Source of the DNA: Iphione sp. A-MEVVRFRX5
Taxonomy: Eukaryota
Direction: 5' to 3'
DNA length: 64,000 nucleotides
Assembly: GCA_976226885.1 (NCBI GenBank)
Contig: OZ320316.1
Span: 77,252,001-77,316,000 of the forward strand
Both the position numbers and the translations under genes were made by a program. The notes beneath the pieces are model-generated. The model made no database searches and was not told the DNA's origin. It saw only the letters and a program-made list of their open reading frames with translations. The number at the start of each line of letters is the position of its first letter. Within the stretch, counting starts at the first letter, position 1. This document shows positions 1-64,000 of the stretch, one piece after another.

Positions 1-570
1 GCTAATGGGGACCGACCAATCCTATCTAATGGCCCCCCTGTCCCCAATATAAATTTTCCCATTGTGACACTATACATAAGTGTCTTTTTTTTATAAGACC
101 ATGGCAACTTCTGGGGGGTTTAAGAACCCAACGTATTTACAAAAATAAAAAAGAACAAAACAAAACAAACCCCTCCCCCCTCTCCCGCAATCACATTTCC
201 CTGGCCCCCATTAGGGGGGCCCTTCCGGGGCCTGCCAATGAGACGGGCCCCGGGGGGGGCCGCCGCCGCCGCCTCCGCCGGCAGGCCAGCCAGCTAGTCC
301 ACCTCCATTGGACTAGCTGGCCCTGTTAAAAAAAAAGTTCCATGTAAAAAACGAAAAGAAACACATCAGTGAAAGCATGCGTACATTTCAGCTATGGGTG
401 CGTCTGGTCCCAACCACTGCCTTCCATGGAGGGGCAAAGAGGGGGTTCGGCCATACAGACTTTGGGGACATTGGAGAGAGTGACACACCTCAGGACGGAC
501 AGTCACACAGACCTACAGACAGGCAGACAGTCAGCCAGTAAAGAGGGAAAAAAAAGCAGACATCGATTCA

Positions 571-699
571 NNNNNNNNNNNNNNNNNNNNNNNNNNNNNN
601 NNNNNNNNNNNNNNNNNNNNNNNNNNNNNNNNNNNNNNNNNNNNNNNNNNNNNNNNNNNNNNNNNNNNNNNNNNNNNNNNNNNNNNNNNNNNNNNNNNN
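571..699. other. Assembly gap (129 N)
   Basis: Run of n from 571 to 699. Confidence 0.99.
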
Positions 700-2763
700 C
701 ACATCGAGCGGTAAAATTGACCCATCGGATATCACTGGTTTTGGTGTATTCCAGCAGAAAAATGGCAAAACTACGACATATCTTTTACACTCATTTTTAA
801 AAATCCCAAAGCTCTATGGCAACTGAGTAGTGTTCATTTATTCATAGAAAGCCGAAAAGTAACGCCTAAATATCTTATTTTGGGGGTCTGAATAGTGAAT
901 TTCATGTTAGTGTGATGTCGTAGTTTTGCTCATAGAGTAAAAAAGCGAAGGGTCAATTGTTGTAATAATTTTTGAACAACGCGCCCACCTCGTAAAGGTC
1001 CATCCGTCTATTAAAGTTTAGATCCATTATGCAAAGTACAACGGGCGAATCACATGTAGTTACGTTTCGCCCTGCCGACATGTGCATACAGAAAGGGAAG
1101 CGCACATCACTGGAAATGGTGCTTGTAGACGGTGCGGCGCAATTGCCACTCACCTCCCCCCCACCCCAATGCAGCTACAACAACGAGCAAAAGTATGTAC
1201 TCACGGCCACCGGCGGTAGATGGTGCTGGCAGCGGCGGCGGCGGCGCAGGACGAATGGGGGGGCCCCGAACGGCGACGGCGAGCGCACTTGCCGTCGCTT
1301 GCTCGGAGGCTCTGCAAAGAAAAATAAATAACATGCATAATAAACATAGTACCCAATTTTACCATGCCATACGAGTGCCACTTTCAAACTTCATTTAGGC
1401 CCGGTGATTGCCACCTACATCCCATTGAGCGATAGCCTTGCGTGCAGTGCAGTGATAAGAGTGGCGTGATTGCTCACATGCTTCGCATGGAGACGCGGGG
1501 ATTCCCCCCCGTTGCCGGTGTCCCAAACTCGCACCTCTACCCGCCAGCAACGGCGCTAATAGCAATAAGGAAGAATACACCACCCCACATTTCGCCACAA
1601 ACCAATTTTATTGCTACACTGATTGTTTAGGCAAACCAATTATGCAGGCATCCAAAAGAGTGCCAATGTGCGGCCCCGCATGTCGTGCGACCGACTGCAG
1701 CAACCGGGGCAGGCGCGAGTGACGCTATCGGCCGCCATCTTTTTTCCACGATAAGCACCGGCACATAGCACACGCAGCAATTATCAGACTTGATGGTCAC
1801 ATGTACAATGTTGTATTTGCTCTAAATTCCATGGCAGTTCTAAAGAAGTTACTATAAGATTTTCAGTTACAAGCCCTATTATATAAAAGCCCTATACTTC
1901 CCATAGCCGAGTGAAGCTGTAAAAGAAGTCAAGGCAACTTACCCCCCGCTCCAGGCGTCTCGGCTGCTCTTTTCTGTGCAAACTGCATAAACGAAAGAAA
2001 ATTGAAGCCAGAGTTAGCTTTCGGTGGATAAACGGCTGAAACATTGTAAGCGTGTGTAAAGTTTTGCTGTTTGAGTTTCTTGGTTATAAATGAGAACATA
2101 CAGCTTAATTTGAAATGTGCAACGAGCATCTCAAGTTGGATAAGATGATACAGGTGTCTGCACCTCGTGGGAGAATGCAGGGGTAACCACGGCGAATGAT
2201 AGGGATGTGAGACAAACACTTACACGTCCTCGCCCCGTCATGATCAGGTTGATTGTGAGGGAGGCTGGGCCGAGGTGCCACTTCGAGGCTTCCGTTGCGC
2301 TCGGGAAGAAAGTTTCAGTTTCCTTTTGTTGGCATCTCTTTTCATATACAAGGCTAGATTTGGGCATTCACGGACAAATTGGACCGTTGCTGGCGGGCAT
2401 TAGAATTTTTCGGCGATGTTTGCTTCCAAAGTTGCCACAGGCTGCAAGTGGGGTTGGCCAGGTAATGAGACGCTGGTGGTCCAAGACGCTGCTGGTCCCT
2501 GACGCTACCGCTACCCATATAGCTGCTCGCACTCGCAACTCCTGCATTACAACTTTTACTATGTAAAGTGGCTGAGTGTGACTGTGTGCATGTGTGACTG
2601 ATGTTGTCTGAGGCAAATTAAATATTACCCTGTATAGGATAGCGTTTGTGCAAAGTATAAGTGGGTTTATCTCTCCAACTCAACAGAAACCATGTCAATG
2701 TCTGAATTAACGTAATCTCTCATTTGTTAGTTGTCTAAAGAAAGGTGTTCTTCTGATTTGAAG

Positions 2764-5700
2764 CTTGGGCATGGAAATTGAAGTGGAACCGCTTACGGCA
2801 AGAGTTTCGGCGACAGTACACAAAGCGCCAAGCGGCGGCGCGAAGCGGGGCTAGCGCTGAGGACTTGAGGCACTATGAGAGGTGGCCTTTCTGGCACCAA
2901 ATGCAGTTCCTCATCCCACATTTCCACCAGAGGGAAACGGAAACAAACTTTCCCTGCCGGCCTAGACAGCCAGCGGGTTGGGCAGGCAGTGCCGCACAAG
3001 ACCCAACAACGCGATCAAAGCCTTACTCGTACTCTTCCGGTCCCCCCCCCCACCAGACGGGAACGTCGAGCCGCCGAACGGGCAAAGAAGGCAGCGGCCG
3101 CTGACAACGCTACCAACCGACAGACAGGCACACAGCAAACTGACAGGAGACAGTTAGACACACAGTATACGTCTGGTAGCCCAATAGACACACAGCAAAC
3201 TGACGGGAGACAGTTAGACACACGGCATACGTTCGGTAGCCAGATAGACACACAGCAAACGGACAGGAGACAGTTAGACACACGGCATACGTTCGGTAGC
3301 CAGATAGACACACAGCAAACGGACAGGAGACAGTTAGACACACGGCATACGTTCGGTAGCCATATAGACACACAGCAAACTGAGAGGAGACAGTTAGACA
3401 CATGGCATACGTTCGGTAGCCAGATAGACACACAGCAAACTGACAGGAGACAGTTAGACGCTCAGCATACGTTCGGTAGCCAATTAGACACACAGCAGAC
3501 GGACCGGAGACAGTTAGACACACAGCATACCTTCGGTAGCCAGTTAGACACACAGCAAACGGACAGCAGACAGTTAGACCCACAGCATACAAGACAGACA
3601 GATGTGAGACATAACATCACGACTGCTGACGGTCATTGGCAGGACCTTCGTTTGCCACATTATGGCAGCAACCAACCTTCTGAGTCTGTTCGGCAGCGCA
3701 TTCACACAGCAATGTCTTGCGGATGTGGAGGATGGGTGGATACCCTGCCCCCGCCACCTGCTGCCGCAGGCGCAGCACCGGGACAAGCTCATGGCCTTTG
3801 GAGGACACCAGCCCCTCCTGCCGCATGCCGTGCTGGCCTGGCCCGTCCAACCCCCATCCGCCCCCTTTCCACCGCCCTTCCGCCCCTTGACCGTCCCCCA
3901 CACCTAGGACGCACGCCCACTGGCCCCCTGCCCTGGCCTCCAGAAGAACGACCACCTCTCGAAGCACTCGCGGACCGCCCAGCTCGTCAGCCTCTCCGAC
4001 ATGGTCCTGCTCGCGAGTCTCGGCCAGGCAGTGAAACACGCGAGCCTCTGTCTAACCGGGAACCTCTCGAACCTCTCCCTGACCGTCTGGCGCGTTCTGC
4101 CCCCCGCGCCGGCCCTGCCAACGATTCTGTGCCAGCCACTGAAGGTCGCGAGCCTCTGCCTGCCCGAGCAGATCTTGAGCCTCTCACAGACCGTCCGCCT
4201 CGTTCGGTTCCGCGAGACGGTCCTGCTCGCGAGCCTCTACCGGCCCGGGGAGCTTGTGAGCCTCTGCGTGATCCACCTGCTCGCGAGCGTCGACCAGCCA
4301 CACGTGCAGCCTGGACCCCGCCACCACCAGCTGCAACCCCACCGCCTCCGGTGCCACAGGAGGCACCCAAAGCCCCACCAGCGATCAACCCGTGAGTACC
4401 ACTGCCTATGTTAGGCTGGTCATTGTTGTTGTTGTTGTTGTTGTTGTTCACCTGCAGGTCGTCGTCGGCGACATCCTCATCGTTGAGGGGTCTATAATCC
4501 CTTCCTCTCGCCGCCCTCTCACGCTGCCATGGCACAGGTGCACTATACATCAGGTAGTCTGCCAACGCATCGCGCACTGCCGCCGCTGAGCGCAGGGGGC
4601 GGCGAGGGATGGGTCGCAAGTCCCTGAACGCACCCACACACTCCTCATTCGCTGCATAACGCCTGGCCATCTCCTCCTCGTGATCGTCGAGGAGGTCCGT
4701 TATTGCAGCGGGAGTGGTGTTGTTCTGCATGAGGTTGTGCAAGATGACGGTCGCCATTACCAGTCTCGGGACATAGTCGGCATGAATGGCCAGTTTGGTG
4801 TGGTAGACGCGCCAGCACGACACCAGTATACCAAACGAAGACTCAATCATCCGACGTGCCCGAGACAGGCGGTAGTTACACTCCTCATGCTTCCGGTGCA
4901 TCGACTTGTTCGGGTACGGCCGCAGCAGGTGCCGTTGAAGTGGGAATGCTGCATCAGCCACGAAGGCGTAGGGCATGGGTCCCATATCATCGGCACCAGG
5001 GAGTGGGCTATCCGCTGGGAGATTCAACTCGTCGGCGGCCAGGGCACGTGCAAACTCCGACTTGTTGAAAATCCCAGCGTTGTTGTCTCGGCCATAGCCC
5101 CCAATGTCCACGTAGATGAATTTATGATAGGCATCACACGCCGCCATGAGCACCTGGGAATGTTGTTGTTTGTAGTTGAAGAACATACTTCCCGAATTGG
5201 GTGGTGCGACGCAAACAATATGTTTTCCGTCCAGGGCGCCCAGGCAATTCGGGAAGTTCCAGCGGTACCTGCCAAAGTAAAAAGACTAATCGTTAAATTG
5301 ATGAGTAGTTGGAATAATCATTCAGTGTATGAGCGTGTGGGAAACTCGGTAAGCACGGGCTGTATTTAACCTACAAAGATACAAAAGAGGAACAGTGCCA
5401 AATATCACTATGTTACCTGAAGTTCGCCGCCATCAGTTTCCACTCCTCAGGGCTCGTTGGCAGGCGCACTTGCTCGTCTCTCATCGCGGAGCAAATGGCA
5501 CTCGCCACCTCTCGGATAATCCTGCTGACGGTTGTGATCCCAAGGCGGAAGTGATATCCGAGACTGGCGAATGACTCCCCCGTGGCACAGTACCTGCATC
5601 GTGAGAGCAGAGAGTGAAATTCCCCTCGGTCCCTGTTCAACTGGAAACCCCCCTTCAGCCACCTCCATATTAACATTACAGCACAAATCTTTACTTGCAC

Positions 5701-8028
5701 TATTGTCCCCGTGTAATTCTACAATCACCCTCACTGCAAGCCAGAACCATCCCAATAACCATCACATATATTATCGTACTTTTACAGGCTAGACACGACC
5801 CCACACCAGGACAGGACGCGGCGAGGACGACGACCTAACTGGTCATCGGAGAACATAGGCCTCCTTGGAGATTTCATCGAGCGTGGGATCGCCGCTGCGG
5901 AGGTACATATCAATCTATGTAATGCACGCACAAGAATCGGTTCTTCCAGAAAGCACTCTCCATTAATCTCAATCTTTCAGTGGGAGAGGATGACGTAAGG
6001 CCCAAATGTTATCACATACTCCCTCCGACACCTGCAACCAAAACCTACTTGCTCTATACTACCTTTAGAAACAACCGAAGTCGAGGTCTTGTGGGTGTAG
6101 AGTCTGGAACCCTTGCAAATCTTTAAAACCGGACCAAAACAAAGTCTGGTAGTACACAATGGGCAGTGGTAATGGTCAAAAACTTATCCAGCAAGAGAAA
6201 CACTGAAGGAATTACCACATCAAGACATTTCATTTGTTATCAATTCTACCAGATATTAATACGCACACACTTGACGGTAGGACCGGAGTGAATCAGTCGA
6301 TGATATCCCTAATTGGAGCAAACACAGGATCCAAAATAAGCACTGAGAAGATATGTACACCTCAGCAGACAATTGTAGACATAGATTAAGTTGAATATTA
6401 CCTATTTTGAAGCTCCTGGGCGAAGCCGTAAGGCAGAGGAACGAGGCGCCACATGTGGCTGAGGCCTACGCCTTCTGTCAATCGCTGGTCCTGCCGCTGT
6501 CACGCGTACCTCAGCATCTCTTGCTCCCGGTACAAACGGACCTGCTGGGAGTGATACACGAGGCGCTGAACCAGGCGGAACAACCGCCACAGCGCGTGAT
6601 GCCGGACGTGGCAGGCCGACCACGAGAGGCGGCGGAGCCGCAGCCACATGGGGATGTCTCACCCACGCCCTGCCGGATGAAGAGCCACAACCAGGAGCCT
6701 CCCCAGAACACATGGGCATTGATGCCAACGAGGCACCCGCTTCGCAACATGCCCTGGACCCCGATCCTGAGCCACCTGCGGAGATTGTCCAACGACAACG
6801 GACTCATAGCATAAGTCCGGACAGTGCAGCGGACTGGAGCAGGAGCCGCACTCCCAGCCCCACCTTCCCCGGGCCCACCAACGTCCCAACACCCAACGAC
6901 GACCTATTCAGCTCAGACAACAACTTGGAGCACCCCACCCCCCCCGGCCCGCCCAGCTCCCAAGCAACAAACCCAAACCACACGACCCACCCAGCAGCAG
7001 AAAATGTTTCCCCAAACACTAGCATAATCGCTCCCCCCCACAGTGACACAGACAGCGACCGCTCCGGATCGCATTCTCCATCGCTAATATATTCCAACAA
7101 GACAAAGCAGGACACACCGCCCGCTTCACGCCTGCGTCACAGCACCCCCATACACTTTTGCCCTGATATCCCATCCCAACAAGAAACACAGGCGCCTACC
7201 TACGACGAAAATACAAAGTGCATTCCACAAACACTATCACAGTCACACCAACACGGCACCGAGGAAAACCCATCCTGCGTGTCGCCGACTCCCGGCATGA
7301 CGCCCCCATACAAGAGACCCAAAGTCGGCCACCACTCCGCCCATCACACTCCGCAGACACACTCGCAGGAACCACCAACTCGTCAGTCTGTCGAAAGAAT
7401 AAATTTCACACACATGCAAACACACCACACGCCGAATTCCACACCCACCTACTACCCTAGCCACTTAACCGGACAGCCCTTCAGCCAGCACACCATGCAG
7501 ACACACCAGCAGCAATAGATCAACAGTCACCCTATGCCACGCGGCAATTACACACACCTCCCGACACACGGAACGCCGACATCCACACCCACATACAGTG
7601 GAAATGCCGCCCAAACGTACAGCCAGCACACCCCGCAGACAAACCACCAAGCACAAAACAATAGCCACTGCCTGGAGCAAGGAAATTTCCCACACCTGCC
7701 ACCTTACCACACGCCAACATCCACAGAATCACACTATCGCCCAGACATTGTCGGCCAACCTGACACGCACTACTTCCCCCAGACACCACAATACTGCCCA
7801 CAGTACCCCGCTAGCCAGACAAGGGAGCAAGCACAAATGCACCAGCAGGCATCCCACACGCGGGCATCTACACATGGCACCGATTCAGATCATGATTCAG
7901 ACATGTTTGTGACCCTGGACGAGTGGGTGGAATCTATCCACAGACAGGGCCTCGTGTGGTCACAGCCTGCAGTCCGGTCCTCGGAGGCTCAAAGCCAAAA
8001 CACCAGACATTACACCACACTAGAATAA
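2764..8028 (+). pseudogene. Harbinger partner gene: MADF (C-terminal half) + repeat linker + BESS-like motif + His/Pro/Thr-rich tail; disrupted copy, exon 1 not found
   Basis: Exons 2764-4391 (KWNRLRQEFRR..WPFWHQMQFLIPH; donor cc|gtgagt, phase 2), 5788-5902 (tttacag|g..gag|gtacat) and 6413-8028 (EAYAFCQSLVLPLSRVPQ..GVIHE). Splice phases close. Lesions: +1 shift near the C10 run 3042-3051, a frame shift near 6660, and TAG at 7516-7518. AATAAA at 8186. Confidence 0.75.
3127..3590 (+). repeat. 60-bp coding tandem repeat (~8 units, two 30-bp sub-units) encoding DTQQTDRRQLDTRHTFGSQI
   Basis: Units recur at 60-nt spacing, visible on consecutive sequence lines 3181-3541. Confidence 0.95.
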
Positions 8029-8663
8029 CACACACCACTACACCAACAAACACAACCATGAGGCCAGCCTCCTCCCCTCCTCCCTCCCGGCTCTCCCACG
8101 TCCCGCTGCGCCCTGCCCTGCTCCAGTCAAGCTGTATATCCCTGACTGTGGTTTTATACCTGAATGCGCATCGTAGTATGATAGCAATAAAGTCACAGAC
8201 GCATAAAAGCTGTACAGTTCTTCCTTTGTCTGTTTAATAACATAAACACAGACTATATTGCATGCATGGCCCGAAGCAGGAACGAGAGTCAAATGGGAAC
8301 CTACCTGAGAAAAACACACAGTCGCTGGGTCGGAGAAATAGCTGCCCTCGTCAGGGAGACTCTGGTGAGGTCCTCGCACACCTTGTCCAGCACATATCGG
8401 AACTGGGAAGGTGTCAGACGGAAGACCTTCGGGAACTCCTCAGCGTCATCCCAAATGTGTCTGACTAGGTTGTTGTACGCACCTTCCTTGAGCCGATACG
8501 TGAGTATTGGGCGTACCCAATACCTAGCCTCCCGACGGCGCCACTGGCGTCGTCTTCGATGAATTTCGTCGAAGGCGCCCAGTGCCCCCAGCATCGCCAG
8601 CATAACTGCTTCCATGCACAGACACATGGACATCATTTCCTTAATGTCATGCTCCATGTACAT
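3987..8663 (-). CDS. Harbinger (DDE_Tnp_4/HARBI1-like) transposase, 3 exons, ~605 aa
   Basis: Exons 8663-8305 (..YWVRPIL..FRLTPSQF..QRLCVFL/R, donor ag|gtaggt), 5593-5417 (YCATGESF..., donor ag|gtaac) and 5268-3987 (YRWNFPNCLGALDGKH..VADAAFPL..ARRMIESSFGIL). Total 1818 nt, in frame. Catalytic D (DGKH), D (DAAF) and E (IESSFG) present. Confidence 0.92.
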
Positions 8664-9204
8664 CCTGACGCTGTGGGAATAAAAGCAATGCCAATCTTAC
8701 GCACACTATTTCAATTCAGGTATGAAAACAGTATAACACGAATTTGGGACAGAAAGGTGTTTGCTCGTTCTATGATTGCCGAATTACCTGGTTGAGTATA
8801 TGGCTTATAACAGCTTCTTACGACAAATGGGCGGTTTCCCAAAGATAACTTACCTGGTCTGTAGTGGAACACGTGTGTTTCTGGCAGGCAAACACGGACA
8901 GACGTCTCCGTCAAAGTTGAAGAGGTAGCGGAATGCGCCAGGGGCTGAGTTGCTCCCCTTTTTAAAGGGCACGGCGCGTCACTGCTTGCGTCGGGCCTTG
9001 GCGTGGGGCCACCACGGGAGGTTGTACGATGAGATTGGAGACCTCTTTGTTGGCAGATGCGACGATAAAAATTGGGCAATAAAAGCGAGCCGCCGCCGAA
9101 ACGATTTACAGTCACAAAATAATTACTGGTGGACGAGGGACGCAGGTGTGCCGCCACAGTTCAAGGCGAATGTCAAACCTCAACGAGAGACGCAAAGAAT
9201 CGGT

Positions 9205-9645
9205 GCCGGTCTAGTGGTGGCGCCCGCCGCCAAAGCAAGTCGGTATCAGCCTGTCAGAGTGCCAATTAGAGTCGTACTCAATAAGAACCCTTGAAACAAA
9301 GGAGGTGTTCAATGTTGTAGATAAGGCCAGTGGTCAGCACGGCGGCATGTACCGCCAAAGTTACGCCGGGGGGCAGTAGCTCAGAACGACGGCCTGTTAA
9401 ATCGATGGCCTATCTGGACGCCATTTCGCAGGTCAGTGAAGGTGCAGTGATGGCGACCGCCGACAAAGCAAGTCGGTATCAGCCTGAGAAAGTTCCCATT
9501 AAAGTAGTACGCAATAAGAACCCTGGCGACAAAGTAGGTGTTGAAGGTTGCAGATAAGGCGAGTGGTCGGCCAAAGTTACGCCAGGGGACAAGAGCACAG
9601 CCCGACGGCCTGTTCTCACGATGGCCTATCTAGACGCCATTTCAT
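9205..9645. repeat. Diverged tandem duplication, ~235-bp unit x2
   Basis: caaagcaagtcggtatcagcctg..aataagaaccct..gataaggc..gccaaagttacgcc..cgacggcctgtt..gatggcctatct(g/a)gacgccatttc occurs twice. Confidence 0.85.
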
Positions 9646-10444
9646 CAAACATGCTGGTTCAATTCGGCACCGAGTAGTCCCCACAACACCATGTGCGCTT
9701 CGTCGGAGATAGTCAAACAATCACACCATGGTGAAAGGCGTTCATGATTTACTGGCAGCTGGTACTGTGGTGACCGGAGATGTGTGGGAAAACTAGCGGA
9801 CATGGTATGAGGGGACCTGTTCTTTATGGCCGACAGGGTACAAATCGATGTAAAAGACACGAAAGAATTACCTTCAAAGGCAAAGCTTCTGTCACTAAAG
9901 ACAAATGGGAAAGGCTATTGAGCTGCCAAGGCTCATTAGTTTGGTGCAAAAATGGTCCTCCACCCGATACTCCTACCGTTCAGGTCAATAGCCAAAGAAT
10001 GAAAATGTGGTCCTTCAGAAAACGATTCCTGTGGTATCCTCTGTAAACCGCCCCAAAATCCAGCCATATACGAAACCAGCCCCTCCCAAAAGAAAAGCAG
10101 TGACGTATGGAGGACGGGAGGAGCGGGCTGGCGCTATTAAAAAACTATTACACGCCACAAACTCGGACACAACAGGACGCGCGCCCTTCAACAGCCTATT
10201 AATTAGATATCCCGGGAGGCACATCATTGCCAACCACGTAAGAAATGCCTAGAGAGCGGTAAAAATTATCTCGAGATAACACCACGGCTGGCGGCAGGGT
10301 CTCCGTCATGGCGAGGGGGTCTACTCCTCCGGTGCACATGTCCTAGGCCCACCGTTGGTAATGTACTCATCTGGTACACGTGTCCTAGGCCCGCCGTCGG
10401 AACTATACCATTGAGCGACGGCAGACGTAACGTCCTGACATTAT

Positions 10445-10680
10445 GGAAACTCTAGCGAGCGTCGCTCGAGAATCGACAGATACCCGGTTCGATTCCCAAG
10501 CGGGGTGAACGAGTTTGTAGTAGTGTCAGTGACTTTTGAGATATGGCACGGAGTTACCCCCTCCCCCTGTCAACGTGGCGCCCAAAGAGATGCGTGTTTT
10601 GTTTGCATCTTACGCTGATGCGTCCATCACCTCGGACAGTTCACATGGACACATCCTATTGATAATCAGTAATTAATAAT
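10445..10680 (+). mobile_element. Possible tRNA-derived SINE
   Basis: Pol III B-box-like GGTTCGATTCC at 10486-10496, a weak A-box-like TAGCGAGCG upstream, and an AT-rich 3' end. Confidence 0.35.
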
Positions 10681-11464
10681 GAATTGGGAGAGAGAACACA
10701 TCCTCTAATTGTTGTTAAAGTAGTTGAGATTTGCTAGATTAAATCGCAGGGTACCTACCTTAAACACCATTTAAGGGCCCCAAGACGTAGTGAAGGCTTT
10801 AAGAGGAGACCACGTGGCATGGCGGGTAAGGCCGTAGTGTGAATATAATAATCAGTGCGAATTATATCATACTCCGACCTTTTCTCCTTATCTTTCGCGT
10901 CCAAAAGTTTTGTTATGCCGTCTGTTTGCCCCTCCATAGAACTGTCTTTCTGCCTTTCAGTCGCTCCAACAAAGATTAGCGAGGCGAAGTACAAGCGTAC
11001 CCATGAGAAGATGCACTGAATTTAAGGCGAGGTGAAGCAGAGGGCGCATGACATACTTCCTGTCATAACGTTGCCAATAGATGGCGCAACGGACGATAGA
11101 AATAACCTTGAGCGTCCAGTGTCTCTCCCTCACATGGTGCGTCACTACTTGTAGCTCAGTCATACATCTAATTCAAAAGCCAGCCTTTTCCGGCTGCAAA
11201 TTAATAGAAACTTACAGAAAATGAACTGATTGCCAGAGTAAATCCATATAAATTATCTACCGCGCCGATTGGAAAAACAAATGACGGAATCCTGTCAGAA
11301 TGTAAATAGAAGGACGTTGGGTGATATCACTGTTTTCTATGACCATTCAAAACAAAAATGAACATGTTCATATGTAGAAGGATATCAAACTACAAAGAAA
11401 TTAACGGCGACAGGGAGCATAGGCCAGCATGTGCATACACAACCATCCCCAAATGCGTAGGCGT

Positions 11465-11545
11465 CCTCCGTGGCTCAGAGCGCAGGGCGCTCCGCCCGAC
11501 TCGTCTCGTGGGTCGCGGCACGGGTTCGCATCCCGGGCCCGGCCT
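11465..11545 (+). other. tRNA-like A/B-box remnant (SINE head or tRNA pseudogene)
   Basis: TGGCTCAGAGCG at 11471 and GGTTCGCATCC at 11523. No acceptor stem could be folded. Confidence 0.3.
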
Positions 11546-12769
11546 ACGGGGGAGGAAATAGGCTAGAACCATTGATACATGGACAAATGATACATGGACA
11601 AATTAAATACATGGACTGACAGGGGCTGTTAAGCCCCCAATGGCACACCAGGGCACACCAGGGTGTAGTCACGGAGGGCGATGCTTGTTTTGTCTGAATT
11701 TATGGTCTATTAAATTCCTGGTATACTATTTGAGGGCAAACCGGGGAATGTTGGGAGATCCTTCATTTCCATCCATCAGGGAATACATCTCTCACCACAG
11801 AGAGTGGGGAGGGGTTCATTTTGGGTGATTTTTGGCAAAAATGTGGTCGCGTCCTGACTAGGGCCCACCACCCTATATTAGGAACAAGTCAATACCGATT
11901 TCTGCTTCTTTTTCTGCCCACGGCACACCCGTTCTCTTCTGACATCGCTCTGAACCCGCGACTCTCAGAGACAGACACAGAGGAAAGCGAGGGAGCTGCT
12001 CTAGTGGGTGGTGCACAAGTGCCGGGTCATTGGCACTGGGGGTGCAATAAAACGTGGGGGAGGCTATGCTGGATAGCCAAATTACCTCTGTCAAGCGAGC
12101 GGCTTTATGCCTTGCTGTGTGCATGGAAAAGGGGCCTTAGTTATGTTTGCAATCATTTAAAAAAGTTTTACCCTAACAATTCTCATTTTAGCATTAAGGG
12201 GGAGTCCCCTGGCCTAACCAACCACCCCTCCACCCTAACTGCCACCAGGACATGTCTCCTCCTGTGCTACAGTCACCGATTTTTGCGTTACGGTTTCAGA
12301 TTTTTGCACTAGTGTGAAACACTCTGTTCTCTCCTGCCTTGGCTGGGGCTCCCCTCCAAGAGGGTGATGATCAGGTCCTAAGTATGTACCCATCCATTCT
12401 CACCTTCCTTAATTGAGTGTGTGGGGGATCTCCCCTACCATATTAATGTAAAGGAAAAAAGATATATTTCTGGAGGCTATGCTAAAGATGCATTTAATTT
12501 ATGAAAAAATGGCAAAAACTTCCAGAGGAAGACTTAATGAAAAGTGACAAATGTAATGGGAGTTTTGGCTAAAGATGCACTGAATTTATTAAAAAGCGGC
12601 AAATATTTCCAGAGGTCATGCTGAAGATGAAATAATTCCTAATAATATGGCAAGGAAAAAACAAGGGATGTGGGAAGTCTCCCTCCACATTAATATATTC
12701 ATGAAAGTGTATTTTAATGAAAGGTCTAGCCATATGTACTTTAACCCTGCAATGATTGAAAGCATCATG

Positions 12770-14144
12770 CTAAGACTCTTTGTGAAGTCCCCAGTGGACC
12801 CTTTTTTTGGGTGTTGAGCCACTGCATACACACCTAATCTTGTGCATATACATGATGTGTTTCTGTAGATGAATACATCTTCTCACAGATCTGTCAGTCC
12901 AGCGTCCAGTCCAGATGCCAGCGTTCATATTCATGTGGATCTGCAGGCTCTCCTCGTAGCAATAAGTGTTGCTGCATGTCTGGCACTTGAATGGTTTGTC
13001 AGCAACATGCAGGAACTCATGCTTGTCCAGTGTGGTGTGGTAGCGAAATTTTTTGCTGCAGTGGCGGCAGGTGTAGTGGACAATCTGGTCAATGGCTGCG
13101 GAGTTAACCACCCCATGTGCCTCAACCAGGTGTGCCTCCAGCATTCCATGTGTAACAAAGCTCTTGCCACACACTTCACATGTCAGTCTTGGTTTGCCAC
13201 TCTCTCCCATAAGATACATGGCACCCCCTGCTACAGCGGACCCTGTTGACTGGGAGCAGCTGCATCCATGTGTGCTATGAGTTGTTGCTGGTGCTTTATA
13301 TGGCAACATCTTCTTTAGAAAAAGGCATTTGTCAACAAGCAGATGGGGTAGGCTCTCAAGGGTCACTGAGCGAGGTGCTGGAGGGTCCTGAGTGCCTGAA
13401 TGCAGAACTAAACTGCTGGGCTCACTGTCATCAGTGCTGATGCAGTCGTCAACTGTGTCCAGCATTTGGTCATGGTCGATATTCTTAATACCACATTTGC
13501 TTTCATTCTTGCCTGGTTCTAGACTTCTGTCCTTGCCACTCCACATCACCTCTTTTTTGTGGATCATGCTGGCTGGGTCCACCTCAATCACATCATCGTC
13601 AAATCCAAGCTGTCAAAGCGAGTCTGAATCTGAGTCAATATCAATGGGAATGGGTATGGATGTAGGCAGATTTTGTGAGTACGCTTCATTCTTTGTGTTA
13701 GTGCCAGGTGCTGTGACAAATGGAGCCAAATCAGAGTAGGTACCCACTGAGTGAACTACTCTGTGGTGCACTGCTGGCCAGGCCCATCAGCCCACTTAGG
13801 GCATTTGTGCTGGCTGGCTGGCTTGTCCCACTTCCACCAGTGCTGGCTGATATGCTACTTGTGGTCAACTCTGACAGCAGTGGTTCAGGTTCAGCAGCCT
13901 CTAGGCTCTGGTGTGACCATGCAAGAGGGCAAGGGTGCCAGTACACCCTCCCAAGAAGTGGAATGCAAACCTCAAGACCCTGTAAAAAATGGGATGGGGG
14001 GGAGGGGGTTGGGGAAGATTCAATATGCCCCCCCCCAAAAATAAAAAAAGTTTTTTTTGGCAGGGTGAAGGAGAGTGGGTTTTTTTTTCCTTCTTCTGTT
14101 GGAGGAGTGGGGAGCAGGGGTAGGTGGGGGGAAAGGGTAAACAT
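12770..14144 (-). pseudogene. Decayed intronless C2H2 zinc-finger gene
   Basis: ORF 13591-12770 has CEVCGKSF..HLVEAH, CRHCSKKF..HEFLH and KPFKCQTC..IH. The upstream acidic/Ser-rich region is broken by a stop and a frameshift, and the C-terminal fingers are degenerate. Confidence 0.65.
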
Positions 14145-15244
14145 GCTCTGGTGGGAGTTGGGGGAAGCATGGTTTCAATCTGAATGGTCTCATCAGGCAC
14201 TGTGGGAGTGGCATAGTCACCCACTATAGGGTGTAGGCCTAAAGGCAGAGTACCCACCCATTTCTTATTGAAACTCCAAAGGCCCCTATGGGCAGTGGGT
14301 ATACTAGGGAGCCTTATGGCATAGCGGGGTCTATCTGGCAAGAGGTTTGCTGGCACTAGACTGTGGTGCCAAGAGCCTGCGGGCGGAGACCAGAGAACAC
14401 TCCCTACCACAAGGCCAGAAATGGAAAAACAGAAATTGTTTTTTACTAGGCTAGGGCCCTGTGGGAGGTGTGTAGAAGCTCTGGGTGGTCACTCTACAAT
14501 GATATGGTGTTAAGTGTTATCTCAATCTAGACCAGAGAGGTTGGGTTTGGATGATTTCAGTGTTTGGTCATCTAGCTCTAACTAAATAAGTCAGACAAGT
14601 TCTTATTTCATCGATTGCCGAAAATTAGTTTTGCTTGGCTTAGGAATCTGCTTTTCACTTTCTGTAGGTCCCCCAGGGAACATTTTGACTGAACGTTTTT
14701 AAAGAATATGGTGTGAAGGTTTTTCTCTAACATAAGCAAACCACAACACACAACATTGTGTATTAGCTAAGAATCTCTCGGGCAGAAACGACTGCTTCCT
14801 GGCTTTTTGTTTATCCTCCCTGTCTGCAAACTGTTCATGTTCAAATTCAGTGTCTTATTAATGTTTCATCAACATTCCTACCCTTCGATAATCATTGCCA
14901 ACAAGATGATGCCCAAAGTTCAGAAATTTCAAGTTATGCTAACACTTTCAATAAAATTATGCCTTTTCTTTTTATCGCTGCATAGCGAAGAGACAAGCTC
15001 ACACAAATTCTATTTCCTGTTGTGGAGATGCTGGGCACAGGCAGTCATTTCTCACAATGCTTAACATATGGAGCCAGAATTTTCAATATCTCTAGGAGAT
15101 AAACTATTGTTCTGTTTTCTTTGAAATTTTCTGTGGTTGTACACCTACCCCATATCTATGAGTATGTAGAAGTATTTTATTGTAATCCTATATTTTACTT
15201 TTTGATAAATTATTTACTTATTTATTTACTTCCATTTTATCTAT

Positions 15245-17170
15245 AATAGACATTTTTTGTTTCTGTATACAAACATCCCAAACCAAGAGGGGATTGAAGC
15301 TACAAGGGAGGCCTTGCAAAATGCAGGTTCTGGACAGAGGACCATAACAGACACATCCCTTCTACACCTATTGTCTTTGGTACTCACAAAGAATAACTTC
15401 CAATTTGGTGACCACAACTTCCTCCAAACAGCAGACACAGCCATGAGGACAAGAGCTGCACCAAGCTATGCCAACCTCTTTATGGCATCCTTGGAAATAA
15501 GGCATATTTACTGATACACCCCCATCCTTTGGTGTGGAAACGCTTCATAGATGATATCTTCTTTGTCTTGATACAGGAAAAAGATATATACTTGATCACT
15601 TTCTGACCTTTTTGAACTCCATCTGCCCCTCCATTAAATCACCTCCACAATCTCTGACACATTGGTCAACTTTCTTGATACACACATTATCAAAGAAAGG
15701 GATTCTTTATTCACCAACCTATACACCAAGCCAACAGATGCTCATGCTTACCTCCATTTCAGCTCTACCCACACTACTCATAGCAAGAGATCTCTGCCTC
15801 ATGGACAATTCCTCAGGCTTCTGTGTATTTGTTCTAGGATGGAAGATTTTACCAGCAGGAGCTTCACTTTATCACAACAATTGGTCAATAGAGGTTATCC
15901 TACATGATTAATTCTAGAGGCCTTTAATAAAGCCCAGGCGAAGAAAATACAAGACCTATACAAAAACCAAAGAAGCATCCATCCATAATTACCAACACAA
16001 GATCAGAAACACATTGCAGTCACTGACTTCAATCCCAGTTACCACAATTTCCAATGCATTCTCCAAAAGATTTGGCCCATCCTGGGATGGTCCAAGACAA
16101 CCAGGAGTTTACACAGGAAACCAATTCTCTTCTCCCATAGATGTCCCAAAATTCTTAAAGATCTCCTGGTCAACTCAAAACCTAAGTGCAATAACTGCAA
16201 AGGCTGCTTACCTGCAAGGACAACAACTCCAAATGGACAGGTGGGGAACACAGACCTGCACAATGACACTGGAGCTACCACTATGACATCCACTCCCATA
16301 AAGGCCACTCCCATAAATGCAACAATGACCATTGCCACTACTGCCCTAAATTGGGAAGGACAGGTAACATAAAAAGCACAACTACAGGTTGTTCATACTG
16401 GACCAAATTTAATGCTACCTGTAAAAGCTCCAACCTGGTATACTGCATCACATGCAAAAAATGTGGGAAACAGTATGTGGGTCATACAAGGAATAGACTC
16501 CAGGATTGTATGGCTACACATTTCTACAATATCAAACACAATGTAGACAATCACCTAGTGGCCACTCATTTTTATGAAGGCTCTCATTGGGGCCTGGAGG
16601 ATGTTACCCTTCATATAGTAGACTTCATACATAGTGATCCAAGAAAGCCACACTCTACCAAACTAAGACAGGGGATGGAATTCATGTGGATTCACACACT
16701 ATGTACACAAGCCCCAACAGGCTTGAATGCCATAGCTTCACCTTTGCCATCTAGCCACATTAAAAACATTTTTTTACTCTACACCAATGGTCTTGGTTAC
16801 TTTTACCATAGGAAATGGGAAGGGGGTCTTACTCCACAGCCATTATTTCCTCAACTATACACACCTCTTCCCACATGACACATACAATTTACCAAGGAAT
16901 AGGGATATACCTGACCCTTATAGTGCTACATGCGTGGGACTGGAAGAGATCAGGAGAAGTTCAAGACACCTATAGACCATTTACAATGTGGCCATCACAT
17001 ACCTTCCTTGTCTCTGCTCCTCATCCCCCCATTTTGCACCACAATGGTGATGGCCGTGACAAACTAGTCTCACCACACTTGTCCAGGACTCCTAAAATAT
17101 ATAACGCCCATAGTGCCTGATGAGACCATTACAGTTGAAACTGCTGCAACACCACCCTTTCTTCCCATTG
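15245..17170 (+). mobile_element. 5'-truncated, decayed Penelope-like retroelement (RT + GIY-YIG endonuclease)
   Basis: RT motifs AMRTRAAPSYANLFM, WKRFIDDIFF (~15535-15565) and FLDT..LYTKPTDAHAYLHFSS..SLPHGQFLRL. GIY-YIG region SSNLVYCITCKKCGKQYVGHT..HFY..EFMWIHTLCTQAPTGLN (16351-16878). Multiple stops and frameshifts. Confidence 0.9.
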
Positions 17171-18519
17171 GCACACAGAAGGACTCATGGTATAAAAACT
17201 TGACTGAATTTACCAATAGGTGCAAGAACTCCCAGTACTCATGCATGCATACAGCCCCTATGAGTACTGGGGCCCCCTATGCATATTAATTAAGGACAGG
17301 AGAATATATAAAGTGGAGGGTACCAGTACTATAGATTCAGCATACATGGAATGAACAACAAAGTCATGGATACCAGTATAATAACACAAGGAATGGAAAA
17401 TTGCCCAACTCAGTTATGAGAGAGGGGATTACATCTCAGGAGTCAGGAACTATTTTCACAAGCCACTCCACTGAGATATGGGTCATAGGTGTGTAGGCTG
17501 TATTCATGGGCAGGAACACCCCATGACAGAGTTTATGTGGTTGCACTGGGGTTCTACACTTTGCCATGTGCAACACATCTATGCTATTATAGATTAGAAT
17601 TTCATGCTGGGGCTATATTTGCGTCCGTAAAACCCACTGATAATTAGAGAGTGACAAGCTCTCCTACAACCAGCACAACATGTCAGGTTCATCTTACATA
17701 ATGTTTGTCAATACTATGCCTCCCCTCAGAGACAAAGGGTACCCACCATCAGCTTGATATTGCTGAATCCCTCCTAGAGCTAACCATGTAAGATATGATC
17801 ACCATGATTTGAATCTGGTTTTTGCGGCAATGGTTTTTCTGTCAAGAAATCGTCCCTCTTTGGTGATGCCTGACAATCTTTTCAATGTGAAATTTTAATT
17901 CTGGATTGAAAATAGCTGAACCACAGGATGGGCTGACTCTATGATCGAGTTGACCAGATTTCCTTTTTCATATTCATTGAAGTATTTGTGCTCCTCCCGC
18001 CTTCTACCCTCTCCTTCACCCCCAGTACAAAGGGGAGACCTTTGATTGAAGTACATGTACTGTGCTCCTGACGACACATCTGCTTCCCCCGACCCTTTCC
18101 CATACCTCCAGAACAAAGGGGACGCCTCTGATTAAGGTGTTTACACGTCCCTCCCTACTTCTAACGCTCCCCTCCCTCTACCCTACTCATGTGGCATATA
18201 AGGGAGCTGTTCAGCACTGTGTAGTCACTCCTTGCTGAGTACCCCGAGGTTTACATCAGACAGCGTTGAGCAGTTTGACCATACCTTGAACCTCTGATCA
18301 TTGCATTGCATTTCCTTGTAGATTATCTTGTCACTTTGAATATCATTGTATTGTTTTGATATTTCTCTTCATTTTCCAGTCTACACCATGTCTCACCACG
18401 GGCCACGCACTGCCGTACCACCTTTACCAACCAGCAGAGGAAAGTACTATACCATTCCTAAGTATGGTAGCCCATTCCTCAGTGACTTTGAATGGTATTA
18501 TTGGTCACTTTCCAACTCT

Positions 18520-18740
18520 TCTTGTCATTTCTGTAAGTAAATCCACCCTGACATATTCCAGAAGAAGAAGCAGTGGCTGTCATTGACTCATGAGGAGGGG
18601 AACCCGGTGAGAGCAAGGTGTCCCCAGCAAGCTGATCTGGAGATTGCCCTTCTTCTAAGGTTTAGTGACATGAGACAAAGAGGTACAGTCCTGACTGATT
18701 ACATGCTCATTGAGAAGTCTAATGTCTTTGGGAAAGATTC
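18520..18740 (+). pseudogene. pogo/Tigger (CENP-B HTH, Tc5-type) transposase relic
   Basis: After one frameshift it reads SKSTL..IFQKKKQWL..RARCPQQADLEIALLLRFSDMRQRGTVLTDYMLIEKSNVFGK, matching the LE.AL..WF...R..G..+...L.EKA..F pattern. Confidence 0.6.
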
Positions 18741-19599
18741 AGCTGATGGGGAAGAGAAAGAAGAGGGAACAACAGGAGGAGGAAAAGGAAGAGCAGGGGA
18801 AGAAACATCAACCTGGCACGATCAGGCAGGTAAGACAGGGCCTTAACTGGTTAGTGTCCTTTTGGGATACCGCCAGCTGCTTGTGGTATGGATAGTCACA
18901 TGATCCTGTATTTAACCTACACAGGTGGGAACTATCAATCTCAGAGACAAGGTCGGTTAAAAGGTCGGAGAGTGACACCACAGAAAATTATTGATTTTCA
19001 TCCGCTATAATCCTCACGGGAAAGATGACTCATCACATGCTTGGCATACAAATATCATGGGCACATCTGATTCGACCGAGTAGTCCAGGTCCATATCCTA
19101 CGGTACTTTCAACCATGAAATTCTCTCAAATCGTGCTTTGTTTATTTGAAAACATGCAGCCAGGTTCATTACCTTCGCATTTCGCGTGCCAAGTGGAACA
19201 ATCCCAACTTGTCACCTTCTCGTAATTATGTCCTTTTAAAGCGGTGTTAATGAGTTGCTTAGGCATGTTCGTTAGTGCATTTCACTCTGAAATGAAGGAA
19301 TGGCAGACGGTAAAACATTGAAAATACAGAAGCAAATCACACTGTGGGTCACCTCAGAATAAGACTTAATTTCCATATACACTCCTATTTTCGCGGCCAT
19401 GGCACCATGGCACCATGGCAATGCTGTCCATGTTTTTGGGCGGGTTGTTGACAGACAGCGTAGTTCTTTGTGTTCATGGTACTGTGCTGCCGTGTTTTGA
19501 GGTGTGCTACCGTGTTTTTGAGATTTTTTGATTTTTCATGGCTGTGCTACGGTGTTTTTGATCATGTATGGCTAACATTCAAGCAGAATTAAATTTTAA

Positions 19600-19715
19600 T
19601 TGGCCTGGTGCATGAACATCTCAGTCTGTACGACATGTCTGGGACAGACATTATAAAGGCAAACAACACCTGGAAAGCCATAGGGGAGCAGATTGGTGGA
19701 AGTGGAGTTGATGGT
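19600..19715 (+). pseudogene. Isolated degenerate MADF N-terminal exon
   Basis: IGLVHEHLSLYDMS..ANNTWKAIGEQIG followed by donor g|gtaagt; resembles LI.LV..HP.LYD..AW..I. Confidence 0.4.
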
Positions 19716-20659
19716 AAGTCAAATTTACATGTATGAAACATAGCATGGAAGATACCATTTTTGCAAGGTATTTCATACCAAAATTCGTTATAGCTAAATT
19801 TAAGTGATGTGCACCAGTGGATATCTAACATTTCTAGTCAAATTTGTTAATGACAAAGCATGTGAACAAGGGTGGGAAAGCAGATGAAAGACTTGATGAG
19901 AATGGTGACATTTTTATTGCCTTGGTCTGAGAGAGTGGGATCAGCATGGGTACATATAACAGGGGTTCTGTGCATCCCCATCACTTTTGCACTGGAAATT
20001 GAACTGAGAAGAGATGGTAGAGAGATACCTGAGAAGAATCCTTGGCGAGGCCTGAGGCTGAAGAATATGAGTGTGAGTGGAGGGAGGAGCTTCAGGCCAA
20101 CAGAGAGAAGTGGAAGGAGACCTGTCATGCATGTTGGGTGAAAAAGAAGCGAGATTATCCAGCCAGTCACATCGCAGAGCTAGAAGGAGAGAGGTGAATA
20201 ATTGTTATATTACCGCAACAATGCATATGTACTTTATATGACATTGAGTTTACTTTCTATGAGATTGTATCAGTAGGTCAATTAGTTTTCACTCTAGAGC
20301 ACAATAATATATAGTTTAGTTGCAATTATTTTTCATTATAGAACAATTAGTTTGACGGCACTTGCCTTATCGGCTGGCCCATGGTTCTGACACTGAGTGG
20401 GCTGCTAAGATGCGTTATCAAAAGGTACTGAGGTCTGATGAGCTAAATTAAGATAAGGTACCAAAATGAACCGCCCGACATGAAATATTCACTGCCAAGC
20501 CACCAGGTAATGTTAGTGTATGACACTAAAGATATGAGGAGATCGAAAATATTTTGTATGAGATCATACATGAACTTAGTGTGTATGATGTTAAATTAGT
20601 TGGTCCACAACAGAAATATTTAGTATGACATTCTTTTACAGATTAAAACACCAATACAT

Positions 20660-21075
20660 GTCTGCTCCTGCCACTCCAGCCTGTGATGAGCCTGGCAACA
20701 TGGATCCTGCTGACTTGGATTCAGCCCATGATGAGCTTGCTGACATGATATCCTGACAATATTAATCCAGCCTGTGATGAGCCTGCCAATACGGATGATG
20801 TCCATGATGAGCATCCTGCTGATTCAGCCTGTGATGAGCCTACAGACATGGAATGTGCCAATGTGGATCCAGCCTCTGATGGACCTGCTGAAATAAATAC
20901 AACACATGTTAAGAATCCTGCCAATCCAGTCCATGAGCCTGCTAACATGGCTCCAGCCCGTAATGAACCTGCCAATGTAGATCCAGTCCATGATCAGCAT
21001 CATGCCCATCTAGCCCAGAATCAGCCTGGCAACATGGATCCTGCTGATGTGTATCTAGCCCATGATGAATATCCT
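20660..21075 (+). repeat. Degenerate ~30-bp minisatellite (gatccagcctgtgatgagcctgccaa..)
   Basis: Recurring ccagcc/gatgagcctg units that give PANxDPA-type peptide repeats. Confidence 0.7.
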
Positions 21076-21684
21076 GCCGATGCAATGCATCCCATGATGA
21101 GTGTACTCTTATGGACTTCATCACCTTGTGGCATCAGATAGCTGGAGAGCTGGTGTGATGCCACATTCCACACTGCACATATTGAGTTTACCTTGACACA
21201 GGACAGCAATGGATTAAATAGTCTGCAAATCAATCTCTCACAGAGATCCCATTGAGCAATATTTAATGACCATGGCCTCTGCAGTTGGACATCCCATACA
21301 GTAGCAACTCCCCTAGGGGCAACTTGATCAGGCAGGCGACGTATCTGTGGGTGATTTTGGTTAGTCCCAAATGTGTTTTCTATATAATCTAATGTAATTC
21401 ATACTCAGAAAGACGACCAGTGTGCGATGTGGGCAACTCCCCCGAGATCTCATATGTTTATAACCAATTATCATGGAATACAATATGTTTGAGGCTTCTG
21501 CAGGTATGGGGACATCCATGAACCCTCTAACAACACCCTGGACGTAATCTGTTTGATACAATCAGGCATCCTACAGGTGTGGGAACATCGGAAAACCCTC
21601 TACCAGTAAGCAAATTATCCTTGAAATATGATATGTTCAAGCCTCCTGTTGGCGTGTAGACATCGGCGAACCCTCTTTCAACAC

Positions 21685-21930
21685 TCTGGTTTTAGGACTT
21701 AACTTGTCAAATTCTGCACTTTTAGGACTTTTACCTGTCAAATCCTGCACTTTTAGGACCTTTGACTTGTCAAATTCGGCACTATTAGACTTTTTACTCA
21801 TCACATTCTGCACTTTGTTGACTTTCACTTGACAAATTCTGCACCGTTAGGACTTTTACTCATCTGTTTCTGTAGTAGAGAACCTTTACTCATCAGATAC
21901 TTGTCAAATTTAGCACTTTTGTAATGTTTG
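21685..21930. repeat. ~31-bp minisatellite (ggacttttacttgtcaaattctgcacttttag); related copies at 25480-25575
   Basis: About 7 diverged units here and about 3 at 25480-25575. Confidence 0.8.
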
Positions 21931-22089
21931 ACCCCCTACCACCATTGCATTTAGAAAGATGACCAACCCACAGTTGTGGTCTAATCAGCCCGATCTGCAA
22001 GGTGCCCACATTGGTCAGTTGCTACTGTATGTGTCAGGGTGCTGCTCTCCTGCATCAGGTTGTGCATGCAGGATACTGCTTTCACAACA

Positions 22090-24200
22090 TTGCTAACAAC
22101 CATAAGGTCCAACATCATGTTTGTATGAATAATCCATCAAGGTGCTGCGAGGATACCAACTGTTGATTCTGCCATCTAATGAGTATGAGACATTTAGCAT
22201 CTGAAGATTAGTTGTGATGGGGTGCAACCCTGTCCTCCATATAGGAAGTGGTGCTCCTGCAAGGGGTTCGTTCATCCCCCTGGAACACACAGGGCAATGG
22301 GCTTAAGTGTTCCTCTCTAGGAAAAAATACTTTCGCAGAGGTAGTTGCATCAGGCCATCAGTTATCAGGGGAGATTGAGAGAAGATCACACCTTCAGTGT
22401 TTTTCTCATAGTGCCTAAGGACTACATAGGTAAAGTTGCAGTTCGCACTTACGACAGCCAGGAGCCTAATGAAGAAGGTGTCTGCATAAAAAAAAAGATC
22501 GACATTATTATATATAATAACATCCAAATATATGGTATGCCATCAACTTATTTTGTATGAGACTGGAATATTTAGCATATCATTAACTTATTTGTAGGCA
22601 AACAGGAAATATTCCATATGACATGAATTTATTTTCTATAAGATGCACTCTTGCAGTGCGATATAGAAATTATGACTTGTATGGACACCATACGTGGATC
22701 TGTTTTCTATTGAGTGCACCCACACGGTTATGGAAGTCCAATATTTTAACTAAATATGCAGCTATCAGTTGCAGTTGATCCTCTGTTGCTGGCATCTTCA
22801 GGTACCTTGGCGTGAACGCTCAATGATATTGCTATTTCACAGATTGAAACATCAAAATACTGGAAGAGCTGAACTTATGCTGGTATCCCAGGCTCCGGCG
22901 TGACGTACCTGTGGCTAGGTATAAAAGAGTGTATTAATGTATTTAGACATTATTTAATATTTTAGGTTGATCACACCCGACATACAATTCCCAGCTGAGG
23001 ACTGACTGCAGCCAGGACAACGAGCCTATGGCAGATGTGGATGACACACCTCTCCCTTAAGGAGATGCTGCCACCCCACTTGAAACACTTTCGTTAACAA
23101 CCTTAAAGTTGATTATGAGTGCTTCTCCACCCAAAACACTCCCATCAACAATTTTGAAGGTAACTTCTAGTCGTGCCTCTTTTGTATCCCCCACACCAAC
23201 ATCCATGGGGGAGGCATTTGTAACAGAAGTGTTTTCAAAGGGGTACACAGCAAGGGGGATCCACTTAAGGCAGCCTTGTTGGAGCTGTGAACAACAGAGG
23301 CGGAGAGCTGAGGAGCATGACAGAAGTAGAGACAGGAATAACAATTTCACTTTCTGGTATGCTTATGCTCCTCACATGTGAAACATCAGGCATGAGCTGA
23401 AGAGCATAGTGCAATCGCAGATTGCACAAATCTGCTTCAATGCCGAGCATAACAAGTGAGAGCAATTCATTCCCACCATTGCTGCAACCCCAACCTTCAC
23501 ATGCTTCGATCCCATAATCAAACCTGACACATAAGTTTGGATCACAAGAAATGATGGACGTGTGCAGCAGTACTTCTCTTTATTGAGAACCAACATAATT
23601 ATATCATGTCAGGTAGTGTGGAATACAGAAGGTCAAATCAGGTAAAAAATATTTGGTATTTAATTAAATTATTTTGTCGGAAACTTAGATATTTCATATG
23701 ACATTTAATTTTTGTCGATGAAATGAAAATATTCTAGTAAATATAATTCTTCGTATAAAATTGTACATAATAGAAATTATTTGTGCACTCACCATAAGAA
23801 TGGGGACAAATTTTCCTCAGGTGGAATAGTCTGCCTTGTCATATAAGATCTTCTCTACTCGTACTTGATTTAGAATTAATTGGAACTGTTCTACATCTAG
23901 CTGATAATATGTAGGAAACTGTCTATGATCTCTTTGTAGAGTCTACTCCAAGTGATGATACATACCATATTGGTTCCTTTCTGCTTATAAGTCTGAAACC
24001 CTATAATGATGTCGGCATACTCTTTTCTGTTGAGCGAGGAATGTAGATAGTAATGTATGGAAGAACAGCATCTCTACTTATTCACTGGAGCTGATATCTT
24101 GGTCCATCGTAAACTGCTGCCCAAAAGTGATCTATCCTTGCACTTATGATGGTTTTACGGGTAAATGAGAATGAGAGGAGTAGATCATAGTCACTCATAA
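22090..24200 (-). mobile_element. Heavily decayed Ty3/Gypsy pol relic (RNase H end, integrase)
   Basis: Weak motif matches in the expected order on the minus strand: RK..DH..Y.P..AD (~24150-24000), HHCC-like region (~23560-23340), DLF..LL.V..T..VI..TDG (22527-22303) and TPSQLIF (~22230). Confidence 0.4.
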
Positions 24201-27200
24201 GAAGCTCATATGAGGGGGACTGAGTATTACTTGCATTACTTGCGTTGAACAGGATGCTATTGATGCATTCATGGTATCAGCAGAGATGTTTCTCACACAA
24301 TTGTAAATTGTCAGAAAATGATATGAAATGTGTCTCATACAATTTCAATACAACTGTATGAGGTACGTTTTATCCAAAAGTATTGAATTAATTGGTACAA
24401 GACACAAGCAGGTTGTATGACATCGGCAATCTTTATTCAATTCACAAAGTGACAACATAGAATACAGAAAACATATCTTTCCACAAAACATCAAATGCTG
24501 TATGCTAGTCATACTTCCCTCATACCAAGAGCTGGGCAAAGTCATGCAAACACGATGGTAAAAACAAAGGCACAAAAACACAGCAGTGAACAGAGGTCAG
24601 TGGAAAACACCACCATGGAAACAGGAGTACAAGGGCAATTTTTCAAGTTCCAATACTACATACTATATTCCAATTCTCCAATTAGGGCATAATTACAGAA
24701 GACACCCTCCCTGTGACCAACCACCGGGGGAGACCACTTGCTTCAGACTGGCATTTGTGGTCAGAGCCGACTGCATTTCTATAATTGTGTGAGTACTGCT
24801 GTGGCAGTAGTGTATTATCGACTCACCAGGTAACGCTCTGATATGTATATAAGCCGCTGCACGCCCAGGTTCAGGACACACACGCGCAGCTGGTCGATAG
24901 AGCGATTTCCCACCCTACACTCTCTATAAAAAAAAATCCGAAAGAAATTGTAAAAGTGCTAGGCCCTTCTTCATCTCAACATGTAATCAAACTATATTGT
25001 TACACTCACTATAACACACGTGTCATCATACTCTTTAGTCATAGCTACAGTGTGTATGGTCTAGGGGAAATAACCCCTGAGTTTTATAAGCCCAAAGGTG
25101 TTCAATAAACATTTTTCTTAAGCCTTGGTGTCTTGTCGACATTACTATATGCACCTTATTGCCGGGGGAGACCACTTGCCCAGGGTGACCATTCGCTTAG
25201 ACCCCACTATTTTAAGAGTAAAACAAACTTTTTACACCCACGGAGGCGACCAGAGGTGGGTTTACATGCTGTTCCCACAAAATTCATTCGGATTTCGGAT
25301 TTTTCACCTTCTTATTGTGGCCGAAGAGTGAAACATGGCGCTGTCTTTCTTAAATAGGTGGTATCCCGAAAGAGGTGGTCGCCCATGTCTGTTTTAAGAG
25401 AGGACAGCTTTGCCCACAATTCGCAATCTAAACCCACCGATTAGTGGTATAAATCCTACACTTTTTTGAGGAATAGGTGGACTTTTAACTTGTCAAATGC
25501 AGCACTTTTTAGACTTTTATCCGTCAAATTCAGCACTTTCTTGACTCCTACTCATCTAATTCAGCGCTTTTTAGGTATTAAATCCAGCTACTCTCTTTGA
25601 TGAGAGCGAGGAAGAAGGGGAGTTTATTTCCCCAGGTAGTCGCCTTTGCGAGTGTGGACTGTAGCTGGTTCCTCCAGTGGTTGCATTGGAAGGTTTCTAT
25701 TGTATTGATTGCTTAACTATATCTGGTAGGTCTGAACCTTTCCACATTTTACATCTTGATCAAATCAATTTCCATGTTAGTCTCTTCTTGAAACTGGTTT
25801 TCTATGTAAAAAGTGCTGTATTTAGCGTTATTTAATATCCTTGTACCTTGTGGTAGGGCAAGTCCAGTGTGACCGTGCCATGGGTTGTTCTCTATAGAAG
25901 GGATAGTGAATCTGTTTGATTGTATTTATACATTGGCTAGGTAACCTTTAAGTTTCACTAACAAGTATGATAAAACAAATAAATATTATCCAAAATCACC
26001 CATTATGTGAATCATCCCTTGAATGACACATATTGGTTAAATACAGATTATGACCCTGACAAAGTGGAAGTATTTCTCCATCTGTATCGATGACACAGCA
26101 ACCGCAAATAACACATATCAAGTGAATCTAAAAAAACATGGTGCACAAAATAAATTCAGGAGAAAAGTGGTAGCCCCAGCCTAGGGAAAAATTGACTGAG
26201 GACTTCGCATTGATCACCACTTTGGAAGAGAGCACAGGGAGGGGTGAACCAGCCATTTGGTATTCTCAGCGGTCTGAATACGTAAAATAATAGTTAATGG
26301 TTGAACCTGATGGACAATAGAAAAAGTAAAACATTTCTCTTCAATCTCACTGGGAAAAGAGAATTTTTGCACCTCCCCGAGTCCATTCCACTTACATTTT
26401 ACATATGCATACTAAAGCACTATCTCCATGGGCATGAACTATCCAGACCTGCCCCCAGTGGCATGGACTGCAGGAGGACCGATCTAGGCTATTTTAATAG
26501 AACTTTCCCCGTGTGTACAGACTACCCAGACCTGCCACTGAGCACATTTGGACTGATTGGAGTTGGTCCGGGTTGCCCAGACCACCTTAATCAATTTCGC
26601 TAATACAACCACATGAGCATGGAACAGAAGGGTGGTCGCAAATAGGCATTCGACTTTATACAGTCAAAACTCCAAAGCCGAACACTCAAAATACCAAATT
26701 CTCCCAAATCCGAACAAATTTGACAGGGATAAACTGTATTTCACTGTAAAAATCCTCATATAACTGAACATTTACATCTGAAGTCTTAACAATTTTTGGC
26801 CGAATCTGGCTGAGTTTTGCCAATTTTTTGCCGAATTTGGCTGCATTTGCCGAATTTAGGATGAATTTGCCTGAGTTTGTTGATTTTTGGACGAATTCGG
26901 CTGAATTTTGCCAATTTTTGGAAGAATTTGCCTGAATTTTACCAATTTTGTTTTAAGCGCTATCCCCATGGATGCAAATTGTCTGCATGCAAAAGGTGGC
27001 ACGGTATGGCCTCTCACACTCATCTGCAATAGGTGGTAGGGCCTATACCCATTTATCCGAATGTTCTATGTGGACATGCATGCATCCAACCGGAAGTTGC
27101 TCGGTTGTGACCCCATCCAAGCATATAGTGAAGAAGCCAGAGCCAGCACCCATGAGAGCAATTCGACCCAGTTCCATCCAAGCAGAAGGTGGCATGGAGG

Positions 27201-27961
27201 TGGCGTGGTGTGGGATTCCCAGATGAAACCCGATCGTCCCACATGCAGCAGGTGGCGTGTCTGGGAAATTGGCATACATGGGTATATCTTTTTTTCTTGG
27301 GGTAGACCTCCCGATGTCCACGCAAAAGGTGGTGGGTGCGGAACGTTTGTGTCCATGGGGATAGCACTTTAGTGAAAACACACTAAAAGGTGTGAAACAT
27401 TGCAGCCACATCTCTGGTCATACCTTAGACTATGAATAGTTTGTTGAAAAATGGCCTTAGGCCTCATTTGAAATCTGATTATCTGAAATACAAGCGAAAT
27501 TGCATGAAACAGCGATTGTTTGGTTTTTGAGTATTGCTTGTATACAAACGCCTTCAGCACTTGCACTGGTTGTGTGTAAAAGTGTGTTTCTTTCCTTCCC
27601 TCTGTCTCTTTTCTCTGTCTCACTGGTTGGTTACAGGGTTGGGGAGTTAAGTATAGTACAATCAGGTTCTTTTGATGTAAAGGAGAGGCCAAATACAAAA
27701 AGCGTGCCACACGAGATCCTTCATAGTAATCTGTTGTGATGGAAGATAAGTACTGCAAAGTCATTTATGAACATCTAGAACTTTTGACAAGTAATCTGTC
27801 TACTCTACCACAAGAGCATCCTGTATGTTATATTAAAATATTCATAGCAAGAGGAAACGCTGAATAGCTACAACAGGAAAATTTGCACATGGACTATTTA
27901 CTCGTTTAATCTCGTCAGCGACACAACAGTAAATATAACCCCATCAACTCCTAGTATGTGG

Positions 27962-30900
27962 TCATAAGAAGCTGGTCTTTAAATGTGGCTTTGGAGAACT
28001 TCCTATAAATACAGAGGAGGGGTTTGGGAGGTCACTTTCATTGCCCGATCTGTTTTCGGTTTCCTCACCACACTGCTTCCCATCGACACGTAGACTTCTT
28101 TTGAGACAAACACTTGGACCTTTTTCGGCAGGTTTTTCAGTTTTCCGCTTTGTACGGTAATATTTGACGACCAATGCACATTTAACGATAATGTATTCAA
28201 TAAATTCGCTAAGAGTGATGACACTTGCTCCAATAAAAAGTCCAAGCTGTCCACCAATGTCAGCTGGAACAAAAGAAGTCACTTAGATCATGAACAGCGT
28301 ATGCTGTGGTTTGATGTTTAACTTTACAAATATCTCGATTGAAACCAATAAGTGTACTCGACCGATTTATTGTAAAGTTCCTGTTGTACTTTCACGTTAT
28401 TAAAAGTGTCTATCCAGAGGTGACAGCAAGATATGCCCAGTTTATATTGGTTCAATGAGATAAAACGTGTTTTTCACATGCCAATTAATGAACCCCCATT
28501 ATGAAATTAGCTCGTTTTCCCGATAATCTAACTTTACAGCTGTTTTATAACTTACCTAATAGAGATTCAAACGATTTCCCCCTTTTCTGTTCGATAACAA
28601 GGGTTTCTAAAGTTTGAAAATAAACCTCCATTTGGATGATATTTTTTCTGTAAATATGATAATATCAATGCATACATTTATGTAACATGTTGCATAAACA
28701 TAATAATATTACGTAGGAAGTATGTCTGTTTAAATAATATGTATTTGATGAGGAAAAAACATGTTTTTATAACAACAAGTGTACTTTACATATTAAAGAT
28801 CAGTAGAATGAATAATAAGGTTTACGTTGTAAACATTTTGTCTGAATGCGGAATTTCTACAACTACAGAAACTTCTTGCAACATAACTACAGTGGAGCGC
28901 CTCTATTAGGGACACCCTCTGTTCTTAACCAAACTGTCCCTAATGGAGGCTTGTCCCTATTAGAGACTTTGTGGCCTGGGGCCACTCTATACAGGTTATC
29001 ATGTAGAATGATTCCTAGGGCCATATTTTATAAGTCATACAGGTAGATGTGGCCTAAAGACATATTTTACAAGTAGCTAAGACTGAACAGGTAGGAATGG
29101 AAATGTGAAAGATTTAGTAGCACTTCTCTCCCACACATCTGAGCTGTCCCTTTGAAGGCACTGCCCCCTCCAGCCTGTCCCTATAGTGCTTGATTGAAGT
29201 GGCAGTGCTTCTCTCCCACATCTCTGAACTGTCCCTTGGAAGTGCTCCAGCCCTTCAAGTGCTTGGTGACACCCTTGTGAAGTATAAACCCACTGATTTG
29301 GAGTATAAACCCACCAATTTGCAGTATAAACCCACCTCTCCCCAACCTCAGAGCTGTCCCTATGGAGGCACTCCACCCCTATATGGTGTCCCTATTAGAG
29401 GCTCTCCCTTAAACATGATTATATAGGGAATATTTTGGTTCTGAGCTGAACTGTCCCTGTTAGAGGTGTGTCCCTATTAGAGGCATGTCCCTAAGGAGGC
29501 TCTCCACTGTATATATTTGGTATAAGATGGAAATTGATAGGGAGGGAAACACAGTAGGGATAGACAGCAGACAGCATACTCCAATTTGCCTATTCAAAAT
29601 TGTTCATGCTGCTTCCTGCCCTCAGACTATTATGTGTATTATGTGTGTATATGACAAGGTTGGATCCAAAAACCATTACAATATGATTTTACATAGAACG
29701 TAAGGTCATAATATGCTTTTCACTAGTCCCATGCACTTCTTTCTGACAATAATTCATTCAGATGAGACAGCTGTGGCAAGATGATCTACTTGCAGGCAAA
29801 ATTTTATATAGGTATTCTAAACATCAAATTTGTTATAGCTACCGTTTCACAGATAAGACATTGCCAGGCCAGCTAACCATTTCAACACTTCCTAAACCAA
29901 CATAACTTGAGAACATCGGATAAATGTAATCAGAAGTTTGTAAGAATAGCAACGTATAATGCTGAGGCCTAACAAAATTACGTGTATTTTCAGTAACATG
30001 CTGAAAAAATAAAAGGTCGGTAGGTGGGTGGGATTTAAAAAATAGTATTCTTTTCCAACGTTAATGGATCCTACAAGCAACAAATATATATCGTAATGCC
30101 ACTTCTGCTGTTGTGATGAAACGTATATAAAATGGAAGCTAGCAACCTAGGTACGAGTCTCTATTTTGATTCCTTCTAAAATATTCACAAAAAATTAAAA
30201 ATGTTCCAGTTGCACAAGTTTCAGGGTTTGTCGGGTTACCAAGAACACCTTTTTCACTAGGCCTAAAAATAAAAGGTTAGTAGAAAAGTAGAGGTTGAAC
30301 TATTCAGGACGACATCCGAAATTATTATGATTTAACAACTGTATCTTTTGAAGAAATGTCTCTTTCCAGGATGACCAATGCTATATCATCCACGTGTGGA
30401 TGATGATTCTCTTGTCTCCCTAGAAATGTGATATTTAAAATAAATCTGTGCTTCAATTACTCAAATGTAGTCACCTAGCCTTCTACTTCATATTTTTACT
30501 AAAATATTCATGAAATTATTGTTTCTTTGGAAACTGGTCACATAAACAATTGGGATTTCAGTCAGTTTTTTTCACACAAATTTATCTAGGGAAAGCACAT
30601 ATTATAACCAATCAAGTGTGTAAAATAACACTTTTCATTAGTTTATCAGCAAATCTTAATCTATCATTAAAAATATAAAATTTCCTTTACTTACAATCAC
30701 CTTTGAAGAGACTCTATTCTTTATACTTAAAAATAACATATAACTTATATGGGCCCCAAGTTATCCTCCCAAGAAATTATGGTTTGAGGCTTATGTCAGG
30801 ACCTGCACATTATGGCAATTCGTGTAATAAATATGAAAACCATCAACTGAAGCAGTTGATACAGTTTACGGATACAGTAAACATTACCAGAATGCTGGTC

Positions 30901-33900
30901 ATACTAAATCATAGCTCATATGATAACCCTATATACTGAAATCTCTATTTGTGGTGGCCAGGAAGGAGCTTAGGGAAAATTACACTCTAGTACTTATTGC
31001 TTCTCCGCTCCTGACTTAGGTAGTCAGGCCCATAACATAAATGTTTTATTTGGTTACACACTCTTCACTGATGCAGCAATCATGTTGTTTTGCACATCAC
31101 CAACCTGTCCCCGCGAGAGCTACGGCCAATTACAAACAAGTATAGGCTACAACAATGTGTGAAGCCTGCACATATTTCAATCCAAGAGAGTGGCGTGTGC
31201 CTTCAATAACAAGGTGACACATTCCGTCGCTATCTCACACTCTAATATGGCGTAAGCGTATCCCTCAATCCTGTTTGCACGGGCGTCAACGTGCATGAAG
31301 CAAAAGGCATTGTACAGCTTGTAACTGGTAGCAAAAGTCCCGGTCAAAATCTGGATCATTACCAGGAATAATACTTGTGCTGCACCGCAATAAATAATTT
31401 GCATCGCAGGTGTCCTGCGGAGACAGGTGGAACCCTCTGGCCATAGCCAAAACTTTAGGCGAAGGCGGAGACATGCCTAGCTTGAATTTAGCTGCAGTTA
31501 GTTGGTTTTCTATATTTTTGATGAACTGGTGAAGGTGTTGAACTCTTATACGACAGGGCACAGTGTCCATTTGTCAGAAGTGCTCTACATGCAATAGTTG
31601 GATTTGGTAACACCTACGTTAACGTTTATTTACTTGTAATAAATCCAGAGAGGCACATCATCCCCTGTTCACAAATATAGAACATCTTCTGAAGCTCTAA
31701 GACTTGAAACATCAGTCTTTGGAGAATTCACCTTTTGTTAGATACGCAAAACTGAGTACTGACATAATTTCTTGTGTGTGGTTGTGACAGTTTTGTTTCC
31801 GATCAGCAGTATGCGCAGTAACTTGCAAGATAAGTCTGAGCACAGAGATACACCCGTATACTGCATCGATGTTTGTACTGATTTCAGCAGTCGAACCGCC
31901 GCATCGAGCAGACATCAATAAAATCGCGACTCGTGTAATTTTGTACAATTCCTTGTTTCTGTGTAGGCCATTTGATGATTGACACTAACATTGCCTGGAG
32001 GCTTTCCTTTATACTGCTCTCAGCAGTAGACATGGTAAGTGGAATGAATTTTTCCAGGATTGCATATTGAAAAGTCTAGAACTTTCTTTATAGGTCCTTT
32101 CTAAAATAACTAGCATCTTCATACATGCTGAGGTATAACGTATATGTAGCTTTGCTTCTAGCTTATTAGCATATTCGATGGAGGATCAGGCAAATTGTCT
32201 CTTTAGTCTTGAAACGAGTTAGAAACAAGTCTTCAAGCTGGATTCCAATTTGATTTCACAAAATATAGCATATAAGCATTATATCCATATATGGCGCCTA
32301 TGTATAGTTCCCATGGCATGTTACTAAGCTATCCAACGTCACCAGTGTTCCATAACGACATCGTTTGAAAACTTCGCTGCTGCAAGACGTGTCTCTCTGT
32401 CTCGGTTCATTATGGAGAAATATTGCAAAAAGTGTTGCCTGAAACATGTCCCCCCAGTGGGAAAGAACTGCAAGGGGTCTCACAATTTTGTTGAGGAGTC
32501 CCCCGAGAAAATTCCTGGCCAGTCGGAGCAGGAGAAGAAATTTGAGAAGAGGTTCGAGAGGATAGAGAAAATGTTAGAGGCACTGATGGCGAGCGGTTCC
32601 AAGAAAGACCCTGACCCTGAGATGAGCTCTAGTGACGATGATGATTCAACAAGTTCTGACGATGAATCTGATGTGAGGAAGAAACGTGGATTGAAGAAAG
32701 GTAAAAGGTCCAAGAAGTATTCGATTTCCTCATTTGTGAAGGGTGATTCAGTTGATTCGTTCGAGAGCCTGATGGTTGGATCGTTGGGCCTATTGAAGAA
32801 GTTGATGGCTGAGGGGAAGGAGGTGACAGGTTACATCGACCATATCAGCTTCTTAGCTGACAGAGCTACCACAAAGATCTACACAAGTGAAGCACTCATT
32901 TCTTACGACCGAGAAATGAGGAAGAAGGCCAGAGAAGAGGGTGTCCAGAGCTTCAGCTACGGTGATACGGTGGCAGTGCATTGATTTCTGAGCCTTGATG
33001 CAACGGTTGATGTTGCAAGGAGCAGAGATAGCAAGAAGAAGGCCAAGAAAGGATCTGGGGTGTGCTATAAATACAACAATGGCATGTGTGAGGATAACTC
33101 CTGCCGTTTTAGGCACATCTGCCAGGTTTGCCTCAAGATGGGGCATCGTTCGCCTGATTGTTTTCAGAACAAACCGTCAGGTGGGGATACGGTCAAGACA
33201 AAGTCAACGTCGAAAAAGGACTGACTAGACCATGTGGATTTACAGGGAAAGGATCTCCAAGAGGTCTGTGAGTGTTTTCCTGGTAATCATTTATGTGATA
33301 TGGATGTTGAGGGTTGTAGTGTTGTGAATATCGAAACCCAATCAACAAGGGAATATGTCAGTTCTTTGCTAGATGTTCGACGTAACTGCGACGTCATTGT
33401 AAATAATGGTTGTGGTGAGACGTCATTCAACTTGACGGAGGCACTAAGGCCTTTTGTGGTCCACTGTGAATTGGATGATTGTGATGATCTGTTGCATGTG
33501 AAAAATTATGATGGGAGCTATGTTTTTCCAATTTATGGAAAATGTATCGATGGTGTTTGTGAATGTGATCACCGCATAGGTGGCACATATAGCCCATTGA
33601 AGATGTGTAGGAACTTTGTGTATTTGAACCGAGTCGACATGAAAGATGATGATTTACTTTACTTATGGAAGGGTATTAGTCTTGGTTTTGATATTGTCGA
33701 CGGGGGCTGTGACACTACATACTTTTGTAACAATTACAAATCTATCCTTGAGGGTGATTTCAGATTGCAAATGGATGAAAAAATTGAAAGCGAGCTTGAA
33801 TGTGGGTTCATATCAAAGTGTAGTGAACCTCCTAGATGTGTCAATGCCCTTGGAGGAGTGAAGAAAAGTAATGGTAAGCTGAGACCAATAACTGACTGTT

Positions 33901-36900
33901 CGATGCCGAATAAGAAAGCAATTAATAACTACATGTTATCAACTCATGAGGATTTTTCCTTTAAGTCGGTCGATGATGTATGTGATGTGTTATCAGAAGG
34001 GGAATGGATGGCCACCTGTGACATCAAGAGTGCGTATTGGTCAGTTTTGGTCAACCCAAAGCATAGGTGTTTTCAGGGATTTAGTTGGGAACACCCAGAT
34101 GGTAGTGTGAGGTATTATGTGAATAACTCACTATGTTTTGGTTTGAAGTGCGCTCCATGCATCTTTAACAAGTTATCTGAGATGGTTGTTGCAGAATTCT
34201 ATTACAGGTGCAGTGGTAAAATTGTAAACTATTTAGATGATTTCATTGTGTTAGGAGCCAACGAGGAGGAATGTCAATACATGCAGAGTGTGCTTATGTC
34301 AGTGATCAATGATGTCGGTTTTGAGGTGTCTGTAGAGAAATGTACCGTACCGTCTAGAAGATGTAAATTTCTTGGTATAGTCATTGATTCTGAGTCAATG
34401 GAGTTATCCTTACCTGAAGATAAACTAGAGGAAGTGAGATATAAAATCAGGGCTGCCGTTAACAAAGGTGCATTGAAAAAGAAAGAACTTGAGAGTCTTA
34501 CAGGCTCACTCTCTCATTGTGCAACAGTGGTCAAAGGAGGAAGGACCTATACGAGGAGCTTGTATAATCTCATCAAGGGTGTACAGAGACCCAGTAAGCC
34601 AGTGGATCTGAGTGATGAGGTATTGCATGATCTGAGTTGGTGGAACAACTTCATGGAGTTGTTTAATGGTAAGAAGAGGATTATAAGATGTAGAGAAATT
34701 GAGGCTGTGGTAACAACAGATTCCTCCCTGGATGGTTTTGGTGGCTGGTTTGGCAAGGACTGGTTTTTCGGACGGTGGAGGAGCCCGACAGAGAGCATCA
34801 TAAACTGTGAGGAACATCAAGAGTATCCCCCCTGCATGGACGACTTTGACAACCACATCAACGTTTATGAACTGTGGGCGGTGGTAGTTGCATTGAAGAG
34901 GTGGGGGAATGTGCTGCGTGATAAGATGGTGTTGATCCGTGTGGACAACATGGCTGTTTTATACATGTTGAGGAGCGGAAGGAGTAGTAATTTGTGTTGT
35001 ATGAGATGGTTGAGAGAAATCTTCTGGTGCTGTGTCATTATGAATATTGTTTTCAGAGTTGAGTACATAAGCACTACTGACAATATAATTGCTGATGTTT
35101 TGTCCAGGATTGATGATTGTAACCAGTTGACCAGACTGTATGATGATCTATGGCGGTCTAAAGCCTGTTGTAGTGATGTTCTGGTTTGTTCTTGTAGGAG
35201 AGATGAAACGCCTAAGGAACGATGTGAAGAAGCTGAGAGATTGCTCAATCTGGGAGAACACAAAGAAATGTAGGGCCTTGCAATTGAAGAAGTATGAAGA
35301 ATTCTGTGAGCATTTTGATCTCACTTCCTTCCCCTGTTCGAACTATCAAACATGTCTTTTCCTGGCATTTTTGGGTAGGAGCATGTGCTACAGTTCCATC
35401 AGGAATTATTTGTCAGGTCTCACTTACTGGTGTAAGGTCTTCAAATGTGATGTACCCAATATTAACGATTTTGGTATCAGTCAAGTCCTTGCAGGCCTTA
35501 GAAGGAAATGTGATCGTGCTCCATTGAGAGCGTACGCCTTTACTGTTTGTGATTTGGAAAATATTTTTGATAGCCTTAACATGGCTCGTGATTTTGATTT
35601 TTTATTCTGGTTGGCCTGTATTTTATCGTTCAGATGTTTGTTGAGGAAAGAATCCTTCACTAACCCCAAAGGACTGCGTTGGGATGAAATAGAGTTTAAA
35701 GAATTTGGCATCATAGTGCATGTTAACAGAGGGAAGAGAGTTATCTCCGAGGGAGATTCTTACTCAATTCCTGTATTTTATTCAAAATCGTATAAATTTT
35801 GTGTAGCAACATGGCTTAAGCTATGGAGAAGGAAGCACTTTTGTAGTAAGAGCCAAAGTGTTTTTTCTTATGTGAAAAGAGGTGTTGTTTGTAACCTAAC
35901 TTATGAAGCCTTTATGGTAAAGTTGAAAAGTGTCTGTGATAAATTATCAATTATTGGGAAAATCTCTTCACATTCCTTCAGACGTGGAGGTTGTACTTAT
36001 TTAGCAGAATTTGGAGTAGACATTTCTGTGATTAAATCAAGAGGTAATTGGAAATCCTGGTGTGTTAATCGCTACATTGATTTAGATTTCAGTAAAATGT
36101 TGAACTCGGAAAGGGTTATTTCTCTCTCCTTCTAGCTGGGTTTGGGCATCTGTTTTCCCACTCCCTCGTTGTGTGTTCAATGTGACATATATAGCATATA
36201 AGCATTATATCCATATATGGCGCCTATGTATAGTTCCCATGGCATGTTACTAAGCTATCCAACGTCACCAGTGTTCCATAACGACATCGTTTGAAAACTT
36301 TTACCTTTATTGTATTTTATTCATATGTTATTAAAGGCATCTGTTTTCCCACTCCCTCGTTGTGTGTTCAATGTGACATATATGTTATATATATATGCCA
36401 AACTGACTGGGATGTGGGTGACCAACCCCTTATTCTCAAGGTAAATGCTGACATTCCAGTTGTGACTGTTTCCCTAGGAGCATTCAGTTCTCTTGCATGC
36501 TTTGTTATCGTAGAAAGTCCAGACTGTTGAACCTTTAATGGCCCCTCAAAACCTGCAACGTCATCTGCTCTTATACTCATATCTCTTTCTTAACTCCTTC
36601 CTGGAACAAGTCACATGGTGTTCCTCAGAAGGACTTTATAACTCTAAATCACAAACCAGGATGTATCCATCCCAAGGTATGGCCAGTCATACACTGTCTC
36701 TAAACCTACCTTGACTTTATAATGTGTTATCAAAGGATGACCAGGTGATTAAACGACATATACCCCCATATTTAGCTTCCAAACATGACTAGACTCTCCT
36801 TGTGAACCACTTTAACAATATGCATCACTAGGCAGTACCAGCACCAAACTGGACGTTTTCAAAATTACTTTGTTTATTGGTTAAAATTCTCGGTTCATTA

Positions 36901-39900
36901 CATTTCTATTTATCTTGCTATGAAGTTTCCCTTGTTCATTCCCATGTTCATTCCCTTGTACATTCGTTGTTCTCTTACCACCACTAATTATGTAATATAT
37001 GGAAATTCAAGTAAACATTGTTGATTATGTAGGGCACAGTTCACTTTAATTCCAAAAATAAAGTTACCCATAAAACAAATCATTCAGCATAGAACTTTTC
37101 AATGAAATACACCCACCTCATGTAATCTATTGTAACGTTGGTTTCGTAGTGCCTGTTGAGATCATCAACTATTTGGTTGGCAGTAAAATCACTTGGACTT
37201 AATGCATAGGATGCTCGAACGTCGTAGCTAATACTTCGGCAGGCAGGAGGGCAGATGGCGTTCTCAAAGCGCTTATCATAATAATAATTTGCTGTTCCAA
37301 AAAATCAGATAATACACATTGAAACTACCGGGAAAATGTATTCTTGTGAACTATCCTCTCATCGATGAGGGTTCCAGAAAATATTGATAAAATATTCTGA
37401 TGTGACGTTCTGTTAATAAAGTAATTAATTTCCATGACTTTCTACGGTTTAATCCTACGGATGACTTTCTTTTTAATTTATAATTGTTTCATAATTATTT
37501 ATTTTCATAGTAAATGGAATACTCGGGTTATGGAAGCGAAACATCTATGCAAACTGATGGCCAAATTTTTAGGTTCGGAAGAATTGGTACCCATTGCATT
37601 TTCCACGCAGTCTAGCATATCCACTGGGGTGCAAAGAGTATCGTTTTCTGAAAGGTGCAACAAGATGTATTTGTTACTGCCTCAGCACTACACAGATAAT
37701 ATCTGTATAGAAATAGAGGAAGGCTAAGCTACTGAAATTGACATGATGTACTTATATCAAAAGTAAAAGGTCAACTAATTAAACATTCAATTTATACGAT
37801 AGGTGGTGTCAATATGATTTAAAGGATGTTGGATATTTTTCACTTGACGTTATTTGGACTGGAAAGGAAAACACATACATATATCTTAACTATGATATGT
37901 TGATGGTAAATAGAAAATTGGGTAGTACGTAAAAGGATTTATGTTAATAAAATAGACTAAACAAGAGCTGTCCTTAAAATAGGACTGATACCAATATGGC
38001 TTGAAAAAAAAAATATCTGTGTTTCCGGTAACCCGACCTACCCTACAATGTGACCAGTTGTAACTTTATATTTTTTCTTGTTTGTGCATATCTTGCCACT
38101 AAATAAAAGTGAGATTCATGCTATACATCAACGCGTTTCTTAAATCATTAGTTTTCATTTGATATATTTTGATTAACATGTAAACAGTGCAAAAGACATT
38201 ACCATATACATTTGTTATCTTTAGGGTACTTTAACATTGAAAAACCTACTGATGGACCCTCTATATGTTTAACATGTCACTGAAAACACAGATTCTTTTA
38301 GGCCCTAATAAATGAGGAGGTGTTGTAGCACTGATGTTGGTATTTTATAATTCATTTTGCTACATAATGGCCTTTTGTTTGAAAGTAATGTTCCATGGAG
38401 GTTTTCCCATTATGTTTTTTAAATGATGAAAATAATAAATCTGACCAAAGTACAAAGTAAAAAAAACGTCGTACTATACAGTGTTTTTCCAGTTTAAAAT
38501 GAATCAATCAGTTCTGTCATTTTAAATTACCTGGAATCGAAAATCAACAATAGCTGTAGTTGTCCGATATAAATCACTTATTTGCAGTGCTTAGTCCCAA
38601 ATTCAAACGCTTTTTGAAAAAAAGGGTTGTCACTGTCTGGCATGTTAGAACAGAGAAATTATTAAAGAGGGGGAACAAAAGGGCTCAGAATGGATCCCTA
38701 AGGTACCCAACGAATTATTTTCCGTCTTTGACTGTCAAGTAATCCAAGCAAAGTGTTTAATACGTTCAAAAGCTAGGATAACAGATGCATATACTAGCAA
38801 TTGTGTGAAAATTATCTTTGAGTAATAATTGGATATGGTCACCCTTCTGTAATATGGATCATACGGCATTGTCAGCGTGATCCATGTTTATCAATTTGTG
38901 ATGTGCATATTAGGAATCTACAGATTATTTTGCTGCCACTGTATATTGAGTATAAATTTACACACAGAATAATGAGCTTAACGTACAATAGAGCCTCATG
39001 TATTATGAAACATCAAAACAAAGGACACCCCTTCAAGTGGGGGAGATTTTGATGGAACCAAGGCAGCTATCTCCATGTAAACAGTAGTTTAACAAGAAGG
39101 AGGAAGCTTGACCACGTCTTATAAATGGACAGTATATTATCATTACGTCCCAGGACTGGGGACACTCCCTTAATAAGGACACTTCAGCGGGAGAAAAATG
39201 CATCTCTAATTTTGAGGTTCTTCGGTAAATGCATGATGCACGTATAATTATTGTCTCGGGCAGTTTTTCCATATACATGTAGTCAATTTATGCATTCGAA
39301 TACATGGACAAAATGTGTGTAACCAACCAGGACAAAGTTGAGAACAGGTTCCTATCCAGCTGTGCATACATAATGCATCTGGATGTGTATCCGTTAAGGT
39401 AACAGAACTTTCAGGGAATTTCCCATATAGGGATGCATGAGTGCAATAGTTTTCAACAACCCATTAATCTCCTGGAGGGTCTACTAAATGTTATGCAGTC
39501 TTGTTCGGGGTCCTGCAACCCGGCCGTCGTCTGCAATAGTTAAACATTAACATAGAAAAACAGGCCTATTTTTGCAAAACATGCGCATGGATTCCTCTCC
39601 GGAGACTCACCTCTTCTTGGAAGAAAAACGGGAACACAGTTGCACTTGCTCTGTGATACTCCTATAGTATCATCAGTCAAACAGGCATCTTGGGTATATT
39701 TTGAAGAATACTTCAACGGCCTTTCCTCACAGTTACCCCAAGGTGAAGGAGCGCGGATACTCTGTTGAAGAACGCGTCAATGTATGTACATGTACATTGC
39801 ATATGGGTAAATTGGTTATTCGGTTTCAGGTGCCCAGGAAAATCGAATAATGGTGAAGCTAAACTGGGAGCCTGGGATATATAGAGTAGCTACATAGAGA

Positions 39901-41847
39901 GAAACATTCCATTCCCAGAAAAATCGATCGGTTTGGGGAAACTTCGGTTTTCGAGTGTCCGGATTTCGACTTCCCTCTGTATACATTTATGCCCTTCTCC
40001 CTTTCCATTACAAAATTAGCGAACGTTAGGATCGACAGTAGCTTAAAAGGTGCATGTTACACTTCATCACACGTTAAACACTCGTTCAAATGACACATTA
40101 TTATTCATCTTTGCTCATAGATTCATATAATGGTGTACATGTACATACTCGCGATGCGGCGAGCGATACATAGCCATAAACACCAGGAGGCACAGCAATG
40201 GCCTCCGTCTCATAGGTGGGATACTGATCTGGTGAGTGAACTAGCACGCGGATACCGGCTTGGCTCTTGCCCCGGCGATATTGCTCTATACATCATAAAT
40301 TAAAGAGAAAGAAGTTAACAGCTGAACATAGTGGCAGTACACTTTATGTCACAACAATGTGGAAACACAGTGTATCATATAAAAACTAACTGTGAATGCA
40401 TCGTTTAATTCGGCAAAAATCAGGGTTCTGTAGTCAGTGGGTAAGGAAAACGTGTAAGGTTTTCTCTAGAGATCGAATTATTGACGTGAATAAATTTTAA
40501 TGAACCTAGCAGTTGAAAATCGTACTTGCAGACCCAGACACATCTTCCGTGTTTACCATTCAGATTACCAGAACAGAGGACAGGTGTTTTTACCTGCATA
40601 TTGGTCTTGGCCGATGTCCAGGAGCAGATTTAACCCGCCGCCCGGTCCCGGAAAACTTTGCTGATACTCTGAATTGAAAGCGTCTGCAAAATTAAAGCTC
40701 CAGCACTTCCCCATGGTAGTCATCACGGGACGAAACATAGCTGGCCGGCACAGCTTCGGAGAATTCCCTATCCAGCTGCAATGTGGCATCGACACCAAGT
40801 CCTCGAGGGAGTAGCTGACTTCATCCAGGAAAGATTGGATGTTAAGCTTGCCGTTTAGCACCCGGGAAAGATTTTCATGCACTTGACTAACCTGTAGGCG
40901 GTCATGTGAAGACAAATCGTCATATAAGATAGAAGAGGGCGTTCTTCCCAGACTATAAGCAACGTATTTCCAAAACACGGATGGATGCAGAGCTAATCGT
41001 GCTGCAACTGAAACAAGCATTGCAGACGTTGTATGCGTACACGGCATGAAACTAGATATACGCGTGAATTTGAAGGAAGACCATTTGTGCATATGTATAT
41101 AGAATAATCAATTAGTGTGTTATACACTACAGTTCATTTATCCATTATACGCACATGAACATGCAGTTGAAACATTAAATGTCTACATTTTACAGAGAAG
41201 AAAAAGACGAATAGAAATTGTATATAAATATTTACCATACCTGATTCAATTTTGTCTTTCCGAAATTTGTTGTAATTACAGAACGTGATGGCTGGGAATT
41301 CCAGACTCTTTGTTCTCTGAAGTGTGACAACGAAAAACAGATTATTTCGCATCCAGTGTGCAAGAGTCACTGACAGGGTGATTCAGGTATCAAACACTTG
41401 ACACAGTTTGAATAATTTATGTACAAATGTTGCGATATCCATTACCATGAAAGACATATGAGGTAAGTGCAAACGATTGAGGTTGTTTGGCGAATGATCG
41501 ATACATTAACTAACCATTACACATGATCGATAGAGAGGGAGGACAATGGTCCGTATCGTGAGGGAGTGTAAACCTACATTGATATATACTTCAGTCACCG
41601 CTTCAAAGGCAGCATACTGTAAGGAGAGAATGATGATTTGCTCGATCAGCAGGCCAAAAGCTACCAGCACTGCAGCCACCCAGAACCACCGTACCCAGGG
41701 TCGCCTGGCCTCCACCACATTACGGAGGCCATGACACGAAGTCGTTGTGCAGAACTTGTACTCCAGTGTGCGCTCTAAAGGTACATTGTGTTTGGTGTCA
41801 ACCTCGTCCTGCACGGCAGCCTTCTTATCGATGTCACCTAACGTCAT
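27962..41847 (-). CDS. DEG/ENaC (ASIC-like) amiloride-sensitive cation channel subunit, 9 coding exons, 557 aa
   Basis: Exons 41847-41578, 41316-41241, 41007-40594, 40285-40149, 39761-39611, 37647-37591, 37291-37117, 28647-28556 and 28263-27962. All introns are GT-AG, phases close, total 1674 nt. Motifs TSCHGL (HG), TM1, FPAITFCN, GKCWSFN, GGGLNLLLD, PWGNC, CNC, and ADIGGQLGLFIGASVITLSEFIEY (TM2, GAS filter). Confidence 0.93.
28890..29509. mobile_element. Tc1/mariner-type MITE (620 bp) in channel intron 7
   Basis: TA|CAGTGGAGCGCCTCTATTAGGGAC ... GTCCCTAAGGAGGCTCTCCACTG|TA: imperfect TIRs, TA duplication, and internal tccctattagag sub-repeats. Confidence 0.85.
32412..33224 (+). CDS. Ngaro gag-like ORF with C-terminal CCCH/CCHC zinc knuckle, interrupted by one TGA (32982-32984)
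   Basis: 190-aa ORF; the same frame continues FLSLDAT..CYKYNNGMCEDNSCRFRHICQVCLKMGHRSPDC..KKD* to 33224. Confidence 0.85.
33234..35273 (+). CDS. Reverse transcriptase-RNase H (Ngaro pol), 679 aa
   Basis: LRPITDCS, DIKSAY, LCFGLKCAPCIF, YLDDF, FLGIVID, TTDSSLDGFG, INVYELWAV, DNMAV, NIIADVLSR. Confidence 0.95.
   Translation: MDLQGKDLQEVCECFPGNHLCDMDVEGCSVVNIETQSTREYVSSLLDVRRNCDVIVNNGCGETSFNLTEALRPFVVHCELDDCDDLLHVKNYDGSYVFPIYGKCIDGVCECDHRIGGTYSPLKMCRNFVYLNRVDMKDDDLLYLWKGISLGFDIVDGGCDTTYFCNNYKSILEGDFRLQMDEKIESELECGFISKCSEPPRCVNALGGVKKSNGKLRPITDCSMPNKKAINNYMLSTHEDFSFKSVDDVCDVLSEGEWMATCDIKSAYWSVLVNPKHRCFQGFSWEHPDGSVRYYVNNSLCFGLKCAPCIFNKLSEMVVAEFYYRCSGKIVNYLDDFIVLGANEEECQYMQSVLMSVINDVGFEVSVEKCTVPSRRCKFLGIVIDSESMELSLPEDKLEEVRYKIRAAVNKGALKKKELESLTGSLSHCATVVKGGRTYTRSLYNLIKGVQRPSKPVDLSDEVLHDLSWWNNFMELFNGKKRIIRCREIEAVVTTDSSLDGFGGWFGKDWFFGRWRSPTESIINCEEHQEYPPCMDDFDNHINVYELWAVVVALKRWGNVLRDKMVLIRVDNMAVLYMLRSGRSSNLCCMRWLREIFWCCVIMNIVFRVEYISTTDNIIADVLSRIDDCNQLTRLYDDLWRSKACCSDVLVCSCRRDETPKERCEEAERLLNLGEHKEM
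35140..36135 (+). CDS. Tyrosine recombinase (Ngaro YR), ~331 aa, overlapping the pol 3' end
   Basis: FRCLLRKES (catalytic R), HSFRRGG (H-x-x-R), GNWKS..RY (W/Y); SAM-like N-terminal region. Confidence 0.93.
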   Translation: MMIYGGLKPVVVMFWFVLVGEMKRLRNDVKKLRDCSIWENTKKCRALQLKKYEEFCEHFDLTSFPCSNYQTCLFLAFLGRSMCYSSIRNYLSGLTYWCKVFKCDVPNINDFGISQVLAGLRRKCDRAPLRAYAFTVCDLENIFDSLNMARDFDFLFWLACILSFRCLLRKESFTNPKGLRWDEIEFKEFGIIVHVNRGKRVISEGDSYSIPVFYSKSYKFCVATWLKLWRRKHFCSKSQSVFSYVKRGVVCNLTYEAFMVKLKSVCDKLSIIGKISSHSFRRGGCTYLAEFGVDISVIKSRGNWKSWCVNRYIDLDFSKMLNSERVISLSF

Positions 41848-42969
41848 CTTCTGTAGCTGCTTACCGCCAACTCAGGATACCGATTTATGTCTGTGTGGCC
41901 GTTGCATGAAATGATAAACATAGAATTGTCGCGGGTCTTCAATGCAGAACACGAATATATGGCCATAAAATAGTACACTTTGGTACATAGTTATAACAGA
42001 GTAGGGACTTTGTAATTTTTGTAACTTATCTGCTCTGAAAATATTTGACTAATAAGCGTCAGACCTCCAAATAGCTACAGCCGTCTACCTATACCTTCTT
42101 TGAAATGTTTTCTTTGGTAAGCGGATACCAAATTGCTGATGATCTGATTGTGAACTAAGCTACATTCACACTAGCTATTCACAAGTGATTTTTTGCACTT
42201 ATTACTCATATAGGGTTGTAAAATAGAAGTAGTATAAAGTTGGGCACAAAGTAGTATGTTGGCTACGCTAATCAGTTCAAACAAGATCCGAGGCAGCTGA
42301 AGGAGTATGCGTGCACCCAACAGGAACCGATGTTTGAGGTAGGACTCCTCTTCCAACAAACCCAAGGGAGCTGAAGGAGGGGGTGTGCGTGCACCCAACT
42401 GGAACCGATGTTCGAGATAGAACAGGGAGTTAAACAGGCAAATTGACAAGGAATAAACAGATTTCTCCTCTATACTCAAGGAGTATACATACTTTATATC
42501 ATGTAGGTTTTAGCCAAGGGGTTCGAAGAGCCGTTTCGTATCTATTGTGTTGAGTATTTTGACTCATTCCATCAACTTGCTCTACCCCTTCATTCTACCC
42601 TCTACATTGAAAGGATCTAATATTTCCCCTGAGAATTATTTATACCTCCAAAAGGTATGGCAAGAGCTAAATATGCACATGTTTAAGGGTTTCTTGAGGT
42701 GGTACAAACAATAAAATATGTTGCCCCATTCATCACTGCTCTTCGTAAACTCAATAAATTTTATCTTGAGAGAGGGATAGATGTGTTTAGAATAGCAGTA
42801 TCGGTCTAAGGGATAGCTAGGAAACTTTTATTTCAATGATGTATGGAATCAAATACATACTTTCAAACGTTTCGTGCTGAAGATGAAAATTTAAACAAAA
42901 CTTCAAAAAGAATATTGTGGAAGGACTTTCAATTATATTCAAAAGATATTGTGAGTCTGATTTGACACA

Positions 42970-43600
42970 CATATGAAGAGGAAAAAACATAAAAGGATCA
43001 AAAGGGAAGCTATAAGCTCTGTGCCAAAGTGGTGTGTGGCTGAGAACTTTGTCCTAAGTGAGGATAAATGCGTCTCTCTACAGATGGGTAAATTAAGTGG
43101 CTTGGACCTTGATCTCAAACTAAATAACTCAAAGATGAAAGCAGTCACTTCCATGATAGTCATGGGGTACTTGACTCCAAGATGGACTTTTGGCTGAGTA
43201 TGAAGTGCTTGAAGAGAACCACTTGGTTATCTTCCATAAGAATAAGTCGCCTGAAACACTCCCTGAACTTAAGGACCAGAATGCTACTGTTTACAACCTT
43301 AGTTCTCTCACAGTTGAGCTTTCATGCAGTGACTCTCTATGGCCTGTCACAGTTGAGCCTTCTCCATTTTCAAATCCATCTGAACAACTGTGCTATGGTT
43401 GCACTACAGACAGGAAAATATTTGTCAGGGCAAACAATTGAACACAAGTTAGGGATATCAACAGTGGCTAATGTCATCAAGTGGCAGTCCCTGAATGCCA
43501 TACACCATCAGATGAGGCTGGGATCGATTCCCTCTAGAAGTAGAACTAAGACTAGGCCGTGGAGGACCCTGATGGGTGCCATGCCAAAGCCTAGATCTAT
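42970..43600 (+). mobile_element. Decayed CR1/L2-like LINE RT 3' fragment
   Basis: LKLNNSKMK and RISRLKHSLNLRTRMLLFTTLVLSQL..LQ/HLNN resemble the post-RT region of CR1/L2 elements. Confidence 0.55.
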
Positions 43601-44023
43601 GGTGGCTGCACACTAACTGTGCAATGCTGGAGTGAGGGCATGAAATGCTCTGCCACGGGATGTCAAGCTTCAGTCACATTTGCCTAAGGCAGTAATGAAT
43701 AGCGGTGTGGCCAGACAGAGTCCAGGTTGACCCTGTAGATGCAGAGCAGACAGTGTATCCCTTCCCCCCGTTAGTGACCATGTTGCTCTTTGTTTGTGTG
43801 ACTACTCCTGATGTCATGATGTTCCATCCACATGGGTGTAATGTCTATGTATCAAACACCATGAATACACCTAGAGTTTGTCGCTGTATCACTGTGAATT
43901 TCCAGACTTTATTAAAATGCATGTTTTCGAGTTAACTTATCTGATGTTACCTGTCTGTTTTCTTTGTGAAATGTATATATGGTGTCATACTCATATTGAC
44001 CAGTTAACTGGTGTAAACTAATA

Positions 44024-44869
44024 CAGGAGAACCCGCCTAATGCGACCACCTAAGGGACTGAGCTGAAGTGGTCGCATTAGGCAACTGGTCTCCTAAGGCA
44101 TTGGGTGTCTCCCGCTCTCTGTCTCTCTCTCTCTCTATGTCCCTCTCTCTGTGTCCTTCTCTATGGGGAATATTATGGGGAAAAGAAGTCTAAATTAACT
44201 GAATATTATGGGGAAAAAGTCCAAATTAACTGACTATTATGGGGAAAATGTCCAAATTAACTGAATACTATGGGGAAAATGTCCAAATTAACTGAATATT
44301 ATGGGGAAAAAGTCCAAATTAACTGAATATTATGGGGAAAAGAAGTCTAAATGGACTGAATGTAAAATGAACAAATAAAACTGAAATCAAGTGTTTCTTG
44401 GGTATCAGGGCCGGTGGTCACCCCGGTTACCCTCAAAGAACCGCGACAGGAGTTCCCCAAGGCTCGTTTTCATAGTGTTTCTTGGGTATCAGGGCCCGCG
44501 GTTGCCCCGGTTACCCTCAAAGAAGCACGACAGAAGTCCCTCTAGGGTTGTTTTCGTAGTGGTTCTTGGGTATCGGGGCCGGTGGTCACCCGGTTACCCT
44601 CAAAGAAGCGTGACAGGAGTCCCTCATGGGTTGTTTGCATAGTGTTTCTTGGGTATCAGGGCCAGTGGTCGCCCTAGACACCTTAAAATCATAGTTTTTG
44701 TTCTTAAAATGGCGGTGTTAATGGGCGAATGGTCGCCCAAGCCAGTGGTCACCCTGGATGAATTGTATCATATAGCAAATGTACTGAAATTTGGTTCGTT
44801 CTTAGTAAAACTGGTCGCACTGGCTGACTGGTCGCCCTAGGCAACTGGTCACAGGGTGAGGTTCTCCTG
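44024..44869. mobile_element. Tc1/mariner-type non-autonomous element (846 bp) with internal minisatellites
   Basis: TA|CAGGAGAACC ... GGTTCTCCTG|TA. Contains ~30-bp units ctgaatattatggggaaaa..aaattaa (~44165-44360) and ~87-bp units gtgtttcttgggtatcagggcc.. (~44390-44680). Confidence 0.85.
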
Positions 44870-47800
44870 TAATGTGATGTTTGATATTTTGTTCTATAAT
44901 CTCTATGATGGTACACAGGTATTGTATTTTCTGCTTGTATTTACCTGCTTATGTGTAAATAACTGGATACTCATTTACAGATTATCAACTTACCCAAGGG
45001 ATGTCTAAGTTTGAAGCTTCTATGCATACCACCTCGACTTGGATGTGATGTATCTTATGTTTGCCTTGTGCTAACTTGGATTGTGTCTGTATGGTGTTAG
45101 TGTGTTGACTACTGATTTGCTTCTTGATTGAATATGTGCAACCATGCTGTCTGCCATTACCCTAGCATTCACCCTATGTACGTATGCAACTATTTCTACT
45201 TTGTTGTCCAAGAAGAGCTGCATCTCAAAATAGAGAATTGGTCAATCAACATTCCTTGAATCCTTAAATCCTTGAATCATTGGTTTCATTGTGAATGCCT
45301 TATATCTTTGGCCAGTTGGACAGGATATGCCCACGGCAATCTATGTAAAAAGATTTGAATCATCTGGTTTCCAACCAAAAAGACAAACACAATATATGAG
45401 AATGTACCAGAAAGCTGGACAGGAGAGCCAGTACAGAACATGTGCTAATAGCACATAAGCTGAACAGAGGATATGAGAAATAAATTGGTTCTAAGATACA
45501 GCTTCTCACATATAAATGCTGAAATACAGGAATGAAACAGTACTGCATCTGACAACAAATTGATTGAACTGTCTATATCTCCTTCTCGCATTTAATTCAT
45601 TCATAACGTCTTGTTCTTTGGATACTTTTGTTGAAACCAATGTAAAATTCATGCATAAAGAACAAGACAGGCCACTTCCATTCCGATATATCTGTCTCCA
45701 TCATTTGGTCTCCTGTATGACTACGTTTTGTTTGCAATCTGGTGTCTTTATTTTTCAATGCCAATAAATAACCTCGCTAAGTACTTACACATAGCGAGTC
45801 TTAATTTATAATTTATGTGCACAATCTTAAGGCAATCCTTTTCTTCTGTTATGAGCAGTTTAAAGTATACAAGCAGTTCAAATGAGAGAGACTTCAGAGC
45901 ATCTGACAGATTTCCAAAAAGATCAGAGTTGTTTGAAAGGTAGAGACTCTGTGGTAATTGCTTGGATATATTCACACAAATGATAGGCTCATATGTTTTG
46001 TGCATAAAAAACCGTAGGCATGAACTAGATTAGCAGAATCAGTTCATCTTTAAGTGTAGTTAGTGTAGAATGTTTAATGCAACACTATCCTCACAAACAA
46101 TATCCTTAAATTACATGAAAAAGTGATACACACTTCAAAACATAATACATGGAATTCTTTCTAGTGAAAGGAGGATGACATTGAGGTTTACCTGTCCTGT
46201 TTCAGATGAGGAATATTCTGTACTATTTTTACAGGATCCTGTTCACTCAGAAATTTAGCACACTCCTCAAAAGTATAAAGTGATTCCATTTCATACAAGT
46301 TGCAATATATTAGATCTTGCAAGTTGTTTACGTTTCACACACTGCTGACAGTACATCATATATCCCTTAAACCTATCAGCAGTATCCATGACCAGGGTTA
46401 TCAATCTTTCATATTCAAGATGAAGCATATAAATGCATATACTTCTCATTATCTTTAACCTGTTTAGAAATTCTATCACCTCAGTGATAACATGATACAT
46501 GTGAGGTCTTTCTTCAATAATTTGTCTTCTATCACTTTCATAAATTCCTCGGAAAATACAGGCATGATATGCTCCTCTGCCGAGAGTGATGCATAGATAC
46601 CTCAAGAGAAATATATCTTGGCTAACATAGATGATATTCATCTTGTAATCTCTCAGACACCAACGCTTCATGGTTAACACGTTTGAAGGATACTCATTTT
46701 TCTGTCCCATCCACATAGATCATGACATGTCTGTATCCATCTTCCATTTCCCTCAAATAGCAATATGAATTAATATCAGGAGTTTTAATTCCACCACTGG
46801 TAATGTTAGTTCCTTCCATTTGACTTATTCCTCATGAGCAATGCTTAAGTAGTCATCAACAATTGATTCCCTCACTGTTACACATATATACTGATAGTGT
46901 CTAACGGAAGTGATTTCACAGCATCTTAAATCTTGTTCAGTGCGGGTGCAGCATGTTAAAATAGAATTTTGTTCATCTAAAACCTACATTTTCATAGTCA
47001 TAAAAGGACTCTACACCTTTAAGAGTTGCTTTACATGCCTAGGCATTTGCTAATAAACTTGCTTTTAGTTCTTGATGAGTATTTGTGAATAAACATTTTT
47101 TGCATTTATCTGTACTCACTCATAATTTGATCCTTGGGGGGAATTTCGATGAAGCATGTAATATTATCAAAAATATGTGGAGCCTGATCTAAAACTTGTG
47201 TGGTGAATTATTCATGAACCCTTCCTGATGAACAAGCAATACTAAATGCTCTCCTTCCCATAGGATGACACAAATCTGGCATTAAAAAACATCATGACTT
47301 ATACAAATGGTGTTTATGGTAACATTTCTCAAACACCAATGGTAAGTTTTAACCATTTCTATTTCATTTGGATATTTATCTACCACTCCTGCAGTACCAT
47401 CCTCATTAGACATCGCCTACTAATCATCCTCTACCTCTTATATATAGCAGTCTCTATACCAGGATATTACTTCCTCTGATGAGTCCTCGACATGCCAATG
47501 CCACTCTCTTCCTCTGATGAGCTAGATGGAGATCCATTATCTTGTCGAGAATAATTTGCCATTTCTACAGAATGAGGAGAGAGTCAACCATAATTAGCCA
47601 AGCAATCACTAAATGTTGAATTGTGGATTTGACATGATTAGAGTGAAGGTATTTGGTTGTGGTAGGTTCCATACCTAAGTTATACACCTTTCTCTAGCCT
47701 GATGCTTAAATACTTCATAGGATGACTGAACCGATTTTCTTATTTGCCACACACTTCCTTCCTAGAGGATGTGCATAGGACATTCTGGAGTAGATTTCTT

Positions 47801-47911
47801 TTGATTTGAATATGAGGACCCTCGATGTGGGGTCCATTCAAAAGTTAGTTTGACCTTGCTTCCAAGCTTTTTTTATTTGCATGAAATATGATGATTCCGT
47901 GGGCATAGGCA

Positions 47912-48075
47912 TAGGTCCATAGGTTGTAGGTGTTTTGTTGGTGATGGACTAGGAGATATTGCTTCTGTATTTCCAAAGGTTACAAAATCATTTTTAGGTC
48001 CATAGGTTGTAGGTGTTTTGTTGGTGATGGACTAGGAGATATTGCTTCTGTATTTCCACAGGTTACAAAATAATT
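47912..48075. repeat. 83-bp tandem duplication, nearly identical
   Basis: taggtccataggttgtagg..ggttacaaaat at 47912 and 47995. Confidence 0.92.
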
Positions 48076-50480
48076 TGACATAGTAAAATGTTGAGCTAAT
48101 TGATCAATAGTGCCATCTCTTACATATGTTAAAATGGAATTCATCTTTTCTCACTAGATGTCTCTGCTTTCTTTTTTCATGCCTTTCTCAAACTTCACAT
48201 AATATGTTCCGTGTATTTTAGAGGTAAATATCATTGTTACACTTGAGTATAGCGGGTCAGAACAAAGATATTACCTCTGCAACATATGTCTGTGTATAAT
48301 ATTGATTTTTTTACAAATAAACTTACTGCATGTTCATACATGCTTACTTCAACGATATAGCCCTTGTAAATATTAGAGGTGGCTTTAGACAAGTTGGTGC
48401 TGGAATCTAGCATGGATTTCATGACTTATGTTATGATGTAAATTTGTGCATGGAATAGGAAATTAGAGCATTCGTATCATGCTATTTTATTCTTTATTTA
48501 ATACAATCTCTAAGTAAAATATTGTAACATGAGCTTGGTCTCTGATAAGTAAAGCAATGTGAAATGACTACAATTATCATAAAATATCTGGTTCACACCA
48601 AATGCAGAAAAATGACCTACTGAAGTGTGACTTTCTCAGAGTGCAATTGAGAGAATATCTGTTTATTCATCAGAATGATACATCCTTAAATACTATTAGG
48701 GTAAGTCATATGACATAACAATTACATAAGAGCAGCTAAAAATAGACACTGTTGAGACACATGTCTGGATCTTTTCTAAATCATAACCTTTGCACCTCTA
48801 CTGATTGTTGCTCCATTAAAGTTACTGTAGTGGTTACTTGAGTGGTCACCTCACCGGAGTGGTCCCATGATCACTGCAGGTCCAGTCTTAGGCAATACTA
48901 GTTTAATGCTATTAGGTAATCGCAATCAATTCCCAGTGTGGGATCCTTCCAAAAATTTATCTTCATCCAATTATGTTACTGAATACAACCAATATGCTAT
49001 AAGTTTGATTTGGGGGATATTCATTTCATTTTTATGTGCATTCAGGAGGCGTTTTCTGTATAAGGTCTGTAAACGTCCTAAAATCCTCCTTCTTGGATCT
49101 ATAGATGAATGAAGTATGCCTCTGGTTGTATTGTGCTATGTTGGTTCAAATCGTATTTGTCAAACCAGCAACAGGCTGTAAACTGAAATGACATGAAGTC
49201 AGGGATATATTAGGAGGCGACAGGAATACCCTAGGGGTCCATTTTGGACCCATTGCTCTTTTTATTCAGTATATATGACAAACTGAGTTTGTCAAACAAA
49301 GGCTTCGTAGAGAAGGCTACTATGTGCTCCTTGGGATCCAGTGCCCTCGTCCTAACACGTAAAGATGCAGTATACCTTGGATCAGGTACAGAGTTTGAGT
49401 TGAGGAAAATACCTTACTGAGATATGTAAATATACATTTGTAGGTCTTTGGAAGGGCAGGCCTAGTTCAACTTGACCTGAGTCTAGATAAACATCGGATG
49501 GGTAAGGTTACTGAATTATTATGGGCTTCCTGTGGGTTAACGACCCTACCTTATGTCCATGCATTAATGCTCATGTGAACAACGTTTGCTCATAGGTGTA
49601 CTTGATATGATTAGTCTTGCATTACCTAGAAACAAAATTTCGAGAGCTACGCTTTAAAACACTTATCCAGCCACACTCTGAATATGCCTTAACTCAAACC
49701 TTTGCTCTTATATCAAGGAACCCACTACTAGAAGAAAAATGGAGCTAAGGTTCGTTGAACCGAAAAAATGCTTTCAGAGCGTCGTACAACACTAAACGCA
49801 TGTCTTACCATCTAAACAAAATATTATGTTAAGGTTTGGTTGTTAAGTGTTATTGAGAAATCTTCTGCAAATGATTTGATATCCTGAATTACATTACTAT
49901 AAAACACCAGAACATTCCCATGGTACCTATGAATCGTTGATAACATGAATGAGCTACATTGAATGCAAGCAGACAAAACTCACACATTAAGTTCATAGAC
50001 ACCTTAAATTGTTAAACAGCTCTGCAAATGGTCAATGAAGAACCATGTGATACTTTACCCATTGCCATGCAGACTGCCGGCTGTTCAAACGAGATCATGA
50101 ACATATGTGTACTGCACTTCCATTCGTTTACAACTGCTTTGATGCCAGTCAGTAAGCGTCAATCACTAGCAAAGTTGGCTATTATAACCACCGATAAATA
50201 TTAATGACCTCTTTACAATGGGGCATTGCAGCTCTCTGCTTTCTCTCTGCTGTATATAGAACGCACAACATTTGAGCCACATAGGAAACATTAGCGACCC
50301 GTGGTTGCACAAGGTTCGTCTTCACAATGTCTAACTTTAATTAGTATGTAACCTTCCAAAATCAGTCATGATAAATTTCCATTTCATTTCGCACAAATAA
50401 CGTAATAAAAATACGTACATGTACGTGCAATGTGATTACAGGATGACTGCTGATATACATTAAATTTTGTACGTATGTCA

Positions 50481-61643: not shown

Positions 61644-63567
61644 TGCGGCGTGGATCGAATCCCAAAAAGAGATGTGTTCGGAATCCAATGGTCCAGCGGT
61701 ATGAGAAAATTAGGTTCGCACGCCTTTTTAAAGGAACCTTTAGTTCCGGTCGATTAAAAAATGCGCTCGTAAACATTGCCACGCGCTGGCTGGAAATGGG
61801 TCGAATGTCGTCACGTGACGCGAGTTGACATATTTTCGCACAGTCGTATTCAGTGCAGCGTGGCGGGCCGGTCGAACACACCGGACAAGTATGGGAGTCG
61901 GTTTCAGACATCGGGCTAACGGGTCACGGTCGAATGCAAACAGACAACATGGGGAATGTTAAAAGAGATACAGCTGTTCGAAGTTTCAACAGGTCCGTGT
62001 TCGTATACATGGGAAATGCGCCTTAGCGGCGGTAACTTGTGGTGGGATGGTTGTGTTCTTGGGTAAGGGGAGCGGGTGTCCTGCTGATGTTGGGGGTAGG
62101 GGCGGTCGTGTTTTCTGTGTTCGCCATGTACCAAACCCTCGGCTACACCATGTTTTTTTTGTATGGAAGGGGTTAAGTGGTAGACAAACCGGCCTGTTCG
62201 CTTCTCCGTGCGTAGAACATACTCCTGAGTCCGGCACGGTTAGGTACTCGTCTATATGCTGACTGGTCAGCAGGAAACGACTGCCGTCCACGTCCTGACG
62301 CTTGACCCACTTCCAAGAAACTAACTCGCCGGGATGTACATTAAGCTGAAAATAATCACTGGTAGGTCAATACCCTTGCATCGGTGCCAATGCCTAGAAC
62401 CCTCATTGAGCTGGCACGTTCGGAAAAGAATACATATCATGTATAATTAAGTTCGATTTTGGATGGATCATTACTAAATAGAGAGGAGAATGGAGGCCTG
62501 TTAACTAGCCCTCTAAATGTTGGGGTTCTCTGTCTCGGTTCTGGTCCATCTCAGCACTTAGCAATATATGTTGCTTGAAACGGGTTCGTTGATATTGTCA
62601 TTTTGGCTCCATATACTTCATATTACAATTTCAAGTTGAAAAGTGTTTATTGAGCATCCACCTCGTCTACATTAGATGGTTTCAGTTGGGTACTAAGCCT
62701 AACCCTTCACTTTACAACTTGGCCGATAACCTGTACATATATTTTCTAGTCGCTATTTTACTAATGTTAATTCTTAATTTAAGAAGCTACTTCACGAGAC
62801 AGGTCTCCGATCGTCTGATGCCGCCACACTACACGCGACTTTTTAAAGCACATTTTACTATCTACTTATTCCGAGAGACTTTTCCACGTGGTAGATCATT
62901 CGACCATCTAATGCCGCCGTATATAAAGCTGTTTTTGTATAGATTAACCAGAGGACGATCCATCTGCAGCTGTGGATCATCCCCAGTTCTTGTCATGCTT
63001 ACTCTCCTTCTGTTGAAGACGGAATAGACATGTCATTTACCAGTAGCATCAGGAGATACTCCAATCTCTAGTCAATGTCTAATATCTTTTCCCTTCTAAT
63101 ATCTTTTCTAATATTTAATATCTTTTCGATTGTAAACAAGCCGTTTATATGGTTGTCCGTACTGTCAGAATACAACCACTTATTGACTGATACCACTTCC
63201 TTACTAGTCTTACCATATCCCCACGTCTAGGACATAAAAGCATAGGCAACCCGTAATTAACATGGCGAATTACGAAAGCAAGTTGTATCCTAGTAATTTT
63301 GTAGGCTTTTCAGGCTTTAGTACTCTTTCCCACTATTAGATAACCGTTTGCCCATCTAGCCCCTACCAGTGTCATATAAAAGCAACACCCTAGAATATGT
63401 CAAGTAGGCTCGATGCGATACCATATATGCGAAAATATTGCTTCCTCCAGAATAGCGAGTTTTGTACAAATGCTAGAAAGTGATCTTCACTCTAAGGCTT
63501 TTAGCGCAGTCGCCATCCCTCTGTCGAACCTGGAACCATGTTAAGCTGCACTGAAGAAACCCCTGCA

Positions 63568-63849
63568 TTATAAATTACCCCCTAGACTACCACATCGCCA
63601 CCACTGAGATAGGTTCCCAGGCAGCGGTGATATTGATACCTGCCTATAATTTCCCAGATCGTCGGGATCCCCCTTTTTGTATAATCGGGTTACACGTGCT
63701 AGTTTCCACCATCTAGGGTACAGTCTAAATAACCGTACTAGGAAGTGTAGGCTGCACAGCAAGACCTGCTTGAGTATGCAAGTTTTGATGCCCTTAATAC
63801 CTGATGCTTCGACAATTCTACTTTCTACCTCACATAATTCTAATGACAT
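63568..63849 (-). mobile_element. LINE reverse-transcriptase N-terminal fragment (decayed)
   Basis: ASGIKGI..LK..WKLARVTRLYKKGDPDDLGNYRQVSI matches the non-LTR RT pattern WK.A.V.P+.K.GD....NYRPIS. Confidence 0.72.
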
Positions 63850-64000
63850 AAGAGGATCCAGCTCAAGTTGTACCGGAAGGGATTCATTTGAACATCTTGG
63901 ATTTCGTTACCTTTAGCTTAGTCCTTTATTATCATCTGTGCTGAATTGACAGTGCCTGCCCAATGTCTCATGGGCTGTTCCCCATATTCCCTGACTGTCT

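What the first reader, a model, noticed from the sequence alone, without database searches (positions are those of the whole stretch)
2764..8663. Element 1: transposase and MADF-BESS genes are reciprocally interleaved on opposite strands
Seen: the apparent stop of ORF 2875-4395 is part of a perfect donor (cc|gtgagt, phase 2). It splices in frame to 5788-5902 and then to 6413 onward, jumping over transposase exons 3 and 2. MADF exons 3-4 lie inside transposase intron 1 (8304-5594). Each gene therefore has exons within an intron of the other. Established: Harbingers need both a DDE transposase and a Myb/SANT/MADF partner. Inference: the layout forces convergent overlapping transcription and makes it hard to delete one gene without the other. 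Novelty relative to published Harbinger structures was not checked.
Basis: partly seen in the sequence, partly recalled or inferred. Interest (0 to 1): 0.82.

Follow-up and report, generated by a model that had tools for sequence, protein, structure and literature searches.

The report
Interlocked two-gene Harbinger transposon, decayed copy
This is a worn copy of a Harbinger-type jumping gene whose enzyme gene and helper gene lie on opposite strands with coding pieces inside each other's introns, a layout that recurs in related elements of other animals but which I could not find described in the papers I could search.

Summary
On the minus strand a DDE_Tnp_4 transposase is split into exons 8663-8305, 5593-5417 and 5268 onward. 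On the plus strand an ORF ends in a cc|GTGAGTACC donor at 4391/4392 and joins in frame to 5788-5902 and 6413-6814. These two exons lie in transposase intron 1, and transposase exons 2-3 lie in the helper intron 4392-5787.

The layout is not chance. A second, distantly related element in this window (51740-62022) has the same order, the same 9-base donor and the same intron phase. Intact or near-intact elements fetched from other assemblies (L004, L006, L007, L002 and Haliotis asinina L001) are also interlocked, whereas L003 and L005 are plain tail-to-tail.

This copy is defective:
- The MADF N-half is missing.
- The MADF C-half is in a different frame from the long ORF; the shift probably lies at a 10-C run.
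- The transposase lacks the stop seen in element 2.
- Pfam does not call the BESS motif, which is only BESS-like.

No RNA run was listed, so splicing is inferred. This scan had already noted the layout elsewhere in this genome. Verdict: a real, conserved variant of PIF/Harbinger organisation.

The parts
8305..8663 (-). Transposase exon 1 (ATG at 8663; ends ...LCVFL + AG, phase 2, donor AG|gtaggt)
   Evidence: 45% identical over 73 aa to element 2 at 53011-53229. Also matches L002, L004 and L005 exon 1. Splice context.
5594..8304 (-). Transposase intron 1 (2711 nt); holds helper exons 3 and 4 on the opposite strand
   Evidence: GT at 8304-8303 and AG at 5595-5594. The junction restores FLR|YCATGESF, as in element 2 and the fetched loci.
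5417..5593 (-). Transposase exon 2 (HTH_Tnp_4-like)
   Evidence: Pfam HTH_Tnp_4 at E 0.018, below cut-off. 60% identical over 58 aa to element 2.
5269..5416 (-). Transposase intron 2 (148 nt); absent in element 2, where exons 2 and 3 are fused
   Evidence: TTCAG|gtaaca ... tttggcag|GTACCG. The joined sequence has the same length as the uninterrupted element 2 sequence.
3987..5268 (-). Transposase exon 3. The DDE_Tnp_4 core is conserved down to about 4500. The frame then runs on without a stop to 3987-3989, antisense to helper exon 2.
   Evidence: Pfam DDE_Tnp_4 at 2.7e-25, covering the full profile. 58% identical over 255 aa to element 2. Element 2 has TGA where element 1 reads AGT.
2416..2461 (+). 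Remnant of the 3' end of helper exon 1 (…ASKVATGCKWGWP, donor CAG|gtaatg, phase 1). The MADF N-half upstream is missing or degenerate, with an in-frame TAG at 2401-2403.
   Evidence: 6 of 10 residues match the end of element 2's MADF exon 1 (…ASMAADGCVWP), a weak match (E 0.56). The intron position and phase are the same as in element 2, L004 and Haliotis.
2764..4391 (+). Helper exon 2. MADF C-half at 2766-2912 in frame 0 (stop 3102-3104). C10 run at 3042-3051. 60-nt (20-aa) tandem repeats at 3061-3650. Pro-rich tail in frame 1 up to the donor.
   Evidence: Pfam MADF positions 48-84, E 0.0011. 39% identical over 59 aa to element 2's MADF C-half. Between 2764 and 4400, frame 1 has only two early stops (2779, 2866) besides the donor TGA at 4393, against 23 and 21 stops in the other frames; it is open from 2869. 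Repeats.
4392..5787 (+). Helper intron that spans transposase exons 3 and 2 (phase 2; donor GTGAGTACC, acceptor ttttacag)
   Evidence: There are homologous phase-2 introns in element 2 (56905 to 55785) and in L004 (11060 to 9793).
5788..5902 (+). Helper exon 3 (38 codons + 1 nt; a basic RRGRR patch followed by a helix-like stretch)
   Evidence: Needed to keep the frame between 4391 and 6413. Its last residues AAAE align across the junction with element 2's single exon. On its own it is not significantly similar to anything.
6413..6814 (+). Helper exon 4, with a BESS-like motif at about 6461-6571 (EAYAFCQSLVLPLSRVPQH…IHEAL); stop at 6812-6814
   Evidence: tblastn to element 2 at 55615-55484, E 0.005. 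z 6.6 against shuffles. z 4.1 (1 of 1000 shuffles) against the Pfam-confirmed BESS of L003. hhalign P 6.5e-4. No Pfam hit.
6463..8026 (+). Frame-1 stretch of about 520 codons with a single stop (7516). Possibly a decayed continuation of the last helper exon.
   Evidence: One stop inside the stretch (7516), against 8-18 stops in the other frames over 6413-8300. Strong C/A strand skew. No similarity to element 2's tail beyond composition: 148 of 500 shuffles score as high.
12117..12139 (-). Harbinger-type terminal repeat GGCCCCTTTTCCATGCACAC followed by TTA. Candidate right end of element 1.
   Evidence: Resembles the ends of element 2 (GGCGCATTTCCCATG…) and of the Haliotis element. No matching left end in the window.

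Best explanation
Window 2416-8663, perhaps extending to 12136, is a partly decayed copy of a PIF/Harbinger DNA transposon from a lineage whose two genes are convergent and interlocked. The DDE transposase gene (minus strand) has a long first intron that carries the 3' exons of the helper gene (a basic patch and a BESS-like motif) on the plus strand. The helper gene (MADF-type DNA-binding protein) has a phase-2 intron that carries transposase exons 2 and 3. In working relatives, each pre-mRNA must be transcribed through the other gene's exons in antisense and then spliced. The transposase would cut and paste the element, and the MADF helper would bind its ends and bring the transposase to the nucleus. 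That division of labour is established for Harbinger3_DR and Ping/Pong as summarised in PMC9710019; here it is an inference. In this copy the helper gene is broken: the MADF N-half is lost, there is a frame change at or near a 10-C run, and there may be further lesions after 6814. The transposase frame has lost its usual stop. The copy shows the architecture but probably cannot supply a helper protein. Shown: the anatomy, frame continuity, conservation of order, donor and intron phase, and intact homologous gene models elsewhere. Inferred: actual splicing, co-transcription, and any regulatory consequence of the antisense overlap.
For: Transposase: Pfam DDE_Tnp_4 at 2.7e-25. The three exons join in frame with consensus sites. 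They are 45-60% identical to element 2, exon by exon. Helper: the in-frame splice chain 4391>5788 and 5902>6413 holds. The donor 9-mer GTGAGTACC is shared with element 2 at the homologous spot and occurs only 3 times in 64 kb. The spanning intron is phase 2 in element 1, element 2 and L004. Exon 3+4 aligns to element 2's single last exon across the proposed junction, z 6.6. Frame 1 has no stop from 2869 to the donor, while the other frames have more than 20. The layout is conserved. Element 2 is complete, with TIRs and a TTA duplication. L004 gives an intact 365-aa helper ORF across the transposase exon. L006 and L007 have the same order at about 80% transposase identity. L002 has a BESS-like ORF in transposase intron 1. 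In Haliotis L001 the Pfam MADF halves (1.2e-9 and 1.4e-10) flank the transposase exon, and a Pfam BESS (8e-10) sits in transposase intron 1 of a 3.05-kb element with TIRs and a TAA duplication. The record's own annotation also places a MADF gene across the transposase exon of the second Haliotis copy.
Against: No RNA run was listed, so no junction is observed. In this copy the MADF C-half (frame 0) and the donor-compatible frame (frame 1) differ. The MADF N-half is not found. Pfam finds no BESS in element 1 or element 2. Exon 3 alone has no significant relative. The left end of the element was not found. Element 2 also needs a frame change in the same exon, which could mean a feature I have not understood rather than two independent defects.
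Confidence: 0.82

Rival explanations
1. The exons inside transposase intron 1 (5788-5902, 6413-6814) belong to a separate third transcription unit with its own start. It would make a MADF-less BESS-like protein, and the MADF gene would end near 3104 or 4395.
For: The MADF frame stops at 3102-3104 in element 1, and both elements need a frame change to connect MADF to the downstream exons. Earlier notes report extra genes in other Harbingers of this genome. No RNA data.
Against: In L004 the MADF, acidic and BESS-like exons assemble into one uninterrupted 365-aa ORF across the transposase exon. In Haliotis the MADF domain itself is split by that intron. MADF and BESS lie next to each other on one strand, downstream of the transposase, in the non-interleaved relatives L003 and L005. 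The donor and intron phase are conserved between elements 1 and 2. Exon 5788-5902 has no start codon in frame.
Confidence: 0.1
2. Chance: GC-rich, repeat-rich DNA gives long open frames on both strands and splice-like motifs, and only the transposase is a real gene.
For: The region is 53-56% G+C with tandem repeats. Both strands are open in 3987-4391. Pfam is silent on the long ORF and on exons 3-4.
Against: Protein-level conservation of the intronic exon between elements whose DNA is otherwise unalignable. Similarity to a Pfam-confirmed BESS, 1 of 1000 shuffles. The shared donor 9-mer. The same exon order in seven independent loci.
Confidence: 0.03
3. Composite: one element or gene fragment inserted into another in opposite orientation, so the interleaving is an accident of nested insertion at this locus.
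For: This genome is crowded with Harbingers. The left end of element 1 is missing and the candidate right end is 3.5 kb from the transposase start.
Against: Element 2 has the same internal order inside a single pair of TIRs with a TTA duplication. The 3.05-kb Haliotis element does too, in two 99.4% identical copies. No internal TIR-like sequences were found in element 1.
Confidence: 0.03

Closest known systems
Canonical two-gene PIF/Harbinger elements (zebrafish Harbinger3_DR, rice Ping/Pong, insect PIF with a MADF partner; PMC9710019, PMC9179366)
   Same: DDE_Tnp_4 transposase plus a Myb/SANT/MADF DNA-binding partner. TTA/TAA target duplication and short TIRs (seen for element 2 and Haliotis). 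Both proteins are presumed necessary for transposition.
   Different: In the canonical form the two genes are separate units. The relatives L003 (Merluccius polli) and L005 show the plain tail-to-tail arrangement with no shared introns. Here each gene has exons inside an intron of the other.
L004/L006/L007 elements (unnamed ENA assemblies) and element 2 of this window
   Same: Same order: transposase exon 1, helper last exon, transposase DDE exon(s), helper MADF exons. Same phase-2 spanning intron and same phase-1 intron inside the MADF domain.
   Different: L004 is intact. Element 1 has lost the MADF N-half, has frame breaks, carries an extra transposase intron (5416-5269), and has an extra helper intron (5903-6412) that splits what is a single exon in element 2.
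Haliotis asinina 3.05-kb Harbinger (L001)
   Same: Interlocked antisense transposase and MADF-BESS genes within one TIR pair.
   Different: There the transposase DDE exon sits in the phase-1 intron that splits the MADF domain, so the MADF C-half and BESS both lie in transposase intron 1. In element 1 both MADF halves lie outside, and a later intron hosts the transposase exons. Its BESS passes Pfam; element 1's does not.
MADF-BESS transcription regulators of insects (Adf-1, Dip3 type; Pfam PF10545 + PF02944)
   Same: N-terminal MADF and C-terminal BESS-type motif order. The motif pattern F-x-x-S/G-L-x-P-x-L-x-R-V/L-P is present.
   Different: Those are host genes. Here the gene is transposon-borne, the motif is below the Pfam threshold, and the MADF domain is incomplete in this copy.
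Convergent gene pairs in other DNA transposons (maize MuDR mudrA/mudrB) and interleaved host gene pairs in Drosophila (from my own knowledge, not checked here)
   Same: Opposite-strand genes within one unit. 'Interleaved' is a recognised class of overlapping gene arrangement.
   Different: As far as I recall, MuDR's genes are convergent but not interlocked. I found no paper describing reciprocal exon-in-intron interleaving inside a transposon.

Membership tests
PIF/Harbinger superfamily | DDE_Tnp_4-type transposase with the catalytic D, D, E motifs | tested here: met
   Pfam PF13359 at 2.7e-25 over the full profile. GALDGKH, FVADAAFP and RRMIESSFG are readable in the ORF. Best database relatives are HARBI1/ALP1-like proteins.
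PIF/Harbinger superfamily | Second gene encoding a Myb/SANT/MADF DNA-binding protein | tested here: inconclusive
   Only the C-terminal half is present: Pfam MADF positions 48-84, 19.7 bits against a 22-bit cut-off. It is homologous to element 2's MADF C-half, which passes at 25.5 bits. The N-half was not found.
PIF/Harbinger superfamily | Terminal inverted repeats and a 3-bp TTA/TAA target duplication | tested here: inconclusive
   A candidate right end at 12117-12136 is followed by TTA. No left partner lies in the window; an assembly gap at 571-709 and the window edge lie upstream. Element 2 meets this feature fully.
MADF-BESS proteins | Complete N-terminal MADF domain | tested here: not met
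   Profile positions 1-47 have no counterpart in this copy. There is an in-frame TAG at 2401-2403 just upstream of the exon 1 remnant.
MADF-BESS proteins | C-terminal BESS motif (PF02944) | tested here: inconclusive
   No Pfam hit even at E 10. Profile-profile P 6.5e-4 against three BESS-bearing relatives. z 4.1, 1 of 1000 shuffles, against the Pfam-confirmed BESS of L003.
Interlocked Harbinger layout (L004 / Haliotis type) | Helper 3' exon(s) inside transposase intron 1 on the opposite strand | tested here: met
   5788-5902 and 6413-6814 lie within 5594-8304. The homologous exon is in the same place in element 2, L002, L004, L006, L007 and L001.
Interlocked Harbinger layout (L004 / Haliotis type) | Transposase DDE exon(s) inside a helper intron, removed by splicing | not testable with these tools
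   The sequence model is coherent: conserved donor, phase 2, in-frame chain. No RNA run was listed, so read laying could not be used.

The most novel reading that the evidence does not exclude
The interlocked antisense layout is a selected self-regulation device, not just a packing accident. Each pre-mRNA is antisense to the other's exons, so expressing both genes would create long double-stranded RNA. That RNA would couple the two genes' output and feed small-RNA silencing, giving the element a built-in brake. The layout may also have arisen more than once, because the transposase exon block sits in different helper introns in the abalone element and in the element 1/L004 type.
Probability: 0.15. 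Interest if true: 0.8.

Novelty: new variant of a known kind. Interest (0 to 1): 0.55.

Why it matters
PIF/Harbinger elements are the main DNA transposons that need two proteins, and reviews treat the two genes as separate units. A conserved arrangement in which the two genes are interlocked on opposite strands has several consequences:
- Gene finders will mis-annotate these elements. For example, the 642-aa Merluccius model (P0001) fuses exons of two neighbouring copies.
- Internal deletions can hardly remove one gene without damaging the other.
- Transcription of one gene necessarily produces antisense RNA to the other, which makes a link between transposon gene layout and RNA-based silencing testable.

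This particular copy adds little beyond a further, damaged example. The value lies in the family-wide pattern.

Tried and rejected
- **RNA evidence:** The look-up of sequencing runs listed no RNA run for 2700-8699.
- **Exon 4 word search:** no relative found for the exon 4 peptide.
- **DNA comparison of the two elements:** blastn aligns only the DDE exon, at 65%, so only protein-level comparison was possible.
- **Helper tails:** I tested whether the tail of element 1 (6712-8025) is homologous to element 2's tail. The similarity is no better than composition, with 148 of 500 shuffles scoring as high.
- **Exon 3 alone against element 2:** not significant.
- **MADF N-half in 1-2800:** only weak matches. 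One is a minus-strand match at 2384-2295 (E 0.084 in a 3-kb search) that I treat as chance or a scrambled fragment.
- **Left terminal repeat:** none found.
- **Small frame-restoring intron:** I considered one between 2900 and 3104. No usable donor can be read there.
- **Transposase tree:** it does not resolve whether interlocked elements form one clade.
- **Literature:** six full-text searches and four papers read found no description of the layout. Kapitonov & Jurka 2004, Casola 2007 and Sinzelle 2008 were not held, and Repbase was not available, so prior description cannot be excluded.
- **P0007 (Nucella):** could not be located on a contig.
Full report
**What is there**

I read 2400-9200 and listed the ORFs.

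The minus strand carries a PIF/Harbinger transposase in three pieces:
- 8663-8305: the N-terminal region.
- 5593-5417: HTH_Tnp_4-like, Pfam E 0.018.
- 5268 onward: Pfam DDE_Tnp_4 at 2.7e-25 over the whole profile.

The plus strand carries the C-terminal half of a MADF domain at 2766-2912 (Pfam positions 48-84, 19.7 bits, just under the cut-off). It also carries a 506-codon ORF (2875-4395) whose stop is part of cc|GTGAGTACC. Joining 4391 to 5788, and 5902 to 6413, keeps the frame open to a stop at 6812-6814. The geometry is as stated:
- Helper exons 5788-5902 and 6413-6814 lie in transposase intron 1 (8304-5594).
- Transposase exons 2 and 3 lie in helper intron 4392-5787.

**Is it more than chance?**

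No RNA run could be listed for this stretch, so I used comparison.

The window holds a second Harbinger in the opposite orientation. It is complete, with terminal repeats GGCGCATTTCCCATG… and a TTA duplication at 51740-62022. Its DNA aligns to element 1 only in the DDE exon, at 65%. At protein level the corresponding pieces match in the same order:

| Piece | Identity to element 1 | Note |
|---|---|---|
| Transposase exon 1 | 45% | |
| Transposase exon 2 | 60% | |
| Transposase exon 3 | 58% | |
| MADF C-half | 39% | E 2e-8 |
| Motif-bearing exon inside transposase intron 1 | 34% over 44 aa | E 0.005 |

A local alignment of element 1's exon 3+4 peptide with element 2's single last exon scores 88, against 41±7 for shuffles (0 of 2000 reach it). 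It runs across the proposed 5902>6413 junction.

The helper donor is the same 9-mer, GTGAGTACC, in both elements, and that 9-mer occurs only three times in the whole window on both strands. In element 2 it lies 9 nt beyond the transposase stop codon, in what is untranslated sequence for the transposase. Its conservation is therefore not explained by transposase coding. The spanning intron is phase 2 in both elements.

**Relatives elsewhere**

A protein search with the DDE exon found only relatives of 50% identity or less. I fetched several of their loci, with these results:

- **Haliotis asinina (L001):** a 3.05-kb element present twice at 99.4% identity, with terminal repeats and a TAA duplication. 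It has:
  - transposase exon 1 at 10001-10306;
  - a Pfam BESS (8e-10) at 10473-11006 on the other strand;
  - the MADF C-half (1.4e-10) at 11097-11291;
  - the transposase DDE exon at 11403-12311;
  - the MADF N-half (1.2e-9) at 12481-12669.

  One MADF domain is thus split by a phase-1 intron that contains the transposase exon. This cannot work without splicing across it. The record's own annotation places a MADF gene across the transposase exon of the second copy.
- **L004:** the helper exons 12357-12192, 11513-11354, 11216-11061 and 9792-9177 assemble into an intact 365-aa ORF (MADF, acidic stretch, basic patch, BESS-like motif). Its last intron is phase 2 and contains the transposase exon 9878-10804.
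- **L006 and L007:** the same order, at about 80% transposase identity to L004.
- **L002:** a BESS-like ORF in transposase intron 1.
- **L003 (Merluccius polli) and L005:** the plain tail-to-tail arrangement with no interleaving.

The interlocked layout is therefore a conserved feature of some Harbinger lineages, not an accident of this locus. The transposase tree groups element 1 with element 2 (99/98) and L002 (84/93). It does not resolve whether interleaving arose once. The transposase block sits in a different helper intron in Haliotis than in the element 1/L004 type, which hints at more than one origin or a later rearrangement.

**What is wrong with this copy**

1. The MADF C-half is in frame 0, which stops at 3102-3104. 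The donor-compatible frame 1 is open only from 2869. A one-base change is needed, and a run of ten C's at 3042-3051 lies in the interval.

   Element 2 needs a frame change in the same exon, where AP-rich reading passes from one frame to the other at a run of about seven C's near 57095. Either both are real indels in indel-prone repeats, or they are homopolymer errors of the assembly. I could not check reads.
2. Only the last ~15 codons of MADF exon 1 survive (2416-2461). The match to element 2's …ASMAADGCVWP is weak (6 of 10 residues, E 0.56), but the intron position and phase agree. Upstream there is an in-frame TAG and no N-half.
3. Where element 2's transposase ends in TGA, element 1 reads AGT. 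Its frame runs on for about 135 codons, antisense to helper exon 2, down to 3987.
4. After 6814, frame 1 stays open to 8026 with a single stop at 7516, while the other frames have 8-18 stops. The last exon may once have been much longer. I found no homology to confirm that.
5. The left end of the element is not in the window. A Harbinger-type end followed by TTA at 12117-12139 may be the right end.

**The 'BESS' label**

Pfam does not call BESS in element 1 or element 2. The motif EAYAFCQSLVLPLSRVPQH…IHEAL fits the BESS pattern. It aligns to the Pfam-confirmed BESS of L003 with z 4.1 (1 of 1000 shuffles) and to a three-sequence BESS profile with P 6.5e-4. I call it BESS-like.

**How it most likely works**

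In intact relatives the two genes are transcribed convergently from the two ends of the element. Each primary transcript runs through the other's exons in antisense, and splicing removes them.

By homology with studied Harbingers (as summarised in PMC9710019), the transposase cuts and pastes. The MADF protein binds subterminal sites and is needed for nuclear import of the transposase.

They were not tested. Double-stranded RNA and small-RNA feedback are speculation.

**Novelty**

Six full-text searches, and reading four Harbinger papers, found no mention of interleaved or nested genes in these elements. The classic descriptive papers and Repbase were not available, so I cannot exclude that the exon coordinates are already recorded there.

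This scan has already noted the same layout on element 2 of this window and on other pieces of this genome. I tested the abalone lead and the element 2 claim myself, and they hold.

**Verdict**

The copy itself is a defective member, and the splicing is inferred. It is a new variant of a known kind, of moderate interest.

Noticed in passing
window 51740-62022: Complete second Harbinger in the opposite orientation, with 15-nt perfect (about 31-nt imperfect) terminal repeats GGCGCATTTCCCATG… and a TTA duplication. Its helper exon 2 also needs a frame change, near a C run at about 57095, to reach the donor-compatible frame. Its transposase stop lies 9 nt from the complement of the helper donor.
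   Followed up: partly
window 57741-61467 (minus strand): Helper intron 1 of element 2 is 3.7 kb, against 302 nt in element 1. It contains open frames with coiled-coil-like and Gln/Pro-rich sequence around 59300-59800. Earlier notes on this genome describe 'third genes' in MADF introns of other Harbingers.
   Followed up: no
window 3987-4391: Both strands are open here. The plus strand is the Pro-rich helper frame. The minus strand is a Gly/Arg/Ser-rich run-on of the transposase frame, caused by the absence of the stop that element 2 has.
   Followed up: partly
window 4421-4447: A (GTT)9 microsatellite, read as nine Asn codons in the transposase tail, lies about 30 nt downstream of the helper donor.
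   Followed up: no
window 3061-3650: About ten 60-nt tandem units encode a 20-aa repeat (…QIDTQQTDRRQLDTRHTFGS…) in helper frame 1. Element 2 has 42-nt Ala/Pro units at the equivalent place (57044-57563). Both periods are multiples of three.
   Followed up: partly
window 9200-9643: Two pairs of direct repeats, about 139 nt and 74 nt, spaced 216-233 nt apart. They lie between the transposase start and the candidate right end.
   Followed up: no
window 571-709: A run of N (assembly gap or mask) about 1.7 kb upstream of the helper exon 1 remnant. The missing left end of element 1 could lie in or beyond it. I did not try to fill it.
   Followed up: no
L003 685-5904 (Merluccius polli, P0001): The annotated 642-aa 'ALP1-like' protein appears to fuse exons of two neighbouring transposase copies (748-2180 and 4942-6291). 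A MADF-BESS gene is annotated between them, so the apparent nesting there is a gene-model artefact.
   Followed up: partly
L001, L004, window elements 1 and 2: The phase-1 intron inside the MADF domain, three residues before the W-x-x-K/R-W motif, is at the same position in all four helper genes.
   Followed up: partly
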